Assembly: GCA_943354525.1 (NCBI GenBank)
Contig: CALRCI010000001.1
Coordinates: forward strand, 1 to 46,923
From: Candidatus Nomurabacteria bacterium
Lineage (GTDB): Bacteria; Patescibacteriota; Minisyncoccia; Phycocordibacterales; UBA9973
DNA length: 46,923 bases
Reading direction: 5' to 3'
Part shown: positions 1 to 46,923 of the stretch, one piece after another
Layout of the letters: each line of letters begins with the position of its first letter
Numbering within the stretch: the stretch's first letter is position 1
Translations under genes and position numbers: made by a program
The notes under the pieces: generated by a model
The model's database searches: none
What the model was told of the DNA's origin: nothing
What the model saw: the letters and a program-made list of their open reading frames with translations, nothing else

Positions 1-23
1 GAAGAGAATTCTGTTTGTGACAG

Positions 24-281
24 CTAGAGCTTGGGCTGCGTGACCGGTGTGTCTTTGAGGCTGGCGTCGGCGCTGGCATTGTCTGCATCGAGTGCATTCA
101 GACTTGCATCAGTGCTCGTAATATCCTGATTGAGTGCGGTATATGCTTGAGCCGACATCTGCGTGTTCGACGCTGTTGTTCGAGTATTCGAATTTTTGCG
201 AACGAGCAACCAGAGACCGAGAATAACGAGGGCTAAAAGGATGACAATCACGATAATACTGTTGTTTTTTTGTGTTTGCAT
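24..281 (-). CDS. hypothetical small membrane-anchored protein (85 aa)
   Basis: Intact ORF. N-terminal hydrophobic helix IIVIVILLALVILGLWLLV followed by a Ser/Thr/Ala/Asp-rich tail. No family recognised. Confidence 0.45.
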   Translation of the reverse strand: MQTQKNNSIIVIVILLALVILGLWLLVRKNSNTRTTASNTQMSAQAYTALNQDITSTDASLNALDADNASADASLKDTPVTQPKL

Positions 282-361
282 AAAGATTATGTGGATTAAC
301 TGGTAATGCTCCTATTATACTCCTAAGTGTCTAGAAGTTGCGATGTTTTTTACACAGGCCT

Positions 362-485
362 GAACCCGTTTTGCATGAGACATTTTCTCCTGCGGCACGC
401 ATAAAATTCTGCTGAATTTTTGCTCTGGCTCGGCTACCCGCCTGCGCGAGACCTCCGGAGAAAATGTCTCATGCAAAACGGGTTC
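362..485 (-). repeat. Family-1 clamp element, copy A: 29-bp perfect arms (362-390 / 457-485) around a 66-nt conserved core (391-456)
   Basis: GAACCCGTTTTGCATGAGACATTTTCTCC and its exact reverse complement flank a core that matches the core at 30748-30813 at 55/66 positions (hand alignment, reverse complement). Confidence 0.85.
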
Positions 486-500
486 CGAAAACTAGTAGTG

Positions 501-1226
501 TTACATCAACCGTGTAATGACGAAAATGAAGACGGTACCGAGCACCGTGAGACCGATCGTTCCGAGTGAACTATGCTTGCTGTGCGCTTCGGGCAAGATA
601 TCGGACGCGCCGATGTAGAGCAGGAATCCCGCGAAGAATCCGAGATACAGTACGAGGAAATGCGGCGAAACATGGAAGAGAAATGTTGAGAGGACGCCAG
701 CGACCGGAGTGAGCGCATCGAGGAGAAGAAACCATTTCGCGCGGCCGATGCTGTTCTTGTGCGTGAGCATGAGTGTGACCGTGTTCATGCCGTCAGTGAA
801 ATCATGGGCGATGACGGCGACGGCGACGAGTACGCCGACGGCTGGAGAGACTTGAAAGCCGAGACCGATACCGACACCATCCATGAAACTGTGTCCGGCA
901 ATGGCGATAGCTGAGGCGATGCCGACATGCGGATGTTTGTGATCGGCATATTCATCTTCATGCGCGTGATGGATGACGATGACTTTCTCGAGGATGTGGA
1001 AGACAAGGAATCCGGCAACGAGCGCAATCATTGACTGGATCGGATTGAATTGGTGTTCGGTCACGAGCTCGATGATTTCAGGAAAGATATCGAATGCCAC
1101 GACGCCAAGCAGGACGCCGGCGGCGAATCCCATGATGAGGTGCAGACGGTTCTTCTGATGTATCGAAAAAAGTCCGCCGAGCGAGGTGGAAATGAATGTG
1201 GCAACCGAGAGTAATATGGCTTCCAT
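501..1226 (-). CDS. ZIP family divalent-metal (zinc) transporter
   Basis: 241-aa polytopic ORF with ZIP signatures GHSFMDGVGIGLGF and HDFTDGMN and a His-rich loop HHAHEDEYADHKHPH. TGCTATGAT -10 box ends 6 nt before the ATG. Confidence 0.9.
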   Translation of the reverse strand: MEAILLSVATFISTSLGGLFSIHQKNRLHLIMGFAAGVLLGVVAFDIFPEIIELVTEHQFNPIQSMIALVAGFLVFHILEKVIVIHHAHEDEYADHKHPHVGIASAIAIAGHSFMDGVGIGLGFQVSPAVGVLVAVAVIAHDFTDGMNTVTLMLTHKNSIGRAKWFLLLDALTPVAGVLSTFLFHVSPHFLVLYLGFFAGFLLYIGASDILPEAHSKHSSLGTIGLTVLGTVFIFVITRLM

Positions 1227-1232
1227 ATCTCC

Positions 1233-1238
1233 ATCATA
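1233..1238 (-). promoter_or_regulatory. -10 box TGCTATGAT, 6 nt before ATG 1226
   Basis: Minus strand tgcTATGATggagatATG. Confidence 0.55.
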
Positions 1239-1305
1239 GCATACGCGTCAACCCCCAAATACCTAGATAATTGTGTACATCGTATTAAAAGACTGATGAA
1301 AGGAG

Positions 1306-1311
1306 TATACT
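1306..1311 (+). promoter_or_regulatory. -10 box TATACT, 6 nt before ATG 1318
   Basis: gagTATACTgaatgcATG. Confidence 0.55.
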
Positions 1312-1317
1312 GAATGC

Positions 1318-1986
1318 ATGGAACAATTAAAAAACAATAAAAAAGTTACCACTGTGATCGCCGTAGCAGTACTCATCATTATTGGCTGTGTCATCTTCAA
1401 GGCCCATCCAGTAACGGCGCCGGCGACTGGCAATCCAACCCTCGAACAGACAGTGTCCGACGGTACGATTACAGTCGGCTATCCGTCTGATTTCGGTCTC
1501 GCGAAAAATGCGACGCAGGTGCTCGTGCATGCCTACATTCCGCCGTGCGATGAGAATTTCGATTACTGTCTCTATTACAACGGCGCTGCATACACTGGAA
1601 CGAACTTCGAGAGCGCGGGGGTGCGTATTGCGAAGCGCGCCGATCTCGCTACGGCGAGTCTGTGCCTGCAAACACTTCCGAACGGTTACACCAGCGGACT
1701 GACGCCGAAGATCACCACCGGCTCTGATTATCAGACCAGCGTCTTCTCCCCGCTCGGCGATGGCGCCACCGGACATTATGCTTCTGGGGCGCTTTATCGC
1801 CTCGCCTACGGCAGCGCCTGTTATGAATTTGAAACGCGCATCGGAGAAACGCAATTTGCGAATTACCCCGCCGGTACAATACAAGAATTCACTACCGCTG
1901 ACCGTGCGGCCGTGCAAGCGAAACTCGATGCCATCGCAACTGGTGTGACGCTCCCCGGTGGCGGACATATCACGTTCGCGAAATAG
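1318..1986 (+). CDS. hypothetical membrane-anchored/secreted protein (222 aa)
   Basis: Intact ORF with N-terminal TM/signal anchor VTTVIAVAVLIIIGCVIF. TATACT box 6 nt upstream of the ATG. No family recognised. Confidence 0.6.
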   Translation: MEQLKNNKKVTTVIAVAVLIIIGCVIFKAHPVTAPATGNPTLEQTVSDGTITVGYPSDFGLAKNATQVLVHAYIPPCDENFDYCLYYNGAAYTGTNFESAGVRIAKRADLATASLCLQTLPNGYTSGLTPKITTGSDYQTSVFSPLGDGATGHYASGALYRLAYGSACYEFETRIGETQFANYPAGTIQEFTTADRAAVQAKLDAIATGVTLPGGGHITFAK

Positions 1987-1991
1987 CCGCC

Positions 1992-2147
1992 TCCCACAAA
2001 AAATAAATTAGATTTGGTTTTAGTGAGTCCGAGCAACCTTACTACCAGATACTTTTTTATATTCTCCGAGTCTTGCACGGAACGAATACTCAACGTATAC
2101 AGTATCGTTGCGACTCTAAAACCAAATCTAATTTATTTTTTGTGGGA
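1992..2147 (-). repeat. Family-2 clamp element, copy 1: 32-bp perfect arms (1992-2023 / 2116-2147) around a 92-nt core (2024-2115)
   Basis: TCCCACAAAAAATAAATTAGATTTGGTTTTAG and its exact reverse complement. Core reverse complement aligns without gaps to 43626-43717. Confidence 0.85.
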
Positions 2148-2161
2148 TATCTATAATCCCT

Positions 2162-2197
2162 AATAGAAAAATCCGGCCTAAGCCGGATTTTTCTATT
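2162..2197. terminator. 16-bp perfect hairpin terminator after the SWIB gene
   Basis: AATAGAAAAATCCGGC-ctaa-GCCGGATTTTTCTATT with A/T runs on both sides. Confidence 0.8.
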
Positions 2198-2203
2198 TGT
2201 GTA

Positions 2204-2461
2204 TTATGAAAGATGTTTTGAGACGAGCTTGGTCATTTCAAACATATTGACCATGGCCTTGCCACCGAACACTGCCTTCAATTTTTCATCGGCGAGAATG
2301 TTGCGTTTTGCCTTCGGATCCTGAAGATTGTGCTTCTTAATATAAACCCAGAGCGCCTTGACGACTTCTGAGCGAGGCATCGGACCCTTACCGACGACTG
2401 CTTCGAGTTCGGCAGTGAGTTTCATCGGCTTCATAAATGCAGAATTTGCTTTTGCTGGCAT
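2204..2461 (-). CDS. SWIB/MDM2 domain protein (85 aa)
   Basis: Sequence ...LEAVVGKGPMPRSEVVKALWVYIKKHNLQDPKAKRNILADEKLKAVFG... matches the SWIB/MDM2 fold signature as I know it. Confidence 0.8.
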   Translation of the reverse strand: MPAKANSAFMKPMKLTAELEAVVGKGPMPRSEVVKALWVYIKKHNLQDPKAKRNILADEKLKAVFGGKAMVNMFEMTKLVSKHLS

Positions 2462-2534
2462 ATGTATATTCTTTTAATTGATAATAGCTATACTCCCCGT
2501 ATTCTAGCATTCCCTAGGGGAAACACCATAGGGG

Positions 2535-2930
2535 CTACCTGTTGAGAAAAGTAATGGTCAATTGGAGGACAGTCGCAAACGAAACCCAGAGGAAATACGG
2601 GATCTGCATATAGGTCACCCACTTGATATGCGGATAGACGGCTACCATGGCCCAGATGAGCGTGGCGAGTACGAGAATGACGTCGGCTGCGGCCAAATAA
2701 TTATTTTTTAGACCGAATTGGAGATAGGTGAACGAGAAATTGAAGACGAGATTAAGCACGAACGGCAGCGCAACCATCCATGGCAGTTGCCTTTTGAAGA
2801 CTGCGAGAAAAACCTTGCCGAATGAAATCGCAATCAACACAAACAGGACGATCCACACCGGCCCGAACAACCACGCCGGCGGTGCCCATGAAGGTTTGAG
2901 TAATGTTTGATACCAAGAAGCTGTTTGCAT
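2535..2930 (-). CDS. tspO: TspO/MBR family (tryptophan-rich sensory protein), short form (131 aa)
   Basis: N-terminus WYQTLLKPSWAPPAWLFGPVWIVLFVLIA is the typical TspO motif. Multi-TM and Trp-rich. Confidence 0.75.
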   Translation of the reverse strand: MQTASWYQTLLKPSWAPPAWLFGPVWIVLFVLIAISFGKVFLAVFKRQLPWMVALPFVLNLVFNFSFTYLQFGLKNNYLAAADVILVLATLIWAMVAVYPHIKWVTYMQIPYFLWVSFATVLQLTITFLNR

Positions 2931-2943
2931 AGGGGTAAAAATT

Positions 2944-5256
2944 TTAGAGTCCGGTAATCACGCGCACTGCATGCTGAGTTTTTGGACCAAATGCGCCGTT
3001 AGCCGGAGTCACGCCGTACTTCTTCTGAAATGTTTTCACTGCATTACTCGTGCTGCGTTCGTAGCGTCCGGTAATCTTGCCACCATAACTTCCTTCGTGC
3101 GCGAGAAAGCGCTGGAGATCAGTGACAGCTGGCGTAACATGCCCAATATGAAGATTTCTCTCGAAGAGCTCGAGATCTCTGGGTATTTCGAGTATTACTG
3201 CGTTCTGCGAAAGTATGTGCAATTTCTTCTGCGTCGCCGTGTCAGTGATTCCAGTAACCATGAGATTATGCTTGGTTTGGAATCGCTTGAGTGCAGCTTC
3301 AGTCATCGGACCGAAATATCCAGTAATATACCCTTCGGGATATACATTTGAATCGGCAGCTAAAACTTCCTGCAGATGCGCGACTTCGATATCACGCGCG
3401 CCTTGTTTCAAAATCTCGACGAAATGTTTGACCGTGGTCACCGGCACGATTTCAGGAATTTTTTCCACGATGACTTCTTTGTTCTTGGCCGTCGGCATCA
3501 CTGCAATCTCTATCGGACGAGAATAATGCAGACCGGCATCGTAGGCATAGAGCGTGTAGTAATACGTCGTGCCGTTCGTAAGACCGGTATCGGTGAATGT
3601 ATCTGCGCCGCCGTCATAAACTTTTGTGCCTTCGAAAGGCGAGATGGCATATCGGCCTTCCATGCGCACTAATCTGATTTTTACCGTCGACGAATGCGCG
3701 GGTTTCGTCCACGAGAAGATGACTTGGTTCTCGGCACCGACGGCGAAGAGCAGTGTGGGTTGGCCGATGACGGAACTATCGATTGTGTGTGGTGGCAATC
3801 GCCCACCTGCATACACGGATGGAATAATCTTCACTTCTGAAATAACTGGAGACGGTATAGTGGAACCCTGAGGCGCGTTGGATGTAGTAAAAGAATAATT
3901 TTCTGAATACGTTATGTTGCCCGCTTCATCAATGACTTTCACACGATAGTGGTACAACGTTGCCGGTTGTAGTCCGCTCACTGGAAACGTATGGCTCATC
4001 GTCGCAGTGTCCGCCAAGGCAGTGGCCTGTCCGTATTCTGTCGTCGTACCGTATTCTACTTGCCCGCGTGTCGCTTTATCGGTCGCAGCAGAGATATTCA
4101 CGGCACTCGGACTGACAAGACTATATGAAACGGCGATGATATTTGCTGGAGCGATGACTGGTACCGGTGCGGCAAGCGTATTGAAATCATGGAGCGCTGA
4201 GACTGTCGCAGTACTCGCACCGCCAGCCTTGGACTTCACTTTGAAATAATAATTTGTGTTCGGCGTGAGTCCGGTAAGCGTGATCTGGTGTGCGGTTTTG
4301 AGTGTGGCATCAATTGATGACGAAGTGCCGAGCGCAGAACTCTCACCGTATGTAACTTGGGAATCGGCGGCAATATCAGTCGTCCATGCGATTGTGGCAC
4401 TCGTCTCAGTCACGTCAGTCACTTCTACTCCGGAAATGACTGCTGAAGGAGCAGGTGCTGGTGTCGTGTCTGCGGGAGGAGTTTCCGGTTCGGGTTCAGG
4501 CTCAGGAGCCGGTGCAGATACGTCAGTCAGTGTCGTAAATGAATTATCGGAAGAGTATCCGACGTTGCCCGCGCCGTCGGCCGAGACAACGCGATAATGA
4601 TAGACGGTGTCAGGCATGAGACCGGAGAGCGATGCTGTGTGATCGGTTGTGTACGCAGTATCGAGGGACGTCTGCGAGCCATAGTCAGGCGTCATACCGT
4701 ATTCGACATAACCATCGGCGACTTCATCGGTCGTCCAGCCGATATCGGCAGAGTTTTTCGTGATATTGGAAACAGAAACTTCGGTGACCGTCGGCGGATT
4801 AGTGTCAGCCGGAGTCTCTTCGGCGGCAGTTGTGAATGAGTGACCGCAGGAACGTGAAGTATTCTTCGATCCATCAGTCGCCGTGATGCAATAATAGTAA
4901 ATCGTATCCGGCGTGAGACCCATAATCGTCGTCGTGTGCATCGTCGTCTGGCTTGCACCGAGATCCGCAGTCGTGCCATAACTTTCGGTCAAACCGTATT
5001 CGAATGTCGATGTCGCCAATTCATCCGTCGTCCACATGAATGTCGCATCGGTTGGCGAAACACTCGCCTGCATGACGTCGGAAATAACTGGCGGCGTAGT
5101 GTCGGCCGGGGTAACCGTATCCATGGCCGGTTCAGTGTCAGCGGACGGAGAAGTCGCATCTGCGGGAGCAGACATATCAGAAAGTTGGGCAAATACCGGC
5201 ATGACATTCATCAGCGAAAAACTGAAAATCATAAAGAACGAAAAGATTTTTTTCAT
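2944..5256 (-). CDS. secreted multi-fibronectin-type-III protein with two C-terminal peptidoglycan-binding repeats (770 aa)
   Basis: Signal peptide MKKIFSFFMIFSFSLMNVMPVFA. At least 5 FN3-like repeats (PDTIYYYCITATD, PDTVYHYRVVSAD, PNTNYYFKVKSKA, PATLYHYRVKVID, GTTYYYTLYAYD). PEPEPEPE linker. Two PG_binding_1-like units (...GYFGPMTEAALKRFQTKHNL..., ...TSNAVKTFQKKYGVTPANGAFGPKT...). Confidence 0.85.
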   Translation of the reverse strand: MKKIFSFFMIFSFSLMNVMPVFAQLSDMSAPADATSPSADTEPAMDTVTPADTTPPVISDVMQASVSPTDATFMWTTDELATSTFEYGLTESYGTTADLGASQTTMHTTTIMGLTPDTIYYYCITATDGSKNTSRSCGHSFTTAAEETPADTNPPTVTEVSVSNITKNSADIGWTTDEVADGYVEYGMTPDYGSQTSLDTAYTTDHTASLSGLMPDTVYHYRVVSADGAGNVGYSSDNSFTTLTDVSAPAPEPEPEPETPPADTTPAPAPSAVISGVEVTDVTETSATIAWTTDIAADSQVTYGESSALGTSSSIDATLKTAHQITLTGLTPNTNYYFKVKSKAGGASTATVSALHDFNTLAAPVPVIAPANIIAVSYSLVSPSAVNISAATDKATRGQVEYGTTTEYGQATALADTATMSHTFPVSGLQPATLYHYRVKVIDEAGNITYSENYSFTTSNAPQGSTIPSPVISEVKIIPSVYAGGRLPPHTIDSSVIGQPTLLFAVGAENQVIFSWTKPAHSSTVKIRLVRMEGRYAISPFEGTKVYDGGADTFTDTGLTNGTTYYYTLYAYDAGLHYSRPIEIAVMPTAKNKEVIVEKIPEIVPVTTVKHFVEILKQGARDIEVAHLQEVLAADSNVYPEGYITGYFGPMTEAALKRFQTKHNLMVTGITDTATQKKLHILSQNAVILEIPRDLELFERNLHIGHVTPAVTDLQRFLAHEGSYGGKITGRYERSTSNAVKTFQKKYGVTPANGAFGPKTQHAVRVITGL

Positions 5257-5275
5257 ACAATGTTTTTAAACTAAT

Positions 5276-5308
5276 AAGTACCTTCAGTGTACATCACTGA
5301 AGGTACTT
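5276..5308 (-). terminator. 14-bp hairpin after the VOC gene
   Basis: AAGTACCTTCAGTG-tacat-CACTGAAGGTACTT. Confidence 0.7.
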
Positions 5309-5325
5309 CTGTCTGAGGATAAGTA

Positions 5326-5730
5326 TTACTTCGCGTTCGGGTCAGTTTGATGCAAGCCGAACGTATTACCTTCCGTATCGAGGAAATATCCCTGCCAGGC
5401 CATGTTGCCGATGGCGAATTTTGGCATCGCCACTCGGCCGCCCGCCGACAAAATTTTCTCGGCTGCTTGGTCAAAGTTTTCTACTTGGACCGTACAGACG
5501 TACGCATTTGATCCCTGACCCGCTGCCGGCGCTGGACATGGCCGTTTGAGCATTCCGCCGTTTATTCCGGGCTCTTTGCTGTCCATGGGAGCGGTCATGA
5601 TACCGGCATAGGGCGTTCCCGTCGTCGCCGACCAGTCCACATAGTCCCATCCGAAGACATCCTTATAAAACTTCTGCGCCCGCTCCATATCATCCACTTG
5701 TATTTCAAAATGCACTACTCTGTTTAACAT
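5326..5730 (-). CDS. VOC (glyoxalase/bleomycin-resistance/dioxygenase) family protein
   Basis: 134 aa. N-terminus VVHFEIQVDDMERAQKFYKDVFGWD is typical of the VOC fold. Confidence 0.8.
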   Translation of the reverse strand: MLNRVVHFEIQVDDMERAQKFYKDVFGWDYVDWSATTGTPYAGIMTAPMDSKEPGINGGMLKRPCPAPAAGQGSNAYVCTVQVENFDQAAEKILSAGGRVAMPKFAIGNMAWQGYFLDTEGNTFGLHQTDPNAK

Positions 5731-5814
5731 TTGATTTTACGAAATCATGTCGCGCAACCGTCCATTAAAGCGAGACACGATTTATTGATTATTGATAATT
5801 GGTTATTTGTTATT

Positions 5815-6339
5815 TTATCTGATTCCCGTGTCGATGTCGAAATTCACCGTCGTCGTGTTAAATGAACTCACTACTGCTTTCTTCTTCTCGCCTGCGCCGA
5901 TGCCGGCTGGTTGGATCTGAAGGAAGTACGTTCCCGGACCGAGCGCGATCTTGTAATTACCGCTCGCATCAAGCGCTACAGATTCTTTGACTGTCGTGGC
6001 ATTCGATTCGTACACGATCACACTGCGTGATGTATATGCTTCCGGTGGCACCTGGCACGGATGTCCCATTTGTTCGACCGGACAAAACGGTCCGATCGTG
6101 ACGTGTCCACTGACATACCCTGCCGCAATTCTGCCATCACTCGGAGTCGGACACGCGGCGAATTCACATGTCGGTCCGACTCTGCCCACTGCCGATCCAT
6201 CCGGACAAATCTTCGCTTCCATCGAACACGCCACCTGTCCACCACCAGACGCAGGATCATGCTTCTGTGTCGCGAACACAACCGCTCCGACAAGAGCTAC
6301 TGCTAATATGATACCTATGAGATTTTTTGAATTAGTCAT
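5815..6339 (-). CDS. hypothetical membrane-anchored protein with Cys-rich stalk and beta-sandwich-like C-terminus (174 aa)
   Basis: N-terminal anchor LIGIILAVALVGAVVFA, Cys-rich segment CSMEAKICPDGSAVGRVGPTCEFAACP. TGCTATACT box 6 nt upstream of the ATG. Confidence 0.6.
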   Translation of the reverse strand: MTNSKNLIGIILAVALVGAVVFATQKHDPASGGGQVACSMEAKICPDGSAVGRVGPTCEFAACPTPSDGRIAAGYVSGHVTIGPFCPVEQMGHPCQVPPEAYTSRSVIVYESNATTVKESVALDASGNYKIALGPGTYFLQIQPAGIGAGEKKKAVVSSFNTTTVNFDIDTGIR

Positions 6340-6345
6340 ATAGTA

Positions 6346-6351
6346 AGTATA
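6346..6351 (-). promoter_or_regulatory. -10 box TGCTATACT, 6 nt before ATG 6339
   Basis: Minus strand tgcTATACTtactatATG. Confidence 0.6.
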
Positions 6352-6415
6352 GCATTGTAAACGCTTAAGTATTTTTGGGGAGGCTCGGAGATTAGACTCT
6401 GATTCGTAATAACGC

Positions 6416-6421
6416 TATACT
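6416..6421 (+). promoter_or_regulatory. -10 box TATACT, 6 nt before ATG 6428
   Basis: cgcTATACTtgaggtATG. Confidence 0.55.
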
Positions 6422-6427
6422 TGAGGT

Positions 6428-7060
6428 ATGTTATTTCATACATCAAACAAAGTGACAGATGCAGGGCGGGCGCAGGGAGTAGCGGAAGTGCTGGAGAATG
6501 CCAAGCCGGACAGTGATTTCTATATATTGGTCGTCGGAGCAATACTGCTCGCGGCGAGCGGAATATTGCTCGACAGCATTCCGGTGCTCATTGCGAGCAT
6601 GGTTGTTGCACCGCTCATGTGGCCGATTCTCGGACTCTCGCTCGGCATCAATTCCGGCGACACGAAGCTCATCGGCCGTTCCCTTTCCATGCTCGTCATA
6701 TCTATGATTGTGGCGCTCGGTGTGTCCGCGCTCGGCGCACATATCGCACTGCAGTATTTCGGCTGGAATCTCCAAGGCATCTTCATCTCCTTCTCGCCGA
6801 ATTATTTCTTTGACGTCTTCATTGCCGTGATTTCCGGCGCGATTGCGGCCTACGGGTTGGTGCGGACCAAAGTCGGCGGTGCGATGACTGGCATCGGTAT
6901 CGCCGTCTCGCTCATGCCGCCGCTCGTGGCAACCGGGATCGGACTGGTTACGTCAAAAATACTTTCAGAGAGCGCATTGATGATATTCGCGCTCAACGTT
7001 CTCGGCATTCTCATCGCCAGCTGTATCACATTCGCCATTCTCAAAGTTAAAAGCAAATAA
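6428..7060 (+). CDS. DUF389-like integral membrane protein (210 aa)
   Basis: Segment ILLDSIPVLIASMVVAPLMWPILGLSLGI resembles the DUF389/TIGR00341 core motif. Several TM helices. TATACT box 6 nt upstream of the ATG. Confidence 0.6.
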   Translation: MLFHTSNKVTDAGRAQGVAEVLENAKPDSDFYILVVGAILLAASGILLDSIPVLIASMVVAPLMWPILGLSLGINSGDTKLIGRSLSMLVISMIVALGVSALGAHIALQYFGWNLQGIFISFSPNYFFDVFIAVISGAIAAYGLVRTKVGGAMTGIGIAVSLMPPLVATGIGLVTSKILSESALMIFALNVLGILIASCITFAILKVKSK

Positions 7061-7097
7061 GCATAAAAAAATCCCGATGATCGGGATTTTTTTATGC
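7061..7097. terminator. bidirectional 17-bp hairpin between the DUF389 gene and mscL
   Basis: GCATAAAAAAATCCCGA-tga-TCGGGATTTTTTTATGC. Ends 1 nt before the mscL stop codon. Confidence 0.85.
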
Positions 7098-7388
7098 TTA
7101 TTTCGCTTCGAGTTTGAAGAGTTTCCGTGCGATAACGAAGACGATAATCGCGAGAATGAGGAAGTTGAGGAATGCGGCGAGAAATGAGCCGTACGCGAGA
7201 TGAACTGAGCCCATCGAGAGTGTGGCTTCTTTCCACGATTCCGAGCCAAAGATCGGTGCGAGAAGCGGCATGACTATATCGTTGACAAACGAGGTCACAA
7301 GGGTGGTCGCGGCAGCACCCATGACAAATGCGATGGCGAGAGAAATAATCTTGTATTCTCGGAGGAATTGTGCAAATTCTTTGATCAT
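7098..7388 (-). CDS. mscL: large-conductance mechanosensitive channel MscL, short form (96 aa)
   Basis: N-terminus MIKEFAQFLREYKIISLAIAFVMGAAATTLVTSFVNDIVMPLLAPIFG is the MscL TM1 signature. The C-terminal helical bundle is largely absent. Confidence 0.85.
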   Translation of the reverse strand: MIKEFAQFLREYKIISLAIAFVMGAAATTLVTSFVNDIVMPLLAPIFGSESWKEATLSMGSVHLAYGSFLAAFLNFLILAIIVFVIARKLFKLEAK

Positions 7389-7391
7389 AGA

Positions 7392-7652
7392 TTATGCCTT
7401 GTGGAATTTATTCCAGATGAGGGCAAAGACCGAACTGATGATGTAACCCATGACGAATGCGATGGCGATGAGGCCGATGGCGCGCGGAAGTGAGAAGGTC
7501 GCGACCATATACGGATTCTGCATGAAGTGCATCTGGTAAACGAAATCCATGAGCGACTGTCCCCAGCCGAGAGCGACGATAATCGACCACACGAGATGGA
7601 GCACTGCGGCAAACGTACCGAACGTGAGCGCGAATTTTTGTCTGTGAATCAT
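7392..7652 (-). CDS. hypothetical small membrane protein (86 aa)
   Basis: Intact ORF with 3 predicted TM helices, 3 nt upstream of mscL (probable operon). Confidence 0.5.
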   Translation of the reverse strand: MIHRQKFALTFGTFAAVLHLVWSIIVALGWGQSLMDFVYQMHFMQNPYMVATFSLPRAIGLIAIAFVMGYIISSVFALIWNKFHKA

Positions 7653-7703
7653 AAAAATTATTTTATAATTGATAATACTTATAGTATATCAAGTCTTGAG
7701 AAA

Positions 7704-9446
7704 TTACACTCGCTCGCCGATCTGCTGGCGCCACATGGCGTAGTAGAGGCCTTTAGCCGCGAGAAGTTCGGCGTGCGGGCCGACTTCGGCGACGCTGCCT
7801 TTCTCGAGAACATAAATCCTATCAGCATGCATAATCGTCGAGAGCCGGTGCGCGATCAGAATCGTAATACGGTTCGCGCCTTCCGACACATCACGGATCG
7901 TCTTCGTGATTTCTTCTTCAGTAATTGAATCGAGAGATGATGTCGCTTCATCAAAAATCAAAATCGCTGGTTTGCGGAGCAGTGCGCGAGCGATCGAGAG
8001 ACGCTGTTTCTCGCCGCCGGAAACTTTCACACCGCCTTCGCCGATGAGCGTATCGATGCCCTTGTCGCCTCGCGCGAGTATGGACATGGCCGCACTTTTC
8101 TCGAGCGCGTCGAGACATTCCGCTTCGCTTGCTGTCGGATTTACAAAGAGCAGATTCTCGCGGATCGAGCCGGCGAAGAGCTGCGTATCCTGTGTTACAA
8201 ATCCGAATTGTGTGCGAAGCGTGTTCATATCGAGTTCACGGCCAGAGATATTGTTGTAATTCACCACGCCTTCTTTTGGTTCATACAAACCGACGAGCAG
8301 TTTGACCAGACTCGTCTTGCCTGCGCCGGACGGACCGACGAAGGCAATCGTCTCCCCTGCTTTGGCATCGAAGGAAATATTTTCAAGTGCCGGATTTTTT
8401 GCGCTCGCGTATTGGAATGAGACATTCTCGAATTCGAGTGACGTAATGTGCGCAATTTCTTTTGGTGACTCCGGCGCCGGTTCAATCGGCATTGCCATGA
8501 TTCCGTGGAAAAGTCCGAGCGCGACTTGGGCTTCGCGATAACTGTTGATTACATTGCCGAGCTCCTGCAGCGGACCGAAGACAAAGAACGAATAGAAATA
8601 GAGCGAGAAGAATTCGCCGAATGTCACGGTGCGGACAAACATGAGATAGAGCAGAAATGCGAGGATGAGCGTGCGCAGGAAGTTGATCATCGTTCCCTGC
8701 ACGAAACTGATGCTGCGGACATAGCGGAGCTTCTTCAATTCGAGTGCGAGAATCTTGTCAGTGGTCGCATTCAGGCGGTTGATTTCCTGTCCGACGAGAC
8801 CAAGGCTCTTCACGAGTTCGATGTTGCGGAGTGATTCCGTCGTCGAACCGGCAAGTGCGGTCGTCTCGGCGACGATGATTTTCTGAATGCGCTTCACTTT
8901 GTGCGTCAGGACATATGAGACTGTCCCGATCAGGGGGACGGTGAGTCCGAAGACCAGCGCCACGCCCCAATAAATGTGAAGGGCATAAATTGTCACAAAA
9001 ATAAATCCAATAAGCGAGACGAAGAAGAGATTGATGAACATCGTCATAAAGAGCTCGCTCGATGTGCGGACTTTCTGGAGCGTGCCGAGCGTTTCCCCGC
9101 TTCGTTGGTCTTCGAAGACCGCATATGGCAGCGCGAGTGAATGTTCGACGCCGTCATTGTAAATCTTCGCACCGACGCGCTGCGTGACAGTGTTCAGATA
9201 ATAATCCTGGAAATTTTTTGCCGTGCGAGAGACGAATGCCGCACCGACGGCGAGCGAGAGCAGGAATATCACGCCCCGCAGAAACTGTGCGAGCGTGTAC
9301 GTATCAAATTTCGTCGCATAGTCATCGATGACATGACGGAAGATAAGCGGATCGAGGAGCGAAAATGTCTGATTGATTGCTGCGAGGATGATGACGAGGA
9401 CGCAGAGCTTCCAGTATTTCCTTAAGTAGGAGAGGAGAATTTTCAT
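7704..9446 (-). CDS. ABC exporter, fused permease/ATPase (MsbA/multidrug type, 580 aa)
   Basis: Six-TM N-terminal domain. Walker A GPSGAGKTS, ABC signature VSGGEKQRL, Walker B ILIFDEATS. Confidence 0.95.
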   Translation of the reverse strand: MKILLSYLRKYWKLCVLVIILAAINQTFSLLDPLIFRHVIDDYATKFDTYTLAQFLRGVIFLLSLAVGAAFVSRTAKNFQDYYLNTVTQRVGAKIYNDGVEHSLALPYAVFEDQRSGETLGTLQKVRTSSELFMTMFINLFFVSLIGFIFVTIYALHIYWGVALVFGLTVPLIGTVSYVLTHKVKRIQKIIVAETTALAGSTTESLRNIELVKSLGLVGQEINRLNATTDKILALELKKLRYVRSISFVQGTMINFLRTLILAFLLYLMFVRTVTFGEFFSLYFYSFFVFGPLQELGNVINSYREAQVALGLFHGIMAMPIEPAPESPKEIAHITSLEFENVSFQYASAKNPALENISFDAKAGETIAFVGPSGAGKTSLVKLLVGLYEPKEGVVNYNNISGRELDMNTLRTQFGFVTQDTQLFAGSIRENLLFVNPTASEAECLDALEKSAAMSILARGDKGIDTLIGEGGVKVSGGEKQRLSIARALLRKPAILIFDEATSSLDSITEEEITKTIRDVSEGANRITILIAHRLSTIMHADRIYVLEKGSVAEVGPHAELLAAKGLYYAMWRQQIGERV

Positions 9447-9540
9447 GGGATAAAATTATTTGATAATAGTCATGATTATACAGTAAATCTTCCGAATCGG
9501 CTTGGCGGTGATACGCACCCATCGCATGACGGTATTCTGG

Positions 9541-9546
9541 TATACT
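9541..9546 (+). promoter_or_regulatory. -10 box TGGTATACT, 6 nt before ATG 9553
   Basis: tggTATACTgaaattATG. Confidence 0.6.
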
Positions 9547-9552
9547 GAAATT

Positions 9553-10431
9553 ATGCTTTCTCCCGCACAGAAGAAGGAACTCGGGCGCTGGAAGAATCTG
9601 GACTGGCCGGCAGTCTTTCCTGATGATCAGCTGAAAACACTCTCAAAAAAGAAGATCGTAATCATCGGCGGCTGCGGACGCAGCGGCACGACACTTCTGC
9701 GCGTCATGCTCGACAGCCATTCACAAATCGCCTGCGGACCGGAATCATTTCTCTTCCTGCCGACACCGATTGATCCGGAAAATCTCCATTTCAAATTCGG
9801 GATTCCGAAGAAAATAATCCTGAGTCTCGCCGCATCGGCTGATCGATGGATATTCATAGAAAAATTCCAAACCGCATATCTTTCCCGAACACATAAGAAA
9901 ATCTGGGCAGACAAAACATCGCGCAACGTGCATCGATTTGATGCCATCCTCGCACATTTTCCGAATGCGCGAATTATCCATATGATCCGCGATCCGCGCG
10001 ATACGGTCGCATCGCTCCGTACGCACCGCAAACGCCGCGTGGTCGCCGGACGGATTGTGAAAAATAACTGGATCATGCCCTATCCCGATTGCATCAATCG
10101 CTGGATCACATCAGTCAGTGATGGCATCAAATGGCGAAGCGACAGACGATATATTGAAATCAAATATGAGGACTTAGTACACGCGCCGGATGCAACATTG
10201 AAAAAAGTCTGCCAGCACATCGGCGTGCGGTTTGAACCGGCGATGCTGCAGTTTTATCTGAAAAAAGGAATTTCACGAGATCCGCTGCGATTCCCGCAGA
10301 ACGTCGAGGCGACCAAACCGCTCTCGGACACATCTGTCGGTCGGTGGAAACGCGATCTGCCGAGAGTAGAGGTTCATCGTGTCACGATACAAACAGCACG
10401 TCTCGCGCGGAAATTAGGATATCACCTCTAA
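9553..10431 (+). CDS. sulfotransferase family protein
   Basis: PAPS-binding 5'-PSB loop GGCGRSGTTLLRVML and 3'-PB motif IRDPRDTVASL. Start moved from the 9502 ORF start to ATG 9553, which sits 6 nt after TGGTATACT. Confidence 0.8.
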   Translation: MLSPAQKKELGRWKNLDWPAVFPDDQLKTLSKKKIVIIGGCGRSGTTLLRVMLDSHSQIACGPESFLFLPTPIDPENLHFKFGIPKKIILSLAASADRWIFIEKFQTAYLSRTHKKIWADKTSRNVHRFDAILAHFPNARIIHMIRDPRDTVASLRTHRKRRVVAGRIVKNNWIMPYPDCINRWITSVSDGIKWRSDRRYIEIKYEDLVHAPDATLKKVCQHIGVRFEPAMLQFYLKKGISRDPLRFPQNVEATKPLSDTSVGRWKRDLPRVEVHRVTIQTARLARKLGYHL

Positions 10432-10435
10432 CCAC

Positions 10436-11395
10436 ATGGAAGTACGCATATTCGACAAAAACCACATACAGGCAATCATCGGAGATGACATCGCTCTGGT
10501 AAAAGAAATCGTGCGCGGCGCACTGCAGCTTCATTATGAGAAGACGTATGTCCAGCCGGCGAAGCAATACGTCCGACGACCGGAAGAGCCGCATATCGCC
10601 GACCGCATCATCTCGATGCCGGTCGCCATCGGCGGCGCTGATCCGGTGTCAGGCATCAAATGGATCGGCAGCAAGCGCGCCAATACTGCAATCGGACTGC
10701 ATCGAGCAAGCGCCGTTATCGTACTCAATAATCCTGAGACAAACTATCCATGTGCCATTCTCGACGGATCGCTCATCAGCGCACTGCGAACCGTAGCAGT
10801 ATCGCTCATCGCCATCGATCGCCTCCGGCCGAATGCGACATCTGTGGCGATCATCGGCATGGGCCGCCTCGGCACACTGCATGCTGAACTGATTTCCAAG
10901 CACTACCCCGGCATACGGACAATCCAATGCTACAGCACGCGAGAAAATTTCGATGCCGTCCTGTCGCTCCGCGGTGTGAAAAAATCCGCGACGCTCGCCG
11001 CAGCAATCAACGGAGCAGAAATCGTGATTACCACGACGACTGCTGAGCATCCGTACATCGGGCTCGGTGACATCGGCGACGAAAAAATAATGATCAATCT
11101 ATCACTGATGGATTTTGGATTGGATGTCTATCAGAATTCTGACATTATCGTGGATGATCTGATGCAATGCAAAACAGCAAAAAAAGTATTCCGAGAGGGC
11201 GTAGATTCAGGGAAGATCGATCCGGCGCAAGTTTATGAATTATCAGATATTTTGTTCGGCACAGGTAAGACTCGCCAATTTTCAAAACGGATCATCGTCA
11301 ATCCGATCGGCATGGCGCTTGAAGACATTTGGATGGCATGGACGATTTATAAAAAACTGCAGAATGCCGGATTGCCGGAATTTGAGGTGGAGTAA
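10436..11395 (+). CDS. ornithine cyclodeaminase/mu-crystallin family NAD-dependent enzyme (SbnB-like)
   Basis: 319 aa. ...DRIISMPVAIGG...GIKWIGS...ASAVIVLNNPETNYPCAILDGSLISALRTVAVS... and Rossmann motif IIGMGRLG resemble OCD/SbnB-type proteins. Starts 4 nt after the sulfotransferase stop. Confidence 0.8.
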   Translation: MEVRIFDKNHIQAIIGDDIALVKEIVRGALQLHYEKTYVQPAKQYVRRPEEPHIADRIISMPVAIGGADPVSGIKWIGSKRANTAIGLHRASAVIVLNNPETNYPCAILDGSLISALRTVAVSLIAIDRLRPNATSVAIIGMGRLGTLHAELISKHYPGIRTIQCYSTRENFDAVLSLRGVKKSATLAAAINGAEIVITTTTAEHPYIGLGDIGDEKIMINLSLMDFGLDVYQNSDIIVDDLMQCKTAKKVFREGVDSGKIDPAQVYELSDILFGTGKTRQFSKRIIVNPIGMALEDIWMAWTIYKKLQNAGLPEFEVE

Positions 11396-11480
11396 TGCAC
11401 GGGGGGGGGATATGCTAGAAAACCTTTTGGAAATGTGCTATAACAGGTGAGCCGCAGCACAGCTGCGGCTCCGAATTGAT

Positions 11481-11556
11481 GGAGGCTATGGTGTAACGGT
11501 TAACACTAGAGTTTGTGGAACTCTCGATCTGGGTTCGATTCCCAGTAGCCTCCCCA
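11481..11556 (+). tRNA. tRNA-His (anticodon GTG) with genome-encoded G-1 and CCA
   Basis: Hand-folded cloverleaf: G(-1)+GAGGCTA acceptor, D arm GTGT/ACAC, anticodon arm AGAGT-TTGTGGA-ACTCT, T arm CTGGG-TTCGATT-CCCAG, TAGCCTC-C-CCA. Confidence 0.9.
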
Positions 11557-11598
11557 CATGAAAAAATCCCCGTTGAGGGATTTTTTCATGTGGGGAGG
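11549..11598. terminator. bidirectional 22-bp hairpin sharing 8 nt with the tRNA-His 3' end
   Basis: CCTCCCCACATGAAAAAATCCC-cgttga-GGGATTTTTTCATGTGGGGAGG. Ends 1 nt before the PCD stop codon. Confidence 0.85.
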
Positions 11599-11934
11599 CT
11601 AGGCTTTGACTGGCAATGCATCTATCTTTGCCGCGAGGATGAAATCATTCTCGGAAAGGCCTTTGATTGAATGTGTCGAGAGGTCGAGACGAACACGATT
11701 GTAGAAAATATGAATATCTGGATGATGCCCTTCACCTTCGGCGATGTCGGCGACATCGCGCACGAAATCTATGGCGGTGACAAAATCTTTGAATATGAAT
11801 TCTCGCGAAATAGATTTGTAATCTTCGGCAACACTCCATTTCGGCACTTCGCGCGCATACACATGCGCCGTCGCATCATCGAATGGTTCCACTCCCCCTT
11901 CACATGCCGTGCATTTTTTTGAGGTGAGATCCAT
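11599..11934 (-). CDS. pterin-4-alpha-carbinolamine dehydratase (PCD/DCoH family)
   Basis: 111 aa with the family motif GEGHHPDIHIFYNRVRLDLSTHS. Confidence 0.9.
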   Translation of the reverse strand: MDLTSKKCTACEGGVEPFDDATAHVYAREVPKWSVAEDYKSISREFIFKDFVTAIDFVRDVADIAEGEGHHPDIHIFYNRVRLDLSTHSIKGLSENDFILAAKIDALPVKA

Positions 11935-11937
11935 AGT

Positions 11938-12954
11938 TTAGTTCAGATATTCTTCACGATACATCGTGATTACCGTATAGAGAAACGTGATGATGAGCGG
12001 ACCGACGAGAATGCCGACCGGACCCATGAGGGAGAGCCCGCCGAGGACTGAGAAGAGAATCAGCATCGGATGGATATCGATGCGCTTGCCGACAATAACC
12101 GGACTGAGGAGATTGTCGATCGTACCGACCAAGACTGCCGCCCAGACGATGAGACCGATTGCAGCGCCAGTGTGTCCAGTCAGGAAGAGGTAGGCGATGG
12201 CCGGAATGGCGATGAGCGACGTGCCGAACGTCGGAACCAGAGATGCGATTGCGGCGAAAAGTCCCCAGAGCGCCGCACCGGGCACACCGAAAAGCGCGAG
12301 ACCGATGCCCATCAGAAGTCCTTGAATGAGACCGATCAGGAGGTAGCCTTTGACCACGCCATCGATGGCCATGCGAAGTTTGTCGATGATTCGGCGCATC
12401 TTCTCATCTGGCAACGGAGAAAATCGCACGAGAAGGCCTTTCCAAGCCTGCCCATCCTTCAGAAAGTAAAACACGGCGAGTATGATGAGCGAGAACGAGA
12501 CGAGTGCGGAAAGCGCCGAAGTAAATATAGCTGAGAGACTGCTGACAAAGCGCGATGAAAGTTCGGCGATGCGGTCTTCGATACCGGACGAGATGCCGAG
12601 AGGCAGATACTTGTCGATAGAACTATTGACTGTATCGATGATCCCGCCCGTTCCTTTTTCCGCGATAGACAGATAGAGCTGCTCTGATTGATGAAAGACG
12701 GCGAAGCTGATGGCGACGAGCGGACCAACGACAATGATGATAAAGACAATGACGGTGCAGAGTGATGAGAGCCACGATGTCCCCCAGGTGATGTGGGCAT
12801 TGAACCATCGATACATCGGATAGAGTACGACGGCCAGCGCGACTGAGAGAATGAGCACGTTGAGAAACGGCCAGAGCAGAAGCCCGGTCAGAATGAGGCC
12901 GAGAATCACGAGCGCGGTAAAAAATGTTTTATCTGAATGCTGGTCGATGGACAT
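11938..12954 (-). CDS. AI-2E family transporter (PerM/UPF0118)
   Basis: Polytopic membrane ORF with typical AI-2E topology and a C-terminal GPLI...Y region. Start set at ATG 12954 (MSIDQ...), 6 nt after TGTTACGAT. Confidence 0.8.
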   Translation of the reverse strand: MSIDQHSDKTFFTALVILGLILTGLLLWPFLNVLILSVALAVVLYPMYRWFNAHITWGTSWLSSLCTVIVFIIIVVGPLVAISFAVFHQSEQLYLSIAEKGTGGIIDTVNSSIDKYLPLGISSGIEDRIAELSSRFVSSLSAIFTSALSALVSFSLIILAVFYFLKDGQAWKGLLVRFSPLPDEKMRRIIDKLRMAIDGVVKGYLLIGLIQGLLMGIGLALFGVPGAALWGLFAAIASLVPTFGTSLIAIPAIAYLFLTGHTGAAIGLIVWAAVLVGTIDNLLSPVIVGKRIDIHPMLILFSVLGGLSLMGPVGILVGPLIITFLYTVITMYREEYLN

Positions 12955-12960
12955 GTACGT

Positions 12961-12966
12961 ATCGTA
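12961..12966 (-). promoter_or_regulatory. -10 box TGTTACGAT, 6 nt before ATG 12954
   Basis: Minus strand tgtTACGATacgtacATG. Confidence 0.55.
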
Positions 12967-12968
12967 AC

Positions 12969-13004
12969 ATAAAAATCGCACGAAGTAATTCGTGCGATTT
13001 TTAT
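12969..13004 (-). terminator. hairpin after tRNA-Leu, overlapping the AI-2E transporter promoter
   Basis: ATAAAAATCGCACGAA-gtaa-TTCGTGCGATTTTTAT. Confidence 0.75.
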
Positions 13005-13014
13005 CTCCTCAAAG

Positions 13015-13098
13015 TGCGCGGGAGAAGATTTGAACTTCCATACCCTTGCGGGCGCTACCACCTCAAGGTAGTGCGTCTACCAATTTCGCCACCCGCGC
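13015..13098 (-). tRNA. tRNA-Leu (anticodon GAG), long variable arm
   Basis: Reverse complement folds as GCGCGGG acceptor, anticodon arm CTACC-TTGAGGT-GGTAG, long variable arm, T arm GGAAG-TTCAAAT-CTTCT. No encoded CCA. Confidence 0.9.
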
Positions 13099-13167
13099 AT
13101 TTTTTCGTATAAGCTATCAAAATGCAAATACTCTGCCAGTATACTTATATTTCGACTTTTTTCAAGG

Positions 13168-13247
13168 TTGTCATACCGGTCTACGAACCGGTATCCAGGT
13201 CTGCATCAAACTCAAACCTGGATTCCGGATCAAGTCCGGAATGACAA
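13168..13247. repeat. 80-nt junction-less cloverleaf palindrome (REP-like) between rplS and tRNA-Leu
   Basis: Closing stem TTGTCAT/ATGACAA. Three abutting hairpins: ACCGGT-ctacga-ACCGGT, ATCCAGGT-15 nt-ACCTGGAT, TCCGGA-tcaagt-TCCGGA. No tRNA T-loop or D-loop signatures. Confidence 0.7.
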
Positions 13248-13298
13248 ATGCCAGACATTCGTCTGGCATTTGGAAATTAGATATTAGAACTTAGACAT

Positions 13299-13685
13299 TT
13301 ATTCTGCTGCTTTCTCTTCTGTCTCTTCTGGAGTTTCAGTATATTTCTTCATCTTGCGGCGGATATCTTTCACGGCCTTTTCGCGGACGTAGTAGAGTTT
13401 CGAACGGCGTGCGCGTGAACGCTTCACAATTTCGATCTTGTCGATCATCGGAGAGAACAATGGGAAGATACGCTCGACACCGACACCAGAAGTGACTTTG
13501 CGGATCGTGAATGTACCGCCAGCCTCTTTGCCGTGCTTGCGCGCGAGTACGAGACCTTCGAAGGCCTGCGTACGGAATTTGCCTTTATCTTCAATCTTGG
13601 ACCAGACACGGAGCGTGTCGCCTGAAGAAAAAACAAGCGCCTTGCGCTCTTCGATATTTACAGGGGTGAATTCTTTTACTGCCAT
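13299..13685 (-). CDS. rplS: 50S ribosomal protein L19
   Basis: 128 aa. ...FRTQAFEGLVLARKHGKEAGGTFTIRKVTSGVGVERIFPLFSPMIDKIEIV... is the L19 core. Confidence 0.95.
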   Translation of the reverse strand: MAVKEFTPVNIEERKALVFSSGDTLRVWSKIEDKGKFRTQAFEGLVLARKHGKEAGGTFTIRKVTSGVGVERIFPLFSPMIDKIEIVKRSRARRSKLYYVREKAVKDIRRKMKKYTETPEETEEKAAE

Positions 13686-13706
13686 AGTGAGGACACTTTA
13701 GCACAC

Positions 13707-14486
13707 CTACAGGGATTCTGCAATCCCTCGGGCCGCTTCGAAATCAGCCGGCAACGGCGCCTCAATCGTGATACGTTTACCTAACGGCGTCATGAGAGAA
13801 ATACTCTTGGCATGCAGTGCCTGACGCGTAAAGCCGAGCGCTTGTGCGCGATTCGGCGAATAGAGATTATCGGCGACGACGGGATGGTTGAGATGCTTCA
13901 TATGGACGCGGATCTGGTGCGTACGGCCGGTTTTCGGATGCGCTTCGATGAGTGCGAATGTGCCCTCTTCCGTACTTCCCTTCGCTTGATCCTCGCCGAG
14001 TCCGTAACGTGCAAGCACTTTGTATTCCGTGCGTGCATCACGCGTCTCGCCGCGTGTACCACGACCAGTCGCCCATCGGCGTACATCTCCGCGTGAGCGT
14101 CCGATCGACTCAGTAATTACTCCTTCCTCTTCTTTTGGCGTGCCATACACATACGCGAGATATGTTTTCAGAACGGCGCGATTCTGAAATTGCTCTTTTA
14201 AAAATTCATACGCTTTCTGATTCTTCGCTATGACGAGACAGCCCGAGGTGTCTTTGTCGAGACGATGCACGATGCCAGGACGCGGAATGACATGTGACAT
14301 TTGACCATTGACAATTGACATGGGCTCGCCGACGCCAGCGATTTCCGGACGCTCGCGCATGAGAATATCCACGAGTGTTTCATCGGTATTCTTCCCTGTC
14401 CCGTGGACGGCAAGTCCGGCAGGCTTATTAATGACCATGAGGTCGGCATCCTCATAGAGAATCATGTCTTTGGTTGAAAAATTCAT
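13707..14486 (-). CDS. RluA-family pseudouridine synthase (RluD-like, no S4 domain)
   Basis: Catalytic motif HRLDKDTSGCLVIAKN. Start set at ATG 14486 (MNFSTKD...) because the upstream 21 codons of the ORF are the translated tRNA-Val gene. Confidence 0.9.
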   Translation of the reverse strand: MNFSTKDMILYEDADLMVINKPAGLAVHGTGKNTDETLVDILMRERPEIAGVGEPMSIVNGQMSHVIPRPGIVHRLDKDTSGCLVIAKNQKAYEFLKEQFQNRAVLKTYLAYVYGTPKEEEGVITESIGRSRGDVRRWATGRGTRGETRDARTEYKVLARYGLGEDQAKGSTEEGTFALIEAHPKTGRTHQIRVHMKHLNHPVVADNLYSPNRAQALGFTRQALHAKSISLMTPLGKRITIEAPLPADFEAARGIAESL

Positions 14487-14491
14487 GTCTG

Positions 14492-14564
14492 TGCGCGATG
14501 CAGGACTCGAACCTGCGACCTTCTCAGTGTAAATGAGTTGCTCTACCAACTGAGCTAATCGCGC
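14492..14564 (-). tRNA. tRNA-Val (anticodon TAC)
   Basis: Reverse complement GCGCGAT-TA-GCTC-AGTTGGTA-GAGC... with anticodon loop TTTACAC, T arm GCAGG-TTCGAGT-CCTGC, ATCGCGC-A. Confidence 0.9.
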
Positions 14565-14672
14565 ATTTGTGGTAATACCCTCTCACACTAGCTTATTTGA
14601 GCCGTTTTTTCAAGGACGCCTCGCCTTGGAAAATAACGCTCTCCGCGGTACTATGCACTCGTAAGACATCTT

Positions 14673-14744
14673 GTCCCCGTAGTTAAATGGATATAACTGC
14701 GGACTTCTAAGCCGCTATTGTAGGTTCGATTCCTACCGGGGACA
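14673..14744 (+). tRNA. tRNA-Arg (anticodon TCT)
   Basis: GTCCCCG acceptor, D arm GTTA/TAAC, anticodon loop CTTCTAA (one A:G mismatch at the base of the stem), T arm GTAGG-TTCGATT-CCTAC, CGGGGAC-A. Confidence 0.85.
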
Positions 14745-14788
14745 CCCAAAGAGAAAACGCCAACTGCTTGGCGTTTTCTCTTTGGGTG
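14743..14788 (+). terminator. 21-bp hairpin after tRNA-Arg(TCT)
   Basis: CACCCAAAGAGAAAACGCCAA-ctgc-TTGGCGTTTTCTCTTTGGGTG. The left arm starts inside the tRNA. Confidence 0.8.
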
Positions 14789-14919
14789 TCGGGCGGAGCG
14801 ATGTCGAGCTAGCAAGCGAGACCGCGAGCCGGGCGATTAGTAAATCGTGCCGAGAGGCATTCAAGAAAAATTATGAGCGACGGCGAATAATTTATTCGTG
14901 ACCACATAAATCCTATTTA

Positions 14920-15519
14920 TTATTTCTTAAACACCGCCCGCATCACCCCGATAAACGTCGGCAGAAGCGAGATGAAGCTGATGACGAGGACGATCGGCAG
15001 AAGATAGGTATCGATATCCGGTACGTGCCGGCCGAGATAATATCCGAGAATCGGAACGGTAAGACTCCAGAGGATTCCGCCGACGATATTCCATTTGAGA
15101 AATGTCTTGTAGGGCATGTTGCCGACGCCGGCAATCATCGGCACGAGTGTGCGAATGATGGGAATAAATCGTGCGAGGATGAGCGAACGTGCACCGTGCG
15201 CGGCAAAAAATTTCTGCGCGTCTTCGGCATAGCGACGTTTGAAAAACCATGATTCGTCGCGCGTAAACAATTTCGGTCCGAGCGCATGCCCGATCTTGAA
15301 TCCGACACTGTCTCCTACGACTGCAGCAATCGCCACACCGACGATGAGCACTGGCAGAGAAATATATCCGGCCGCGGCAAAAATTCCTGCCGTGAAGAGT
15401 AGCGAATCTCCCGGCAAGATAATACCGACGAGAAGACCGCTCTCGGCAAAGATTGCCAGAAAGACGCCAAGGAGGCCGATGGTCTTGATCAAATGTTCAG
15501 GATTGAGAATTGTATCCAT
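14920..15519 (-). CDS. DedA family membrane protein
   Basis: Motifs GLLVGIILPGDSLLFTAG and RFIPIIRTLVPMIAGVGNMPYKTFLKWN. Start set at ATG 15519 (MDTILNP...), 1 nt after the upstream gene's stop. Confidence 0.85.
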   Translation of the reverse strand: MDTILNPEHLIKTIGLLGVFLAIFAESGLLVGIILPGDSLLFTAGIFAAAGYISLPVLIVGVAIAAVVGDSVGFKIGHALGPKLFTRDESWFFKRRYAEDAQKFFAAHGARSLILARFIPIIRTLVPMIAGVGNMPYKTFLKWNIVGGILWSLTVPILGYYLGRHVPDIDTYLLPIVLVISFISLLPTFIGVMRAVFKK

Positions 15520-15520
15520 A

Positions 15521-15898
15521 TCAGCGGACTTTAGAACCAGGAGTAACTGCAACTTCTGGAGTGAGAAATACTGGAGCGCCATCTGTGCCATCGACGGCCA
15601 TGAGCATGCCGCGGGATTCGATGCCACGAATCATGCGTGGTTCGAGATTGACGATGTAGAGCACTTGCTTGCCGATGAGACTCGCAAATTCGGGATGAAA
15701 TTCGCGGATGCCGGAGACAATCTGACGGAGTTCTCCGCCAGCTGGCGGACCACCAAAGTCCACCATGCATTTGAGCAACTTGTCAGTCCCATCCACCGGC
15801 TCGATCTCACGAATTGTGCCGACGCGGATGTCCATTTTCTTGAATTCGTCATAGGTAACGAATGCGGTTTTCTGTTCTGGTTGTGTAGATTCTTCCAT
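15521..15898 (-). CDS. tRNA-binding domain protein (CsaA/Trbp111/EMAP-like)
   Basis: ...MDIRVGTIREIEPVDGTDKLLKCMVDFGG...RQIVSGI...GKQVLYIVNLEPRMIRGIESRGMLMAV... is an OB-fold tRNA-binding domain. Start at ATG 15898, 6 nt after TATGAT, with TTGGAT 17 nt further upstream. Confidence 0.8.
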   Translation of the reverse strand: MEESTQPEQKTAFVTYDEFKKMDIRVGTIREIEPVDGTDKLLKCMVDFGGPPAGGELRQIVSGIREFHPEFASLIGKQVLYIVNLEPRMIRGIESRGMLMAVDGTDGAPVFLTPEVAVTPGSKVR

Positions 15899-15904
15899 AT
15901 GCTC

Positions 15905-15910
15905 ATCATA
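15905..15910 (-). promoter_or_regulatory. -10 box TATGAT, 6 nt before ATG 15898, with TTGGAT -35 at 17-nt spacing
   Basis: Minus strand TTGGATtttacctactcctcgcgTATGATgagcatATG. Confidence 0.6.
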
Positions 15911-16279
15911 CGCGAGGAGTAGGTAAAATCCAAGATTTGACATGTCTGGGAAAAAGCATAGAGTATATGACAAATGCATTGAGCCTGATGTGTCCGCAAT
16001 ACACGTCATTGACATGGCGCATGCATCCAGTTCTTTGGCACACTGGAGTCCCTATCGATAGAAGGGTTGAGTAGAAATGTGGAATAATTTCTGATTCAAA
16101 AATCTGTCAAAACCAAACGCCATTTAATGGCTCGCATGATGCGTCAATCCTTTTCATGAATACGAGAAATCCTTTTTACGAACACTGGATATCTTCTATA
16201 AAGAAAACGGAAACGTCATTACGCAAACAAAAATAACAGGATGAATCTCTTGAATGAGCGCTCTCCTGTTTTTTTATTT

Positions 16280-18025
16280 TTACACTACTTCTAATTGATA
16301 ACACCGTTCGCAGTAGAGCAAATACTTTTCTTTGGGATCAAACAGTGAATCGATTGTTTTACCGCATTTCGCGCACGTACTCGTATATTTCTTACCGGTC
16401 GGCGCCATATGCATGCGCTCTTCCATGCGTACTTGCGGATGACGAGTTGGGAGTGGTAATTTCATATCGCGATAAAATGCAAGCTCGGTCGGCACGATAC
16501 GGAACGGTTTGCCCGTTTCCTCGCATCGAATGGTACCATTCAAGATATCATCCGAAACAGCATCGATGGTTTCAGGAATCTCATCTTTGGCAAGCACGGC
16601 TATATCACCGGCATTGGATTCCGCTTCGCCGGCGACATATCCACCGAATTCCCGTATCGCCGCATCGGTGAGCGGATACGCGATCTGACCGAGAGAAATA
16701 TTGTATGCTTGCGCCGAGAATTCCATGCCGAGTCCGTCGGCATATTCGCCCTGTTCCAGTAACGCAGTTTTAATCGTATCGACGAGGGTAAAATATTCTT
16801 TTTCATCATACTGTTTGTTGAAAACACAACACGATTTACCTTGGAGGCCGAAACACATGAAGCAATACGACACATTCTTACAGTTGAAAATATATTCCGA
16901 ATCAGTGCAATACTTCGACGAAACGGAAAATTTCACCCAGCTCGAACTCGAACCGATATTAGTCGTGCCATAGAGATGATCCGATCCTCCGGAAAAGAGG
17001 AGATCCATCGAATCGTGATGTCCGAGCGGACTATCGGCATGACGAACATGCTCAGCTTTGACCGCATCAACGATATCGTGTACATCCTTGGAATTCACAA
17101 TGCCGACACCAGAGACATTTTGAGATCCGACATTATGCGAAGCATTCATTGGAAGCGTACGTACTAAACCCCAGAATTTTTTCTCATATTCAGCCACTGT
17201 TGTTCGCGAAAGCGGATACACTGACTGCAAAAATTGCTCGTACGCTTCTTTGGAAAGCTGTTCGTTCCAAACACAATACTTCTTGTTGCGCAGATTGACG
17301 CATCCGAAACAATCCTGGCAATTATGGCAGTCAAACAAAAACATTGAATTCAAACAATTATTTGAGAAATACGCAAACGATACGCGAAACAAATGATCAC
17401 AGAGCTGGCTTCCATACACATGATCCGAATTACGGATTGTACGCGAATCCATGACCACTTTGCTCTTGTTCGCGAAGTTGGTATACCACACGTCTTCGCA
17501 TTCGAAGCAGCCACCTGCATAATAGGCATTCTTAGTGTTGCGTCCACCGCTTGAATAATCACTGTTCGTGCTTGCAAGATCGCGATTCAGAAACGACGGC
17601 AACGGAAACTGTTTGCGAAGCGTGAGGAGTTGCGAGAGCGGACTCTGCGCCGGATCGTATTCCATACCGAACGAGAGCGGATCGAATGCATCGCCGATGA
17701 AATACTTATAATCATAAATCGGAAACGGGCAGTCTGGTGGAAAGGTTGAAATCATTTTTTCCGCATGCTCAGGCGCCATGCAATCTCGCTTGAAAAGCCG
17801 AAGCATACCCATATGCACCAGCCGACGCATGCGCCGGCATGTCGGACAGAAAGAGGGCGGCGGGACGCGGAGCATGCGGAGGAATTCGATGTCTTCGTTC
17901 GTGATTTCAAAATCGCCTTCGCAGTGCTCGTGCTTCCCTTTCCAGGTACATGTGCGTGTATGCGGAATAAGCGATTCGAGAATCGGATCCAGAAGTGCGT
18001 CAAATTGTGGGGTTTTGGATTGCAT
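16280..18025 (-). CDS. large cysteine-rich protein, paralog 1 (581 aa, degenerate terminal zinc-ribbon modules); function unknown
   Basis: Long intact ORF. ATG lies directly after the stop of paralog 2. Shares ...CHNCQDCFGCVNLRNKKYCVWNEQLSKEAY... and ...CFMCFGLQGKSCCVFNKQYDEKEY... blocks and the C-terminal ...YCERCYQLE with the other two paralogs. Confidence 0.85.
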   Translation of the reverse strand: MQSKTPQFDALLDPILESLIPHTRTCTWKGKHEHCEGDFEITNEDIEFLRMLRVPPPSFCPTCRRMRRLVHMGMLRLFKRDCMAPEHAEKMISTFPPDCPFPIYDYKYFIGDAFDPLSFGMEYDPAQSPLSQLLTLRKQFPLPSFLNRDLASTNSDYSSGGRNTKNAYYAGGCFECEDVWYTNFANKSKVVMDSRTIRNSDHVYGSQLCDHLFRVSFAYFSNNCLNSMFLFDCHNCQDCFGCVNLRNKKYCVWNEQLSKEAYEQFLQSVYPLSRTTVAEYEKKFWGLVRTLPMNASHNVGSQNVSGVGIVNSKDVHDIVDAVKAEHVRHADSPLGHHDSMDLLFSGGSDHLYGTTNIGSSSSWVKFSVSSKYCTDSEYIFNCKNVSYCFMCFGLQGKSCCVFNKQYDEKEYFTLVDTIKTALLEQGEYADGLGMEFSAQAYNISLGQIAYPLTDAAIREFGGYVAGEAESNAGDIAVLAKDEIPETIDAVSDDILNGTIRCEETGKPFRIVPTELAFYRDMKLPLPTRHPQVRMEERMHMAPTGKKYTSTCAKCGKTIDSLFDPKEKYLLYCERCYQLEVV

Positions 18026-19720
18026 TTATAAAACTTCCTTCTGATAACAACTTTCACAATACACCATCTCAGGCCGCTCTGGCGAGTAGGCGGTCTCAAA
18101 TTCATTCGGGCAGATGCTTCCGTGATCGTGATTTTCTTTTGTACAGGTACATCTACGATGCCAGAGTTTGCGCGGCAGGCGCAGTGCGATACGGTCTTTC
18201 TCGCGGCAGTCAGGACACTTTCTCGGAAGCGGAATGACTTCTCGCTTATAAAACGTTAGTTCGTCAGCAGTAATATTGAAATTCTTCGTGCACGTCGCGC
18301 AGGTGAAAACATTTTTGATAAATGCTTCGTCGACATCAGCGATAGAGTCCGGAACGTCACTCATTGCAATCGTGCCTTTGTCGAATACTCCCGACACTTT
18401 GTCTTCCCAGTGCCAGCCATGCGCCAGCACTTCGTCCCGAGTCATGGGCAAATAAATCGCTCCGCGGGTCTCGTTGTAGTAGACCGGAGCGATAGCGACT
18501 GGGAAAAATTCACCGTATTCTCCCGTCTGCTTCATATGCTCGATGATCTTATTCTTGAGTTCTGTGTATTCTTCCTTGGTGTATTTCTTGTTCAGAATCA
18601 TGTACTCGCCTTTCTTCACCGAGACGCAGCCGAAGAGATTCTGGCTGTTCTGACATGAATCGCAATACATGAGATGCGAATTGTCATAGCAGAGGTGCGA
18701 AAACTGCGTATTATAAATCCCGGTACAGCCTTGGCATTCGTAGCAAAGCTCGACTTTGCGTCCAACGTGATAGAGATCCATCGAGTCCTTGATGTCGAGG
18801 CTTCCATAAATATTTTTGCAATCCTCCGCACGGTCAAGCTCAAAACAATTGTCGACATTTTTGCAGTTAAACAGCAGATTGCCATGGGCGTTCAGATTGC
18901 GTTCGCCCTGCATGAATTTGTGCACGGCACGATATGCAATCATATCTTTGTATTCTCGGAGCAACCCCTCTCGCACGGTATACGATCCGAAATCAATTTC
19001 TTTCATCTTTTCCAAATATTCTTCGCGCGAAAGTTTCTGATTTCTGAACACATAATTCTGATTGCGCAGATTCGAAGACATGAAGCAGTTGCCCGAACCG
19101 TTGACGTCATAACAGTAACGGCAGTCGGTCGAACTGTTGAGCAGGAGGCATGACTGTGATTTGTAGGAATTCTGCGTATCGATACAGTCATGGAGCTTCT
19201 CGCCTTTGTCATAGATGTAACTGCAATCAGTGCAGTCGCGCGAATTCATGCACCACGTAGTGTAGAGGATATTTTCACTATCGAACGTAGCGAACGAAAT
19301 ATATGCGTTCTTGTTATTGCCGCAATGATTCGTGTAATCCGAATTCGTGCTGTTCTTCGCAAGGAGCGCCATGCGTGGAGCTTTGTGCTGGAGTTCTGCG
19401 AACTGCTCGAAGAACGGTCGCGAGAAATCGAAATCCTGTCCCGAATCCGTCACATCCCAAGCGTCACCCCACCAGCAACTGAGACAATACACCTTGTATG
19501 GTTTCTCGGGAGAATAAATCGTCACCGTACTCCTCTGGCATAAGTCGCAATTTCTCCGATAGAGCGTGCGTTCGTTGCGCCATGCATAGCGCCGCTGCTG
19601 CCGGCAATCGACGCACCATGTCGGCGCCGGTACGCCGAGTTTCTCATAGAATGCGAAATCATCCGATTCTATAGTGAAATCCTGGTGGCAGTTCTGGCAG
19701 TTTCGAGTTGCGGGATTCAT
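18026..19720 (-). CDS. large cysteine-rich protein, paralog 2 (564 aa) with N- and C-terminal double zinc-ribbon modules; function unknown
   Basis: N-module CQNCHQDFTIESDDFAFYEKLGVPAPTWCVDCRQQRR...LYRRNCDLC...VYCLSCW recurs at the C-terminus (CATCTKNFNITADELTFYKREVIPLPRKCPDCREKDR...VYCESCYQKE). Start set at ATG 19720, 6 nt after TGCTATTAT. Confidence 0.85.
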   Translation of the reverse strand: MNPATRNCQNCHQDFTIESDDFAFYEKLGVPAPTWCVDCRQQRRYAWRNERTLYRRNCDLCQRSTVTIYSPEKPYKVYCLSCWWGDAWDVTDSGQDFDFSRPFFEQFAELQHKAPRMALLAKNSTNSDYTNHCGNNKNAYISFATFDSENILYTTWCMNSRDCTDCSYIYDKGEKLHDCIDTQNSYKSQSCLLLNSSTDCRYCYDVNGSGNCFMSSNLRNQNYVFRNQKLSREEYLEKMKEIDFGSYTVREGLLREYKDMIAYRAVHKFMQGERNLNAHGNLLFNCKNVDNCFELDRAEDCKNIYGSLDIKDSMDLYHVGRKVELCYECQGCTGIYNTQFSHLCYDNSHLMYCDSCQNSQNLFGCVSVKKGEYMILNKKYTKEEYTELKNKIIEHMKQTGEYGEFFPVAIAPVYYNETRGAIYLPMTRDEVLAHGWHWEDKVSGVFDKGTIAMSDVPDSIADVDEAFIKNVFTCATCTKNFNITADELTFYKREVIPLPRKCPDCREKDRIALRLPRKLWHRRCTCTKENHDHGSICPNEFETAYSPERPEMVYCESCYQKEVL

Positions 19721-19726
19721 AGCCAA

Positions 19727-19732
19727 ATAATA
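19727..19732 (-). promoter_or_regulatory. -10 box TGCTATTAT, 6 nt before ATG 19720
   Basis: Minus strand tgcTATTATttggctATG. Confidence 0.6.
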
Positions 19733-19841
19733 GCATAATTGGGGTATTTGACATTTGACACTCTACGATAGATTGATATACTGAAAGTACAAATTGCCAC
19801 TTGGCACGACTCTGCTATGGCAGAGGTAATTATACAAAAGC

Positions 19842-20237
19842 TCAAGGAAATAATGCCTTGAGCTTTTGCTTTATTACCGCAGATTCTTTGCCTGTTATCT
19901 TACCTAGAATATGACTTAACCTTCGAGCGTCAATGAGGCGCATTTGTGAAAGAATAACGGAACCATGAACATCGCCGGAATCGATTGGCGCATAAAAAAT
20001 TCCTTCTTTTTTATTTGAAGTTATTGGAATACCGTAAAAAATATTTTTGTTGAATTTACGAATGATCAAAACCGGTCTCAAGTATTGACGGCCTTTTCCA
20101 TCTTCTTCACTGCCAACATTTAACCCTAGAACACACCACCATACCTCTCTTTCTGAAAATAAAGGTAGATTTTCATTCGTATGAATTATTTTCTTAGCTT
20201 CGTTCCACCGGTCGAAATCTTTTCCATATATTTGCAT
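19842..20237 (-). CDS. MazF/PemK-family endoribonuclease toxin-like protein (131 aa), no adjacent antitoxin ORF
   Basis: Aligns by eye to B. subtilis EndoA: GSEEDGKGRQYLRPVLIIR vs GSEQGGVRPVLVIQ, and SVILSQMRLIDARRL vs SVILLEQIRTIDKQRL. Visibly AT-richer than its neighbours. Confidence 0.8.
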   Translation of the reverse strand: MQIYGKDFDRWNEAKKIIHTNENLPLFSEREVWWCVLGLNVGSEEDGKGRQYLRPVLIIRKFNKNIFYGIPITSNKKEGIFYAPIDSGDVHGSVILSQMRLIDARRLSHILGKITGKESAVIKQKLKALFP

Positions 20238-20293
20238 AAGAGCGCAGTATAGCTACTGCATTCAGGGCTGACAAGCAACTTATGCACAGCTCA

Positions 20294-20722
20294 TCAGGTC
20301 TGCTTTTTACCCTCTTTGTCGAGATAGCGCTGGAGGATGAGGGCGGCAGCCGAGGCATCGAGCTTCTTCGGAATATGAAACTTCGTCACGCGAGAGAGCA
20401 GTGAACTTTTGCCTTGTCGGCCATGCGCGTCTGCTGAGGTGAAGGATTCGTCTATATAATAGACAGCTCCGGAAATTTTATTTTTGAGCGCGTCGCCAAA
20501 TTCATGGATATTCGCGTTTACTTTGTTCTTCCCTCCCGTGTTATCAGCCGATTCACCGATGACGACTGCACCACATCCGAGTGCCGCATAGAGATTAGCA
20601 ACATCAAAGACCGCTGACGGCGAGCTCTCTAGAACGTCTTTCGGAAATGCCAGCGTGCCATTCTCGTCCGAGACTGCTACGCCAATGCGTTTGGTGCCAT
20701 AATCAATGCCGAGATATTTCAT
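20294..20722 (-). CDS. ruvX: Holliday-junction-resolvase-like pre-16S rRNA nuclease YqgF/RuvX
   Basis: N-terminus MKYLGIDYGTKRIGVAVSD and 142-aa size. TGGTATTCT box 6 nt upstream of the ATG. Confidence 0.9.
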   Translation of the reverse strand: MKYLGIDYGTKRIGVAVSDENGTLAFPKDVLESSPSAVFDVANLYAALGCGAVVIGESADNTGGKNKVNANIHEFGDALKNKISGAVYYIDESFTSADAHGRQGKSSLLSRVTKFHIPKKLDASAAALILQRYLDKEGKKQT

Positions 20723-20728
20723 GAGTAC

Positions 20729-20734
20729 AGAATA
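20729..20734 (-). promoter_or_regulatory. -10 box TGGTATTCT, 6 nt before ATG 20722
   Basis: Minus strand tggTATTCTgtactcATG. Confidence 0.55.
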
Positions 20735-20762
20735 CCATGGAATTTAAGGATTTTAATTGTGG

Positions 20763-20768
20763 TATACT
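20763..20768 (+). promoter_or_regulatory. -10 box TGGTATACT, 6 nt before in-frame GTG 20775
   Basis: tggTATACTggactaGTG. Confidence 0.5.
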
Positions 20769-20774
20769 GGACTA

Positions 20775-21257
20775 GTGTCTGAGCAATACAAAAGGAAACC
20801 AAATACTATCTGTAGTATTTGCAATAAATCCATTTATCGAAGACCGATTGAATTAGAAAAATCTAACGATCGCGCGTTTTGTAGTATGAAATGCTATGGC
20901 ATTTCTAATCGGAAAGAACATCCTTGTGTTGTTTGTGGAAAACTACTTCTATCTTCTTTGAATAAAAAAACTTGTAGTAGAAGTTGTGCTAATACAAATC
21001 GATCTGGCATAAAGTATAAAATTGGTAGACCAAATGATAAAGTGACCTTAGAAAGAAGAATGAAATTTAAACTTCTCGAACAAAGAGGAAAAGTTTGTGA
21101 GAGATGCGGATATACTAAACATGAAATCCTCCAAGTACATCATAAAAATCGAAACCATCAAGATAACCGGATCGAAAACTTAGAACTTATTTGCCCTAAC
21201 TGTCATTGCGAGGAACATTATCTTAAAAACAGCTGGTTGAAAAATTATACAAAATAA
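20775..21257 (+). CDS. HNH endonuclease with N-terminal zinc-ribbon-like CxxC pairs
   Basis: HNH motif CERCGY...LQVHHKNRNHQDNRIENLELICPNCH. In-frame GTG 20775 lies 6 nt after TGGTATACT (the ORF track starts at TTG 20757). AT-rich. Confidence 0.8.
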   Translation: MSEQYKRKPNTICSICNKSIYRRPIELEKSNDRAFCSMKCYGISNRKEHPCVVCGKLLLSSLNKKTCSRSCANTNRSGIKYKIGRPNDKVTLERRMKFKLLEQRGKVCERCGYTKHEILQVHHKNRNHQDNRIENLELICPNCHCEEHYLKNSWLKNYTK

Positions 21258-21272
21258 GGTAACGTACATCTC

Positions 21273-21357
21273 GGAAGCGTGGCGGAGTGGTCTAACGCGC
21301 TTGTCTTGAAAACAAGAGTCCTGAAAGGGACCGTGAGTTCGAATCTCACCGCTTCCG
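21273..21357 (+). tRNA. tRNA-Ser (anticodon TGA), long variable arm
   Basis: GGAAGCG acceptor, GGCGGAGTGGTCTAACGC D region, anticodon arm CTTGT-CTTGAAA-ACAAG, variable arm, T arm GTGAG-TTCGAAT-CTCAC, CGCTTCC-G. Confidence 0.9.
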
Positions 21358-21361
21358 CAAC

Positions 21362-21383
21362 AAAATCCACTTATGCGGATTTT
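21362..21383 (+). terminator. short hairpin after tRNA-Ser
   Basis: AAAATCC-acttatgc-GGATTTT. Confidence 0.55.
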
Positions 21384-21438
21384 CTATATTTAAGGATCCA
21401 AAAGTGTACCCGCGGTCTCACCGCCTTTATTATTTTGG

Positions 21439-21444
21439 TATACT
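21439..21444 (+). promoter_or_regulatory. -10 box TGGTATACT, 6 nt before ATG 21451
   Basis: tggTATACTgatcacATG. Confidence 0.6.
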
Positions 21445-21450
21445 GATCAC

Positions 21451-21993
21451 ATGTCCCTCTCTACACAACCATCCCTGAAAAAAATCTTCATCGCTGGAGC
21501 GTTGGCCGCCATCGGCACAGCCATTATCCTGTGTTCCGGACGTGTCTCCACAAATTCCAGCACGGGTGTGCTTGCCGTATCGGCAAGCACACCGGCTTCC
21601 CCCGCAGAAACGCCGACCCCAACCACAAGCTCCATTGTCGTCATTGGTGGTACGACGATTCCCGTCGAGCTCGAACGCACGAATGCACAAATTCAGAAAG
21701 GCCTCTCAGGGCGCACATCACTTGATGCCGGAAGCGGCATGCTCTTCCTCTTCAGCAAACCGGCAATCTACCGCTTCTGGATGCCCGACATGCACTTCCC
21801 GATCGATATCATCTGGATCAATTCGGGACAGATAGTTTCAATTTCAAAAAACGTGCCGACGACATTCGATCCGACGCATCCGATCTGGTATCGTCCCACA
21901 AAACCGGCGCAGTACGTGCTCGAAGTGAATGCGGGATTTTCTGCAGCGCATCATTTCTCGGCCGGCGACAGTGTGACATTTAAAAACATCTGA
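21451..21993 (+). CDS. DUF192 domain protein with N-terminal anchor
   Basis: ...GLSGRTSLDAGSGMLFLFSKPAIYRFWMPDMHFPIDIIWI... matches the DUF192 (COG1430) core. TGGTATACT box 6 nt upstream of the ATG. Confidence 0.8.
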   Translation: MSLSTQPSLKKIFIAGALAAIGTAIILCSGRVSTNSSTGVLAVSASTPASPAETPTPTTSSIVVIGGTTIPVELERTNAQIQKGLSGRTSLDAGSGMLFLFSKPAIYRFWMPDMHFPIDIIWINSGQIVSISKNVPTTFDPTHPIWYRPTKPAQYVLEVNAGFSAAHHFSAGDSVTFKNI

Positions 21994-21995
21994 GT

Positions 21996-23012
21996 ATGCA
22001 GATCGCTCCGTCAAAAATGAGGCCTGAGGAATGGAATGCATTCGTATACCGGCACTATCCGCCGATCGGTGCATTCATGCAGACGTGGGAATGGGGCGAA
22101 TTCCAGAAATCGCTCGGCCGGTCTGTCGCACGCTACGAGATCCGCAAGCGAAGAGAGCGTGTCGGCGTATTCTTGCTCGTCGAGCACACGCTTCCGCTCG
22201 GATTCCGCTACGGCTACAGTCCACGCGGGCCGGTGCTCGATCCGGTATACGACCTGCAACTCGTGCTCTCTGCTCTTCGCGGATGGGCGCGGGCCAGATT
22301 TCCGAAATTGATTTTTATCCGGCTCGAGCCGCCGCTCGCGGAAATTGCGACTGCTGGAATCAAGGGCATTGCCGCTCCGAAATATTATATCCAGCCACGC
22401 CACAATACTGCCGTCGCGCTTGATGGTAGCGTCGAAACACTTTTGGCGAATCTGCATTCTTCCACGCGCTCCAATATTTCTCGCGCAGAGAAGCGTGGGG
22501 CGACGGTTGTCATACAAGACAAGCTCGCAGGCGGCGATTACACGGCCTTTCAGGAAATGATTCTCGAAACTGAGGCGCGCAACGGCGGTAAAAATATTTT
22601 CCCGAGCGAGATGTATCTCCGTTCATTCTTCGACACCATGCCAGCCAATACGGGAGTACACGATCCGCGGCAAATGACGCTCGGCATCTTCTACGGCTAC
22701 CATGAAGGCGAGGCGGCGGCGGCGCACTTCGTGCTTTTCTTCGGCGACACGGCGACATTTCTCTACGGCGCATCACGGACGAAGCATCTCAATTCCAAAG
22801 TCACCACGCTCCTCCACTGGGCGGGCATCATGCGTGCCAAGGAGCTCGGCCTCGCCCACTATGATATCGGCGGCGTCGATGAGACACGCTGGCCGTCGCT
22901 CACTGCGTTCAAGCAAAGATTCGGCGGACGCACCTGGAATTACGCCGGCAATATCGACATCATCATCCGCCCCCTCTTCTACTGGGTATACAACCTGCTC
23001 CATCGGAGCTAA
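21996..23012 (+). CDS. FemAB-family peptidoglycan bridge-forming aminoacyltransferase
   Basis: 338 aa. N-terminal FMQTWEWGEFQKSLG and overall FemAB/GNAT-duplicate pattern. Starts 2 nt after the DUF192 gene. Confidence 0.8.
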   Translation: MQIAPSKMRPEEWNAFVYRHYPPIGAFMQTWEWGEFQKSLGRSVARYEIRKRRERVGVFLLVEHTLPLGFRYGYSPRGPVLDPVYDLQLVLSALRGWARARFPKLIFIRLEPPLAEIATAGIKGIAAPKYYIQPRHNTAVALDGSVETLLANLHSSTRSNISRAEKRGATVVIQDKLAGGDYTAFQEMILETEARNGGKNIFPSEMYLRSFFDTMPANTGVHDPRQMTLGIFYGYHEGEAAAAHFVLFFGDTATFLYGASRTKHLNSKVTTLLHWAGIMRAKELGLAHYDIGGVDETRWPSLTAFKQRFGGRTWNYAGNIDIIIRPLFYWVYNLLHRS

Positions 23013-23104
23013 CACCTGCCCCGCGGAAACTTCGCCTTAGCGAGCTCTTTGACTTTATGGAATTTTAGCTGTATGGTAGAGAAAAATTCACTAAAAATAA
23101 ACTT

Positions 23105-24220
23105 ATGAAAACAAACTTCGAATTCATCGACGGTCATGGACACATACTGCCTATGCCCAATCAAATTCCTTATAGTATCAAAAAGAAAGGCTACTTTAAT
23201 GTGGTGATTGAACGCGATAGAGCTTTTATGGCTCAGTACTTCATCAAATGGAAACGGCCTATTTCTGACGAGACATTCTTCATCGAGCCTCGTCTTGAGT
23301 GGATGGCTAAGCATAATATTGCGCATACCGTGATGCTCACTCTGTCACAATTTTATTGCAATGGAATTCTAAAGAAAGATGCATTGGAAATAATAAAATT
23401 TCAAAATGATTTCCATGCAGAATTGCAATCGAAATACCCACGCCAAATCACTGCGGGATTCGTAGTTCAGCCATTATTTATTGGAGAAGCACTTATGGAA
23501 TGCGACAGAATGGTCAAACAAGGATTAAAAATTCTTTGTCTCCCGACTCATTATATAAATGATAAAGGTAATTTCGTATCATGCACGGATGAGAATTGTT
23601 GCAAATTATTTCGATTTGCCAATGACAATAATCTTGCTATTCATTTTCATCCCTACGATTATGAGAGAATGATACACATTGAAGACCTCGATGCATTTGG
23701 CGGAGGACATATCACCGCTATGGTGTACCTTACTGGACATTTTCATTATGTCTTTTCATGTAGAAACATTCATGGTAGATTCCCTGACCTTCGTTTCAAC
23801 TTATCCCATGGCAATATGATGGCGAATTTCAGCATGGGGAGAAAATCTCAATGGAAAGATGGCAGGCCGGATTACTTCGAAGGAGTTACTACGACTCCAG
23901 AAGAAGAGTTGCGCGCACCAAATGTTTTCTTTGATACTATCGTTCATGACCATCGCATAATCAGAGACCTCAAAGAAAAATCTGGTTCAGATAACATGAT
24001 TTTTGGTATAGATTCTCCGTATCCCTTAGGAGATGGTATAGATTATGTACAATCAAAAATTCCGAAATATCCTACCTACACACTGGACCTTGCGGAAGAA
24101 AATGACTTCATAACCGCAGATGAGAAATATGCGATTACGAGGGAACATGTGTTTGATTGGCTGTATGGCAAGAATTCTGAAAAAGCGGCCGCAGTAAAAA
24201 AAATGATTTTCGCGCCGTAA
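23105..24220 (+). CDS. amidohydrolase-2 (TIM-barrel metal-dependent hydrolase/decarboxylase, COG2159-like)
   Basis: Metal-ligand motifs IDGHGHILP, HFHPYD, and the C-terminal FGIDSPYPLGD aspartate. AT-richer than the flanks. Confidence 0.75.
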   Translation: MKTNFEFIDGHGHILPMPNQIPYSIKKKGYFNVVIERDRAFMAQYFIKWKRPISDETFFIEPRLEWMAKHNIAHTVMLTLSQFYCNGILKKDALEIIKFQNDFHAELQSKYPRQITAGFVVQPLFIGEALMECDRMVKQGLKILCLPTHYINDKGNFVSCTDENCCKLFRFANDNNLAIHFHPYDYERMIHIEDLDAFGGGHITAMVYLTGHFHYVFSCRNIHGRFPDLRFNLSHGNMMANFSMGRKSQWKDGRPDYFEGVTTTPEEELRAPNVFFDTIVHDHRIIRDLKEKSGSDNMIFGIDSPYPLGDGIDYVQSKIPKYPTYTLDLAEENDFITADEKYAITREHVFDWLYGKNSEKAAAVKKMIFAP

Positions 24221-24255
24221 TATTCAAAATGAAACGACCACTTAACTAGAAAGTC

Positions 24256-24284
24256 AAAACTCTTCCGAATCTCGGAAGAGTTTT
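24256..24284 (+). terminator. 13-bp hairpin plus T-run after the amidohydrolase gene
   Basis: AAAACTCTTCCGA-atc-TCGGAAGAGTTTT followed by TTT. Confidence 0.8.
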
Positions 24285-24322
24285 TTTATGTGTCACAAAG
24301 GGTTATACTAAAGCGTTACCCC

Positions 24323-24886
24323 ATGAGAAACACCTCTGACAACGAGAAATCGATCGGTAAACTCTTTCGCGAAGCTTCGGCCGGCGAACGGGAGGCGTTC
24401 GAGAAGCTCTACGCCGAGTTCTACACGCCGCTCTACCGCTACATGTATTTCCGGCTGAAGAACCGCTCCGACGCGCTCGACCTGACCCAGACAGTGTTCT
24501 TCAAATTCTGGAAAAACATCGGCAGTTACAAAGAAGCTGGCACGCCAAGCGCATTCCTCTATACGATCGCTCGAAACACGCTCATAGATTTCTTCCGCAC
24601 GAAGAAGCATGATGCAATCCCCTCCGACGAATTGGTCGCCAAGCAGGATGAAGCGACGGTCCCCGAATTGCCGAGAGATGATTCCTTCGCCGAAGAAATC
24701 AGGAACTCGCTCTTGATCCTCGGCGATTCCGAACGTGAAATTATCACCTTGCGATTCATGAGTGAATTATCCAATGCTGAAATTAGCACGATCACCGGCA
24801 AGACAGAGCCAGCCATCCGCCAAATCCAGTCCCGCGCACTCCGTGCCTTGCGCGAACACTTAAAAAATAAGAAACTATTTGAATAA
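24323..24886 (+). CDS. sigma-70 family (ECF-type) RNA polymerase sigma factor
   Basis: Region 2 (FEKLYAEFYTPLYRYMYFRL...DLTQTVFFKFW) and region 4 HTH (LSNAEISTITGKTEPAIRQIQSRALRALR). First ATG at 24323. Confidence 0.85.
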   Translation: MRNTSDNEKSIGKLFREASAGEREAFEKLYAEFYTPLYRYMYFRLKNRSDALDLTQTVFFKFWKNIGSYKEAGTPSAFLYTIARNTLIDFFRTKKHDAIPSDELVAKQDEATVPELPRDDSFAEEIRNSLLILGDSEREIITLRFMSELSNAEISTITGKTEPAIRQIQSRALRALREHLKNKKLFE

Positions 24887-24887
24887 T

Positions 24888-25364
24888 ATGATCAACGAAT
24901 TCGACAATGACATCATAGAAGCTCTCGACGCGCATGAACGCGGTGATTTGGCGAATGCGCCAGAGAATGAGACGACTGCTCTGATTCGCGCACTCTCGCA
25001 TGCGAAAAACAGCGTTGCGCCTGGACGCACCGGTCTGCGCCAGATGCTTGCACATGCGCAGCCAAAGCGAAGCCCGTACATGAAATTCCTCCGACCGCTC
25101 ATGCTCGTGCCTGTCGGTGTAGTGGTACTTATTTTATTCGTACTCACTCGTCCAGCAACGGCACCGACCACCACTGAAAGCGTTCTCACCACCATCAAAC
25201 TTCCACCGGCTACTGGCAATGTCGATGATATCGCCACACTCCTCACTGAAACTACCCGCGCCGAAGGCGTCGCACTTATGAGCCAGTCAGTCGATCTGTC
25301 TCAAACAGCGAGCGAACAAGCAGTTACTTCATTTTCAAATGACAATGCAGAAAACACACTTTAA
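24888..25364 (+). CDS. putative anti-sigma factor (single-pass membrane protein, 158 aa)
   Basis: Starts 1 nt after the sigma stop. Cytoplasmic N-domain, central TM LMLVPVGVVVLILFVL, extracytoplasmic tail. Assignment is by context only. Confidence 0.45.
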   Translation: MINEFDNDIIEALDAHERGDLANAPENETTALIRALSHAKNSVAPGRTGLRQMLAHAQPKRSPYMKFLRPLMLVPVGVVVLILFVLTRPATAPTTTESVLTTIKLPPATGNVDDIATLLTETTRAEGVALMSQSVDLSQTASEQAVTSFSNDNAENTL

Positions 25365-26076
25365 AATTCTGCTCGCAACAATCCTTTTCGTCCTTCCGTT
25401 TTCGGCGAGCGCGCGAGTTCTCGCACCCAAGCCGCCGCATCCGGAAATCTGCCGCAAAATCGAATCTCTCCAGAACCAGAAACAGACGCAGGCCGCCGCG
25501 CTCAAGCGCACGCTCGCGACCAAACATAATTTTGACGCAACTCATTTCATCGAAATCTCAGGCGCCGCCGATGAGGCGCTGACCAAAGCTCGAGCAACTG
25601 AAGACACTGCCTTCGCCGCGCAGATCGCCGCGCTCATGACGCACGCCGATACGCCGGCAAAAGTGGCAGCCGTCGAGACATTCGAAGCAACCATGCGCCA
25701 AGCAATCACCGCTCGCCGAGTAGCCAATGATACGGCACTCATCAATTACCGTACTGCGATTACAGCGACGCTCGAAGCCCGAACGACGAAGATCGAGACT
25801 CTGGTTTCCACGCTTGCGGAAAGACAGCAAACAGCGCTCGGTGACGGACGCAAGAACTGCCAGAACAACGCGCGTGATCCTCATTTCGCGCAGATGCTGA
25901 AATCGAATCTCGAAGAAGCCAATAATAATTTCCGTGACGCCAAGCAGGATCTCGATATGAACTCTGATATCGCAGGACTGAACAAGATCAAACAAGATGC
26001 GATTCTCGCCGCAGAAACTACGTTCAAGGCAACACTCGCAACGGCAACAGCGACACTGCGCACGGCATTGAAATAA
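25339..26076 (+). CDS. secreted alpha-helical hypothetical protein (245 aa)
   Basis: Signal peptide KILLATILFVLPFSASA. Ala/Thr/Lys-rich helical repeats. Overlaps the previous gene by 26 nt (alternative ATG at 25345). Confidence 0.6.
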   Translation: MTMQKTHFKILLATILFVLPFSASARVLAPKPPHPEICRKIESLQNQKQTQAAALKRTLATKHNFDATHFIEISGAADEALTKARATEDTAFAAQIAALMTHADTPAKVAAVETFEATMRQAITARRVANDTALINYRTAITATLEARTTKIETLVSTLAERQQTALGDGRKNCQNNARDPHFAQMLKSNLEEANNNFRDAKQDLDMNSDIAGLNKIKQDAILAAETTFKATLATATATLRTALK

Positions 26077-26085
26077 ACAATATGT

Positions 26086-26091
26086 TACAAT
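26086..26091 (+). promoter_or_regulatory. -10 box TGTTACAAT, 6 nt before ATG 26098
   Basis: tgtTACAATaatcctATG. Confidence 0.6.
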
Positions 26092-26097
26092 AATCCT

Positions 26098-26562
26098 ATG
26101 GATAAGACTCCCCGATTCGAATGGATGACGGAAGAATACACGTTCGTGGAACGCTCGACGGACTGGTTCTGGGCTGTCGGTCTCGCCGCAGTCGCACTCG
26201 CCGTCGTCGCAATACTTTTTGGTGATGCACTCTTTGGTGTCGTGATTATTCTCGGAGCCGCATCTATCGCCATGCTTTCTATCCGTCGGCCTGAAACTGT
26301 CGCAATCGCCATCGGCGAACGCGGCATCAAGATCCGTGAAGTATTCTACCGGTACAGTGACATCCCTGCATTTTGGGTCGACGAACGGCCTGACGGCAAC
26401 GAGCTCATCATCATGACGAAGCGATTTTTCCTCCCACAGGTCGCCATCCCCCTCCATGAGATCGATGCCGATGCCGTACGCGAATTCCTCAAAGAAAAAA
26501 TCGAAGAAAAAGAAATGCGCGAACCGCGCTATCACAAAATACTCGAAATGATTGGATTATAA
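26098..26562 (+). CDS. hypothetical two-TM membrane protein (154 aa)
   Basis: Hydrophobic hairpin WFWAVGLAAVALAVVAILFGDALFGVVIILGAASIAML. TGTTACAAT box 6 nt upstream of the ATG. Confidence 0.6.
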   Translation: MDKTPRFEWMTEEYTFVERSTDWFWAVGLAAVALAVVAILFGDALFGVVIILGAASIAMLSIRRPETVAIAIGERGIKIREVFYRYSDIPAFWVDERPDGNELIIMTKRFFLPQVAIPLHEIDADAVREFLKEKIEEKEMREPRYHKILEMIGL

Positions 26563-26590
26563 AAAGACTGCACTACTGCAGTCTTTTTAT
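26559..26590 (+). terminator. 14-bp hairpin including the TAA stop of the 154-aa membrane ORF
   Basis: ATAAAAAGACTGCA-ctac-TGCAGTCTTTTTAT. Confidence 0.8.
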
Positions 26591-26592
26591 TT

Positions 26593-26728
26593 GGTGATCC
26601 CGCCAGGAATCTTTCCTTACAGGAACAGTACACCTTTTGCATTTTCTCGAAGCAGGGCTTCTCGAAAATAAGCAAAAGGTATTCGATTCCTGGACGTGAG
26701 TGAAGCAGTTCACTCACTCGGGATCACC
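26593..26728 (-). repeat. tRNA-Arg-derived palindrome: arms are sense and antisense copies of the tRNA-Arg(GCG) 3' end
   Basis: 26593-26611 GGTGATCCCGCCAGGAATC is identical to 26772-26790 inside the tRNA gene. The inverted copy is split (GATTCCTGG 26685-26693 and CGGGATCACC 26719-26728) by a 25-nt hairpin. A 73-nt hairpin-rich core lies between the arms. Confidence 0.8.
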
Positions 26729-26731
26729 CAA

Positions 26732-26767
26732 AGAAAAAGGCCGCCTCTTTCGAGACGGCCTTTTTCT
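26732..26767 (-). terminator. hairpin after tRNA-Arg(GCG)
   Basis: AGAAAAAGGCCG-12 nt-CGGCCTTTTTCT. Confidence 0.7.
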
Positions 26768-26773
26768 AACGGG

Positions 26774-26845
26774 TGATCCCGCCAGGAATCGAACCTGGAT
26801 TTACAGTTCCGCAAACTATTGTCCTATCCGTTGAACGACGGGACC
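26774..26845 (-). tRNA. tRNA-Arg (anticodon GCG)
   Basis: Reverse complement: GGTCCCG acceptor (one G:T pair), D arm GTTC/GGAC, anticodon arm ATAGT-TTGCGGA-ACTGT, T arm CCAGG-TTCGATT-CCTGG, CGGGATC-A. Followed by CCC, not CCA. Confidence 0.85.
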
Positions 26846-26900
26846 GTCGAACGCTTTGCACTATACGCTATTTCGCCTTTTTATTCAACTGAACTGTTTT

Positions 26901-27161
26901 TTATTTCCCCGTCGCCCAATCTTTGAGTTCCGCAAATGTTACTTCGCCACAGAGAAATGAGTCACTATCGCTATTCCAGAGAAACGGCACTCCCCCACAG
27001 CGCTCACGATCGGCAGATTCGAGAAGTCGTGCGTTCACTTCATTGTGCCAACATTCGACACGTTCGACGGTGATATTGTTTTCTTGTTCGAGACGAAGGA
27101 GTAACGGAACTATTTCTTCGCAATGCGGACATTCAGTTCCATAGAAAAATTTGAGAGCCAT
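26901..27161 (-). CDS. thioredoxin-fold (glutaredoxin-like) protein, CPHC active site
   Basis: 86 aa. FYGTECPHCEEIVPLL at the N-terminus plus GVPFL (cis-Pro loop). Confidence 0.75.
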   Translation of the reverse strand: MALKFFYGTECPHCEEIVPLLLRLEQENNITVERVECWHNEVNARLLESADRERCGGVPFLWNSDSDSFLCGEVTFAELKDWATGK

Positions 27162-27162
27162 T

Positions 27163-27648
27163 TTATTTAGTGACAGTTACGGGAACGAGCAGGACGCTCT
27201 GATCTGGTCCATCTGACGGATTTTCTTCTATAAACGCAAGTGTATAGTGACCAGTAGCGATATCAGGAATGTTCATCTCGGCACTAAATCCAACGGGATT
27301 CTCAGTCATCCAGTCTTCTGACGTTGCGAGCTGTTTCGTGACCAATTCTTTGCCATGGTCATCCAAGAGTGTCACGGTGCCCGCCACCGCTTCGAATACC
27401 GTCCAACTACAGCCAAGCGCATCTTTCTGACGATTATCGACAGTTGCTGTCGCAGTGTAGGTTGTATGTGCAGCAAACGTTGCCGGTGAAGTGACCGTGA
27501 GTCCGCACTCGGAGAGCGTCGCCGATGCGGTGACACTATCTGATTTCTGTGTGCCGAAATGCAGGACGAGCAAGATAGCGGCCAGTATCAGAATAATGAG
27601 GGCGAGAATGATTTTACGAGTTTTGTTCTGCATGGTGAATTTCTGCAT
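27163..27648 (-). CDS. hypothetical membrane-anchored protein (161 aa)
   Basis: Anchor IILALIILILAAILLVL. Start set at ATG 27648 (MQKFTMQ...), 6 nt after TGTTACTAT. Stop is 1 nt before the thioredoxin-like gene's start. Confidence 0.6.
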   Translation of the reverse strand: MQKFTMQNKTRKIILALIILILAAILLVLHFGTQKSDSVTASATLSECGLTVTSPATFAAHTTYTATATVDNRQKDALGCSWTVFEAVAGTVTLLDDHGKELVTKQLATSEDWMTENPVGFSAEMNIPDIATGHYTLAFIEENPSDGPDQSVLLVPVTVTK

Positions 27649-27654
27649 ACATCT

Positions 27655-27660
27655 ATAGTA
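27655..27660 (-). promoter_or_regulatory. -10 box TGTTACTAT, 6 nt before ATG 27648
   Basis: Minus strand tgtTACTATagatgtATG. Confidence 0.55.
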
Positions 27661-27663
27661 ACA

Positions 27664-27691
27664 CAAAACACGACTATCGAGTCGTGTTTTG
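27664..27691 (-). terminator. hairpin after rpsT, abutting the next promoter
   Basis: CAAAACACGACT-atcg-AGTCGTGTTTTG. Confidence 0.75.
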
Positions 27692-27697
27692 GACTGC

Positions 27698-27961
27698 TTA
27701 TTTAGCTGGTTTTGTGATGCGAGCGAGACGGGATTTCTTGCGAGATGCGTTGTTCTTCTTGATGACGCCGCGCTTGCCGGCCTTGTCGATGGCTGCGAAT
27801 GCGACAGGAAGAAGCTTTGCTGCTTCGTCGAGCTTCTTTTCGTGGACGAGTTTCTCGACTTTCTTAATAGTTTCTTTGAGTGTCTTCTTGCGGCGATCGT
27901 TGATGGCTTTCTTGCGTTTGCTGCCGCGGAGCGCCTTCTTAGCTGATTGAATGATTGGCAT
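27698..27961 (-). CDS. rpsT: 30S ribosomal protein S20
   Basis: MPIIQSAKKALRGSKRKKAINDRRKKTLKETIKK... is a typical S20 N-terminus; 87 aa. Confidence 0.95.
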   Translation of the reverse strand: MPIIQSAKKALRGSKRKKAINDRRKKTLKETIKKVEKLVHEKKLDEAAKLLPVAFAAIDKAGKRGVIKKNNASRKKSRLARITKPAK

Positions 27962-27977
27962 AATAGATTAGGTGCTA

Positions 27978-28003
27978 GGTTCTAGTGATTAGGTTCTAGT
28001 AGT
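27978..28003 (+). repeat. tandem 13-nt CTAG-rich unit (TAGGTTCTAGTGA T / TAGGTTCTAGTAG T) in the rpsT-ruvA divergent region
   Basis: The 12-mer TAGGTTCTAGTG at 27978-27989 recurs exactly at 46389-46400, with a variant at 27991-28002. Confidence 0.7.
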
Positions 28004-28102
28004 AAATGTCCCGCCGATGAGCGGTATGAAGCCACGAGACACGCAAACTTCAATGAGCGCATACTACCAGAAATTGCCGATTGGCGCAAACAGCCAATCT
28101 GC

Positions 28103-28108
28103 TATACT
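28103..28108 (+). promoter_or_regulatory. -10 box TGCTATACT, 6 nt before ATG 28115 (ruvA)
   Basis: tgcTATACTgactgcATG. Confidence 0.6.
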
Positions 28109-28114
28109 GACTGC

Positions 28115-28690
28115 ATGATTGCACGCCTTTCGGGTACTATCGCGGATATCGGAGAAAAGCACCTTGTCGTGGATGTCCATGGCGTAGGCTATAAGCTCTT
28201 CGTGACCCCAGATTTGGCCCTTGAAGCCATTCTCGGCGATGAGCGCGTATTTGCTACGTATATGTCTGTCCGGGAAAACGCCATTGACCTGTATGGCTTT
28301 CGCGATGAGAACGAGCGTGGATTCTTCGAACTCCTCCTCGACGTCTCCGGTATCGGGCCGAAATCTGCTCTGACAATTCTCGCCATGGCACCAATCGAAG
28401 TCCTCTCGCGTGCCATCGGCACGGGCGATGTCGGTTATCTCACGAAAGTCTCTGGCATCGGCCGAAAAACTGCTGAGAAAATCGTCATCGAACTCCGTGA
28501 TAAACTACGCGCACATTCTTCGGATGAATCACGCGCCTCGCTCTCTGCCGACAGCGATGTCATTGAAGCGCTCCGCACGCTCGGGTACAAAGACAACGAT
28601 GCGCGCGATGCCGTGAAGCAAATTCCCCTGACTGCGACGAGCACGAACGAACGCATCAAAGAAGCACTTCGAATTCTCGGCGGAAAATAA
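28115..28690 (+). CDS. ruvA: Holliday junction DNA helicase subunit RuvA
   Basis: MIARLSGTIADIGEKHLVVDVHGVGYKLFV OB domain, HhH motifs (VSGIGPKSAL, VSGIGRKTAEKI), C-terminal domain III. Confidence 0.95.
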   Translation: MIARLSGTIADIGEKHLVVDVHGVGYKLFVTPDLALEAILGDERVFATYMSVRENAIDLYGFRDENERGFFELLLDVSGIGPKSALTILAMAPIEVLSRAIGTGDVGYLTKVSGIGRKTAEKIVIELRDKLRAHSSDESRASLSADSDVIEALRTLGYKDNDARDAVKQIPLTATSTNERIKEALRILGGK

Positions 28691-28691
28691 A

Positions 28692-28719
28692 AACACTGAA
28701 GTACTACTACTTCAGTGTT
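28692..28719. terminator. bidirectional hairpin between ruvA and the 225-aa membrane ORF
   Basis: AACACTGAAGTA-ctac-TACTTCAGTGTT. Confidence 0.75.
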
Positions 28720-28733
28720 AAAAAAATAATCTT

Positions 28734-29411
28734 TCAGGAAAAATGATAGACCAGCAGCAATCCCACTGCTCCGGCCAAATTGGTGGACTCATTGAACGCA
28801 ATTCTTCTTTTCTCAGCCGTGCTCTCCGTCAACCACATATCTGCCAAGTTCTGCAGTAACCGGAACACGATGATGCCCGTGCCGAAATAAATCGCAAACC
28901 ATGAAATTCCATCGGTGCCATTATTCCAGATATGAAATGCGAAGAGAATCTGTGCGGCAATCAGCACGAGTGCGACCGTATCAGCCATCTTGCGCAAATC
29001 AACTCTGGGCTCGATGAAAATCTGTTTCAATAATTTATAAACTATGAAACTCAAGATAATAACCGAAAGCCAGATATCATACTTCTGCGCGATCGGGTTT
29101 CGGGTCTCGATTCGACGGCAGATGAACTGATAGATGTAATACGGTTGGCCCAGAGTGCCCAGGGCATAGCAGAGACAGCGGAAAATTTTCGGCAAATCCA
29201 GCGGACGGGTCAACAATTTTATTGAGAGTGCCAGATTGAATGCGAAGAAAAACAGCAGTGCCACGTAGAATCCGAGAAATATCCCGCTGCTCTCAGGAGT
29301 AATCGCATGAATTTGATAGACATAGCCAACTGCCGCTAAGACGCCTTGGACCACTGCGACACAGACCGTAATCTGAGTGTTTAATCGGAATTTGTTTATT
29401 CTTTTTTTCAT
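28734..29411 (-). CDS. hypothetical polytopic membrane protein (225 aa)
   Basis: Intact ORF with about 6 hydrophobic helices. No family recognised. Confidence 0.55.
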   Translation of the reverse strand: MKKRINKFRLNTQITVCVAVVQGVLAAVGYVYQIHAITPESSGIFLGFYVALLFFFAFNLALSIKLLTRPLDLPKIFRCLCYALGTLGQPYYIYQFICRRIETRNPIAQKYDIWLSVIILSFIVYKLLKQIFIEPRVDLRKMADTVALVLIAAQILFAFHIWNNGTDGISWFAIYFGTGIIVFRLLQNLADMWLTESTAEKRRIAFNESTNLAGAVGLLLVYHFS

Positions 29412-29515
29412 GGTAAGTCATAGTTTTTTAATGAAGAAATGGCTCTCATTTAATCATGAATACGCCATAAACACAACCTGGATTCAGGCCTGCACAACAC
29501 ATACCGCTCCTATGC

Positions 29516-29521
29516 TACAAT
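29516..29521 (+). promoter_or_regulatory. -10 box TGCTACAAT, 6 nt before ATG 29528 (fpg)
   Basis: tgcTACAATgccgctATG. Confidence 0.6.
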
Positions 29522-29527
29522 GCCGCT

Positions 29528-30511
29528 ATGCCCGAACTCCCCGAAGTGCAAACCACTGTCGCCGGACTCCAAAAAATCCTGCCGAGACTAGTCATCAAAG
29601 ATGTCTGGACGGATTTGGCGAAGAAAAATCAGCGTATCCCCCATTTCAAAGAAACATTGAAAGATCTTTCTTTCTATCAGAAATTCCGCCGTGAAGTCAG
29701 CGGTAAGAAAGTCATTTCCGTCGAACGCAGAGCAAAAAATATTCTGATCAACATTTCAGGGGGTAAAACGATTCTCATCCATATGAAAATGACCGGCCAT
29801 ATCATGGTTGGCAAATATTCATATGACAAGAAAACCAATTCATGGACACCGGCACCTGATGAGAAAAATCTGGCACTTCGGGATCCGTTCAACCGATTTA
29901 TTCATACGGTATTTACATTGACCTCACCCCGGACTACGTCTCGACCCTCTCCTTATAAAGGAGAGGAAGAATTCCATCTCGTATTCTGCGATTCACGCAA
30001 GTTTGGAACAGTGAAGCTTGTCGCGAGGTCTTTGTTATATGCTCCAGGCTCTATGCTCCATGCTTTGGGTCCTGAGCCATTGGACAAGAATTTCACGTTT
30101 GCAAAATTTACTGAGCGATTGAGCAAGAAGCTGAATGGAAAAATAAAACCGGTACTTCTCGATCAATCAATCATCTCCGGCATCGGTAATATTTATTCCG
30201 ATGAAATGCTCTGGCTCGCCGGCATCAATCCGCGAGCGTTGGTCAAAGATATTCCGGCAGTGAAAATGAAAAAATTATATGCGGGCATGAAATCAGTGCT
30301 GGCAAAAGGAATCGATTTCGGCGGCGACTCAACATCAGATTATCGCGATGTGCAGGGAGTCCCCGGTAAATTCAGCTACCATCACAAGGCATACCGCATG
30401 ACTGGCAAACGATGTAGCAAACCGAGATGCACCGGTGGTATACTGAGAATAATCATCGGCGCACGCAGCGCACATTATTGCAGCGTACATCAGAGATTAT
30501 CAAATAAATAA
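29528..30511 (+). CDS. mutM: formamidopyrimidine-DNA glycosylase (Fpg/MutM)
   Basis: Catalytic N-terminus MPELPEV, H2TH region LLDQSIISGIGNIYSDEMLWLAGINP, C-terminal zinc-finger region. TGCTACAAT box 6 nt upstream of the ATG. Confidence 0.9.
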   Translation: MPELPEVQTTVAGLQKILPRLVIKDVWTDLAKKNQRIPHFKETLKDLSFYQKFRREVSGKKVISVERRAKNILINISGGKTILIHMKMTGHIMVGKYSYDKKTNSWTPAPDEKNLALRDPFNRFIHTVFTLTSPRTTSRPSPYKGEEEFHLVFCDSRKFGTVKLVARSLLYAPGSMLHALGPEPLDKNFTFAKFTERLSKKLNGKIKPVLLDQSIISGIGNIYSDEMLWLAGINPRALVKDIPAVKMKKLYAGMKSVLAKGIDFGGDSTSDYRDVQGVPGKFSYHHKAYRMTGKRCSKPRCTGGILRIIIGARSAHYCSVHQRLSNK

Positions 30512-30521
30512 ATTTATTTTT

Positions 30522-30719
30522 ATGGCAGAAGAACACAAAAAAAGCGCGGCAGTGCAAGACCTCATGTTTCTACTCGCCGCAATCATTATTGGATTCGTCA
30601 TCTGGTTCTACACCGGCGGTCCGGCACGCTTCAACAACAAGCCGTTCATCAAGCCAGCCGAGCCAATTGATTCCGGTGAGACATACGGACCAAGCACTCC
30701 GAATACGCAATTCCAGTAG
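30522..30719 (+). CDS. hypothetical small single-TM protein (65 aa)
   Basis: ORF 10 nt after fpg. TM LMFLLAAIIIGFVIWFY. Its stop codon lies inside the left arm of the clamp element. Confidence 0.45.
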   Translation: MAEEHKKSAAVQDLMFLLAAIIIGFVIWFYTGGPARFNNKPFIKPAEPIDSGETYGPSTPNTQFQ

Positions 30720-30845
30720 CACACAAGAAAATACAGATGATTTTTTATGAGACCGCGCGGAGGCGGGTAGCCGAGCTCGAGCAAAAATTCACCAGAATTT
30801 TATGCGTGTCGATTAAAAAATCATCTGTATTTTCTTGTGTGCTAC
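30716..30845 (+). repeat. Family-1 clamp element, copy B: 32-bp perfect arms (30716-30747 / 30814-30845) around a 66-nt core (30748-30813)
   Basis: GTAGCACACAAGAAAATACAGATGATTTTTTA and its exact reverse complement. Core is TGAGACCGCGCGGAGGCGGGTAGCCGAGCTCGAGCAAAAATTCACCAGAATTTTATGCGTGTCGAT. The arms include the stop codon of the small ORF upstream and the first nt of the SpoU stop codon. Confidence 0.9.
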
Positions 30846-31324
30846 TAATCTGTCAGCGCATAGAGCATAATACCAGTGGCAACAGAAACATTGAGCGATT
30901 CTTTTACACCGCGCATCGGAATCTCCGCGATCACGTCGCACTCCCCTAAAACTTTTTGAGACAGTCCCGTGACTTCCGTGCCGAGGATGAGCGCAGTTCT
31001 TTCTGTGCTTTTCACTTTTTTATAACTGACTGAATTTGTCGATTGTTCCAGTGCAACGATTCTGTAATTTTCTTTCTTGAGTTTTCGCAACAGTGGCGCA
31101 ATAGTCTTCACATGTTCCCACACAACTGAATCTTCTGCCCCGAGGGCACATTTATGAAAATCATTTCTCTTTCTTCCAAACCGATCGAGCGGTGTCGGAG
31201 TCGTCCCGATGAGGTATATCTTCCCTACTCCGGCCGCGTCGGCCGTACGAAAAATCGCTCCGACATTGTAGACGCTGCGGATATTATCGAGCACAAGGAT
31301 GATTTTATCGTTGATTTTAGGCAT
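30845..31324 (-). CDS. SpoU/TrmH-family RNA 2'-O-methyltransferase
   Basis: SVYNVGAIFRTADAAGV (motif 1) and IPMRGVKESLNVSVATGIMLY (motif 3). Start set at ATG 31324 (MPKINDKIILV...). Confidence 0.85.
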   Translation of the reverse strand: MPKINDKIILVLDNIRSVYNVGAIFRTADAAGVGKIYLIGTTPTPLDRFGRKRNDFHKCALGAEDSVVWEHVKTIAPLLRKLKKENYRIVALEQSTNSVSYKKVKSTERTALILGTEVTGLSQKVLGECDVIAEIPMRGVKESLNVSVATGIMLYALTD

Positions 31325-31377
31325 ATTGTGTGCTAATTTGAGTTTACTTGCTTTTCGGTTTAAAGCAATAAGCATAT

Positions 31378-31450
31378 GCGCCCATAGCTCAGTTGGTAGA
31401 GCAGATCCCTTTTAAGGATAAGGTCGTAGGTTCGATCCCTACTGGGCGCA
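31378..31450 (+). tRNA. tRNA-Lys (anticodon TTT)
   Basis: GCGCCCA acceptor, GCTC-AGTTGGTA-GAGC D arm, anticodon loop CTTTTAA, T arm GTAGG-TTCGATC-CCTAC, TGGGCGC-A. Confidence 0.9.
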
Positions 31451-31471
31451 CTCGGTTATCCACACTCATTT

Positions 31472-31500
31472 TTGAATTCGAACATTTTTTCGAGTATACT
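31472..31500 (+). promoter_or_regulatory. near-consensus sigma-70 promoter TTGAAT-N17-TATACT with no downstream protein gene
   Basis: -35 at 31472-31477, 17-nt spacer, -10 at 31495-31500. Confidence 0.55.
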
Positions 31501-31506
31501 ATGTCC

Positions 31507-31718
31507 AGACCCAAAGAGACCTTCGTTTCATCACAAAGCAGTTCGCTTAGAACATATACAATGTGTTTGAAGCGTACAAAAGAGAAAATATAATCATACC
31601 AAATTTTCTTGTCTCAGCTCTTTATAAATCAGTCACTCTGTACATTAGAGGAAAATACTAAAGGCCTCGAGCCTGTCCCGCACATCGTGCGAGCCATACT
31701 CGAGGCCTTTTTTTATTT
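31507..31718 (+). ncRNA. candidate small RNA (orphan promoter-to-terminator unit, ~210 nt)
   Basis: Bounded by TTGAAT-17 nt-TATACT (31472-31500) and the strong terminator AAAGGCCTCGAG...CTCGAGGCCTTT plus T-run (31660-31718). No ORF of 60 aa or more. Not recognisable as tmRNA, RNase P, SRP or 6S by eye. Confidence 0.4.
31660..31718 (+). terminator. strong 12-bp GC-rich hairpin plus T-run (3' end of the candidate sRNA)
   Basis: AAAGGCCTCGAG-27 nt with inner hairpin-CTCGAGGCCTTT then TTTTTATTTT. Confidence 0.8.
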
Positions 31719-31723
31719 TGTAT

Positions 31724-31740
31724 TTGTCATTCCGGACTTG
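31724..31740 (+). repeat. 17-nt fragment identical to one edge of the cloverleaf element
   Basis: TTGTCATTCCGGACTTG equals the reverse complement of 13231-13247 (17/17). Similarity then decays. Confidence 0.6.
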
Positions 31741-31758
31741 CGTATCCATCATCCCCCC

Positions 31759-31802
31759 CCCCGTTGATAATTCACGACGGCCGTCGTGAATTATCAACGG
31801 GG
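31759..31802 (-). terminator. 22-bp loop-less palindrome after Cys-rich paralog 3, flanked by a C10 run
   Basis: CCCCGTTGATAATTCACGACGG/CCGTCGTGAATTATCAACGGGG. Confidence 0.7.
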
Positions 31803-31829
31803 AAAAATGCGACAGGAGTCGGACTCCTA

Positions 31830-33527
31830 CTAATTAGCTTCCTGCTGATAGCATGTTTCGCAATACACGATCTCCGACCGCTCAGGCACGTAACTTGTCT
31901 TGATTTCTTTTTCGCATTTCATGCAGAAGCGATCATAGAGCTGCGGCGGATTCACTGTGTTGAATCTCCGCTTGAATCTACACTTCCAGCATTTCACCGG
32001 GAACGGTACGCCGATCTTTCTATGCAGTTGAATCTCAAGCGTAGTAATTCTAAATCCTTTTTTACATTCAGCGCATTCTATAATTTCTTTTTGGATCGCA
32101 TCATCGATATCTGCTACTGTTTCAGGAACTTGGTCAGCGGTCATGGTCGTCGTATGTTCTGAATCAGGAATATCATGCCACTGCATCCCGCCCTCAATAA
32201 TTTCATTTTTTGAAAGCGGGAAATAATAATCAGCCATTGTTTCGTTGTACGCAAACGGTGAGAACATGAACGGGAAAAATTCTCCATAACTCCACACGCG
32301 GCCTTTCTCATCCGTATATGGATTTGTCTTCATGTCAGCAATAATCTTTTCCCGAAGCACTAGATATTCTTCTTTTGTATATTGCTTGTTGAGAATGCAG
32401 TATTGCTTGCGTTTGAGATTGTAGCAGCCAAAACAATCTTTGGATTGATTGGCATAAAAACAGTACTCCAGATTGAGGGCATTCGGCCAGCATTGCGCCG
32501 AGAAGTGGTCGTTGTATGCGCTCTCGCCCACGGTCAAACATTCGTATAAATTCTCCGCGCCATATCCCCAGTTAGTGTAATCATAACAATTCTTCGTCGG
32601 TCCCATCGTCAGCATCTGCACGAATCGCGAATCTTCAACACTCGAAACCATATATGAGTCTTTAGTGTTTTTCGATTCATAGATGAAATCACCGGTAGTA
32701 TTCACATTCAAGCCATTACCCGCAGTCGCCCGGCGAGGCTGTGTCATAAAGAATTCGCGTGATTGTTGAAGCATTGATTCGATCCCCTCGCGAGTATCAA
32801 GTCGCATTTCAGCAACTTTCTTTTTATACTCTTCCTTGCTGTATTGCTGATTGAAAATACAATTCGATTTATTGCGCAGATTTATGCACCCGACACAATC
32901 GACACAGCCTGAGCAGGAACGAGAAAAATGCGTATCAGTACATGAATCAAGCTCTTCGCTATATATGCAGTGATAACTCTTATACATTCCGACACATTCA
33001 TAACAGAGTTCGACTTCTTTGAAGCGATAGCCGTCCAATGAATCCGCCACATGGGCATAGACCATACAATACGCAGTACGCTCCCCATAATCGGCATTAA
33101 ATACCATGAAACAGTCTTTCTGATACGCTGTAGCGTTCACATAGGGTGAATTTACGAGCGTAGAATACAAATTTTCGATGGCCATGAAAGTAGATTTGTC
33201 TTTCAATTCAGCCAGTTGTTCAAAGAAATTTCGGTTCGGATCATAGTCCATGCCATATTCCGTGCCATCCCATGTATCTCCGAACCAGCATTTCGGACAG
33301 AACACACGATATGGCGTGCCGTCACGTAGATTTGAAATAATGGATTCATTGCAGTTCGCACAAGCTCTCTTATAGAGAGTAATCCAGTTCAGAAAGGCCA
33401 GCCGGCGCTGAAACCGACACCCAGGACACCATGTTGGCGGCGGAACATTTATTTTCTTATAGAAATTAAAATCATCCGGCTCGATCACGAAATCCTTTTT
33501 GCAGTTTTGGCAGTTTTTAGTTTCCAC
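31830..33527 (-). CDS. large cysteine-rich protein, paralog 3 (565 aa) with N- and C-terminal double zinc-ribbon modules; function unknown
   Basis: N-module CQNCKKDFVIEPDDFNFYKKINVPPPTWCPGCRFQRR...LYKRACANC...VFCPKCW. C-module CAECKKGFRITTLEIQLHRKIGVPFPVKCWKCRFKRR...LYDRFCMKC...VYCETCYQQE. GTG start 2 nt after the holA-like stop. Confidence 0.85.
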   Translation of the reverse strand: METKNCQNCKKDFVIEPDDFNFYKKINVPPPTWCPGCRFQRRLAFLNWITLYKRACANCNESIISNLRDGTPYRVFCPKCWFGDTWDGTEYGMDYDPNRNFFEQLAELKDKSTFMAIENLYSTLVNSPYVNATAYQKDCFMVFNADYGERTAYCMVYAHVADSLDGYRFKEVELCYECVGMYKSYHCIYSEELDSCTDTHFSRSCSGCVDCVGCINLRNKSNCIFNQQYSKEEYKKKVAEMRLDTREGIESMLQQSREFFMTQPRRATAGNGLNVNTTGDFIYESKNTKDSYMVSSVEDSRFVQMLTMGPTKNCYDYTNWGYGAENLYECLTVGESAYNDHFSAQCWPNALNLEYCFYANQSKDCFGCYNLKRKQYCILNKQYTKEEYLVLREKIIADMKTNPYTDEKGRVWSYGEFFPFMFSPFAYNETMADYYFPLSKNEIIEGGMQWHDIPDSEHTTTMTADQVPETVADIDDAIQKEIIECAECKKGFRITTLEIQLHRKIGVPFPVKCWKCRFKRRFNTVNPPQLYDRFCMKCEKEIKTSYVPERSEIVYCETCYQQEAN

Positions 33528-33529
33528 TA

Positions 33530-34255
33530 TTAGATTTTCTCTAAAATAAATTTCTCGAGCGACAAATCGAGCGGGGCGAGACCTTGGATTTCATTCATGG
33601 TGAGTGTGATGAGTTCGTTAGCGAATGCAATCGGCTCGCCGGGTTTCCAGTTTTTGAGTGCTGCTTTCGCCTTGCGATAAACGAATGGATTGAGGCCAGA
33701 ACTTAGTGCATCTTTCTCACTCGCCGCGAGCGCGAGCGATTTTAGTCCCCAGAACAGCACACCGCCAATCTCGCGAGTCTCTATTCCCGCTTCACGCGCC
33801 TGTCGGTAAATCTGCCAGGCCAGTTTCTTGTCACGAGCGGCCACGGCATCAGTCAGTGCAAATGTATTGAAACGTTCTCCGCCAGCTGGCGGATTCTTCT
33901 TCGATTCCAGTTCTATAACTTCATCTGCATATTTGGAAATCTTTTTCAGATCAGCGGCAGGGAGCGAATCTTCGACAATAATAAACGTGTTTGATGAATC
34001 CTTAAATGATTTCGCAAGCGCAATAATATTCTCGCTCATATCGCTCTCCCCGATCAAACGGTCGAGCACGACGAGCGATTGCTCACCGAAGAGATCTGCT
34101 CCAGCGATGAGCATTTCAATTTCTTCGCGACGAGCAGTATCGGCATCGAAAATTTTCCGCACGAGCGACGGATTTTTTTTGAGGAGTGCCGCTGCAACTT
34201 TCTCTCGTCGAGCGAGAAGCGATGCGCGATCGTTACCAATAATGAGTGTAAGCAT
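33530..34255 (-). CDS. holA: DNA polymerase III delta subunit-like (HolA-like, short 241 aa)
   Basis: LIIGNDRASL, LFGEQSLVVL and F.LTDAVAARDKKLAWQIYRQAREAGIE resemble the HolA N-terminal and middle-domain motifs. Weak, by eye only. Confidence 0.55.
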   Translation of the reverse strand: MLTLIIGNDRASLLARREKVAAALLKKNPSLVRKIFDADTARREEIEMLIAGADLFGEQSLVVLDRLIGESDMSENIIALAKSFKDSSNTFIIVEDSLPAADLKKISKYADEVIELESKKNPPAGGERFNTFALTDAVAARDKKLAWQIYRQAREAGIETREIGGVLFWGLKSLALAASEKDALSSGLNPFVYRKAKAALKNWKPGEPIAFANELITLTMNEIQGLAPLDLSLEKFILEKI

Positions 34256-34258
34256 AGA

Positions 34259-34723
34259 TTACATGCGGACCTTCTTTTGGTAGGTCCGATAGGGATCGCC
34301 GAATTTCTCGACGAGAATTGCCTCTTCTTTGCCGATGAAGACGGAGCGAGTTATAGCGAAGGCGACGAGCGTAGTGATGACGACGGCATATGAGCCGAGA
34401 ATGAACCCGAGGCCGAGAATCATCAGCGCGATACCGAGATGCGTCGGCGCGCGGGTCAACTTATACGGACCATGTGCGAAATCTTGCCAGATCGGGCCGT
34501 CTTCGCGCTTGTGGTGATGACCGCTGCGAGATGTATGCTGGGCCCAGTAGATTAGGATCGGACCCACGAATATCAAGAGAAATCCGATATACGACAGATT
34601 GGTATTATAGAATCGGACGTGATGGAAGAGATCAATCAGGAGGCCGATGAGTAGGCCGGCCACGTTGACGAAATACGAGTGCCCGAGCACGAGGTGGATC
34701 AGGTTGGACTTATTATTATGCAT
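34259..34723 (-). CDS. isoprenylcysteine carboxyl methyltransferase (ICMT)/phospholipid methyltransferase-like membrane protein
   Basis: C-terminal GPYKLTRAPTHLG...EEAILVEKFGDPYRTYQKKV matches the ICMT/PEMT pattern GPY..R.P.YLG...EE..L...FG..Y..Y. TACAAT box 6 nt upstream of the ATG. Confidence 0.7.
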   Translation of the reverse strand: MHNNKSNLIHLVLGHSYFVNVAGLLIGLLIDLFHHVRFYNTNLSYIGFLLIFVGPILIYWAQHTSRSGHHHKREDGPIWQDFAHGPYKLTRAPTHLGIALMILGLGFILGSYAVVITTLVAFAITRSVFIGKEEAILVEKFGDPYRTYQKKVRM

Positions 34724-34729
34724 ATGCGC

Positions 34730-34735
34730 ATTGTA
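34730..34735 (-). promoter_or_regulatory. -10 box TACAAT, 6 nt before ATG 34723
   Basis: Minus strand gagTACAATgcgcatATG. Confidence 0.55.
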
Positions 34736-34770
34736 CTCCCCTGTGACTTGCCCGACAAGCGCTCCAGATA

Positions 34771-34815
34771 ATCTGTCGAAAACGCCAAGGCTAAGCCTTG
34801 GCGTTTTCGACAGAT
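34771..34815 (-). terminator. 21-bp hairpin abutting the polA stop codon
   Basis: ATCTGTCGAAAACGCCAAGGC-taa-GCCTTGGCGTTTTCGACAGAT. Confidence 0.8.
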
Positions 34816-37194
34816 TTATTTAATTTCCCCGTAATGCCGTCCCCGACCGGCGTGGACTGCGAGTGGAATATCGGTTTTGATGTGAAGATATGACTCAGGC
34901 AGGACATTGACCATTGATTCGGAAACGATTTTCTCGACTTGTTCGGCAACGTTGTTTTCGACTTCGTAGACTAGTTCGTCGTGGATCTGGAGAACAAGAT
35001 GGGCTTTGTCACTGAGACTGGCCTTGGCAAGAGCTTTCTCGGCGTGAATGATGGCGAGCTTCATGATGTCAGCAGCCGTGCCTTGAAGCGGTGCATTCGT
35101 AGCCGTGCGTTCGGCAAGTGCGCGCATAAACGGTAGCGATGAACGAATCGCCGGGAATTGTCGTTTGCGTCCAAAGAGTGTCAGCGTGTAGCCATGCGTG
35201 CGTGCGAATTCCTTTGTGCCTTCGAGATAGTCTCTGATTGTCGGAAACTGCCGAAAATAATTTTCATAGAAACTCTCCGCTTCGGCGCGCGATGAGCCGA
35301 GATTTTTGCGAAGCGCATTCACGCCCATGCCGTAGATGATGCCGAAGTTAATAACTTTCGCTCTGCGGCGCATATCATGATCCACTTTGTCTTGCGGAAC
35401 ATTGAAGACAAATGCGGCGACACCGGAGTGAACGTCTTTACCATCGCGGAAAATTTCTGACAATCGTTCGTCATGCGACATGAGCGCGAGCACGCGAAGT
35501 TCGATCTGCGAGTAGTCGAGCGCGACGAGTGTGTGCCCCGGCGCGGCAATGAAGCCATCGCGGATGGCGCGGCCGAGTTCGCTCTTGATCGGAATGTTCT
35601 GGAGATTCGGATTTTGCGATGAGAAACGTCCCGTCGCCGCACCGTGCTGGGAGAATGTCGCATGCAGTCTGCCGTCAGGACCGGTCATTTCCGGAATGAC
35701 GTCAATGTACGTCGAGAGTAATTTCTGCAATTCGCGGTACTTCATAATCTCGGCGATGATCGGGTGCGCGTCTTCAAGGCTCTCGAGCGCTTCGATCTTC
35801 GTCGTATATGTTCCTGTCGCGCTCTTCTTGCCGAGCGGTTTCAGACCGAGTTTGACGAAGAGAATTTCCGACATCTGCTTCGGAGAATTGATATTGAATT
35901 CCTCACCAGCGAGACGATAAATATTTTTCGTATAGGCATCGAGCGTCTTGTGATAGTCAGTTGAAAGTGTACTAAATACTTTTTTGTCTATCAGAATCCC
36001 TGTTTCTGTCATCTTCGTCACGATCGGCATGAGCGGCGCTTCGATTTCGTCGTACACTTCCTGTAATTTTTCCGTCTTCAATTTCGCAAAAATCTCCTTG
36101 CGCGCCTCGGCAAACGTACTTTTCTTCGTGTACGTGAGAATATCTTCAAGCGTCGGCGTCGTTTGTTCCGAATCGATGAGCCAAAGCGCAACTGAAGTTT
36201 CGAGAAGTTCCCGAGGAGAAATATCTTCCGTTGGTGTTTCTTCTATTGTTTCTTCGATTTTCTTCCCGCCGAATACTGTCTGCGCGCGACCAATGAGACT
36301 CTTGAATTCAAATTCTTTGAAAAGTGCCGTGATTTTCGCCATATCAATTTCTTCTCGAAATGATTTTTCCGGAATGACGAAATTAATCGGCGCATCACGA
36401 CGAATTGTGGCAAGTGTTTTCGAGAAGAGCGCTTCCTCTTCCCCATCCTTGAGCAGATTGAAAACTCGTTCAGTGATTCCTAATTTTTTAAATTTTTCTT
36501 CGGCGCCGGCTTTCTTGAGATCTTTGTACATAGCCTCGAGCGTGCCAAATTCATTGATGAGAATCGTCGCCGTCTTCTCGCCGACTCCGGCAATGCCGAT
36601 AATATTGTCTGACGGATCGCCACGCAAGCCTTTGTAGTCCGGCAAATATTTCGGTTTGAATCCGTAGCGTGTGACGACGGCGTCTTCATCGTAGAGGACA
36701 GTATCAGTCAGGCCTTTCTTCAACGTAAAGACTTGCACTTTTTTCCCCGTAACAAGCTGGAGCGTATCCATATCGCCCGAAGCGATTATGATTTCGATAT
36801 TCTTGTCATCTTTCATTTGCTCGACGATCGTACCGAGACAGTCGTCGGCTTCGAATCCTTCCTTGTCATAAATTGGAATTGAGAACGCTTCGAAAATTCT
36901 CCGTGAGGCGATAAGTTGCGAAACCAGTGCGTCATCAATCTTCGCGCGTTTGCCTTTGTATGCTTCGTACGCCTCATGGCGAAATGTCTTCTTCGGCAAG
37001 TCATAGCACGCCGCGACATAGTCGGGTTTGAGGTCGGTCACGATCTTCATGATCATCGTCGAGAGGCCGTAGAGCGCTCCTGTCGGCTCGCCCTTAGAGT
37101 CAGTAAATTCCGGCAAGGCATGATAGGCGCGATGAATAATCGCGTGCGAATCAAGCAGAATCAGGCGTTTTTTAGCGGATTTTGGAGTTGCCAT
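34816..37194 (-). CDS. polA: DNA polymerase I (5'-3' exonuclease + polymerase, 3'-5' exonuclease region nearly absent)
   Basis: 5'-nuclease N-terminus LILLDSHAIIHRAYHA. Pol motif A LVALDYSQIELRVLA, motif B RRRAKVINFGIIYGM, motif C VLQIHDELV. 792 aa. Confidence 0.95.
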   Translation of the reverse strand: MATPKSAKKRLILLDSHAIIHRAYHALPEFTDSKGEPTGALYGLSTMIMKIVTDLKPDYVAACYDLPKKTFRHEAYEAYKGKRAKIDDALVSQLIASRRIFEAFSIPIYDKEGFEADDCLGTIVEQMKDDKNIEIIIASGDMDTLQLVTGKKVQVFTLKKGLTDTVLYDEDAVVTRYGFKPKYLPDYKGLRGDPSDNIIGIAGVGEKTATILINEFGTLEAMYKDLKKAGAEEKFKKLGITERVFNLLKDGEEEALFSKTLATIRRDAPINFVIPEKSFREEIDMAKITALFKEFEFKSLIGRAQTVFGGKKIEETIEETPTEDISPRELLETSVALWLIDSEQTTPTLEDILTYTKKSTFAEARKEIFAKLKTEKLQEVYDEIEAPLMPIVTKMTETGILIDKKVFSTLSTDYHKTLDAYTKNIYRLAGEEFNINSPKQMSEILFVKLGLKPLGKKSATGTYTTKIEALESLEDAHPIIAEIMKYRELQKLLSTYIDVIPEMTGPDGRLHATFSQHGAATGRFSSQNPNLQNIPIKSELGRAIRDGFIAAPGHTLVALDYSQIELRVLALMSHDERLSEIFRDGKDVHSGVAAFVFNVPQDKVDHDMRRRAKVINFGIIYGMGVNALRKNLGSSRAEAESFYENYFRQFPTIRDYLEGTKEFARTHGYTLTLFGRKRQFPAIRSSLPFMRALAERTATNAPLQGTAADIMKLAIIHAEKALAKASLSDKAHLVLQIHDELVYEVENNVAEQVEKIVSESMVNVLPESYLHIKTDIPLAVHAGRGRHYGEIK

Positions 37195-37197
37195 TAC

Positions 37198-37635
37198 CTA
37201 CTCATTATACTCGATTTGCACAGTACGCGTAGTATCTCCGTGGTGAGCAAGATGGACGTTGATTGTAGTTTTCGGAATAATGGCTGCGATGCGTTCAGGC
37301 CATTCGACGAGAACGAGATTTTCGGGGTCAGAAATAATTTTGTCCCAGCCGAGACTAAGCATTTCTCCTTCTTTGTCCAACCGATATGCATCTATATGTA
37401 CGAGGTGCTTCCAATTTTGGTTCGTGAGTTCATAGATTTTCATGATAACAAATGTCGGAGAAATAACGGACTCGGTAATACCAAGCTCTCGCGCAATCGT
37501 TTGCGTAAGTGTCGTCTTCCCTGCTCCGAGATCGCCGGAGAGAGTTATGATGGTGGCGTGCGAAGGCGCAGCCTTCGCACGCGCGAGAACTTCTTGTGCA
37601 ATATGTGCTATGTCGTCTATCTGAAATTCCTTCAT
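37198..37635 (-). CDS. tsaE: tRNA t6A37 biosynthesis ATPase TsaE (YjeE)
   Basis: P-loop LSGDLGAGKTTLTQ, HIDAYRL motif, 145 aa. TGCTAGATT box 6 nt upstream of the ATG. Confidence 0.9.
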   Translation of the reverse strand: MKEFQIDDIAHIAQEVLARAKAAPSHATIITLSGDLGAGKTTLTQTIARELGITESVISPTFVIMKIYELTNQNWKHLVHIDAYRLDKEGEMLSLGWDKIISDPENLVLVEWPERIAAIIPKTTINVHLAHHGDTTRTVQIEYNE

Positions 37636-37641
37636 GAACGT

Positions 37642-37647
37642 AATCTA
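37642..37647 (-). promoter_or_regulatory. -10 box TGCTAGATT, 6 nt before ATG 37635 (tsaE)
   Basis: Minus strand tgcTAGATTacgttcATG. Confidence 0.5.
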
Positions 37648-37651
37648 GCAC

Positions 37652-37689
37652 AAAAAGAAAAACAGCGCATATGCGCTGTTTTTCTTTTT
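37652..37689 (-). terminator. 19-bp loop-less palindrome after the 681-aa surface protein gene
   Basis: AAAAAGAAAAACAGCGCAT/ATGCGCTGTTTTTCTTTTT. Confidence 0.8.
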
Positions 37690-37694
37690 TCGTA

Positions 37695-39740
37695 TTAGTT
37701 ATAGATCGTATGCACGGAGTCGCCATTCGACTTCGTTGTCGTCGTGGTCACACTCTTGCGGCGTGAGTAGAGCTCATTGGCGAGCCAGACGAGCGCGAGA
37801 ATGATGGCGATCAGGATGAGCCAGCCGACAAGCGTCGTCGGGAAGAATCCGCCCGAGAAGAATGCGAGGCCGGCGAGATTGGAATTATTACGGCAGCTCT
37901 GCGTCGAATTGATCGCATAGGCAATCGCATCTTCCTGCGCCGTCGTCGTTGGATTCGTGAATGCCATCGTTGCCGTTGCCACGACCATGTCGTGGAGAAC
38001 TACTGACGTTCCGGCAATACCTGAGACGAAGACTTGTCCTGACTGGCCCGGTACGAGTGTGCCGATTGGTACCGTCACTGAGTTGTCAGAGTCGCCATAT
38101 GAGCCGACAGATGACTGTGTGAACGTAATACCGGTCGGAAGTGCGATACGGAGGACGACGTTACTGAGTGTTTTGTTAGAAATGTTTTTGTAATCAACTG
38201 TGTAATCTGCCGTATTAGTCGGACAAATATTCTGGTAACGATTCGCCACTGAGAGCGAGACAAAGTTCGAACCGTTGCCGCCACCGCTTGCAATGACCTG
38301 TGTCACAACAGTTGTCGTTGAAACTGCTGCTGTACGGAAGCTGACGATATCGCCGCGAAGTGTCTGGCCATTATTGGTCGCGACTGCGCGGAAATAGTAC
38401 GTCGTGTTCGGAGAAAGTCCGCTGATACCGTCATTGAAACTGAGACTCGTCGGATTGCCGAGATTCTGAGTGTTGGTCGTATTGCCAAGCGCCTGCGTCG
38501 TACCCCATTCGAAATACGATGTGACTGCGCCGCCGTTACCGCCGGCCATGAGGCCATTGAGGCGAGCAGATGTCTGGCCGATGTAGTTAGCAATCGTAGT
38601 TGCGACTGAGAACTGGCTGACTGGCGTCACAACATACGGCGTGACGTAGACATAGGTCGTACTCGTCTGACTGAGTGCTCCGTAGTTGTTGCAGTATGCC
38701 GTCAGCGTGTACGTGATCGTACCAGATGTGGTCGGTGTGATGAATTGCTGGCTCGATGCGCCGAGATTGCTCGAGTAGTAGCCATTACTGCCACTGATAG
38801 TGACATAGCTCGCGCCATTGGTGACCCAGTAGAGCGTCGTACTCGTACCTTGAGTGATTGAAGATGGAGTCGCATAGAACTGGCCGATCGTACAGACTGC
38901 TACTGGCGGCGGTACATATGAGGTACTGACAGTGACTGTCATCGGATTTGCCGCCTGACCAGTCGCACTATATGCATTGAGTGTAAACGTAGTGGTTCCG
39001 TAGATCGGACCAGTACTCTGCGTGTAGGAACTGTTCACGGGAACAGAACCGAGGTTAGTGATTGAAGCGGTCGCACAACCGGTGGTTGACCACGAGAGCG
39101 TTGTTGCAGATCCTGACGGTACGGTAGGCTGTGCAGCTACGAATGAATTGATGACACATGACTGCTGCTGTACGTTCGTACCAATGTAGAAGGAAACGAC
39201 AACTGAACCCTGATGCGACCAGCCGGGAGCGATCGTGCCGAGATTGAGGCCTGAGGCAAAAATCTCAGAACCGGACTGGCCGAGTGGCAATGCCGTCGGA
39301 GTCTGCATCTGATCCGGATACCACTTCACTGATCCGTATGAGAGGATCTGTGGAGATGAGAGATTGATCGTGCCCGAGCCGGAAGCGCTGCCACCAGACG
39401 TAGACGAGACACTGCCCGAAAACGAAGCCGTACTCATCGTGCCTGATGGCTGGTTGAGGTGCACGGTCGTACTGGCAGCATCCGTCGTGCCGGTGTTGTG
39501 ATAATAAATGCGAACGTTCACGATCTGACCTTGGTCAGCCGAAACGCTCGGTGCCCAACAGTTGTTATTCCAACCGGTTGAGTTAATGCCTGCGCCAGTC
39601 GTGAAGTTGCCGACACCGACCGTACTACAGTCATTCGCGACAGGCGAGAATGACGATGCCGCAAATGCATGCGGTGCGGCAAATCCAAGCGCGATGAGCG
39701 CAAAGATTGCCACTATTGATTTTGATAAAATTTTCTTCAT
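37695..39740 (-). CDS. large surface protein with signal peptide, Ig/FN3-like repeats and C-terminal membrane anchor (681 aa)
   Basis: Signal peptide MKKILSKSIVAIFALIALGFAAPHAFA. FN3-like unit ...LSPNTTYYFRAVATNNGQTLRGDIVSFRT. C-terminal TM LVGWLILIAIILALVWL followed by RRK. Start moved to ATG 39740 because the 18 upstream codons lie in the palindromic clamp element. Confidence 0.8.
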   Translation of the reverse strand: MKKILSKSIVAIFALIALGFAAPHAFAASSFSPVANDCSTVGVGNFTTGAGINSTGWNNNCWAPSVSADQGQIVNVRIYYHNTGTTDAASTTVHLNQPSGTMSTASFSGSVSSTSGGSASGSGTINLSSPQILSYGSVKWYPDQMQTPTALPLGQSGSEIFASGLNLGTIAPGWSHQGSVVVSFYIGTNVQQQSCVINSFVAAQPTVPSGSATTLSWSTTGCATASITNLGSVPVNSSYTQSTGPIYGTTTFTLNAYSATGQAANPMTVTVSTSYVPPPVAVCTIGQFYATPSSITQGTSTTLYWVTNGASYVTISGSNGYYSSNLGASSQQFITPTTSGTITYTLTAYCNNYGALSQTSTTYVYVTPYVVTPVSQFSVATTIANYIGQTSARLNGLMAGGNGGAVTSYFEWGTTQALGNTTNTQNLGNPTSLSFNDGISGLSPNTTYYFRAVATNNGQTLRGDIVSFRTAAVSTTTVVTQVIASGGGNGSNFVSLSVANRYQNICPTNTADYTVDYKNISNKTLSNVVLRIALPTGITFTQSSVGSYGDSDNSVTVPIGTLVPGQSGQVFVSGIAGTSVVLHDMVVATATMAFTNPTTTAQEDAIAYAINSTQSCRNNSNLAGLAFFSGGFFPTTLVGWLILIAIILALVWLANELYSRRKSVTTTTTKSNGDSVHTIYN

Positions 39741-39754
39741 ATATTTTCTTGTCT

Positions 39755-39884
39755 CGCCCCGAATTCTTTCCTGATCTGATTTTTTAATCGACACGCATAA
39801 TTTCTTGCTAGAAATTTGCTGGAGCTCGGCTACCCGCCTCCGCGCGGTCTCATAAAAAATCAGATCAGGAAAGAATTCGGGGCG
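39755..39884 (-). repeat. Family-1 clamp element, copy C: 32-bp perfect arms (39755-39786 / 39853-39884) around a 66-nt core (39787-39852)
   Basis: CGCCCCGAATTCTTTCCTGATCTGATTTTTTA and its exact reverse complement. Core reverse complement is 56/66 identical to copy B, with 4 compensatory pair swaps in the internal hairpin. Confidence 0.9.
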
Positions 39885-39942
39885 TTAACTATTAATAAAC
39901 ATCTATAAATCTTCAATCACTAATTAAAGACTTAATAAATGC

Positions 39943-39974
39943 GTGAAGGGCTGTTTGGTAACAGTTCCCTTCAC
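39943..39974 (-). terminator. hairpin after the 578-aa secreted protein gene
   Basis: GTGAAGGGCTGTT-tggt-AACAG(tt)CCCTTCAC. Confidence 0.6.
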
Positions 39975-39999
39975 ACAGAAAATTAACATTACTTATTAC

Positions 40000-41736
40000 T
40001 TACTTGTGACTTACAGACATACCGCCTTTGATACCGCCAGTTTGCATTTTTGTGCCTACGTTGGAGAGTATTGAATTGTTGGTGTTATATGTCCCGAGGT
40101 GCGATTGCATCGGATACGAGGTGTTTGCGGTGTTGGATGTATTCCAATACGTTATATTGCCCGTCTTCTGCGAGGGTGCTTGTGACCAGGTTTGTTTGGG
40201 AGCGACATTCTGAGTGGAAGCCGTAGCAGTGCTCCATGAAGGATTCGTTCCTTTTGAACTTGTGGTCTGTTGATAGCTGATGTGTGGTTGCGGTGTACTG
40301 GTAGTTGCGGCAGATGCTTTTGTCGTAGTTGCGAGCTGTGTCGTATGCGAAGCACTGATGCCGTTCTGTGTTTGTGTGCCAGCAACTCCTTTGATTCCCA
40401 TCGTATTTGAGGAAGTTGGATTAGTCGGTGGCACTTTCGTGTAAACCGAATTCGCATTTGTCGAAGCCATCGACTGCGACGAATACTTTGTCTGCGTCTG
40501 TGCACCTCCTTTTACTGCAGTAGTAGCTACAGGAATCGTATTGCCTGGCGGCGTTTTGGCATAAATTGAACTATTAGTAGTAGCCATATTCGTACTGCCT
40601 GCCATGCGATGACCGCCTGTACCAGCTGGTCCTTGATCCCCGTTTCCGAGAACACCAGTTCCATTGCCGTTATAGGTGATATCACCATGACCCGGTGCAG
40701 GGGCTGGGCCTCCTGACTGCGGATTTACTGATGGCAAATACGTTACAACAAAGTTGTTAAATGAATTCGTATTGAATGAATTCACATTATTCGTGGTGTT
40801 GTAGTAATTATTCACGACATTCTGCACTTGCGGAGTGTTGTAGTAACCGCACTGCTGCTGGCCATACGAGTTCGTGAATATGAAGCTGAATTGGATGCAC
40901 GCTTGCGCAAGCAACCCACAGAGCGGTGATCCGTACTGTGGCATACAATAGCCTTGATATTGCTGTGGCTGGTCATAAATGACCGGCTGAGAACAATACT
41001 GCTGGCGATTCTGGTCATAATAACCATAGTCAGTGCCTTCAGGTGCGGATTGCGTATACTCCGGATGGTTATCAAGATGATTATCAATATGAATATTGAT
41101 GTCACCATTGCCATTCGTGTGAATTGTCGTATCAGCTCCGTTATACGTAATCGTCTGATTTTGTTTCGCAGTCGATGGTGACGTAGTAATCGGAATCGGC
41201 GTGCGGTCAGCAATCTGATTCACGCAGCCTTTCTTAGCAAGCACGGCTTTTTGGCCGTTTGATGCAGTGTACACGAGGCACAGTGTGTTGAAACCTGATG
41301 GTGAAAGGTAAAAACCATACTTTTGATTGACCTTATCCCATCCGAAGATAGCATAGTGTCCTACATCAGAGCATGGCGGGTACTCCCACTTGGATGCGCG
41401 ATATTTTGCAATTATCGTCTGCGCATCAACAGTTGCTTCACCAAGTCGTACAGCATCATAACCATTCCATATCAATGCGGCCTGTTGGTTATAATTTTCA
41501 CTAGTTACTCCCGGCGTTGCGCCTGCGAAGTCTCCATTTGCCATGTGGTCGGCGAATGCGTCTCCAGTAGCACCGGCAACGCATGGAAAATTACAATCTT
41601 GCCAGATAGGATTAAGTTCTTTTGAGTTCTGGTGCAGAGCATCATTGTCAACCCATTGCAGTGTTTGAGAGTGTGCAGTGTTTGTAATAAGTAATGTTGT
41701 CAAAGAGGCGAGTAAAATCGTTAAATAATTTTTCAT
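40000..41736 (-). CDS. secreted protein with Q/N/Y-rich and S/T-rich low-complexity C-terminal half (578 aa)
   Basis: Signal peptide MKNYLTILLASLTTLLITNTAHSQ. Folded-looking N-terminal ~190 aa, then a Q/N/Y-rich segment (YYDQNRQQYCSQPVIYDQPQQYQGYC...NNYYNTTNNVNSFNTNSFNN) and repeated T/S-rich units. Confidence 0.8.
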   Translation of the reverse strand: MKNYLTILLASLTTLLITNTAHSQTLQWVDNDALHQNSKELNPIWQDCNFPCVAGATGDAFADHMANGDFAGATPGVTSENYNQQAALIWNGYDAVRLGEATVDAQTIIAKYRASKWEYPPCSDVGHYAIFGWDKVNQKYGFYLSPSGFNTLCLVYTASNGQKAVLAKKGCVNQIADRTPIPITTSPSTAKQNQTITYNGADTTIHTNGNGDINIHIDNHLDNHPEYTQSAPEGTDYGYYDQNRQQYCSQPVIYDQPQQYQGYCMPQYGSPLCGLLAQACIQFSFIFTNSYGQQQCGYYNTPQVQNVVNNYYNTTNNVNSFNTNSFNNFVVTYLPSVNPQSGGPAPAPGHGDITYNGNGTGVLGNGDQGPAGTGGHRMAGSTNMATTNSSIYAKTPPGNTIPVATTAVKGGAQTQTKYSSQSMASTNANSVYTKVPPTNPTSSNTMGIKGVAGTQTQNGISASHTTQLATTTKASAATTSTPQPHISYQQTTSSKGTNPSWSTATASTQNVAPKQTWSQAPSQKTGNITYWNTSNTANTSYPMQSHLGTYNTNNSILSNVGTKMQTGGIKGGMSVSHK

Positions 41737-41857
41737 GGCGTTTAAATTTGTTTTTTATTCGGTGATAGATTTTTTTATAGTGTATCATAATTAATCAGTA
41801 TTGTCAAGGTATTTTGGCGATTGCCTATGGCTAAAATAGGCTATACTGTAAGGACAT

Positions 41858-43558
41858 ATGGTGACCTTCGACGATGACAAGCAGAATAAAAAAGTTGACG
41901 AATTGCGCCGCGAGGAAGAGGAGGAGCTCGTTCGTATGCTCGCCGAGGAGAAATATGGCCTCCCCTACGCCAATTTGATGACGGCAAGCATCGATAATGA
42001 GGCCCTTCGTTATATCGATGAGGATGTTGCCCGCGCGCAGAAGATTGCGCCGTTCAAAATTCTCGGCAAGAACATCGATATCGCCATTCATACTCCAGAA
42101 AATCCCGAACTCGAACATGTGCGTGCCGATCTCGAACGCAAAGGACTCCATGCGAATTTTTCCATGGCTTCGATGCAGAGTTTGGAAAAAGCATGGGCGC
42201 GATATGCTGAAATTTCTCATGCAACAGTCTCGCGCGTCGGCGGACTCGATATTTCGGGCAGCGATTTGAAAAAACTTTCTGATGAATTGCACACGACGGC
42301 CGATGTTGCGAGTACTGTTGCGGAAACACTCAAAGAAAACAAGACGCATACCGTCTCGATGGTGTACGAAATTATTCTCGCCGGTGCAATCGGCATCAAC
42401 GCATCTGATATTCACTTCGAACCGGAAGAAGATCATGTGCGCATGCGCTATCGTCTCGACGGCGTGCTCCAGGATATTCTCTCAATCGATCAGAAGACAT
42501 ACAAGCTCCTCCACTCACGTATCAAACTGATTTCCGGAATGAAACTCACGTCGGACAATATCGCGCAGGATGGGCGTTTCAGTATCTTTCTCGGCGACGA
42601 AGAAATCAGTGTGCGTGTCTCGGCAATTCCGGGCGCGTACGGTGAATCAATCGTGCTCCGAATACTGAATCCGAAATCCATCCAAGTCGAACTCGAAAGT
42701 ATGGGCATTGATCCGAAATTATTCGAAGTTATCAATCGCGAGATCAAGAAACCAAACGGCATGATTCTCCTGACTGGTCCGACCGGTTCCGGTAAGACGA
42801 CGACGCTCTATGCCTTCATTCGCCGGATCTACTCTCCTGAAATAAAGATCATCACCATCGAAGATCCAATCGAATACCACCTCGCCGGAATCACGCAGAC
42901 ACAGACAGACAATGAGCATGGCTATACATTCATCGAAGGTCTCCGCTCCGCACTCCGCCAAGACCCAGATGTCATCATGGTCGGTGAAATTCGTGACTCA
43001 GAGACGGCAAAAATCGCCGTTGAGTCCGCGCTCACTGGCCACATGGTCTTCTCGACGCTCCACACGAACAATGCTGCCGGAGTCATCCCCCGCCTGATCG
43101 ATCTCGAAGTGAATCCGAAGATTCTTGTCTCAGCACTGACGCTCTCCATCGCCCAGCGTCTCGTGCGCAAACTCTGCCCGGACTGCAAAAAAGAACTTGA
43201 AGTTCCGGAAAAAGATAAAACGCTGATGGCTGGCATCATCGCGCATGCAATCGATGTGGGCAAAGATCTCTCGCGCTACAATCTGACAAAAGAAACGCCG
43301 ATCAAACTCTGGGGTCCAATCGGCTGTGACAAATGCAATAAGACTGGGTACAAAGGACGCATCGGCGTCTTCGAAGCGATTCTCACTGATGAAGCGATTG
43401 GTAAAATCATGCCAAGCAATCCAAGTGAGCGTGAAATCGAGAAAGTCGCCGAGACACAAGGCATTCTCAACATGCGCGAAGACGGTGTCGTAAAAATCCT
43501 CTCCGGTGTCACCTCTCTCGAAGAAGTGCGGAGTGTAGTGGAGATGGAAGAGAATTAA
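41858..43558 (+). CDS. pilB: type II secretion/type IV pilus assembly ATPase (GspE/PilB family)
   Basis: Walker A LLTGPTGSGKTTTL, Walker B region DPDVIMVGEIRD, His box, tetracysteine motif CPDCKK...CDKCNKTGYKGR. Confidence 0.95.
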   Translation: MVTFDDDKQNKKVDELRREEEEELVRMLAEEKYGLPYANLMTASIDNEALRYIDEDVARAQKIAPFKILGKNIDIAIHTPENPELEHVRADLERKGLHANFSMASMQSLEKAWARYAEISHATVSRVGGLDISGSDLKKLSDELHTTADVASTVAETLKENKTHTVSMVYEIILAGAIGINASDIHFEPEEDHVRMRYRLDGVLQDILSIDQKTYKLLHSRIKLISGMKLTSDNIAQDGRFSIFLGDEEISVRVSAIPGAYGESIVLRILNPKSIQVELESMGIDPKLFEVINREIKKPNGMILLTGPTGSGKTTTLYAFIRRIYSPEIKIITIEDPIEYHLAGITQTQTDNEHGYTFIEGLRSALRQDPDVIMVGEIRDSETAKIAVESALTGHMVFSTLHTNNAAGVIPRLIDLEVNPKILVSALTLSIAQRLVRKLCPDCKKELEVPEKDKTLMAGIIAHAIDVGKDLSRYNLTKETPIKLWGPIGCDKCNKTGYKGRIGVFEAILTDEAIGKIMPSNPSEREIEKVAETQGILNMREDGVVKILSGVTSLEEVRSVVEMEEN

Positions 43559-43582
43559 AAAATCCCCTCTAGGGGATTTTTT
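43557..43582 (+). terminator. 12-bp hairpin plus T-run after pilB
   Basis: AAAAAATCCCCT-ct-AGGGGATTTTTT. Confidence 0.8.
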
Positions 43583-43588
43583 GGTTTC

Positions 43589-43752
43589 GCCATCCTAAAA
43601 ATTCTTTCTTAAATTTTGTTTTTAAGATCGCAACGATTCTGTATGCGTCTTTTGTAATTTCCGTGCAAGACTTGAACCATTCGAAAAATGAATGGATCGT
43701 GAGGTTGCTCGGGCTCATTAAAAAAAATTTAAGAAAGAATTTTTAGGATGGC
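43589..43752 (+). repeat. Family-2 clamp element, copy 2: 29-bp perfect arms (43589-43617 / 43724-43752), a few extra imperfect pairs, and a ~92-nt core (43626-43717)
   Basis: GCCATCCTAAAAATTCTTTCTTAAATTTT and its exact reverse complement. The core shares the blocks TCGCAACGAT.CTGTAT.CGT, TTCCGTGCAAGACT and AGGTTGCTCGG.CTCA with copy 1. Confidence 0.85.
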
Positions 43753-44064
43753 TCAGGCAAAATAAAAAAGCATAAATCTCCAAACAATCCTTATGGCAAT
43801 AGATGTCATAAGTAACACAATCTTAAAGGATGGCCCCAGCGAACTAATTAAAGAAGCCAAAACGTCCTTTGCGAAGGTATATAACGGAACCGCTGATTGC
43901 TTAGAGATTCATGCTCTCTTCTCGTTGAATCTCAGTATATATTAAAAAATGTACTTCGCTTCCGGCGAAGTGGTATACTCTGGGCATATCGTGTGTATAA
44001 ACCTGTTCTGGGAAGAGCATAGCATAGATGCTAAAATAAGTCAATAGCACCAAGCTCGTACGCC

Positions 44065-44070
44065 GATACT
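44065..44070 (+). promoter_or_regulatory. -10-like box GATACT, 7 nt before ATG 44078 (ruvB)
   Basis: ccGATACTgaaaatcATG. Confidence 0.4.
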
Positions 44071-44077
44071 GAAAATC

Positions 44078-45097
44078 ATGCCAAAAAATGACCAAAAAAT
44101 AGAAAAAAATAACGACATGTATCTCGATCAGACGCTTCGGCCAACGAATTGGGAGGATTATATCGGCCAGAGCACGATCAAAGAGAATCTGCGCATCTTG
44201 CTCGCGGCGGCACATGAGCGAAATCATCCGGCCGAGCATATTCTCTTCTATGGTCCGCCCGGTCTCGGCAAGACGACGCTCGCACATCTCATCGCCAAAG
44301 AAACAGGACGACAGATCAAGATCACGTCCGGTCCGGCAATCGAGAAAGTCGGCGACCTCGCATCGATTCTGACAAATCTCACGCCAGGTGACATCATGTT
44401 CATCGATGAAATTCATCGTCTGAATAAGATGGTGGAAGAAGTGCTCTATCCGGCGATGGAATCCGGCGTGCTCGACATCATCATCGGCAAAGGTCCGTCG
44501 GCGCGCACGATTCAGCTCGAACTCCCGCCATTCACGCTCATCGCCGCGACAACGCGCATTGCACTTCTCTCTTCCCCGCTCCGTTCGCGATTCTCGGGTG
44601 GTGTCTTCCGTCTCGAATTTTATTCTGAAGAAGAAATCGCCGAAATTATCCGTCGCTCGGCAAAAATTCTCGGCATCACACTCGAAGAAGGAGCAATTTC
44701 TGAAATCGCGAAACGTTCGCGCTTCACGCCACGCACGGCTAACTATTTCCTGAAGCGCTGCCGCGACTACGCGCAAGTCCACAAACAAGATCTCGATCAG
44801 AAGACAGTTTTTCTCGCGCTCTCACTCCTCGGCATCGATGAACTCGGACTTTCAGAATCTGATCGCCAAGTGCTCACCGTAATCATTGAGAAATTTAACG
44901 GCGGTCCGGTTGGGCTCTCGACGATTGCCGCGGCGACATCTGAAGAAGAAGCCACAATCGAAGAAGTCGTCGAACCATATCTCATCCAGCGCGGACTGCT
45001 CGAGCGCACGCCTCGCGGCCGTACCGCAACACGCAAGGCATATGAACATCTAGGATTTGATTTCCCCGGAGAAATAGTACAGCAGGAACTTTTGTAA
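44078..45097 (+). CDS. ruvB: Holliday junction DNA helicase RuvB
   Basis: Walker A GPPGLGKTTLA, Walker B IMFIDEIHRL, sensor region TTRIALLSSPLRSRF, C-terminal winged helix. Confidence 0.95.
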   Translation: MPKNDQKIEKNNDMYLDQTLRPTNWEDYIGQSTIKENLRILLAAAHERNHPAEHILFYGPPGLGKTTLAHLIAKETGRQIKITSGPAIEKVGDLASILTNLTPGDIMFIDEIHRLNKMVEEVLYPAMESGVLDIIIGKGPSARTIQLELPPFTLIAATTRIALLSSPLRSRFSGGVFRLEFYSEEEIAEIIRRSAKILGITLEEGAISEIAKRSRFTPRTANYFLKRCRDYAQVHKQDLDQKTVFLALSLLGIDELGLSESDRQVLTVIIEKFNGGPVGLSTIAAATSEEEATIEEVVEPYLIQRGLLERTPRGRTATRKAYEHLGFDFPGEIVQQELL

Positions 45098-45099
45098 CC

Positions 45100-45624
45100 A
45101 TGAGCCATTCGCAATGGGAGAAAAAGAAATATAAAAAGGCCGCAAGCGAGGGTAAGACGAGCAAGCTTTATACGAAGCTCGTACGCATGATCACGACTGA
45201 GGCCAAGAAATGCGGCGGCAACAAAGACGCGCCGGAGCTCAGGATGGCGATCGATAAGGCACGCGCCGTAAATATGCCGAATGACAATATCGAACGCGCA
45301 ATCAAGAAAGCAACTGAACTGGGAGAGGCCATGGAGCACATCACCTACGAAGCATACGGTCCGGCCGGTGTCGGCATCGTTATCCAAGCGCTTACCGGCA
45401 ATCGCAATAAAGCGGCACAGGAAATAAAATTTATTTTATCAAAAAATGGTTTCGCACTCGGAGCAATGGGATCAGTAACATGGAATTTCACGAAGACTGA
45501 GAATCATTGGAAGCCGAATACTTTTGTGACTGTGAGCGAAGAGGATGCAAATACTCTCATGGCGCTCGTCGAAGAACTTGAAGACAATGACGAAGTGCAG
45601 GAAGTATTCACTAATGCCGAATAA
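45100..45624 (+). CDS. yebC: YebC/PmpR-family protein, short form (174 aa)
   Basis: MSHSQWEKKKYKKAASEGKTSKLYTKLVRMITTEAK...NMPNDNIERAIKKA...YEAYGPAGVGIVIQALTGNRNK... and C-terminal DNDEVQEVFTN match YebC. Starts 2 nt after ruvB. Confidence 0.85.
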   Translation: MSHSQWEKKKYKKAASEGKTSKLYTKLVRMITTEAKKCGGNKDAPELRMAIDKARAVNMPNDNIERAIKKATELGEAMEHITYEAYGPAGVGIVIQALTGNRNKAAQEIKFILSKNGFALGAMGSVTWNFTKTENHWKPNTFVTVSEEDANTLMALVEELEDNDEVQEVFTNAE

Positions 45625-45627
45625 ATT

Positions 45628-46104
45628 ATGAAACTCATTTCTATTGATCCAGGTGTGGAAAGAGTCGGCATCGCCATCATTGAGAAAGAAAAAGGTGGCA
45701 AGGAGATTGTGCTTTTTTCTGAATGTTTCAAAACATCTGCAAAACTTCCCTATGGCGAGCGGCTCGCACTCATCGGAGAAGAAATTGCCGCGGTGATAAA
45801 AAAATGGAAACCAACGGCAATGGCAATCGAGAAATTGTATTTCGAGACGAACAAGACGACGGCCATGGCAGTAGCGGAGGCGCGTGGCGTGATCATCTAC
45901 GAGGCAAGCCGGGAGGGTCTGAAAATTTTTGAATACACGCCGATGGAAATCAAAGTTGCCGTGACCGGCTACGGCAAAAGCGACAAGCGGGCCATCATGA
46001 ATCTCGTACCGAAGCTCGTGAAGCTTCCCTCTCGTACGATGATTGATGATGAAATCGATGCCATCGCCGTCGGACTCACTGCCTTCGCGATTGAGCGATT
46101 TTAG
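45628..46104 (+). CDS. ruvC: crossover junction endodeoxyribonuclease RuvC
   Basis: MKLISIDPGVERVGIAIIE (catalytic Asp), AIEKLYF (Glu), C-terminal DDEIDAIAVGL acidic pair. Confidence 0.9.
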   Translation: MKLISIDPGVERVGIAIIEKEKGGKEIVLFSECFKTSAKLPYGERLALIGEEIAAVIKKWKPTAMAIEKLYFETNKTTAMAVAEARGVIIYEASREGLKIFEYTPMEIKVAVTGYGKSDKRAIMNLVPKLVKLPSRTMIDDEIDAIAVGLTAFAIERF

Positions 46105-46207
46105 ACTTTTCCACATTTTTGGCCAAAAGTTCTTGCAAAGGATTTTAGTTTTTGTTACAACTGGGGTACGCGAATTTGGGTCGCAATTACAAGAGCAATT
46201 TTTTACT

Positions 46208-46378
46208 ATGAGTTACCACGACGATATAGATGATATTAAGATGAGCGATGAAGAGGAAGAAATCGGTCCACTAGACCATGATCCTCTCGATGATCCCCTC
46301 GACGAACCTGAAAGCCTCGAAGACTATGTGGCCGCAGAAGATGCGGACGATACGGGTCCTGATGATGGAAACTATTAA
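46208..46378 (+). CDS. possible very acidic small protein (56 aa)
   Basis: ATG-initiated ORF MSYHDDIDDIKMSDEEEEIGPLDHDPLDDPLDEPESLEDYVAAEDADDTGPDDGNY. By hand count 24 of 56 residues are D/E and there is 1 K. A terminator palindrome follows. No homology evidence. Confidence 0.4.
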   Translation: MSYHDDIDDIKMSDEEEEIGPLDHDPLDDPLDEPESLEDYVAAEDADDTGPDDGNY

Positions 46379-46380
46379 GA

Positions 46381-46485
46381 TTAGTGACTAGGTTCTAGTG
46401 GCTAGTGATTAGAAAGAATACGAAACCCGTGACAGGCCCCTTGCCTGTCGCGGGTTTACTAGTCACTAGAAACTAGCTACTAACT
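46381..46485. repeat. CTAG-rich imperfect inverted repeat enclosing the ruvC-side/tyrS bidirectional terminator
   Basis: TTAGTGACTAGGTTCTAGTGGCTAGT (46381-46406) versus the reverse complement of 46459-46484 (TTAGTAGCTAGTTTCTAGTGACTAGT): 22/26 match by hand. Contains TAG stops in several frames. Confidence 0.65.
46423..46457. terminator. bidirectional 15-bp hairpin between the acidic ORF and tyrS
   Basis: AAACCCGTGACAGGC-ccctt-GCCTGTCGCGGGTTT (one G:T pair). Confidence 0.8.
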
Positions 46486-46923
46486 ACTATTTGGATGAAT
46501 CGATGTGCGCCGATGCGGTACGATCCGCTCTCGGCGAAATCTTCGAGTTCGAGCATCTTCTCCCCTGTCTCGAGATGGGTAATCGCTTTCGCTTCGAGCA
46601 AGCGGCGGAATTCGCTCTTCGACTTCACGATATCGAAACGAATCAATCCATCAGGAATTTCAGAACGCTCGGCAACAGTGAGCACATCCATATCTGTCGG
46701 AATTTCTTTATTTGAGAATGTCTTCGAGAAATTTTCTTCGGCAGATTTCGCTGCGTCTTCGCCGTGGTAGAATGTGACAATTTCGCGTGCGAGACGTTTC
46801 TTGAAGAACATCGGATTTTCTCCGCGCGCGACGGATTCTTTCATGGATTCAATTTCATCCATCGGAATTCTCGTCAGCAATTCGAAGTAGTCAAAGATGA
46901 CATCATCGACGATACCCATGAGC
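46473..46923 (-). CDS. tyrS: tyrosyl-tRNA synthetase, C-terminal part (gene continues beyond the window end)
   Basis: ...NPMFFKKRLAREIVTFYHGEDAAKSAEENF... and the S4-like tail KSKSEFRRLLEAKAITHLETGEKM are typical TyrS C-terminal regions. No start codon within the window. Confidence 0.75.
   Translation of the reverse strand, partial: LMGIVDDVIFDYFELLTRIPMDEIESMKESVARGENPMFFKKRLAREIVTFYHGEDAAKSAEENFSKTFSNKEIPTDMDVLTVAERSEIPDGLIRFDIVKSKSEFRRLLEAKAITHLETGEKMLELEDFAESGSYRIGAHRFIQIVVSS

Follow-up and report, generated by a model that had tools for sequence, protein, structure and literature searches.

The window analysed in this work is a stretch of 46,923 nucleotides from the genome of a Candidatus Nomurabacteria bacterium. 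Near its beginning the minus strand encodes a ZIP-family metal transporter and, downstream of it, a short protein. The 219-nt spacer between the two genes (282-500) holds a long hairpin, called copy A in this text, which belongs to a family of repeated hairpins. Two other copies of this family in the window, B and C, had been named together with it in the initial annotation of this DNA. The family sense strand at copy A is the minus strand, i.e., the strand of the ZIP gene. The features of the locus are the following.

24..281, minus strand: downstream gene, 85 aa, with a hydrophobic membrane-like segment (ORF list, sequence and gene table)
362..485, minus strand: whole element copy A, subfamily S2 (model R1, 106.9 bits on the minus strand)
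362..390, minus strand: 3' arm of the closing stem P1 in sense orientation, with no T-run after it (sequence and exact pairing)
391..456, minus strand: conserved 66-nt core, a three-way junction (RNAalifold and pair counts)
399..423, minus strand: hairpin P4, GCAAAAAUUC-AGCA-GAAUUUU-A-UGC (alignment A3 columns 100-131, 99% paired, all pairs covary)
428..442, minus strand: conserved block GGCGGGUAGCCGAGC, i.e., hairpin P3 (GGC-GGGUA-GCC) and junction GAG (copy comparison)
457..485, minus strand: 5' arm of the closing stem P1 in sense orientation, locus-specific, perfect 29-bp complement of 362-390
501..1226, minus strand: ZIP-family metal transporter gene, stop codon 501-503 (ORF list; Pfam PF02535 Zip match on an identical protein)

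The arms 362-390 (GAACCCGTTTTGCATGAGACATTTTCTCC) and 457-485 form a perfect inverted repeat of 29 bp, and the exact-pairing script places the 66-nt core at 391-456. The exact arms and the length of the core had been described in the initial annotation, and the sequence and the script agree on both. A repeat finder (pair I8) extends the arms to 34 nt with 94% complementarity by adding two more pairs past an internal mismatch. About 3e-11 inverted-repeat pairs like this one are expected by chance in the window. The minus-strand RNA folds at -70.5 kcal/mol (z = -11.2 against shuffles); on either strand the fold reaches about -70 kcal/mol with z of about -11.

The gap between the ZIP stop codon and copy A (486-500) is 15 nt long, as had been claimed. 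The consensus scan of the spacer 282-500 found no terminator-like site, which bears out the claim that no separate terminator is present. The 85-aa gene starts 80 nt beyond copy A, behind a TATAAT hexamer at 314-319 (minus strand), which is a putative promoter; the product of this gene has no Pfam match. Copy A is 100% identical in a contig of the ENA metagenome assembly ERZ27280317, which is possibly the source assembly of the genome itself, and copy B is 100% identical in ERZ27280317 and ERZ27280315. Exact-protein look-ups for three neighbouring genes returned only 100%-identical contigs from these two assemblies and no strain variants.

The family is abundant. At least 33 copies, each of about 95-130 nt, are present in the 564-kb genome and make up about 0.7% of its DNA. 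Thirteen close copies fall into three subfamilies (S1-S3), and about 20 more are distant. Of the distant ones, 18 were added by a covariance model, namely subfamily S4 and a part of S5 (14 of these 18 were inspected), and a few more by a palindrome census. Copy A matches the model R1 over its full length (1-90, minus strand) with 106.9 bits and E = 2e-25, and BLAST within the genome aligns it with copy B at E = 3.8e-17. Membership of copy A in the family is thus confirmed; the initial annotation had allowed that its similarity to the other cores might prove insignificant, and it is highly significant.

Copies B and C belong to subfamily S1 and copy A to S2 together with the copies at C1:53445, C6, C38, and C44. 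The description of copy A as the most divergent copy is correct inside the window, where its core shares 55 of 66 positions with copy B and 47 of 66 with copy C. It does not hold for the whole genome, where copy A is an ordinary member of a five-member subfamily with core identity of 58-63 of 66 positions. S2 is recognised by its core edges, GGAGGTCTCGCGCAGG ... GTGCCGCA, and by TTTTYCC/GGRAAAA as its inner stem.

All hairpins of the family are built alike: a conserved core of about 50-66 nt sits atop a long closing stem, and the whole measures about 90-165 nt. The inner 7-10 bp of the stem are specific to the subfamily (in copy A the inner part of the arm 457-485, UUUUCUCC, is common to all the S2 copies), and the terminal 15-25 bp are private to each locus. 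The copies at C10 and C1:30715, for instance, have cores identical at 66 of 66 positions and unrelated arms. Variants of P4 are spread as a mosaic over the subfamilies, and this pattern suggests recombination between copies.

The fold of the core was assessed by pair counts in 106 copies aligned to the model and taken from the present genome and from 27 others in its family or order. The copies fold into a three-way junction composed of the long stem P1, the short P2, a stem bearing the hairpin P3, and the hairpin P4. Standard pairs fill 97.0% of the pair cells, and 31 of 31 pairs are changed on both sides, figures that are somewhat inflated since the alignment was fitted to the model. In a control with the partners slid by 1-3 columns, pairing falls to 42-50%. 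This control and an independent RNAalifold prediction on 12 of the genome's own copies argue for a real fold signal. The conserved portion comprises the junction nucleotides GCG.C.AG, GAGC,.GAG, and UAUGCGU. The distal stem of P4 differs among copies with compensation and keeps its A.CA loop. The block GGCGGGUAGCCGAGC is exact in 10 of the 13 S1-S3 copies, and the other three have the compensated GCC...GGC form; the P3 stem covaries in this way, from GGC/GCC to GCC/GGC, in subfamily S3.

These data clarify the differences of copy A from copies B and C. The blocks named in the initial annotation are all present, i.e., the edges GGAGGTCTCGCGCAGG as against TGAGACCGCGCGGAGG, the internal hairpin, and GGCGGGTAGCCGAGC. 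Both this hairpin and the GGCGGGTAGCC block belong to the fold and are conserved. At the edges, GT...GC in copy A stands for AC...GT in copy B, which changes G-C to A-U and U.G to C-G, and CT...AG stands for CG...CG, which changes U-A to G-C. The edge differences are therefore compensatory, being mostly swaps of base pairs, and they support the fold rather than mark unconstrained sequence. As they sit on paired columns, the comparison of copy A with B and C does help to define the constrained part of the element, as had been expected.

The fold is not equally favoured on the two strands. In the core helices, the non-Watson-Crick cells include 54 G-U as against 5 A-C (p = 2e-11), or 29 as against 5 without the two least reliable pairs. 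The ungapped arms contain 2094 Watson-Crick, 38 G-U, 11 A-C, and 30 other pairs (p = 1e-4 for G-U versus A-C). A transition yields G-T on one strand and A-C on the other equally often. Thus the excess of G-U means that the fold of the sense strand is under selection, either as RNA or as single-stranded DNA.

Long perfect stems are a general trait of this genome rather than a peculiarity of the element: its 564 kb contain 109 perfect inverted repeats whose arms measure 16 bp or more. The arm sequence of copy A has no second match anywhere in the genome. When the arms of the copies were considered as guides to targets in their own genome, only chance-level matches of at most 17 nt were found, the best being an exact 16-mer of the copy B arm (E = 0.002), and this role was rejected.

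Comparison of related copies indicates how perfect arms may arise. An identical hairpin of 113 nt, arms included, is found with different flanks at C49 and at C1:55830, the latter copy lying at a contig end where a repeat-induced assembly error is possible. The copies at C1:54380 and C1:55830 have the same core, and their flanks differ at one of the 60 nt compared. Their arms differ by seven changes, one of them a 1-nt indel, each of which has its mirror image in the opposite arm. In the Parcubacteria MAG SLM_LV1_02b-J04, where the arms reach 55 bp, a mirrored 2-nt indel distinguishes two related copies, L190 and L191. Selection on pairing would hardly produce indels mirrored in this way, and they suggest that one arm is copied from the other at the DNA level. 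Such copying might involve either DNA synthesis with fold-back or template switching, or the correction of mismatches inside the hairpin.

We also examined the position of the copies relative to genes, using gene neighbourhoods called by a simple longest-ORF method. Nearly all copies lie about 4-45 nt, mostly 8-20 nt, past stop codons, so copy A with its 15 nt is typical. Both tandem and convergent spacers are used, and at most about 4 of about 60 copies are in apparently divergent (promoter-only) spacers according to these rough ORF calls. For tandem spacers, the counts of copies running with and against the genes are 15 and 10 in this genome and 5 and 15 in the relatives. When pooled (20 same, 25 opposite, p = 0.55), the orientation is random relative to the neighbouring genes.

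Nothing links the element to the transporter in particular. We inspected 80 metagenomic loci of ZIP orthologues (68-78% amino-acid identity), and in none of the 80 was there a match to the model within 2.5 kb. No palindrome of at least 14 bp follows the stop codon at these loci, and nine of them have a canonical terminator. The absence of the element from all of them indicates that it is a lineage-specific addition to the spacer with no ZIP link. For annotation purposes, the hairpin of copy A should not be read as a ZIP-specific regulator. None of the 80 loci shares the neighbouring genes, so they provide no homologous spacer for an empty-site comparison.

The model matches 28 of 41 genomes from this family or order, the present genome having 31 matches and each of the matched relatives 1-16. 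Among 201 genomes sampled evenly across the phylum, six have matches under stricter filters. The exact S1-S3 core pattern is found in 59 stretches of genome records, whose MAG titles name the Parcubacteria group, Paceibacterota, Nomurabacteria, Zambryskiibacteriota, Taylorbacteria, and Portnoybacteria; some are labelled Saccharibacteria. In Rfam 15 only tRNAs pass the gathering threshold in the window. A search of the region 300-560 with E up to 10 gave the noise of microRNA-precursor hairpins (at most 28 bits) and a chance-level match to a CRISPR repeat (13.7 bits, E = 9.8). No description of the family was found in Rfam 15 or in the literature keyword-searched for repeats or structured RNAs of CPR/Patescibacteria.

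One pair of orthologous loci, L187 and L225, is available from two species. Their elements have about 92% identity overall, rising to about 98% when the distal stem of P4, with its three flipped pairs, is left aside; the flanks are 59-70% identical. This much higher identity of the element, seen in a single pair, points to either strong constraint, i.e., a host function, or homogenisation.

We consider it probable that copy A is a member of a large dispersed repeat family of mobile origin, non-autonomous, like MITEs or Rickettsia palindromic elements, and that any effect on the ZIP transcript is incidental. This reading is suggested by the occurrence of the copies in either orientation and after the stop codons of unrelated genes, and by the recurrence of whole hairpins at unrelated loci; it is from these features that we infer mobility of the element. 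Copies are dispersed in the very small genomes of a single order-level clade of the Paceibacteria (Parcubacteria, CPR). Selection of the fold on one strand would reflect a single-stranded intermediate, either ssDNA or RNA, that is recognised in the course of spread or maintenance. The arms would be kept perfectly complementary by arm-to-arm templated copying of DNA.

Since copy A is co-oriented with the ZIP gene, it would be transcribed as a part of the ZIP 3' UTR and would form there a perfect stem of 29 bp. A perfect stem of this length is a textbook substrate of RNase III. The genome does have an RNase III gene (rnc; Ribonucleas_3_3 match at C4:24031-24426, 129 bits), and the stem of copy A is longer than the threshold of at least about 20 bp of uninterrupted dsRNA, which makes it a predicted RNase III substrate. 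The stem is thus a plausible candidate for either RNase III processing or a block to 3' exonucleases, and possibly it acts as a U-tract-independent pause or stop. In this way copy A may affect the ending or processing of the ZIP transcript, and such an effect would be a by-product of the element or a role recruited secondarily.

Direct traces of movement were sought at the level of the enzyme, the target site, and the empty site. Among the enzyme families searched (Y1_Tnp and TnpB), no mobilising enzyme was identified. Y1 (IS200/RAYT-like) transposase domains are present in 19 of the 41 genomes, namely in 16 of the 28 with the element and in 3 of the 13 without it (p = 0.05), and the genomes with high copy numbers of the element lack Y1 transposases. 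The two RAYT-like genes of this genome, C8:7707-8418 and C21:4615-5377, have other REP-like palindromes (CTGTGGAAAACGCCAAGGC... and CAGGCCGGG...) in their flanks and not the element. Mobilisation of the IS200/IS605 type was rejected because TnpB is absent, the Y1 association is weak, and Y1 is tied to other repeats. Neither an empty site nor a presence/absence polymorphism was found; the only other assemblies with these genes are 100% identical. No direct repeat that could be a target-site duplication was detected beside any S1-S3 copy, copy A included. Subfamily S4 and many copies in the relatives do have a direct GAGCG-like motif on their flanks.

The initial annotation had suggested that copy A itself may act as the terminator of the ZIP gene. 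As a canonical mechanism this is unsupported: the defining U-tract is missing. The tail of copy A reads AGGCCUGUGUAAAAAAC on the ZIP strand and CGAAAACUAGUAGUG on the opposite one, and no T-tract is present on either side; copy A lacks the arrangement of a stem and then a U-tract that characterises an intrinsic terminator, and the consensus scan does not flag it. The same is true of the family as a whole, where a T-run just past the stem occurs in 3 of 70 copies on the sense strand and in 7 of 70 on the antisense strand. A role of copy A at the 3' end is nevertheless plausible, whether in stopping or pausing transcription, in processing, or in blocking exonucleases, only not by the canonical mechanism.

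A stronger version of this idea is that the element is a U-tract-independent terminator or 3'-end stabiliser that replaces the ordinary terminators of ZIP and about 30 other genes in a genome without Rho, with the long stem working in either orientation and the core keeping the arms close. We regard this as rather unlikely, although several results fit it. Copy A is the sole strong hairpin in the 219-nt spacer, close behind the stop codon and upstream of the TATAAT hexamer, and the preference of the copies for sites after stop codons in tandem and convergent spacers, almost never in divergent ones, is what a terminator would show. Random orientation is compatible with a symmetric stem, and the strong conservation of L187 and L225 relative to their flanks agrees with a host function. 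The outer arms of the siblings C43, C44, C6, and C49 have A-tract/T-tract polarity. Canonical terminator-like hairpins are depleted where the element is present: about 5 of 33 spacers with a copy have one, compared with 115 of 285 other 3' spacers (p = 0.004). The genome, which is 91% complete, yielded no Rho RNA-binding domain. The depletion and the missing Rho domain suit a real terminator-like role and count against a purely mobile reading.

Against this explanation stand the lack of T-tracts on both sides of copy A and their rarity in the family. The outer 5' arms show no enrichment of A-runs (25, versus 19 T-runs); together with the rarity of T-tails this led us to reject, as a general rule, the view that the arms are former canonical terminators. 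Elsewhere the genome relies on canonical A-tract/T-tract terminators, ordinary hairpins of this type that are found in 40% of its 3' spacers, and the ZIP orthologues manage without the element. Besides, a replacement terminator leaves unexplained why the fold is selected on one strand (54 versus 5) while the orientation is random, and why a conserved junction of 60 nt is needed.

A bolder reading, which we think distinctly unlikely, describes a new kind of self-palindromising element: a conserved junction module would generate its long stems, maintain their perfect pairing, and renew them through arm-to-arm templated synthesis of DNA (by fold-back or template switching), and this would account for the mirrored indels. 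In Rho-less Paceibacteria the module would have taken the niche of terminators or 3'-processing sites without a U-tract.

It is very unlikely that the copies are promoterless small-RNA genes, in which RNase III would cut the long stem out of a read-through transcript and free a trans-acting RNA with a three-way junction. The strong selection on the sense-strand fold and the conservation of the junction nucleotides agree with such a gene, as does the location of the copies in transcribed 3' regions. Stems of at least 20 bp suit RNase III, and the presence of both such stems and the rnc gene fits as well. However, about half of the copies are antisense to their neighbours (20 versus 25), so that only half would give the sense RNA, and the arms contain no conserved promoter. 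The mirrored indels, moreover, suggest copying of arms at the DNA level and not selection on RNA pairing.

The least probable of the explanations considered, with hardly any weight in our estimate, is that a small core unit was inserted into the tip of a pre-existing palindromic terminator of ZIP, the private arms being the old stem. Perfect palindromes with short loops (at most 10 nt) and arms of 16 bp or more do occur in the genome, 57 in all and mostly A-tract/T-tract terminators; the outer arms minus the conserved inner stem are 15-26 bp long, in the same range as these palindromes, and the S1-S3 siblings C6, C44, C49, and C43 look like terminators once the unit is removed. Yet the arms of copy A without the unit (GAACCCGTTTTGCATGAGACA/TGTCTCATGCAAAACGGGTTC) have no terminator polarity, the arms across the family are not terminator-like, whole hairpins with their arms recur elsewhere and paralogues have related arms, and the copy C4:21006 has arms of only 8 bp and lies beside a terminator rather than inside one.

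Two known classes of structured elements were rejected. Hammerhead, twister, and other small ribozymes have no Rfam match here, and no hammerhead-like conserved core motif was seen in the junction. In integron attC sites the base is conserved and the tip varies. The element shows the reverse pattern, a variable base and a conserved tip.

Thus a dispersed repeat of mobile origin is the reading that we prefer. Genomes of CPR bacteria are among the smallest and most streamlined, and a genome of 564 kb still holds at least 33 of these structured repeats, with the same fold across the whole order. Templated copying of the stems, if it does occur, would mean that bacteria have a new way of making long palindromes. 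If transcripts are ended or processed by the elements, the family would illustrate how ultra-small bacteria without Rho punctuate their operons.

By analogy, the nearest counterparts of the family are Rickettsia palindromic elements (RPE), the ERIC and Correia MITEs, REP elements, and the terminator-like SPRITE. Like the element, RPEs are hairpin repeats of about 105-146 bp that have no known transposase and are dispersed over many unrelated contexts in the reduced genomes of host-dependent bacteria. Conservation extends over the full RPE sequence, and these elements are known above all for inserting in frame within genes. The element differs in having a private, perfectly paired outer stem and a covarying three-way junction at the tip, and copy A is intergenic. 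REP and REPIN sequences are similar as hairpin repeats at the 3' ends of genes with a strand-specific single-strand structure, and RAYT-like genes are present in this genome. REP stems block 3' exonucleases. REPs, however, are conserved palindromes of about 20-40 nt that flank their own RAYT gene, while the element flanks no RAYT-like gene here and its Y1 association is weak (p = 0.05). A canonical intrinsic terminator resembles copy A as a stable hairpin right after a stop codon, but copy A has no U-tract, its stem is 29 bp long instead of about 5-12 bp, and its "loop" is a structured stretch of 66 nt.

The ERIC and Correia MITEs and SPRITE, as well as RPEs, are among the repeat classes of PMC3184786. 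ERIC (IRU) and Correia (CREE) MITEs are imperfect palindromes of about 100-160 bp that are co-transcribed and can change the stability or processing of mRNA; an ERIC downstream of a gene creates an RNase E site (PMC3184786). The element shares with them the form of a palindromic repeat of about 100-160 bp. To count as a MITE, a repeat needs conserved terminal inverted repeats and a target-site duplication, which is TA for the ERIC type (PMC3184786). Copy A has no target-site duplication, and its terminal arms are unique, only the inner 7-10 bp being common within the subfamily. SPRITE, the Streptococcus pneumoniae Rho-independent terminator-like element of about 105 bp (PMC3184786), is likewise an interspersed repeat that fills the niche of terminators at the 3' ends of genes. 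By its name it is like a canonical Rho-independent terminator, while copy A has no U-tract and carries a structured insert of 66 nt at the tip of its stem. Among the repeat classes of PMC3184786 we did not find the three traits of the family together, namely a covarying junction selected on one strand, private perfect stems with mirrored indels, and a terminator-like position without a terminator sequence.

A whole-genome census of the 564 kb of the genome (G000) counts 109 perfect inverted repeats whose arms measure 16 bp or more. Loops of 0-10 nt are found in 57 of the 109, including 12 repeats without any loop. A-tract/T-tract terminators of the ordinary kind occur in extended form, as perfect palindromes of 20-28 bp. 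These data suggest that palindromes in G000 have been lengthened or perfected by some genome-wide process. Examples from the window are as follows.

11546-11601, perfect inverted repeat
7055-7103, perfect inverted repeat
31759-31802, perfect inverted repeat

Private, perfect stems (28-32 bp) like those of the dispersed hairpin element carry the cores of family 2 (81-106 nt), which are unrelated to that element, and the census suggests that family 2 has more copies in G000 than the two in the window.

1992-2147, window, family 2 copy
43589-43752, window, family 2 copy
C3:24392-24546, family 2-type locus
C15:9597-9742, family 2-type locus
C16:7328-7464, family 2-type locus

Locus L191 carries the core of the dispersed hairpin element on 55-bp perfect arms (JBCLGW010000006.1, match 2810-2855, minus strand). 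Its source, Parcubacteria group bacterium SLM_LV1_02b-J04, has about 20 element copies, several with related arms (GGTAGCAACAAAAAAATAAAA...), and provides a good data set on arm evolution. Two copies of subfamily S3 in G000 (C1:54340-54540 and C1:55790-55983) lie in inverted orientation, 1.4 kb apart. At C1:54380 the copy is enclosed by an additional outer inverted repeat, AGAAAATATGGGGCAAATTCTCA / TGAGAATTTGCCCCATATTTTCT, which makes a larger, nested palindrome; its partner shares just a part of the outer repeat, GGCAAATTCTCA, before the contig ends.

Many element copies outside subfamilies S1-S3 are flanked, just beyond both arms, by a direct rather than inverted GCGRAG/GRAGCG or GAGCGA motif, which is absent beside copy A (window 362-485, subfamily S2) and other S1-S3 copies. 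Three readings of this motif are possible: a duplicated target site, a sequence preferred as target, or an outer portion of the element that is itself conserved. It is found in relatives at loci L016, L023, L025, L028, L029 and L041, and in G000, for example, at the following copies.

C5:9106-9198, S4 copy
C37:1645-1749, S4 copy
C30:4410-4512, S4 copy

The antisense of the conserved UAUGCGU/P4 hairpin region reads CATAAAAT or CATAATTT (window 401-407, plus strand; same position in all copies). This TAnnnT hexamer is -10-like and, as a putative promoter element, would fire outward through the arm; it could be a chance by-product of the AU-rich stem.

The G000 assembly, 90.7% complete, gave no hit for the Rho RNA-binding domain (PF07497), and RNase III is present.

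C4:24031-24426, RNase III

Two RAYT-like Y1 transposase genes, with the HUH motif PNHFHLL and the tyrosine motif YIHLNP, are encoded outside the window.

C21:4615-5377, plus strand, RAYT-like gene
C8:7707-8418, minus strand, RAYT-like gene

Window segments 34770-34816 and 14741-14790 are possible relatives of the RAYT-associated palindromes. A separate REP-like palindrome borders each gene: the CTGTGGAAAACGCCAAGGC-GTA-GCCTTGGCGTTTTCCACAG family numbers about 15 copies in G000, and the second is a CAGGCCGGGCC family. Here a CPR genome shows a classic REP/RAYT layout.

Follow-up and report, generated by a model that had tools for sequence, protein, structure and literature searches.

Three proteins of a Candidatus Nomurabacteria genome belong to a very large, undescribed family with double treble-clef modules flanking a duplicated Cys/Asn-periodic core

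The proteins p1, p2 and p3, encoded in a 46,923-nucleotide stretch of DNA from a Candidatus Nomurabacteria bacterium (the window, i.e. the whole stretch that was analyzed), diverged anciently from one another within a very large protein family that is undescribed and uniform in architecture. Family members consist of a double treble-clef module, a duplicated Cys/Asn-periodic and β-rich core with helix-capped halves, an acidic linker and a second double treble-clef module. Gene context in other genomes suggests that these proteins may be clients, either cargo or adaptors, of a VirD4/TraG-like ATPase, a reading that we hold tentatively and with somewhat less than even confidence.

Table 1 Coordinates of the three genes, their modules and the promoter-like site in the window.
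Feature	Position	Strand	Details
p1	16280-18025	-	581 aa, 26 Cys
p1 C-terminal module	16283-16546	-	residues 494-581; finger 1 reduced to C501 + His (TRHPQVR)
p1 N-terminal module	17696-17956	-	residues 24-110; finger 1 C26-x8-C35 and C60,C63
p2	18026-19720	-	from ATG at 19720; 564 aa, 36 Cys, four terminal Cys4 sites all intact
p2 C-terminal double zinc module	18029-18322	-	residues 469-566
p2 central half 2	18542-18874	-	residues 285-395; ends LFGC...KKYTKEEY, then capping helix
p2 central half 1	18992-19324	-	residues 135-245; hexapeptide-like C-x-[D/N]-C-x-x units
p2 N-terminal double zinc module	19442-19705	-	residues 8-95
Promoter-like site	19727-19754	-	ATGTCA (19754-19749), 16-nt spacer, extended -10 TGcTATTAT (19735-19727)
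p3	31830-33527	-	565 aa, 34 Cys, GTG start; adjoins upstream gene ending 33530
p3 C-terminal double zinc module	31833-32096	-	C485,C488/C513,C516; C535,C538/C556,C559
p3 N-terminal double zinc module	33255-33518	-	C6,C9/C34,C37; C56,C59/C77,C80

All three genes are full-length ORFs, arranged as an earlier note on this DNA had described them, namely as a tandem p2-p1 pair and a separate third paralog (Table 1); no further family copies were found in the window. The p1 start codon (ATG, 18025) lies directly against the p2 stop codon (18026-18028). An alternative start of p2 is a TTG at 19726 (18026-19726, 566 aa), and p2 residue numbers follow this 566-aa form. p2 and p3 share 35% identity (E 3e-115) while p1 is 27% identical to either (E 1e-61 to 1e-65). 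The sequence motifs quoted in the earlier note can be found in the proteins, but its Cys content of about 9% was too high, the actual values being 4.5% for p1 (26/581), 6.4% for p2 (36/566) and 6.0% for p3 (34/565). A simple hydropathy scan detected no TM-like hydrophobic segment in p1-p3 and one among 253 family ORFs. PADLOC defence-system profiles returned no matches for p1-p3. Structure prediction yielded models for p2 (pLDDT 83.9, pTM 0.82) and p1 (pLDDT 86.0, pTM 0.88). Neither has a significant match in the PDB and all faint matches are β-helix proteins. The promoter-like site upstream of p2 is separated by 6 nt (ttggct) from the ATG at 19720, and a Shine-Dalgarno sequence is absent. A leaderless transcript is plausible from the upstream sequence, the site itself not being statistically set apart from shuffles, as the region contains 11 promoter-like sites compared with 8.3 +/- 2.5 in shuffled sequences, i.e. 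no enrichment. A gene for a tRNA_bind protein is located beside p1, a holA-like gene and PolA are found near p3, and S9/L13 lie upstream of arrays.

The central domain alone recruits 3,593 clusters at 50% identity, and at 90% identity the family comprises 7,408 clusters or more. Nearly all of the top 150 central-domain clusters encode proteins of about 550-600 aa; the exceptions are some shorter entries, which are probably partial, and a single one of 731 aa. Genome loci number at least 582, and the best 80 of them all carry Patescibacteria-lineage names or unclassified-MAG labels and include Paceibacteria lineages, Gracilibacteria, Peregrinibacteria and Peribacteria. The earlier note had raised the question of whether the family is restricted to CPR bacteria, and every named record examined is indeed from Patescibacteria; no phage or plasmid copies were found. 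Other genomes encode co-directional arrays of 5-11 anciently diverged copies, with copy number per locus ranging from 1 to 11, and the description as a tandem pair plus a third copy is therefore an understatement. Array mates are 30-47% identical to one another and each has a relative in another genome at 50-77% identity. Similarly, orthologue groups exist for each of p1, p2 and p3.

Profile-profile comparison shows that the N-terminal module of p2 (residues 3-86) is homologous to its C-terminal module (469-562; probability 99.5%, E 1.8e-22) and that central half 1 is homologous to half 2 (135-245 and 285-395; 99.7%, E 6e-27), bearing out both nested internal duplications proposed earlier. In p2, the first N-terminal finger (C10,C13/C38,C41) is zf_Tbcl-like with a basic CR-x2-RR helix and is followed by a second finger (C60,C63/C81,C84). 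The first C-terminal finger (C476,C479/C504,C507) matches Pfam zf_Tbcl, while the last finger (C526/C528,C539/C557,C560), whose first Cys pair deviates (C526/C528...C539), is zf_Tbcl_2-like and terminates in VYCESCYQKEVL. The zf_Tbcl match (PF13451; p2 residues 473-512, 27.8 bits, E 2.4e-6) exceeds the gathering cut-off of 24 bits; none was reported for p1 and p3, and several orthologues carry a precomputed PF13451 match. Scores for zf_Tbcl_2 (PF23477/TIGR04272) are 24.5 bits for p1, 21.9 for p3 and 13.6 for p2, all under the cut-offs of 27 bits (PF23477, Pfam) and 36 bits (TIGR04272, NCBIfam). Many orthologues have a precomputed PF23477 match and JGI labels some of them 'CxxC-x17-CxxC domain-containing protein', a spacing that is found in p1 (C551-x2-C554-x17-C572-x2-C575) and p3 (C535..C538-x17-C556..C559). 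The terminal modules, previously assigned to no named domain, thus match zf_Tbcl above threshold and zf_Tbcl_2/TIGR04272 just below it, which are named, functionally uncharacterised domains ("probable treble clef" in Pfam). Their predicted topology, a knuckle hairpin followed by a helix that provides the second Cys pair, is that of a treble clef and not of the zinc ribbon suggested earlier.

In known zf_Tbcl/TIGR04272 examples, the finger makes up a small protein by itself or occurs as a single domain. In the family, by contrast, each terminal module combines a zf_Tbcl-like finger with a subsequent zf_Tbcl_2-like finger, and this two-finger unit of about 85 aa occurs twice per protein, flanking a core of about 370 aa absent from those examples. 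One family finger can be superposed with phage 'zinc-ribbon domain' proteins (rmsd 0.6-0.7 Å, 32-37% identity). Another comparison is offered by LIM, a eukaryotic double zinc finger (about 55 aa, C2HC+C4) that serves as a protein-interaction module, given that the family likewise joins two successive Cys4-type fingers into a unit. In a family profile search, the last finger marginally matches the second LIM finger in the PDB (E ~1e-3, one finger only). The Pfam LIM profile was rejected, scoring 14.8 bits in p3 only compared with a cut-off of 22.9, and the module of about 85 aa has a helix-rich spacer and no His ligand; homology to LIM beyond Cys spacing has no support. Across 216 proteins, conservation of the terminal Cys residues is 96-100% in the first finger of the N-terminal and the last finger of the C-terminal module. 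Judging from these residues and by analogy, each protein would bind as many as four Zn through its terminal modules, or two in the p1 subfamily; CxxC-x17-CxxC (TIGR04272) proteins of Methanosarcina mazei bind zinc as determined by ICP-MS (PMC12704099). The modules likely represent the conserved handles of family proteins.

Gene neighborhoods were analyzed in 83 loci selected by family genes and, in reverse, in 80 loci selected by the ATPase alone. This analysis, proposed in the earlier note, revealed that arrays in other genomes often adjoin a VirD4/TraG-like ATPase. The family-selected loci contain 38 T4CP-like genes (in 28/83 loci), 27 of which directly adjoin a family gene (23 loci), always on the same strand; as a baseline, 21% of all non-family genes in the 83 loci adjoin a family gene. 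Intergenic gaps are mostly below 100 bp (range -8 to +260), with 8 being at most 4 bp or overlapping, and the adjacency is found in both Paceibacteria and Gracilibacteria-type lineages in several arrangements. PF23477 is matched by type A ATPases at 46 and 34 bits, and the matching module aligns to the last finger of the family. Outside the family, this last-finger module was found in 12 ORFs in 1.37 Mb, 11 of them such ATPases and the twelfth an 80-aa ORF (L017). Fused ATPases have an N-extension, and the membrane partner shows homology to it. In the reverse sample, a family gene adjoins the ATPase in 11/80 loci, 10 of which fall within the 29 closest relatives (L087-L115). No T4SS channel genes (virB4, virB6 or others) were found in the fetched loci. 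Patescibacteria have been reported to encode 5,713 VirD4-like T4CPs, 148 of them near virB4, and exaptation was suggested (PMC12102498). Compared with PADLOC profiles, the ATPases gave weak mad8/HerA P-loop matches only. CutA1 (divalent-ion tolerance) adjoins family genes in 3 loci. Genes for GrpE, DnaK and DnaJ recur around arrays in other genomes, with canonical DnaJ being encoded separately there. Owing to these neighbors and the Cys-rich repeats, a DnaJ/J-domain co-chaperone (HPD J domain, CxxCxGxG zinc center) was also considered and rejected, as p1-p3 have no DnaJ, DnaJ_CXXCXGXG or DnaJ_C match.

As ATPase clients, family proteins would be made in the cytoplasm and then be handled or translocated as cargo by the ATPase motor; alternatively, they could act as paralog-specific adaptors bringing different ligands to the ATPase. 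The proposed motor would be the VirD4/TraG-like ATPase, which is widespread among Patescibacteria, is an orphan with respect to type IV secretion genes and is equipped with the family's last zinc finger. It has a membrane-anchored N-domain partner, either separately encoded or fused, and ATPase and arrays are often encoded among grpE-dnaK-dnaJ genes. Several observations argue against clients of this kind. Such an ATPase is absent from the window and from about 8 kb past its right end; for p1-p3, the ATPase link is made solely through homologues in other genomes. Many family genes have no nearby ATPase, for example p1-types located between ArgRS and IleRS, and more distant zinc-finger ATPases have a SecA/SecDF-PGK context from which family genes are absent. 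Further, the GrpE-array-DnaK pattern is partly inherited synteny among related Paceibacteria, subfamily conservation (up to 77% between genomes) is unlike that of fast-evolving secreted effectors, and folded zinc domains would be awkward translocation cargo.

Some known secretion systems have a substrate family encoded next to their ATPase. Xanthomonas T4SS effectors share the VirD4-binding XVIPCD, and in type VII secretion LXG/WXG arrays neighbor the FtsK-like EssC. Like these, the family combines paralog arrays, conserved 'handle' domains, a variable body and a VirD4/FtsK-HerA-type ATPase in the operon. Unlike in these systems, the ATPase is found away from T4SS channel genes (PMC12102498) and the zinc finger of the handle is common to the ATPase. 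In addition, the family paralogs are ancient and individually conserved and not fast-evolving.

It is also possible, though in our view unlikely, that family members act autonomously, as scaffolds that bind nucleic acids or have a housekeeping role, with basic fingers binding RNA or DNA, the solenoid serving as a spacer and the proximity to ATPase and Hsp70 genes reflecting uncoupled synteny. The first fingers are indeed basic (mean net charge +2.5 and +5.0) with a conserved CR-x2-RR helix, but the whole proteins are acidic (pI 5.4-5.8) and, apart from generic zinc fingers, match no known family that binds nucleic acids. Frequent translation and replication neighbors (ArgRS/IleRS, tRNA_bind, holA-like, PolA, S9/L13), the high, housekeeping-like conservation of subfamilies and the window copies without a nearby ATPase would fit such a scaffold, which however leaves unexplained both the last finger common to ATPase and family and the operon-like adjacency in several arrangements and two classes.

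p1 had been interpreted as a degenerate partner subunit. The Cys losses on which this was based were confirmed: residues 26-35 form C-x8-C, and TRHPQVR replaces the C-terminal second CxxC. The second N-terminal finger has lost its CxxC pairs, yet is folded in the model, while the second C-terminal finger, which gives the 24.5-bit zf_Tbcl_2 match, is intact (C551,C554/C572,C575). Of the terminal Cys4 sites, the p1 subfamily retains the first N-terminal and the last C-terminal one only. Secondary structure is preserved in the modelled Cys-depleted fingers (pLDDT 88-92), and the p1 model is more confident than that of p2. The orthologue group consists of proteins of about 582 aa with 56-69% identity; the altered N-terminal site C-x-W-x-G-x-H-x-x-C is present in 7/7 p1-type genes and the C-terminal LPLPxxHPxxR in 5/7, those where the pattern matched. 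p1-types in other genomes stand alone or beside p3-type or other subfamilies, so p2-p1 adjacency is not conserved. With a conserved orthologue group to itself and a model of high confidence (pLDDT 86), p1 is therefore not degenerate. Hetero-oligomerization of a ligand-poor p1 with p2 or, more broadly, a single assembly or filament with the paralogs as subunits is accordingly improbable. The abutting and probably translationally coupled p2 and p1 would suit such an assembly, many ancient, individually conserved paralogs recall hetero-oligomeric complexes, and identical modules at both termini could give head-to-tail contacts; p1 with its still folded Cys-poor fingers, the unconserved pairing and the variable copy number per locus all argue against it.

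The central region has no Pfam or PDB relative that could be found. In p2, half 1 ends in ...NLRNxxYxxxNxxLSxEEY followed by a capping helix. Autocorrelation confirms the solenoid-like Cys/Asn periodicity proposed earlier, with a Cys value of 0.68 at lag 3 (half 1) and an Asn/Asp peak at lag 12 (0.43). Stapling of the center by Cys or metal is doubtful, since most central Cys residues are replaced by Ser/Val/Leu and few are more than 85% conserved. In most members, half 1 is closed by a CxxCxxCxxC block (columns 85-98% Cys), of which p2 keeps one Cys only. The swapping of every-third-residue Cys with Ser/Val/Leu points to a ladder in the core of a narrow solenoid and not to metal ligands. Based on periodicity and weak fold matches, the core would be a narrow solenoid with an interior filled by a Cys/Ser/Val/Leu ladder and a surface that probably varies among paralogs. 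Comparable 12-residue coils, with small or Cys residues facing inward at every third position, form the Cys-ladder β-helix of the secreted, disulfide-bonded Tenebrio antifreeze protein (TCTxSxxCxxAx). The family core shares the third-position small/Cys pattern and the 12-residue Asn/Asp super-period, but unlike antifreeze proteins, p1-p3 have neither a TM-like segment nor an obvious signal peptide. Hexapeptide β-helix proteins, the left-handed class of LpxA/LpxD, GlmU and γ-carbonic anhydrase, were the sole fold-search matches, all insignificant (best Foldseek E 0.036 for p2 and 1.3 for p1, TM <=0.2). This fold was rejected, with no Pfam Hexapep match and a differing consensus (C-x-[D/N]-C-x-x in the family, [LIV]-G-x2-[STAV]-x, also [LIV]-[GAED]-x2-[STAV]-x, in the LpxA type).

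A role as a reservoir for metal or thiols, or as a redox sensor, in which Cys core and zinc sites store or buffer Zn, Fe or reducing equivalents or switch upon oxidation like Hsp33, is very improbable. The 26-36 Cys per protein, the CxxCxxCxxC block, the adjacent CutA1 and the Hsp70-system neighbors would all agree with such a role. However, central Cys are mostly exchanged freely, p2 having kept a single block Cys, ten or more anciently diverged paralogs are unexpected for a bulk buffer, and the uniform, confidently modelled fold favors a structural ladder. That the p1-p3 ORFs are spurious or not expressed can be dismissed given thousands of full-length homologues with 49-77% amino-acid identity across classes, length and architecture being kept, and the confident structure predictions.

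Extending the proposed link to the ATPase, we hypothesize, as a speculative and rather doubtful possibility, that the family is the client repertoire, as cargo or as specificity adaptors, of an unrecognised, Patescibacteria-specific and membrane-associated translocation or remodelling pathway, with a center representing a new and narrow Cys-ladder solenoid fold. The pathway would comprise a TM-anchored N-domain protein and a zinc-finger ATPase with a docking tail, working together with the Hsp70 system, and would draw on the thousands of 'orphan' VirD4-like ATPases. If true, the orphan T4CPs of CPR bacteria would gain a function and their substrates would be named.

The cysteine-rich proteins p1, p2 and p3 are paralogs of one family with a four-part architecture, specifically an N-terminal double zinc module, two central halves and a C-terminal double zinc module. 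By BLAST, p2 and p3 are 35% identical (E 3e-115) and p1 is 27% identical to either (E ~1e-61 to 1e-65). Whole-window tblastn found no further family copies in the window, and its other ~570-aa ORFs were rejected as additional paralogs, being an ABC transporter, PilB and one unrelated protein. The Cys content of about 9% given in the earlier note was too high, the values being 4.5% for p1, 6.4% for p2 and 6.0% for p3, but as the window's median protein contains less than 1% Cys, the term cysteine-rich is still apt. The starts of p1 and p3 lie 0-2 nt from the preceding stop codon, suggesting translational coupling. Upstream of the p2 ATG at 19720, which lacks a Shine-Dalgarno sequence, the minus strand carries a promoter-like string (ATGTCA, 16 nt, TGcTATTAT, ttggct, ATG). 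In a consensus scan this site has 9/12 consensus matches plus an extended -10 TG, and the region contains 11 promoter-like sites vs 8.3 ± 2.5 in shuffled sequence, i.e. no excess; a leaderless p2 transcript would be plausible. In public annotation p3 is called as a 552-aa protein whose start lies 13 codons after the GTG chosen in this work, so that the first CxxC, conserved at 98%, is lost; for p2, the sole identical database entry is a 499-aa fragment. Family proteins may often be truncated N-terminally in public annotation.

A 48-sequence alignment was cut into four pieces that were compared profile against profile. The N module (p2 residues 3-86, numbered from the TTG) matches the C module (469-562) with a probability of 99.5% (E 1.8e-22), half 1 (135-245) matches half 2 (285-395) with a probability of 99.7% (E 6e-27), and modules and halves show no similarity to each other. 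The nested internal duplication noticed earlier is thus real, and its order of module, half, half, module differs from a plain tandem repeat of a single unit. The structural description of the family can be regarded as near-certain.

The terminal modules are the most conserved parts of the family (mean column entropy 1.7-2.1 vs 2.3-2.7 for the centre). In the earlier note they were not recognised as any named domain; in fact, finger 1 of the C module in p2 exceeds the Pfam cut-off of 24 bits for zf_Tbcl (PF13451) with a score of 27.8 bits, and the last finger scores 24.5 (p1) and 21.9 bits (p3) against zf_Tbcl_2 (PF23477), just under the 27-bit cut-off. A match to the NCBIfam equivalent TIGR04272 (CxxC-x17-CxxC) is below threshold, and precomputed PF13451 or PF23477 matches are present in many orthologues. 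Two small CxxC-x17-CxxC proteins of M. mazei bind zinc according to ICP-MS (PMC12704099). In the AlphaFold model each finger consists of a short hairpin with the first CxxC followed by a helix with the second CxxC at its N-terminus, a predicted topology that is treble clef rather than zinc ribbon. Phage proteins annotated as zinc-ribbon domain superpose on one finger with an rmsd of 0.6-0.7 Å at 32-37% identity. In the PDB, neither sequence searches nor the family profile turned up more than marginal similarity between the family's last finger and finger two of LIM domains (E ~1e-3), a likeness of Cys spacing not treated as homology. The first fingers of both modules are basic, the body and linker acidic.

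The central core of about 370 aa is without a family model or solved relative: the centre has no sequence match in Pfam, NCBIfam, PADLOC or the PDB. Using two independent and confident models, of p1 (pLDDT 86.0, pTM 0.88) and p2 (pLDDT 83.9, pTM 0.82), Foldseek found no match at E <= 1e-3 in the PDB or BFVD. The weak fold matches (E >=0.036, TM <=0.2) are almost all left-handed β-helix proteins; apart from β-helix proteins, these searches brought up only single phage zinc fingers. In an HMM-anchored alignment of 216 full-length members, Cys-rich columns fall at every third position, e.g. in 15 consecutive columns from 185 to 227, and the family consensus of the centre consists of hexapeptides C-x-[D/N]-C-x-x. 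Cys autocorrelation is 0.68 at lag 3 in half 1, still present to lag 24, and 0.38 at lag 3 and 0.59 at lag 9 in half 2; for Asn/Asp it is 0.43 (half 1) and 0.27 (half 2) at lag 12. The narrow antifreeze β-helix of Tenebrio has an inward-facing residue at every third position and a 12-residue coil, and the every-third-residue Cys pattern and 12-residue Asn/Asp period of the core resemble it. The solenoid proposed from a 12-16-residue Cys/Asn periodicity was therefore a fair reading, and solenoid geometry may be inferred for the centre. The proposed Cys or metal staples are doubtful: at most central Cys-rich columns Cys exchanges with Ser, Val, Leu or Ala, which speaks for a ladder of packing residues and against staples of metal or disulfide being obligatory. 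Good conservation is confined to a few central Cys (p2 C214 and C367, 98%; two further columns, 85-88%). A CxxCxxCxxC block closes half 1 in most members, of which p2 retains one Cys.

The family is large. Searching with the central domain alone, at the level of 50% identity, retrieved 3,593 representatives, of which 2,607 have E <= 1e-10 and 1,554 have E <= 1e-30. Nearly all of the top 150 are ~550-600 aa long with the domain at ~95-470, the exceptions being shorter, probably partial entries and one 731-aa protein. For p3, at least 7,408 clusters were found at the 90% level. Scanning one genome per GTDB species gave at least 582 loci, the best 80 of which are all labelled as Patescibacteria lineages (Nomurabacteria, Harrisonbacteria, Liptonbacteria, Staskawiczbacteria, Giovannonibacteria, Paceibacterota, Minisyncoccia, Gracilibacteria, Peregrinibacteria, Peribacteria) or unclassified MAGs; restriction to Patescibacteria is supported by these 80 but not proven. 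No family copy was found by tblastn in phage and plasmid collections, and PADLOC gave no defence-system match. An HMM search of loci fetched from other genomes and metagenomes identified 253 family ORFs in co-directional arrays, with 11 copies in 21.7 kb in locus L016, 10 in L072 and 8 in L082; many other arrays contain 5-7. Two contigs of a single MAG (L026 and L071) together carry at least 12 copies. Of the 253 ORFs, one has a TM-like segment by a simple hydropathy scan. Identity between copies of one array is 30-47%, yet for every copy a relative with 50-77% identity exists in another genome, indicating ancient, separately maintained paralogs and not recent amplifications. The family is undescribed in the literature searched, as are its four-part architecture, its large arrays of ancient paralogs and its link to orphan VirD4-like ATPases. 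Some of its parts are of known kinds, namely treble-clef zinc fingers and a β-solenoid-like repeat; it is thus a new multi-domain family built in part from known modules.

Clustering the non-family genes of 83 family-selected loci showed that the commonest recurring neighbour is a VirD4/TraG/HerA-type P-loop ATPase (Pfam TrwB_AAD_bind, TraG-D_C, T4SS-DNA_transf, DUF87). There are 38 such genes in 28 of the 83 loci and 27 directly adjoin a family gene, compared with a baseline of 21% for all non-family genes of these loci. All adjoining ATPases are on the strand of the family gene, with gaps mostly <100 bp (range -8 to +260), eight of them <=4 bp or overlapping. The ATPase gene may come before or after the family gene, with Paceibacteria and Gracilibacteria-type lineages (L032, L076, L082) both represented. 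About 100 residues past the ATPase domain, the longer ATPases, termed Type A, have a zf_Tbcl_2 finger (46 and 34 bits) that aligns to the last finger of the family (HMM 532-564). Across 1.37 Mb, 12 non-family ORFs match the family C module; 11 are such ATPases and the twelfth is an 80-aa ORF in L017. Type A proteins end in a long K/E/P-rich tail followed by a conserved ...EVPEDVLRKILE, Types B and C in ...EEP[LM]I; these extreme C-terminal peptides, which follow long tails of low complexity, look like docking peptides for some partner. A motif [VIL]P[DE][DSTE][IVL] occurs at a fixed site just before the family C-terminal module (HMM 466-487, p2 ~457-475) and also in the Type A C-terminal peptide, with densities of 0.8 and 0.62 vs 0.108 per 1000 residues in other genes of these loci (~6-7-fold). 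As a sign of family-ATPase homology, the shared VP[DE]x[IV] is too short, though enriched.

These ATPases all lack a TM anchor. Often encoded just upstream is a 417-456-aa protein that has one and matches nothing in Pfam; its gene is usually preceded by one for a Sigma70_r4 and HARE-HTH protein. The TM-anchored protein is homologous to the ~320-aa N-extension of fused Type C ATPases (E 1e-10 to 1e-14), so the motor exists in split and fused forms, the latter in Gracilibacteria-type lineages, and is probably membrane-associated. An initial assignment as a soluble HerA-like ATPase, based on the missing TM segments, was softened accordingly.

The association was also approached in reverse, using 80 metagenome loci picked solely by their Type A ATPase. 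In 11 of the 80 the ATPase gene directly adjoins a genuine family gene, with 10 of these 11 among the 29 closest ATPase relatives (L087-L115); ORFs in L133, L145, L153 and L154, probably ATPases matched via their zinc finger, were left out of this count. The association is therefore strong but not universal. Universal linkage was ruled out by distant zinc-finger ATPases (50-57% identity), which lie without a family gene in another conserved context (SecA ... SecD, SecF, sigma-region-4/HARE-HTH protein, TM partner, ATPase, PGK, DHH protein, RNase H), which suggests that these orphan T4CPs serve in housekeeping or in a process related to export. No such ATPase is encoded in the window or the ~8 kb past its right end, which run into dnaN and dnaA. 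A 2025 survey found VirD4-like ATPases to be widespread in Patescibacteria, detached from type IV secretion genes, and raised their exaptation as a possibility (PMC12102498); the word zinc does not occur in it, and its relevant passages do not mention the family.

Around the arrays, GrpE (13 of 14 directly adjacent), DnaK and canonical DnaJ recur, with a common Paceibacteria order of S9, GrpE, two to three family genes, PaaX-like (opposite strand), DnaK, ATPase and two family genes. Part of this GrpE/DnaK pattern is inherited synteny. The family was rejected as a DnaJ replacement, as it has no J domain and DnaJ is encoded separately.

We hypothesize that the family proteins are a set of clients of the VirD4-like ATPase. 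This would fit a core that is rigid, differs in its surface from paralog to paralog and lies between two handles shared by all, one of them also found on the neighbouring ATPase. They could be cargo handled or translocated by the motor with Hsp70 assisting, or adaptors each bringing a different ligand. Taken together with the architecture, this client reading is our best explanation, held tentatively and at somewhat less than even chances; ATPase coupling as such is possible but doubtful, and that the family marks a distinct CPR-specific translocation or remodelling system is rather unlikely. The main rival, an autonomous nucleic-acid-binding or housekeeping role, is itself unlikely.

Less likely than this rival is a hetero-oligomer, as proposed in the earlier note with p1 as a degenerate partner of p2. 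However, p1 retrieves an orthologue group of its own, the best 120 matches being nearly all 580-585 aa long, with a few reaching 611, at 56-69% identity. All 7 p1-type genes of the fetched loci share the changed first site, C-x-W-x-G-x-H-x-x-C, and the Cys-less LPLPxxHPxxR was matched in 5/7; in the p1 model the two fingers without Cys pairs retain their secondary structure (pLDDT ~88-92). The p2-p1 adjacency is not conserved across these loci: p1-types stand alone between ArgRS and IleRS in L002 and L003, after a p3-type gene in L047 and after other subfamilies in L001 and L022. p1 is thus a conserved subfamily, not a decaying partner; p2 and p3 have their own orthologue groups too. The hetero-oligomer is accordingly judged quite improbable. 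The IleRS beside p1-types (L002:9790-13284, L003:2223-5717, L060:9499-13389, L054, L069) is 1,160-1,300 aa long and contains an inserted histidine-phosphatase domain (His_Phos_1, 271 bits), an unusual fusion.

A metal or redox reservoir, also ranked below the main rival, is very improbable. In three loci a gene for CutA1 (divalent-ion tolerance) either separates the ATPase gene from a family gene or immediately precedes a family gene, which hints faintly at a link to metals.

Features of the window and of homologous loci (L numbers) from other genomes and metagenomes
Feature	Location	Strand	Remarks
p1	16280-18025	minus	581 aa; abuts p2
p2	18026-19726	minus	from TTG (566 aa); to 19720 from the ATG named earlier
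p3	31830-33527	minus	565 aa; 12 kb from p1/p2 pair
PemK/MazF-like toxin gene	19842-20237	minus	directly upstream of p2
Hairpin	19835-19868		13-bp stem; overlaps 3' end of PemK/MazF-like gene
Small HNH endonuclease ORF	20757-21257	plus	166 aa, 7.8% Cys, TTG start
VTT/DedA membrane protein	14920-15627	minus	~100-nt overlap with next
tRNA_bind-domain protein	15521-16015	minus	
ORF, no Pfam match	40000-41736	minus	578 aa; beside pilB
ORF, weak DUF11 match only	37695-39794	minus	699 aa; beside pilB
Type A ATPases, conserved terminal peptide	L079:2130-4394, L029:15735-17696, L006:18486-20462, others		
Types B and C ATPases, conserved terminal peptide	L066:6790-8274, L082:15298-17580		
TM-anchored partner	L061:813-2162, L037:6407-7726, L163:6600-7970		compared with L082/L076/L032 ATPase N-termini
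Sec/PGK-context ATPases	L163:3355-12389		~40 similar loci among L116-L166
CutA1	L045:7569-7874, L061:7668-7976, L020:16942-17370		

In the window, no obvious antitoxin ORF lies beside the PemK/MazF-like gene. Apart from the family genes, the HNH ORF, situated between ruvX and the operon after it, is the window's sole Cys-rich ORF. The tRNA_bind-domain gene is the immediate downstream neighbour of p1, and its overlap with the VTT/DedA gene probably reflects an over-extended start of one of them. PolA, RuvA/B/C-type genes and PilB are also encoded, and the two large pilB-adjacent ORFs may be pilus-associated or surface proteins. With dnaN and dnaA located ~5-7 kb past its right end (L085:10924-13668), the window is close to the replication origin.

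Patescibacteria genomes are only about 1 Mb in size, yet up to ~19 kb of one locus (L016) is devoted to this family, which is conserved across classes and labelled hypothetical in every source. If the ATPase link is not functional, the family would still be a useful lineage marker and a large, cleanly defined structural-genomics target with a new solenoid and four zinc sites. If the link is functional, it would provide a concrete, testable handle on the ways in which proteins or nucleic acids are moved or remodelled in these host-dependent bacteria.

Follow-up and report, generated by a model that had tools for sequence, protein, structure and literature searches.

Three hairpin elements in the window

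Analysis of the window, which denotes the whole stretch of 46,923 nucleotides from a Candidatus Nomurabacteria bacterium, revealed three loci at 362–485 (copy A), 30716–30845 (copy B) and 39755–39884 (copy C), in which perfect inverted-repeat arms of 29–33 bp flank a 66-nt core. Copy B occupies the spacer between the convergent genes SpoU and Fpg. Its 5′ arm (30715..30747, plus strand) comprises 33 perfectly paired nucleotides, includes the stop codon (30717–30719) of a 65-aa ORF and carries as its innermost part the sequence TGATTTTTTA, as in copy C. The core (30748..30813, plus strand) is modelled as a three-way junction with a UGA/GAU tandem G:A loop basal to the junction, a P3 cap hairpin GGC-GGGUA-GCC at 30762–30772 and a P4 hairpin (30781–30790 paired with 30795–30805) that includes a bulged A at 30802. 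The 3′ arm (30814..30846, plus strand) again consists of 33 perfect nucleotides and overlaps the SpoU stop codon (30845–30847) by 1–2 nt. The covariance model R1, which was built from copies of the family described below and then run on the window and the retrieved loci, scored the core of copy B with 78.2 bits (E = 1.3e-18).

Copies C and A fold on the minus strand. The core of copy C (39787..39852; 76.1 bits with R1) is enclosed by a 5′ arm at 39853..39884 and a 3′ arm at 39755..39786, both 32 nt and perfect, and its 3′ arm ends 14 nt upstream of the ATG (39740) of the downstream surface-protein gene. The core of copy A (391..456; 83.3 bits) lies between a 5′ arm at 457..485, located 16 nt downstream of the stop of a ZIP transporter gene (501), and a perfect 29-nt 3′ arm at 362..390. 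An inverted-repeat search of the window recovered the arm pairs of B and C, each 66 nt apart, as well as a 34-nt repeat with 94% identity for copy A (362–395/452–485), within which 362–390/457–485 forms the perfect stretch of 29 nt. This search bears out the earlier note, which had described perfect, mutually unrelated arms around a shared 66-nt core at three loci; the contacts of B with the ORF stop and SpoU and the 14-nt distance of C given there agree with our coordinates.

The three cores align without gaps. Relative to copy B, identity amounts to 56/66 positions in copy C and 55/66 in copy A, and eight of the ten differences between B and C pair up into four compensatory exchanges, between core positions 39/52, 40/51, 42/49 and 43/48; these previously reported counts were reproduced exactly on re-alignment. 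The likeness of the arms of B and C is limited to the innermost TGATTTTTTA (10 nt), and the arms of A, B and C are otherwise unrelated to one another. The sequence GGCGGGTAGCCGAGC occurs three times exactly in the window, and six matches with at most three mismatches were found where 0.76 would be expected. All three copies fold at −68 to −79 kcal/mol, corresponding to z-scores of −11 to −13 against shuffled sequences. No sigma-70 promoter consensus above shuffle expectation was found at A, B or C, terminator-like sites were absent at B and C, and the only such site near A falls within the ZIP gene. The three stems are not followed on their 3′ side by a U tract and thus lack the combination of G+C-rich stem and U tract that characterizes an intrinsic terminator.

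Distribution and conserved fold of the family

The clamp of the window is one copy of a large hairpin-forming repeat family of Paceibacteria (CPR), termed F1. A first scan with an exact core pattern, covering one genome per GTDB species, yielded 34 loci, 32 of which were true; all true matches with a taxon name belong to Patescibacteria/Paceibacterota, and the named taxa among the true GTDB matches include Paceibacterota, Nomura-, Taylor- and Portnoybacteria as well as others. The other two matches, one from a Mycobacteriales MAG and the other from an Alcaligenaceae MAG, were rejected as chance occurrences with a different spacing. A second pattern, in which the 3′ half of the core was left free, retrieved 98 metagenome stretches. 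When R1 was applied, 45–48 copies were found in the window and the first loci, 11 of which were extra, more diverged copies in the flanks, and 87 further copies were found in the metagenome loci. Pattern scans and covariance model together give a total of ~135 copies, of which 112 are non-redundant. The density, extrapolated from pieces of 5–47 kb, is about one copy per 15–60 kb. Neither phage records (blastn) nor IMG/VR viral contigs (pattern scan) contained an F1 copy.

A search of the whole window against Rfam 15 at the gathering threshold returned seven tRNAs and nothing else, and no match at this threshold was obtained to hammerhead, twister, twister-sister, pistol, hatchet, HDV-like, SRP, 6S, Y RNA or HEARO. 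At E ≤ 10, copy B, a canonical copy and the sister element F1b (see below) gave only sub-threshold matches at chance level, namely to microRNA precursors, an lncRNA region, a trp leader and a viral pseudoknot. This agrees with the earlier note, in which the core could be matched to no known RNA family or ribozyme core. The searchable literature on structured RNAs, MITEs and REPs of CPR/Patescibacteria, and on the core sequence, contained no relevant description. Readings of the core as a K-turn or as a SECIS-like, tRNA-like or dif-like element were dropped on inspection by eye, as the defining bulge, loop or spacing is absent.

The conserved part of F1 is a central three-way junction of ~55–60 nt on a long stem, with the core consensus …YUUGCRCAG–hairpin–CGAGCA.AGCAA–hairpin–UAUGCGUG… and a consensus fold in which the outer stem P1/P2, P3 and P4 surround the junction. 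P3 contains the pairs 15:40, 17:39, 18:37 and 19:36 with a bulged U, followed by an R-C-A/G-A internal loop and the cap GGC-GGGUA-GCC, while P4 is a helix of 10 bp that contains a bulged A and is closed by an A-N-Y-A tetraloop. Many copies possess the tandem G:A loop (WGA/GAR) beneath the junction, and a further purine-rich loop (GUYGMAG/RAGAAAG), situated lower in the stem, is conserved in a large subfamily. In diverged copies the P3 cap is swapped for other hairpins, some of ~45 nt, with …GCGCAG/CGAGC… being kept, and the 3′ half of the core occurs in at least three subtypes of the same architecture. Class-wide, 22 or more nucleotides of the core are invariant, a figure inflated by the two search patterns, which fix parts of the core (each half was free in one scan), and the degree of conservation of the core exceeds that of known MITEs or REPs.

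Comparison of the copies revealed strong covariation. Among 34 aligned copies, 90% of the cells are paired and 22 of the 31 pairs change on both sides, with no shuffle or slid register coming near; the junction pair 15:40 alone occurs as CG (18), AU (10) and UA (3). In an alignment of 71 distinct metagenome copies, which was fitted to the model and hence leans to the structure, 93.7% of the cells are paired, 28/31 pairs show double changes and 0/500 shuffles match this result. The view taken in the earlier note from three loci, that the core is a conserved structure with genuine covariation, is thus upheld at the scale of the family. When the inner 82 nt were compared among 64 distinct copies, G:U outnumbered A:C on the modelled strand by 46 to 14, and in P4 by 13 to 1 (A:C on the modelled strand equals G:U on the opposite one, and the counts overstate the sample size because the copies are phylogenetically related); the outer arms show a weaker bias of 24 to 14. 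Because G:U greatly exceeds A:C on it, the GGCGGGUAGCCGAGC strand is the strand whose fold is kept. As the covariation shows, the junction fold is conserved, and this holds for a single strand. The folded strand that is maintained may be RNA or single-stranded DNA, as the data fit either.

These properties bring forward the main rival to the repeat-element reading developed below, namely that F1 copies are stand-alone small RNA genes, i.e. rods of ~80–130 nt with a three-way-junction head and their own promoter in or near an arm, which would act in trans, for instance through binding or sequestration of a conserved protein, or as a new class of ribozymes. Class-wide invariance of the core and the one-strand G:U bias fit a functional RNA equally well. 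The strong covariation is a further point in favour, and the conserved bulged A and U and purine-rich loops (WGA/GAR, GUYGMAG/RAGAAAG) are reminiscent of protein-binding RNAs. The element is also much better conserved than the flanking genes, its orientation is independent of the neighbours, as is that of independent genes, and in canonical copies the element is preceded at a distance of a few nucleotides by a TAAATT/TATAAA hexamer, while a U-rich tail follows the stem. However, the −10-like hexamers are symmetric and do not single out the folding strand; a proposed promoter asymmetry between the upstream and downstream flanks of canonical copies was rejected, the flanks being symmetric. The window copies lack promoter and terminator consensus, and their arms begin in or at the stop codons of the neighbours, which leaves no room for a promoter. 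Moreover, the extrapolated density would be unusually high for RNA genes in such small genomes, copies are lost without replacement in close relatives, and neither an Rfam ribozyme nor another Rfam RNA family was matched. A stand-alone RNA gene thus accounts for conservation and strand bias as well as the repeat-element reading does, but not for copy number, turnover and promoter room, and we regard it as unlikely.

Genomic context and turnover at fixed sites

The context of the 112 non-redundant copies was assigned from ORFs called by a simple script. F1 is sense to both neighbours in 23 cases and antisense to both in 20, lies between convergent genes in 16 and between divergent genes in 15, and has one or both neighbours unassignable in the remaining 38 (the relatedness of the copies again overstates the sample size). 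Within the window, A, B and C are each sense relative to the upstream gene, as had been noted before; a common orientation therefore holds for 3/3 window copies but does not extend to the family, and the rule is a three-out-of-three coincidence. Adjacent copies on one contig are discordant in orientation about as often as concordant. A coupling of orientation to replication was discarded, since neighbouring copies disagree about half of the time; the GC skew of the window flips sign too often to be of use.

Comparison of fixed sites between relatives showed how the element comes and goes. The relatives of the window genome consist of the same strain (L035) and, as next closest, genomes 66–70% identical in SpoU. 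At the SpoU/Fpg site, the window, L040 and L044 each carry F1 in antisense orientation relative to SpoU, with unrelated arms and different core subtypes; the arms contain one bulge and one mismatch in L040 and two G:U pairs in L044, and the copies with unrelated arms at this site span three genera. In L095 the whole element is inverted relative to L040/L041, arm asymmetries included, and a second element adjoins it. F1 is absent from this site in L042, where the two genes overlap and no palindrome is found, and in L043, where another ORF lies in the gap, while the locus is rearranged in L037–L039. The spacer between ComEC and Sod in relatives of L001 gave a similar picture: F1 points one way in L001/L081 and the opposite way in L104 and L085, and is 98–99% identical in comparison with 75–87% for the flanking genes. 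At the same site, a distantly related sister element, F1b, is located in L143 and L146, F1 and F1b stand in tandem in L145 and L025, and L144 retains a 19-nt remnant of an F1 arm that now lies within the Sod reading frame. Elsewhere, L059 and L141 differ in the presence and absence of the element between flanks that are 100% identical, and filled spacers, among them that of L018 (flanks 97% and 90% identical to those of L093), stand against spacers of 2–7 nt in L093 and L131. The unoccupied sites of L141, L093 and L131 show no palindrome, no inverted copy of the flank and no readable target duplication.

These comparisons bear on the proposal that selection at the individual locus maintains every copy as a cis-acting transcript module, in which a very long dsRNA stem presenting a structured loop serves as 3′-UTR stabiliser, bidirectional terminator or RNase III site. 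All copies are intergenic, the window copy B and those of L104 and L040 span exactly from stop codon to stop codon, and each window copy has the sense orientation relative to its upstream gene. Perfect stems of 29–33 bp are of sufficient length for RNase III, and canonical relatives end in an A-run and a U-run, like bidirectional terminators. In contrast, 20 of the 43 co-directional copies, i.e. about half, are antisense, 15 copies lie between divergent genes where there is no 3′ end, and the window stems are not followed by a U tract. Orientation flips between close relatives with unchanged neighbours, the same gene pair occurs without the element in relatives, which then have spacers of 2–7 nt or overlapping genes, and a bare stem would need no core conserved throughout the class. 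A dedicated 3′-UTR role, as suggested in the earlier note, together with the fixed orientation to the upstream gene, is contradicted by these data, and we consider selection of each copy as a cis module improbable.

Inversion of the whole element at the same site, seen in different close genomes at two independent loci (L001 vs L104/L085 and L095 vs L040/L041), together with the random orientation in the family and among adjacent copies, could also suggest an invertible switch similar to an inverton, whose core is flipped by a recombinase or by replication template switching so as to alter a directional feature, for example a promoter, terminator or binding site. However, none of the Pfam-annotated neighbourhoods contains an invertase gene beside the copies, the core lacks a promoter consensus, and inversion is the expected passive by-product of long inverted repeats, so that there is in our opinion only a slim chance of such a switch.

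Evidence for amplification was obtained from the metagenome Ga0172379, in which five loci (L071, L073, L083, L097 and L123), possibly from several genomes, carry near-identical copies of ~150 nt between different flanks, including the conserved arms TAAATTNCGAAACTC-GTCGCAG-…. Many other relatives likewise have conserved, imperfect arms of the form AACTCGTYGCAGGC ... GCCAAGAAAGAGTT, or TAAATTNCGAAACTC ends, and one arm pair, always ~100 nt apart, recurs over many genomes and over two core subtypes. The characterization of the element as the opposite of a MITE, which had been drawn from the unrelated arms of the window copies, consequently does not apply to the family. We conclude that the family probably amplifies, as indicated by near-identical copies at different loci, and that it turns over through deletion remnants, subtype replacement and whole-element inversion between close relatives.

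No transposase or recombinase linked to F1 was found in the loci examined, and no autonomous parent, i.e. arm motifs flanking a gene, was found in ~1.06 Mb of loci. Genes for Y1_Tnp (RAYT/IS200-like) occur in L143, L078 and L066, where each is bracketed by other, genome-specific palindromes of 10–13 bp; as these differ from F1, a link between F1 and Y1_Tnp/RAYT was set aside for now. The window contains no homolog of Y1_Tnp, the sole candidate transposase found, which is in line with the previous observation that it is devoid of a transposase. No direct repeat marks a target-site duplication at the window copies or at the L059/L141 and L018/L093 junctions; the TA that borders some canonical copies on either side may hint at one.

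Arms, palindromes and the nature of the element

The arms of the window copies contain no G:U pair or mismatch in 94 pairs, compared with six G:U among the 152 pairs of tRNA stems in the window. The window also harbours a second clamp family (1992–2147 and 43579–43762, with perfect arms of 32 and 29 bp) and ~10 bare perfect palindromes with arms of 14–25 bp and loops of 0–1 nt. Two of the latter invade tRNA genes at the 3′ end, by 11 nt in tRNA-His and by 8 nt in tRNA-Arg, and thereby take in the encoded CCA; a function, in the RNA, for base pairing between such a 3′ end and the trailer is not known to us. The earlier assumption that the perfection of the arms arises at the DNA level is therefore plausible from the pair counts and the palindromes at tRNA ends; its correction step is inferred, in the form of a window-wide correction or extension of palindromes by template switching within hairpins. 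Palindrome correction of this kind would speed up apparently compensatory change, so that covariation in the outer stem would be weaker evidence of selection than it looks. The conserved bulges and loops of the core and its one-strand G:U bias, however, would not be explained by it.

Arm sequences vary between paralogous copies and between same-site copies of different genera and are conserved in other lineages, which identifies the arms as the least constrained part of the stem. The stem thus needs nothing but pairing, and locus-specific arms represent an ordinary stem that drifts fast. An alternative origin, in which the inserting core gave rise to its arms by duplicating the target in inverted form or was placed at the apex of an existing palindromic terminator, so that the arms are host DNA, would be in keeping with the perfect, locus-specific arms of the window. 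Without TGATTTTTTA, the arms of B and C measure 23 and 22 bp and match in length those of the bare palindromes (14–25 bp), and at the ComEC/Sod site the F1 of L001 and the F1b of L146 and L145 lie within a common outer palindrome, TAGAGAAAA…TTTTCTCTA. Nevertheless, in none of the three junctions for which filled and unoccupied states were compared in detail does the arm reproduce, in inverted form, the flank of the unoccupied relative, contrary to the insertion with inverted target duplication suggested before. The unoccupied sites of L141, L093 and L131, like the L042 site, lack a palindrome, and the apparently empty site of L144 is a deletion remnant. Furthermore, the T-run/A-run polarity of the window arms is opposite to that of the terminator-like palindromes of the window and a G+C-rich apex is missing, the arms of canonical relatives are conserved and travel with the element, and the SpoU/Fpg copies of three genera have unrelated arms. 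Arms derived from the target thus appear very unlikely.

We tentatively favour, at somewhat less than an even chance, the reading that F1 is a small, non-autonomous, palindromic intergenic repeat of the MITE/REP/ERIC kind, whose folded strand is the handle for a putative trans-acting factor. This repeat-element reading draws on the many copies in any intergenic context and in both orientations, the near-identical bursts, the loss, inversion and replacement of copies, and their dispensability for the neighbouring genes. Counted against mobility are the three window copies, which have neither conserved termini nor demonstrable movement, and the lack of a transposase, recombinase, autonomous parent or target-site duplication in the loci examined. 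A putative enzyme or binding protein conserved in Paceibacteria would recognise F1 as a folded single strand, in the form of a DNA intermediate or perhaps of RNA, and would copy, convert or move the element. Orientation flips could arise from the element's own inverted-repeat arms, and in the window genome the arms may be kept perfect by DNA-level palindrome correction through intra-hairpin template switching, a tendency that might equally yield the bare perfect palindromes. When transcribed by read-through from either direction, the perfect 30-bp hairpin could provide a transcript end, an RNase III substrate or an insulating structure between tightly packed genes; such effects on transcripts would be a side effect or secondary use and not the cause of core conservation. 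A more far-reaching version, in which the three-way junction is the handle of an undescribed hairpin-dependent system, either a single-strand copy-and-paste, conversion or inversion machinery or a new self-processing RNA/DNA motif, which would disperse the branched 60-nt module over Paceibacteria genomes while long perfect palindromes arise around it, with the arms and perhaps the bare palindromes as its products, strikes us as rather unlikely.

Several known systems offer points of comparison. ERIC/IRU of enterobacteria and the Correia elements (CREE/NEMIS) of Neisseria are ~100–150 nt in length, form a long hairpin and exist in tens to hundreds of intergenic copies, in either orientation and present or absent between relatives. 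F1 resembles them as a small palindromic intergenic repeat found in either orientation and differing in presence between relatives. In ERIC and Correia elements, however, the whole sequence and the terminal inverted repeats are conserved, within a genus or family, whereas the conservation of F1 concerns the central junction and extends over an entire class, with a stem that may vary, in the window without restriction; a TA target duplication has been described for Correia elements, while none is readable for F1. Classical MITEs have conserved terminal inverted repeats and near-identical copies per genome. The F1 arms of the window are unrelated except for 10 nt in B/C, although many relatives have conserved ones, and the cores of the window are alike at 55–56/66 positions. 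REP/BIME sequences share with F1 that they are extragenic palindromes in both orientations, occurring in the case of REPs once per ~10–20 kb, and that they are presumably processed in a folded single-stranded form. Yet REPs are simple, species-specific, imperfect hairpins of 20–40 nt that flank a RAYT gene, whereas F1 is branched and conserved in sequence throughout the class. Moreover, in REP/RAYT systems the repeat flanks Y1_Tnp in inverted pairs, while the Y1_Tnp genes of L143, L078 and L066 are flanked by other palindromes.

The hairpins of attC sites and IS200/IS605 resemble F1 in that one strand folds and that extrahelical bases, stem geometry and loops are read instead of the stem sequence; the bulged A and U and the excess of G:U over A:C give F1 a comparable strand-selective asymmetry. 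In contrast to attC sites, which have R boxes and a variable head and lie beside an integrase in cassette arrays of one orientation, F1 has a conserved head and is dispersed in both orientations, and no integrase was seen in its annotated neighbourhoods. The ends of IS200/IS605 consist of two similar hairpins with cleavage tetranucleotides, neither of which was seen in F1. Finally, bidirectional terminators and RNase III stem-loops resemble F1 as long intergenic hairpins that at times reach from stop to stop, with A-run/U-run flanks in canonical copies; a terminator, however, needs no conserved head of 60 nt, which F1 has, and F1 also occurs between divergent genes and lacks a U tract in the window.

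Selfish and repetitive DNA is generally considered to have been stripped from the ~1-Mb genomes of CPR/Patescibacteria. F1 is a class-conserved, multi-copy and structurally constrained repeat outside Rfam and thus provides a motif with unusually clean covariation for biochemistry, as well as a lead to a putative trans-acting factor shared by Paceibacteria. For bacteria that resist cultivation on their own, it also serves as a marker of genome dynamics, recording inversion, deletion and subtype replacement at fixed sites. Beyond the family itself, the long perfect palindromes, which in some cases invade tRNA genes, point to a distinctive process at the level of DNA that, if true, would affect the assembly and annotation of CPR genomes.

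A second clamp family and a sister of family 1

Besides family 1 (F1), the clamp repeat with a three-way-junction core on a long stem, the window contains two copies of a second clamp family (1992-2147 and 43579-43762) with perfect inverted arms, which extend over 32 bp in one copy and over 29 bp, lying inside 43 bp at 88%, in the other. Their cores of ~92-106 nt are 73% identical to each other, and a basal motif, TTTTA-TGAG.CCGAGC … GCGA.CT-TAAAA, is common to this family and F1. Comparison of the second family with Rfam gave no match, and no further copies were found in ~1 Mb of other Paceibacteria loci.

A sister element of F1, termed F1b, was observed in the compared loci L143 (~2965-3075), L146 (~2990-3110), L145 (~3155-3275), L025 and L073 (6592-6676), with the core AAGGGGTTTCGAGGCTGNCGAGCCGAGAAYTTCAGGATTTTT…AAAAATCCGTACCGGC and the arms AAAATCAAGAATAATGTTTTT. 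It occupies the ComEC/Sod spacer held by F1 in other genomes, or stands there in tandem with F1, and is only weakly detected by the F1 covariance model R1 (36 bits). In L144, 19 nt of the F1 5' arm remain (AAAAACTCATTGAAGTCAT, within 2940-2990), and the superoxide dismutase ORF, which overlaps ComEC, terminates inside them; here the coding region has absorbed a decayed F1 repeat.

Small ORFs and transposase genes

At F1 copy B, a 70-aa ORF (30737-30949, + strand) begins in the left arm, spans the core and enters SpoU antisense; it is almost certainly not a real gene. For the upstream 65-aa ORF (30522-30719, + strand), Pfam gave no match, and the interval separating Fpg from SpoU contains no counterpart of it in either L040 or L044. 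Elsewhere, the window encodes an 85-aa protein (2204-2461, − strand) with a SWIB/MDM2 domain (PF02201, E 5e-31), which is uncommon among bacteria beyond a few lineages.

Three Paceibacteria contigs carry Y1_Tnp genes (PF01797, RAYT/IS200-like; L143 300-932, L078 7874-8557, L066 2000-2491) with the HUH motif NHFHIL. A perfect palindrome of 10-13 bp, different in each genome, flanks the gene on either side, for example ACCCCATAGGAA-T-TTCCTATGGGGT. This layout in CPR genomes is REP/RAYT-like, and no link between it and the clamp family was found in these contigs.

Perfect palindromes after tRNA genes and between genes

Immediately 3' of tRNA-His and tRNA-Arg lie perfect palindromes of 25 and 23 bp (11546-11601 and 14741-14790, respectively), centred on an A-run/G+C stem/T-run terminator. 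They reach outward into the tRNA 3' end by 11 and 8 nt, including the encoded CCA, and the acceptor 3' strand is thus repeated in inverted form in the trailer.

Four further long perfect palindromes with arms of 19-24 bp are intergenic (31759-31802, 37652-37689, 34770-34816 and 7055-7103), their loop being absent or 1 nt; an identical copy of 31759-31802 is present in the same-strain contig L035. As an RNA hairpin does not require perfect symmetry through its centre, such symmetry in these bare palindromes suggests an origin at the DNA level.

Follow-up and report, generated by a model that had tools for sequence, protein, structure and literature searches.

In the genome of a Candidatus Nomurabacteria bacterium, the gene for a surface protein is preceded by a long palindrome that ends only 14 nt from its start codon, which raises the question of whether this element controls the expression of the gene or is a repeat that happens to lie in front of it. 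The window analysed here is the whole stretch of 46,923 nt that contains the locus, and the palindrome (39755-39884) is copy C of the family-1 clamp elements, of which copies A and B lie in the same window. The inverted repeat described earlier was confirmed, with fully complementary arms that enclose 66 nt (Table 1). The initial annotation had placed a 32-bp stem 14 nt ahead of the start codon, and both figures hold, the arms being perfect and the gap measuring 39741-39754. The arm sequence is present at two sites only in the window, which are the two arms themselves, and has zero matches in shuffled sequence. The minus-strand RNA of copy C has a predicted folding energy of -81.4 kcal/mol (z = -12.3 versus shuffles), and its core forms two hairpins, P2 (CGG-GUAG-CCG) and P3 (AAUUUCU-AGCA-AGAAAUU). 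In a fold of 316 nt the clamp forms fully, while the 14-nt A-rich leader and the AUG are unpaired in the centroid structure, so that occlusion of the start by copy C is not predicted. This leader resembles the final leader bases of some homologues, such as ...aagaaaaaatatATG at locus L053. With regard to termination, copy C is not the G+C-rich hairpin followed by a U-tract that defines an intrinsic terminator, since its stem is followed by AGACAAGAAAAUAU, and a terminator scan of 39600-40100 gave no call.

The start of the gene had been obscured by the repeat. The list of open reading frames contains an entry at 37695-39794 with a GTG start, whereas translation from ATG 39740-39738 gives a protein that begins with MKKILSKSIVAIFALIALGFAAPHAFA... 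and ends in a C-terminal membrane anchor. Homologues in other Paceibacterota genomes begin at the equivalent methionine (MKKxIIS...), and thus the 18 codons upstream of ATG 39740 are not coding. The proposal of a signal peptide starting at ATG 39740 is therefore in agreement with both the translation and the homologue starts. Two details had to be corrected: the longer frame had been said to begin inside the left arm, but it runs through this arm and starts in the core, where GTG 39794-39792 sits 8 nt past the inner end of the arm, and the product that had been described as giant has 681 residues. The homologues, with up to 49% identity, are found in Paceibacterota/Parcubacteria MAGs; no close relative of this genome is present in the protein collection, in which the protein cluster has one member and the next matches are at most 49% identical. 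For annotation, the gene start should be set at ATG 39740, and the 18-codon extension is an artefact of the repeat.

The absence of a TAnnnT-N6-ATG promoter before this gene had also been noted earlier, and indeed no TAnnnT lies 6 nt ahead of ATG 39740. Such hexamers are depleted on the gene strand, with 2 found against 7.7 expected in the 262 nt upstream of the ATG (39741-40002), and both fall just past the stop of the gene for a 578-residue protein upstream. A sigma-70 scan of the gene strand found no site between this upstream gene and the ATG, and from 39978 to the ATG the strand contains neither a sigma-70 nor a TAnnnT site. Since no promoter lies between the element and the ATG, transcription of the surface-protein gene must pass through the element. 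Read-through transcripts would probably come from the canonical promoter of the gene for the 578-residue protein. A terminator-like hairpin follows that gene; it forms in the 316-nt fold and is not called by a simple terminator scan. One of the two TAnnnT hexamers, at the foot of this hairpin, belongs to a candidate extended -10 (TGtTAATTT) from which transcription might begin independently. We regard this box as a lead only: it is devoid of a -35, and around 0.4 chance matches are expected by our own estimate. Whichever promoter is used, the clamp would be part of the leader of the surface-protein mRNA, with its core in the sense orientation, the one that gives the best fold.

A perfect duplex of 32 bp is a textbook substrate of RNase III. 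This enzyme is encoded in the genome (C4:24031-24426; PF14622 match, 129 bits), and the stem of copy C is an uninterrupted duplex of the length, at least about two helical turns, that characterises RNase III stems. Given the duplex and the presence of the enzyme, cleavage would be the likeliest molecular consequence of transcription through the element. The earlier suggestion that the stem acts as a strong processing or occlusion signal is thus plausible with respect to processing, while its occlusion part is not borne out by the predicted fold, in which the leader and AUG are unpaired.

Table 1. Features of the surface-protein locus and family-1 clamp copies in the window.
Feature	Coordinates	Strand	Remarks
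Family-1 copy A	362..485	-	Subtype b
Family-1 copy B	30715..30846	+	Subtype a; core 94% identical to that of copy C, outer arms unrelated
Bidirectional terminator palindrome	37652..37689	.	Closes the surface-protein transcription unit; 19-nt arms, loop 0, A-run/T-run
Surface-protein gene	37695..39740	-	681 aa; Sec signal peptide, weak DUF11 match, C-terminal TM anchor
A-rich leader AGACAAGAAAAUAU	39741..39754	-	14 nt, from stem foot to AUG; read from the sequence
Gene-proximal arm, copy C	39755..39786	-	3' arm on the minus (sense) strand; complements 39853-39884, 32/32
Three-way-junction core, copy C	39787..39852	-	Conserved, 66 nt, subtype a; sense strand is the minus strand
Gene-distal arm, copy C	39853..39884	-	5' arm on the minus strand; 32/32 complementarity
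Terminator-like hairpin	39940..39977	-	After the 578-aa gene, followed by UUUAUU; inverted repeat I3, 11-nt arms, 91% complementary
Candidate extended -10 TGtTAATTT	39980..39988	-	Inferred; just past the 578-aa gene stop, at the foot of hairpin 39940-39977
578-aa gene	40000..41736	-	Upstream, co-directional; secreted low-complexity protein
Promoter of the 578-aa gene	41779..41807	-	Canonical: TTGACA 41807-41802, 17-nt spacer, TGaTACACT, -10 at 41784-41779

The element is not restricted to this locus. A covariance model built from 12 copies, which matches copy C at C1:39778-39861 on the minus strand with 99.9 bits, identifies 33 copies in the host genome (G000; 564 kb, 51 contigs, 48% G+C). Among relatives from the same family and order, copies are present in 44 of 61 genera, with 1-19 copies each, and missing from the remaining 17 genomes, so that copy numbers range from 0 to 33 overall; a pattern scan of GTDB genomes gave further matches in MAGs of 'Candidatus Paceibacterota'. 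No description of the clamp family was found in the literature searched. A search of the window against Rfam 15 at the gathering threshold returned tRNAs only, and an E-value search of 39700-40000 returned only spurious matches to miRNA-precursor hairpins, far below threshold. The window also contains a second family of the same architecture (1992-2147 and 43579-43762). Elsewhere in the genome, further long-armed perfect hairpins with arms of 26-34 nt and interiors of 55-93 nt give no match to the family-1 model (C31:3270-3392, C39:4388-4503, C39:4519-4630, C4:21700-21818, C3:24392-24546, C15:9597-9742 and C16:7328-7464); they probably represent further clamp families, among them family 2.

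All 33 copies of this genome are intergenic, and 23 of them lie between co-directional genes. Across all genomes, the 95 co-directional copies have a median distance of 18 nt from the upstream stop, and 67 of them are nearer to this stop compared with 28 that are nearer to the next start (p = 8e-5). Copy C is atypical in this respect, as it lies 115 nt past the stop of the upstream gene and close to a start. Nonetheless, 19 of the 95 are within 20 nt of the next (naive) start, and start-proximal copies are found ahead of nusA (12 nt), infB (10 nt) and a gene for an FtsQ-like protein (11 nt). The neighbours are unrelated to one another and include nusA, infB, dnaG, recG, pilC and rplY. Because essential genes (infB, nusA, dnaG) follow copies at 10-30 nt, which leaves little room for a promoter, transcription must run through the elements, which excludes them as efficient terminators. 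With respect to co-directional flanking genes, the core strand is sense in 13 and antisense in 10 copies of this genome, compared with 19 sense and 53 antisense in the relatives (53/72, p = 8e-5). The junction between rpoC and dnaG, which is syntenic across the family, illustrates how sporadic the element is: a clamp is present in 2 of 30 loci (29 related genera and this genome), the two copies, in G000 and G011, have opposite orientations and unrelated arms, and in the other 28 genera the junction consists of a short spacer or holds a simple hairpin of 10-12 bp. Such a pattern is typical of a repeat that is mobile or is often gained and lost.

A comparison of the intergenic region in related genomes, which had been proposed as a check, speaks against a tie to the surface-protein gene. 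No clamp lies ahead of the gene at any of 32 homologous loci from metagenomes (33-50% identity), and the three clamp-like matches in the homologue contigs are 3.3 kb upstream of, or downstream of, the gene. Where enough upstream sequence is available, the homologues mostly have canonical TTGACA-N17-TATAAT promoters. At six of these loci (L042, L043, L046, L047, L065 and L068), the leader downstream of the promoter contains a conserved GTCGAAWTTAGAA motif, which coincides with the transcription start or lies close to it. A gene-specific cis-regulatory leader would be expected beside one gene family and in one orientation, whereas clamps have unrelated neighbours and mixed orientations. Taken together, the 33 copies, the occurrence in 44 of 61 genera, the unrelated neighbours and the absence from all 32 homologous loci mark copy C as generic, and nothing ties the element functionally to this gene. 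Copy C is therefore probably a transcribed passenger in the leader and not a switch that evolved for the surface-protein gene. Of the earlier idea that the element, or read-through across it, controls the gene, transcription across the element is retained, while a control device of this gene is not supported, in view of the 33 copies and their unrelated neighbours.

The conserved part of the family is the central core of 63-66 nt, and the outer arms are locus-specific. In this genome, only around 9 bp adjoining the core are common to the family-1 copies, and the outer ~23 nt of the gene-proximal arm of copy C are unrelated to the arms of other copies. Copy B and the copy on C10 have identical 66-nt cores, yet their outer arms are no more alike than shuffled sequence, and a comparison of outer arms over 55 pairs gave a mean z of 0.4 versus shuffles. 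One copy (C4:21005) has the inner repeat of 8-9 bp only and is devoid of outer arms. Conversely, whole hairpins with their arms have been duplicated at different loci, as seen for C49, which matches C1:55830, and for copies of G020 and G023. The cores themselves are mosaic: in a comparison of copies 362-485, 30715-30846 and 39755-39884 with ten from elsewhere in the genome, the P3 variants aaaattc-acca-gaatttt and aatttct-agca-agaaatt are each found in all three edge subtypes (a, b and c). Such mosaicism would imply recombination or gene conversion between dispersed copies, which may homogenise the cores and leave the arms free to diverge. Perfect inverted repeats with arms of at least 14 nt number around 150 in this genome, of which ~110 are simple hairpins, REP-like families included, and some of the simple hairpins have private extensions past a shared REP-like core; the raw count of inverted repeats is 224 versus 24 in a shuffle, both figures including trivial short palindromes. 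The outer arms of family 1 are unlike terminator stems. A role of the arms as guides or spacers was considered and set aside as unsupported, as they have no genome match beyond chance except for the C49/C1:55830 pair, and two arms compared with IMG/VR gave no exact match. Two clamps at C1:54380-54500 and C1:55830-55948, 1.4 kb apart and inverted, have flanks that are ~97% and cores that are 97% identical; their arms differ at 8 of 29 positions, with each change compensated. The first of the two is nested in another imperfect palindrome of ~33 nt (GCCCAGAGCGAGAAAATATGGGGCAAATTCTCA...).

The structure of the core is conserved. In 111 copies from the relatives, 97.3% of the cells are paired and changes on both sides are seen in 27 of 28 pairs, with a covariation score of 0.79 compared with 0.20 in shuffled and at most 0.14 in slid alignments, all these values being obtained from an alignment fitted to the model. 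The mismatches are strongly asymmetric. The closing stems of 143 copies contain 53 G:T, 6 A:C and 33 other mismatches, their part outside the model contains 11 G:T, no A:C and 10 others, and the core helices contain 73 G-U compared with 6 A-C, the asymmetries of closing stems and core all being highly significant. An excess of this kind indicates selection on one of the strands for folding in single-stranded form. In the relatives, 53 of 72 copies have this strand antisense to their neighbours (10 of 23 here); folding within the host mRNA is therefore not the target of selection. Strand-specific folding is compatible with a single-stranded DNA intermediate (HUH/Y1-type) and equally with an RNA. 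The idea that the core often inverts between its arms was rejected, since the 11:0 ratio of G:T to A:C in the outer arms suggests that flipping is rare relative to mismatch turnover. On the antisense strand, a TAnnnT is present at a conserved internal place in 83 of 123 copies. It was considered as an internal outward promoter but is not supported in this role, as the TGn extension is never present and the box is no commoner in the driving orientation (32/52 vs 19/29); in copy C, the internal TAnnnT points away from the surface-protein gene.

The reading that we consider probable overall is that of a dispersed hairpin repeat that is transcribed through and has generic side-effects on the gene. 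The clamp would be a multi-copy repeat of the Paceibacterota (CPR), composed of a three-way-junction core of ~65 nt and a long, usually perfect and partly private stem. Transcription of the surface-protein gene would cross copy C, starting at the candidate -10 at 39980-39988 or reading through from the TTGACA-17-TACACT promoter at 41.8 kb. The 32-bp duplex may then be cut by RNase III or act as a generic intercistronic hairpin. In either event the two cistrons would become uncoupled, and the element would determine where the downstream mRNA begins and how stable it is, much like the REP/BIME hairpins of enterobacterial operons. Any effect on the surface-protein gene would be incidental to the presence of a repeat that is selfish or generic.

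Four other readings deserve consideration, of which the most direct is that the element evolved to control the surface-protein gene, for example as a processing site or by occlusion of the ribosome-binding region. It draws on the distance of 14 nt from the AUG, unusually short for the family, on the absence of a promoter of the gene's own by the ATG and on the high stability of the hairpin. We nevertheless regard it as very improbable: a core of 94-100% identity is found beside unrelated genes in both orientations, the 32 homologous genes have no such element ahead of them, the leader and AUG are predicted to be unpaired, and the start-proximal copies elsewhere show that its position is not unique. 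A second reading concerns the promoter and leaves the nature of the repeat aside. If the extended -10 at 39980-39988 is the gene's own promoter, the clamp is part of a 5' UTR of ~230 nt rather than of an operon spacer. The box has the same TGnTAnnnT form as that at 41779-41787 and is one of only two TAnnnT in 262 nt, and the terminator-like hairpin at 39940-39977 would limit read-through; on the other hand, it has no -35, chance could provide such a match, and a simple promoter scan of the gene strand is empty. This arrangement is possible, although we would not favour it.

The remaining two readings concern the family as a whole. The clamp may serve the host as a structured RNA, for example as a small RNA or protein-binding module that RNase III frees from transcripts by cutting the long stem, with copy C as one gene or processing module of the set. 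Deep conservation of the three-way junction across an order, with strong covariation that tolerates G-U pairs, looks more like a functional RNA than like junk, and the tolerance of G-U on one strand only (73:6 and 53:6), the long perfect duplexes that suit the encoded RNase III and the persistence of the family in streamlined genomes of 0.5-0.9 Mb point the same way. Conversely, the folding strand is mostly antisense to co-directional neighbours in the relatives, no conserved promoter is found at a fixed distance upstream, the element is lacking in 17 of 61 related genomes, varies between 0 and 33 copies and is sporadic at rpoC-dnaG, and Rfam gives no match; on balance we find this reading unlikely. 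Alternatively, the stem may not belong to the element, a short mobile core with ~9 bp having been inserted at the apex of a palindrome already present in the spacer, or the arms having been built later from the local flank by template switching. The decoupling of outer arms from nearly identical cores, the armless copy at C4:21005, the ~150 perfect inverted repeats of the genome, some of them with private extensions, and the simple 10-12-bp hairpins of relatives at rpoC-dnaG, where this genome has a clamp, are all consistent with this. It is made rather unlikely by the duplication of whole hairpins with their arms (C49/C1:55830; G020 and G023), by the difference between family-1 outer arms and terminator stems, and by the mosaic cores, as old arms could diverge while gene conversion maintains the similarity of the cores. 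A more speculative proposal, which we hold to be quite unlikely, is that the clamp is a strand-specific functional nucleic acid, either a structured RNA whose conserved three-way junction is displayed on a locus-private perfect duplex, or released from it by RNase III, or a single-stranded DNA replicator that rebuilds one arm from the other. The RNA version, if true, would represent a bacterial counterpart of hairpin-embedded small RNAs, punctuating operons in CPR bacteria with leaderless mRNAs, and copy C would define where the surface-protein mRNA begins as well as its output; in the replicator version, rebuilding of the arm at each move would explain why arms are perfect but private.

Returning to the dispersed, transcribed-through repeat, the surface-protein gene is probably expressed through a hairpin of 130 nt. 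The clamp family is a widespread and uncatalogued repeat of streamlined CPR genomes, conserved in structure and not represented in Rfam 15, and it combines unusual traits: arms that are perfect yet private to each locus, mosaic cores, and a strand-specific tolerance of G:T on a strand that is mostly antisense to its neighbours. The strand-specific mismatch spectrum, the decoupling of arms from cores and the mosaic cores appear to be new here. An answer as to whether RNA or single-stranded DNA is the folding molecule would clarify how mobile hairpins are tolerated or exploited in tiny genomes, and would also benefit gene calling in CPR MAGs.

Several known systems share part of these traits. 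REPs are palindromes of 20-40 bp whose sequence is conserved and which bear a GTAG or CGTC tag at one end; in a REPIN, a short spacer separates two of them in inverted orientation (PMC3733652, PMC3337134). Clamps are likewise extragenic, multi-copy and hairpin-forming, lie past stop codons (all 33 copies intergenic; median 18 nt after the stop) and within operons, and persist in the lineage; their strand-specific folding would suit a Y1 transposase, and RAYT-like genes are present. They differ in that the conserved part is a central three-way junction, with private arms and without a terminal tag. Correia elements, also known as targets of RNase III, are cut by this enzyme and alter the expression of their neighbours. 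With Correia/NEMIS in Neisseria, ERIC/IRU in enterobacteria and RPE in Rickettsia, clamps share the form of folding repeats of 100-150 bp that are co-transcribed and sporadic between relatives. However, Correia, ERIC and RPE have terminal inverted repeats common to all copies, and Correia also a TA duplication, while clamp arms are not shared in this genome. MITEs, too, are dispersed and present or absent between relatives, as clamps are (0-33 copies; 2 of 30 loci at rpoC-dnaG), but the shared terminal inverted repeats of MITEs are lacking in this genome, although some relatives (G020, G023) share whole arms, and no autonomous IS related to the clamp was identified. The RNase III processing stems of rRNA and some sRNAs also place a long perfect duplex around a conserved structured RNA, in genomes that encode the enzyme. 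Clamp copies, in contrast, occur in both orientations to transcription, and their cleavage is a prediction. In IS200/IS605 ends and integron attC sites, one DNA strand is selected to fold and G:T is tolerated on that strand, as in clamps, but the latter have no adjacent transposase or integrase, and a central junction with a variable stem is unlike either.

With regard to mobility, no transposase tied to the clamp was found, and a related-locus search with PolA among the contigs of the genome returned nothing. A consistent target-site duplication of fixed length was not seen in the flanks; abutting direct repeats of 2-3 nt and 6 nt are in slight excess over controls, partly owing to a GAGCGA-like motif on both flanks. 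This motif (GAGCGA / GGAGCGAA-like) lies on both sides in direct orientation in many d-type copies of G000 (C37:1645-1749, C7:15127-15230 and C41:2876-2954), and also flanks hairpins of the relatives L016, L024, L029, L033, L035 and L039; it may represent a favoured target, a short duplication or sequence that belongs to the element itself. Two RAYT-like HUH/Y1 ORFs with HUH and Tyr motifs are encoded in the genome (C8:7708-8418 and C21:4616-5377), and PF01797 (RAYT-like) matches are found in 32 of the 61 related genera. Both genes are flanked by other, simple hairpin families and not by clamps, so that no cognate RAYT flanked by clamp copies was found. Across the 61 genomes, clamps and RAYT-like genes co-occur weakly, with an odds ratio of 3.8 (p = 0.04, uncorrected for phylogeny). 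A Y1/RAYT enzyme as the mobilising activity was rejected in view of this weak association and of the other hairpin families that flank these genes. No link of RAYT or REPIN to Patescibacteria was found in the literature searched. One of the RAYT-like ORFs (HUH NHFHLL, Tyr YIHLNP) has the hairpin CTGTGGAAAACGCCAAGGC-gta-GCCTTGGCGTTTTCCACAG on either side, a sequence with at least 15 copies genome-wide, among them two related copies in the window (14741-14790 and 34770-34816), while the second adjoins a CACCCTACAGGCCGGG...CCCGGCCTGTAGGGTG hairpin family. Together with their flanking hairpins, these ORFs form classical-looking REP-RAYT pairs in a CPR genome.

Follow-up and report, generated by a model that had tools for sequence, protein, structure and literature searches.

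Two related elements with a conserved core and divergent arms

The genome of an uncultivated Paceibacteria/Nomurabacteria-like bacterium of the candidate phyla radiation (CPR) carries a short intergenic element in which a conserved core is enclosed by long complementary arms, raising the questions of what this element is and whether the arms belong to it. Within the window, the whole stretch of 46,923 nucleotides analysed here, the element occurs twice: copy B lies at 43589-43752 on the forward strand, and copy A at 1992-2147 with its core on the reverse strand. A first-pass annotation of this DNA had placed both copies at these positions and had described arms that pair perfectly over 29 and 32 bp, and both statements are borne out. 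The 5′ arm of copy B at 43589-43617 (+; 29 nt, GCCATCCTAAAAATTCTTTCTTAAATTTT) is perfectly complementary to its 3′ arm at 43724-43752 (+), and the 5′ arm of copy A, read in the orientation of the element, at 2116-2147 (-; TCCCACAAAAAATAAATTAGATTTGGTTTTAG) is likewise perfectly complementary to a 32-nt 3′ arm at 1992-2023 (-). The copy B duplex continues inward along the strand at 43618-43625 (+), where, beyond a 2-nt GU bulge, the segment UUUUAA forms six further pairs with UUAAAA at 43718-43723 and extends the clamp into the unit that the copies share. Once bulges are allowed, the 29- to 32-bp duplexes of both copies reach about 35-41 pairs.

The cores, at 43626-43717 (+) in copy B and 2024-2115 (-) in copy A, are 92 nt each and score 128.5 and 130.7 bits, respectively, with the covariance model R1. 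Copy B and the reverse complement of copy A align without gaps and are identical at 64 of 92 positions, the very count that had been made by hand, and this identity lies far beyond that of 20,000 shuffled controls (mean 23.5, maximum 42; z = 9.7). Thus, the cores are 30% diverged, and still the arms are perfect. The further claim that the arms are unrelated between copies requires narrowing: because a weak alignment extends over the inner ~15 nt (left arm, p = 0.01; right arm, p = 0.36, not significant), a clear lack of relationship is limited to the outer 12-20 bp. The inner stems of copies A and B differ by two compensatory pair changes. The unit common to both copies is the 92-nt core together with a short A/T-rich inner stem.

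Conserved open reading frames are absent from either strand of both copies, which rules out a coding peptide. An assembly artefact is ruled out by two independent ENA assemblies that are identical in sequence to the window and contain genes on both sides of the elements. Family 2, as we designate this pair to distinguish it from a second element family (family 1) in the same genome, is a genuine, previously undescribed non-coding repeat that is known so far only from this lineage.

Conserved blocks and competing helices within the core

Three blocks, TCGCAACGATnCTGTATnCGT, TTCCGTGCAAGACT and AGGTTGCTCGGnCTCA, are exactly conserved in both cores, in agreement with the earlier description, and are confined to the two family-2 loci of the window even when 2-3 mismatches are permitted. 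Block 1 has just two matches in the window at up to three mismatches, with 0 expected by chance, and searching the window with the blocks uncovered neither partial copies nor base-pairing targets. Exact pattern matches in copy B place block 1 (TCGCAACGATTCTGTATGCGT) at 43628-43648 (+), block 2 at 43659-43672 (+) and block 3 (AGGTTGCTCGGGCTCA) at 43702-43717 (+), and the same patterns match blocks 1, 2 and 3 of copy A at 2093-2113, 2069-2082 and 2024-2039 (-). Mismatches between the cores are clustered (the three longest runs of identity sum to 35, p = 0.0085) and fall in a 10-nt spacer and in the region of a hairpin with an A-rich loop. This hairpin occupies 43677-43695 (+; CCATTC-GAAAAAT-GAATGG) in copy B and the corresponding position, 2047-2065 (-), in copy A. 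Its stems differ in sequence between copies and both still pair (CCATTC/GAATGG in B, AGA(A)TAT/GTATCT in A), as had been noticed, although the 3′ strand is shifted by one alignment column.

The annotation had also pointed to a pairing between GCAAC in block 1 and GTTGC in block 3. Such a helix (P1) could form, but in competition with another (P2, CCG-U-GCAA/UUGC-U-CGG) that is equally conserved and whose 5′ strand resides in block 2. The 3′ strand, GUUGCUCGG, is able to pair with either of the two upstream blocks, so that the helices are mutually exclusive, and neither exhibits covariation, as there are only two sequences to compare. The core alone is not significantly stable on either strand (z = -1.2 to -1.65), and the large scores of the whole elements (z = -9.9 and -10.8) are contributed by the arms.

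Searches for additional representatives

At gathering thresholds, Rfam 15 recognizes 7 tRNAs and nothing else in the window. Permissive Rfam scans of both loci yielded nothing beyond generic matches to miRNA precursors or hairpins, which scored 25-38 bits compared with thresholds of 80-195, which rules out a known ribozyme, riboswitch or small RNA, and blastn comparison with phages and plasmids recovered only A/T-rich arm fragments. The supposition that the element belongs to no known ncRNA or mobile-element family is therefore upheld by the Rfam, phage and plasmid searches, and a literature search returned nothing relevant to the element. A strict two-block pattern had 0 matches in one representative genome per GTDB species, a two-block pattern had 7 in JGI metagenomes, all occurring by chance within G+C-rich coding sequence, and three patterns had 0 in IMG/VR. 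Using nhmmer and model R1 with 1.39 Mb of related Paceibacteria loci and the rest of the ~55 kb contig, the best match had E = 5; no further copies emerged there that could reveal conserved termini. The sampled DNA of this genome, ~55 kb comprising the window, L001 and L091, thus contains two family-2 copies. Among 5.8 billion proteins, the nearest PilB is 67% identical to that of this genome, and the closest pairs among its relatives are at most 79% identical at the DNA level.

Genomic context of the two copies

Both copies reside 6-14 nt past the palindromic terminator of a co-oriented gene, which agrees with their earlier placement directly behind the terminators of pilB and SWIB. The bidirectional pilB (T2SSE) terminator at 43557-43582 (AAAAAATCCCC-TCTA-GGGGATTTTTT) ends 6 nt before copy B, and the similarly bidirectional SWIB terminator at 2162-2197 (AATAGAAAAATCCGGC-CTAA-GCCGGATTTTTCTATT) is 14 nt from copy A. 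A convergent ORF, 1354-1986 (+), additionally has its stop codon 6 nt before copy A, which is located between this ORF and the SWIB terminator and is oriented opposite to the ORF. Copy B is forward-oriented inside a unit extending from pilB through an RNA to ruvB. Both copies lie behind terminators on the forward strand, and their orientation relative to likely transcription is inconsistent, which makes them a poor fit to a strand-specific RNA that depends on transcription of the host gene.

A run of T residues follows neither arm on either strand, and a terminator scan of both loci calls only the adjoining pilB and SWIB terminators. In the absence of a U-tract after the stem, an intrinsic terminator is ruled out for either copy; the annotation had regarded the copies as not needed for termination. 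The neighbouring genes encode PilB, RuvB, SWIB, TspO and a 210-aa ORF product without a family match, and none of the flanking ORFs scanned encodes a transposase, reverse transcriptase or recombinase. Direct target-site duplications are likewise absent from the flanks (ggtttc / tcaggc for copy B, tagata / ggcggc for copy A).

A second family with the same architecture

Family-1 elements resemble family 2 in that a core is held within long arms, and in relatives they occupy the same position after pilB. Specifically, in 7 relatives the slot of copy B is filled by a family-1-like element, which has pilB on one side and, on the other, a conserved ~150-nt RNA that lies downstream of pilB on the strand of that gene. 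Family 1 is widespread in Paceibacteria, as revealed by nhmmer, and its inner hairpin covaries (double changes in 8 of 10 pairs, plus G·U pairs), whereas family 2 is known from this genome alone. By analogy with these properties of family 1, an RNA role for family 2 is plausible. The two families have, by eye, a similar basal layout, consisting of a 3-bp GNC helix, a short bulge in the 3′ strand and a helix of 4-5 bp. Sequence homology between their cores is not detectable: on one strand, both contain CCGAGC(A)A with an A/U-rich hairpin after it, yet their profiles do not cross-detect, and homology of the families is at best weakly supported.

Two pairs of family-1 copies, 362 with L001:13695 and 30715 with 39755, are 91-92% identical over the core and the inner ~10 nt of each arm, and their outer arms are unrelated. 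Judged from these alignments, the arms of family 1 are not inherited along with the core. At 30715-30846, the arms overlap the stop codons of both convergent ORFs. Two variants of the inner hairpin are shuffled between two core subfamilies in this genome, indicating exchange between copies. The family-1 arms of relatives span 5-29 bp and contain 1-3 mismatches in 8 of 15 cases. In one relative (L027), the 3′ arm carries ~4 clustered changes from the state common to L022 and L040, and these restore its match to the 5′ arm. Close variants of the L022/L040 state are present in L026 and L044.

Long perfect palindromes throughout the genome

The first-pass annotation had regarded the ‘unique perfect clamp’ shared by two unrelated cores as a design that points to a common generating mechanism. 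Taken as a sign of an element-specific mechanism, the clamp does not support this view as stated, since the same stems are present on ordinary hairpins. Short-loop perfect palindromes with arms of at least 22 bp number 5 in the 47 kb window and 14 in 1.32 Mb from relatives, corresponding to 10.7 versus 1.1 per 100 kb (about tenfold; Poisson p = 1.7e-4), and clamp-type repeats number 5 and 10, respectively (p = 3.5e-5). Plain terminators bearing extra perfect outer arms occur at 7055-7103, 11546-11601, 14741-14790 and 34770-34816, and two palindromes, 31759-31802 and 37652-37689, are formally loopless. The former is a perfect 44-bp palindrome that lacks a core and lies directly past a conventional terminator. 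In the palindrome at 11546-11601, one arm overlaps the last 11 nt of tRNA-His, from the first base of the 3′ acceptor strand and including the CCA, and the other end is the stop codon of an intact convergent ORF for pterin-4a dehydratase. With both the tRNA end and the stop codon inside this palindrome, one arm must be copied from constrained sequence.

Because long perfect stems also occur on ordinary hairpins of this genome, the stem is no trademark of the element, and a common cause is more likely to be a genome-wide process or selection on any hairpin. Support for a mechanism dedicated to generating clamps is only partial. Perfect, locus-specific stems occur on unrelated elements and on plain terminators, overwriting even the neighbourhood of a tRNA and of a stop codon. 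This points to mutation, and not selection acting element by element, as a process able to build long hairpins throughout a reduced genome. Many long palindromes are also found in two relatives (L018 and L072), indicating that the process is not unique to this lineage.

A tentative model for core and arms

The explanation that we tentatively favour is that family 2 represents a lineage-restricted structured module, probably acting as RNA, whose basal helix has been lengthened, and held to strict Watson-Crick pairing, by a genome-wide, DNA-level process that perfects palindromes. The core would be functional, most likely as RNA once the intergenic region is transcribed, and would fold as a self-contained domain by virtue of the long basal helix. 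RNase III would find an excellent substrate in a perfect duplex of ~30-37 bp, which would also be a barrier to 3′ exonucleases. Cleavage of the stem by RNase III could then free the core as a small RNA of ~100-120 nt or, alternatively, could part the upstream mRNA from the sequence beyond it, as the processing stems of rRNA do. Should the core function as an RNA, CPR bacteria, a group whose RNA biology is, to our knowledge, almost unknown, would gain an uncharted non-coding family.

According to this model, the outer arms would be made neither by nor for the element, being instead the product of a DNA-level process that acts on every hairpin here. A stem would grow outward as one flank is copied as the inverted complement of the other and mismatches are erased, and growth would halt where flanking functional sequence cannot be overwritten. 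The observed patterns make intra-strand template switching or hairpin-templated repair the candidate mechanisms. Template-switch (quasipalindrome) mutation, a subject associated with Ripley, with Lovett (E. coli) and with Monttinen and Loytynoja (PNAS 2022), is said to create and to perfect hairpins. Such hairpins likewise possess perfect stems with abrupt ends, and the likeness extends to the multi-base overwriting of a single arm in L027 and the copied 3′ end of tRNA-His, which are features of hairpins other than family 2. We know of no description of terminators and structured elements acquiring perfect stems of 22-33 bp on a genome-wide scale. This genome might offer a natural system for asking whether template switching creates RNA hairpins, and it carries the warning that perfect inverted repeats are not to be read as transposon termini.

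The perfect arms could instead be a sign of young insertions. A more general account invokes either an unusually active palindrome-extending and -perfecting process in this CPR lineage, which would wrap terminators, tRNA 3′ flanks and the copy-and-paste modules of families 1 and 2 alike, or a mobile core whose integration duplicates the target in inverted form. We consider this pair of options unlikely, and for neither kind of genome-wide hairpin creation are we aware of a mechanism described for bacteria.

Alternative explanations

One alternative is that families 1 and 2 are small non-autonomous mobile DNAs that insert precisely at the dyads of perfect palindromes already in place or duplicate one target flank in inverted orientation, so that their unique arms are insertion signatures that are perfect because the copies are young. 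The 91-92% identity of family-1 cores within unrelated outer arms indeed implies copy-and-paste of the core and inner stem. The density of six elements in about 55 kb, the exchange of hairpin variants between core subfamilies and the resemblance of the coreless palindrome at 31759-31802 to an empty or excised site are consistent with mobility. Nevertheless, we judge this account unlikely, given that the flanking ORFs scanned encode no transposase, reverse transcriptase or recombinase, that direct target-site duplications are missing and that the family-2 arms are perfect despite 30% divergence of the cores. Insertion into terminator loops was rejected because the arms are unlike the terminators of this genome, lacking their layout of A-tract, G+C-rich stem and T-tract. 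Moreover, ordinary terminators without a core exhibit the same arm extension, and a core-independent palindrome-making process is thus needed in any case. The retention of family 1 at a syntenic position across genera also suits function better than selfish spread.

Comparison with known mobile repeats reveals further differences. Correia/NEMIS elements of Neisseria and MITEs such as ERIC and RUP resemble family 2 as short intergenic repeats whose transcripts form long hairpins, and Correia hairpins are cut by RNase III. In these repeats, the terminal inverted repeats are conserved, the target site is duplicated and copies are numerous, whereas the termini of family 2 are locus-specific, with the outer 12-20 bp unrelated between copies, target duplication is lacking and two copies are known. 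REP/REPIN-RAYT systems are also intergenic palindromic repeats that are often close to gene ends. However, REPINs combine conserved arms with a variable spacer, the reverse of the conserved spacer and variable arms of family 2, and the window ORFs scanned include no RAYT gene or Y1-transposase.

Alternatively, each copy might be an independent small-RNA gene on the strand opposite to that adopted in the first-pass annotation, with blocks 2 and 1 serving as -35 and -10 elements (TTGCAC-N17-TATACA or CATACA) and the 10 variable bases falling inside the 17-nt spacer. Transcription would begin in block 1 and yield an RNA of ~90-105 nt that traverses one arm and terminates at the neighbouring bidirectional terminator. 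Two conserved hexamers separated by a variable spacer of constant length constitute a promoter-like pattern. Furthermore, both copies have a bidirectional terminator on their block-1 side, 6-14 nt past the arm, and at copy A this orientation is certainly transcribed. Attractive as this conservation is, we found the reverse-strand hexamers too weak to accept: they match at 6-7 of 12 positions, lack both a TG extension and the T that is nearly invariant at position 6 of -10 elements, and are not called by a promoter scan, whereas the ruvB promoters of the clade are clear TGnTATAAT or TATACT sequences. Such a promoter would account neither for block 3 nor for the hairpin and the complementary arm upstream, and the same side is expected to face the terminator in two copies by coincidence in 50% of cases. 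Such a gene is therefore improbable.

It might also be proposed that the arms are maintained solely by selection on RNA, either as RNase III stems or as protective 3′ structures, with no homogenization of DNA. The closing helix of the ~150-nt RNA and the family-1 stems of relatives do evolve by compensatory change and contain G·U pairs. Duplexes of at least 20 bp are classic RNase III substrates, and the perfect 29-32 bp duplexes of family 2 are of this length. As in the processing stems of rRNAs and some small RNAs, a locus-specific long helix surrounds a conserved core, and a helix of this kind needs only to pair, leaving its sequence free to differ between copies. However, selection on RNA tolerates G·U pairs and occasional mismatches, and natural RNase III processing stems are not perfectly Watson-Crick. 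The family-2 arms are, and the ~185 bp of arms in the six elements hold a single G·U and no mismatch. A terminator stem that extends as far as the acceptor strand and CCA of tRNA-His would compete with tRNA folding, and an advantage at the RNA level is not obvious. The formally loopless palindromes at 31759-31802 and 37652-37689 also speak against this proposal, which we hold to be quite improbable. Set beside known RNase III-processed RNAs, family 2 consists of a 92-nt core in two diverged copies, and RNase III cleavage is hypothetical here.

A role as DNA, in which the element would be a protein-binding or cruciform site or an inverton flipped between its inverted repeats, appears very unlikely. 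The lack of a consistent orientation of the two copies relative to transcription is compatible with it, as are the sequence-specific blocks of an otherwise weakly structured core and a family-1 core that, at one and the same site and between homologous arms, has opposite orientations in L043 and L022. Yet the ORFs scanned nearby encode no invertase or recombinase, the window and the two ENA assemblies all have a single orientation, and, although inverted repeats are present, the sole promoter-like pattern within the core is the weak one noted above (6-7 of 12 positions, not called by the scan). Spacers of 92-106 nt, as found here, disfavour cruciform extrusion. In integron attC sites, the outer R/L boxes are conserved and the centre is variable, the opposite of family 2, and no integron integrase is encoded by the ORFs scanned. 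Finally, a retron-like non-coding RNA, with long locus-specific terminal repeats analogous to a1/a2 around an msr/msd-like region of similar size (29-32 bp arms, 92-nt core, 156-164 nt in total), is extremely improbable, as the reverse transcriptase that a retron requires adjoins neither copy. The arrangement itself is common to many hairpin elements and not diagnostic.

Among the loci of relatives, L075 4718-4820 is a possible minimal relative of family 2, with which it has in common a basal helix containing a UC bulge; a resemblance of this kind is expected by chance at a frequency of roughly 1e-3.

Two copies of family 2 share a conserved core

Copy A of the family-2 element (1992-2147, core on the − strand) and copy B (43589-43752, + strand) each consist of a core enclosed by perfect arms, of 32 and 29 bp respectively, exactly as described in the first-pass annotation. 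Its hand count of about 64 identities was also accurate, as the two 92-nt cores are identical at 64/92 positions in a gap-free alignment (z = 9.7; shuffled controls averaged 23.5 and never exceeded 42). The three blocks proposed to be conserved (TCGCAACGATnCTGTATnCGT, TTCCGTGCAAGACT and AGGTTGCTCGGnCTCA) are identical in both cores, and no further match to them was found elsewhere in the window with 2-3 mismatches permitted. The 28 differences between the cores are clustered rather than scattered (p = 0.0085), and reside in the 10-nt spacer between block 1 and block 2 and in the hairpin, which, as had been noted, retains its pairing with unlike stem sequences. Two compensatory pair changes occur in the inner stem adjoining the core, and the copies contain no conserved ORF.

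Whole elements fold far more stably than their shuffled counterparts (z = -9.9 and -10.8). Without the arms, the cores yield z = -1.2 to -1.65 on either strand, and the arms are therefore the source of the folding signal. The 3′ strand of the core, GUUGCUCGG, has two alternative partners: (GA)GUC-GCAAC at the core 5′ end, which leaves a UCG bulge (helix P1), and CCG-U-GCAA of block 2 (helix P2). The pairing of GCAAC with GTTGC suggested earlier is thus possible as P1, but P2 competes with it, and because the two copies have the same sequence in both helices, neither gains support from covariation.

Family 2 corresponds to no known family

At gathering thresholds, Rfam models matched only tRNAs, leaving family 2 without an assignment; permissive scans added only generic long-hairpin matches (plant miRNA precursor) far under threshold. 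Searches of phage and plasmid collections returned only low-complexity arm matches, no real copy emerged when GTDB genomes, JGI metagenomes and IMG/VR were scanned by pattern, and none was found in 1.39 Mb of related loci using nhmmer and a covariance model. Family 2 is a new, lineage-restricted member of the broad class of hairpin-closed intergenic non-coding repeats. It stands out within that class by having arms that are specific to each locus instead of conserved. In Parcubacteria GW2011_GWA1_40_21, a hairpin closed by perfect arms of 24 bp (L075, 4718-4820) has an inner stem, GGUC-GCAAAA / UUUUGC-UC-GACC, that mirrors the basal P1 helix and carries a bulge at the same place; judging from this resemblance, it may be a minimal relative.

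The exact PilB sequence of the window is limited to three contigs, two from ENA metagenomes and one, of 55,983 bp, from NCBI. The top match among 5.8 billion proteins is 67% identical, indicating that the host lineage is isolated, and the best 80 related GTDB loci (PilB identity 52-66%) derive from Paceibacteria, Nomurabacteria or Parcubacteria metagenome-assembled genomes. Extended by two contigs of the same genome (L001 and L091), the window becomes a stretch of about 55.3 kb that reaches dnaN and dnaA and holds two family-2 and four family-1 copies. An assembly artefact is excluded, since two ENA assemblies, made independently, give the same sequence over the family-2 loci.

Copy B lies 6 nt past the palindromic pilB terminator and 16 nt ahead of a conserved ~150-nt RNA, itself 5′ of ruvB. 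A convergent ORF of 210 aa (1354-1986, +) has its stop codon 6 nt before copy A, and the palindromic SWIB terminator lies 14 nt away on the other side, which places copy A, in reverse orientation, between that ORF and a bidirectional terminator. The copies consequently differ in orientation relative to the transcription likeliest to cover them, and this inconsistency is a real difficulty for an RNA role.

Family 1 is widespread and its outer arms are probably added locally

The unrelated family 1, which has the same layout of a core within arms, is present in the host genome at 362-485, 30715-30846 and 39755-39884, and at L001 13695-13822, immediately upstream of dnaA. Homologues detected by nhmmer across Paceibacteria (L010, L016, L022, L026, L027 with two copies, L032, L038, L040, L041, L043, L044, L051 and L057), often between pilB and the ~150-nt RNA, show that the family is not confined to one lineage. 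The exact slot of copy B is filled in seven relatives by a family-1-like element, which is the sole terminator-like hairpin after pilB. The inner hairpin, GCAAAUUUCU-AGCA-AGAAAUUAUGC, covaries strongly, with double changes in 8/10 pairs as well as G.U pairs.

Family-1 copies that are 91-92% identical in core and inner arm share an inner stem of ~10 nt and have unrelated outer arms, which argues that the copied unit comprises the core and a short stem, with the outer arm added locally. The copy at 30715-30846 lies between convergent ORFs, and its arms extend into both stop codons. Among the relatives, arms are shorter, imperfect in 8/15 cases and partly conserved (AATAGTCTTATCAGAGGGG...); one L027 arm carries a cluster of changes, relative to the state common to L022 and L040 (L026 and L044 being close variants), that bring it into agreement with its other arm. 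The L043 core is flipped relative to that of L022 within homologous arms. Cores within inverted repeats thus do invert over evolutionary time, and orientation may be uninformative.

The family-1 copies of the host are also mosaic (window 391-456, 30748-30813 and 39787-39852; L001 13722-13795). Two inner-hairpin variants, AAAAATTC-AsCA-GAATTTT and AAATTTCT-AGCA-AGAAATT, occur in mixed combinations with the two core subfamilies, TGAGACCGCGCGG... and GGAGGTCTCGCGC..., implying recombination or gene conversion between copies.

Long perfect palindromes are enriched across the host genome

The perfect clamp had been regarded as special to these elements. This view does not hold, as ordinary terminators of the window (A-tract, stem, T-tract) are likewise wrapped in extra perfect, locus-specific pairing (7055-7103, 11546-11601, 14741-14790 and 34770-34816). 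Short-loop perfect palindromes with arms of at least 22 bp number 5 in the window and 14 in 1.32 Mb from relatives, equivalent to 10.7 versus 1.1 per 100 kb (p = 1.7e-4), and clamp-type repeats number 5 versus 10 (p = 3.5e-5). The arms of six elements, about 185 bp in all, pair without a single mismatch and include one G.U pair.

The most clear-cut example, the palindrome at 11546-11601, surrounds a terminator with 25-bp perfect arms. Its left arm starts at the first base of the tRNA-His 3′ acceptor strand and covers the last 11 nt of the tRNA, CCA included; the outer 11 nt of the right arm are an inverted copy of this end, and run to the stop codon of a convergent pterin-4a dehydratase ORF that is intact (11599-11934). 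Because the tRNA end is constrained, the right arm must have been copied from it. The palindrome at 14741-14790 similarly overlaps the tRNA-Arg 3′ end. Downstream of this tRNA, a G+C-rich, structured-looking intergenic stretch (14791-14900; GGGCGGAGCGATGTCGAGCTAGCAAGCGAGACCGCGAGCCGGGCG...CCGAGAGGC...AAAAATTATGAGCG) contains motifs recalling family 1 (GCGGAG, CCGAG and AAATTATG), and is called by neither Rfam nor the family-1 profile.

Directly past the conventional terminator of a − strand gene (31830-33527) lies a loopless 44-bp perfect palindrome lacking A/T tracts (31759-31802; CCCCGTTGATAATTCACGACGG|CCGTCGTGAATTATCAACGGGG), which resembles a coreless clamp. A third clamp-type core family, AGGAGTCTTCGC...CCAGAAA...CTTGCCCT.CCA.GACAGA.TGC..ACGACGG, occurs within perfect arms of 20-21 bp in two relatives (L017 4193-4296 and L045 3386-3485).

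Origin of the arms and role of the core

The tRNA-His palindrome, the outer arms of family 1, the perfection of the arms and the L027 changes, together with the excess of palindromes and the wrapped terminators, point to a mechanism that acts on DNA and enforces Watson-Crick pairing. Such a process, for which we take intra-strand template switching to be the obvious candidate, would lengthen stems and make them perfect, with growth limited by flanking functional sequence. The family-2 clamp is best explained as a product of this genome-wide tendency toward long perfect palindromes. The observation made in the first-pass annotation is therefore confirmed, and its interpretation is supported in part only. 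Taken by itself, family 2 is a small family, and hairpin growth across the whole genome is the more remarkable of the two leads.

By analogy with family 1, which is widespread, covaries and occupies the slot of copy B, the family-2 core most likely acts as RNA. The blockwise pattern of its conservation, along with the competition between P1 and P2, is suggestive of a protein-binding or switching element. With 30-37 bp of perfect duplex, the long helix would make a strong RNase III substrate and hinder exonucleases; it would also set the core apart as an autonomous domain and permit its release.

One unlikely though serious alternative is a mobile element whose insertion targets palindrome dyads or duplicates the target in inverted form; no transposase, RT or recombinase was present among the scanned ORFs flanking copies A and B. 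We consider it rather improbable that family 2 is a reverse-strand small-RNA gene, with blocks 2 and 1 as its promoter and an end at the adjacent bidirectional terminator, a proposal that fits the conservation pattern but relies on weak promoter hexamers. Processing stems shaped purely by RNA selection are a doubtful explanation, as selection at the RNA level alone accounts less well for the arms than does a DNA-level mechanism. There is little reason to favor a DNA site or inverton, and a retron-like RNA is scarcely credible, given that an RT is adjacent to neither copy.

A conserved RNA between pilB and ruvB

The conserved, structured ~150-nt RNA (43768-43919, +), just 3′ of pilB and 5′ of ruvB, is present in 69/80 related loci (e.g., L021 11296-11444). 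All but one of these 69 loci (68) have it on the same strand as pilB; L080, the weakest match, has it on the opposite strand. A closing stem, CATAAATCTCTAAACAATC / GATTGCTTAGAGATTTATG, accompanies the invariant core AGGAT...ACGTCCT, double compensatory changes occur in 13/24 predicted pairs, and Rfam yields nothing at E <= 1. As the RNA starts 13-30 nt past the pilB stop codon in many relatives, it probably derives from the 3′ UTR; the 50-aa ORF called across it (43793-43945) is probably spurious. One possibility is that it represents a 6S-like RNA.

Upstream of ruvB (43945-44044), the − strand carries a promoter-like TTGACT-17-TATGCT with a TG extension (44044-44016), followed by a unidirectional terminator-like hairpin (43971-43953) and a T-run. 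Together these could specify a tiny antisense transcript over the ruvB promoter region (TGGTATACT).
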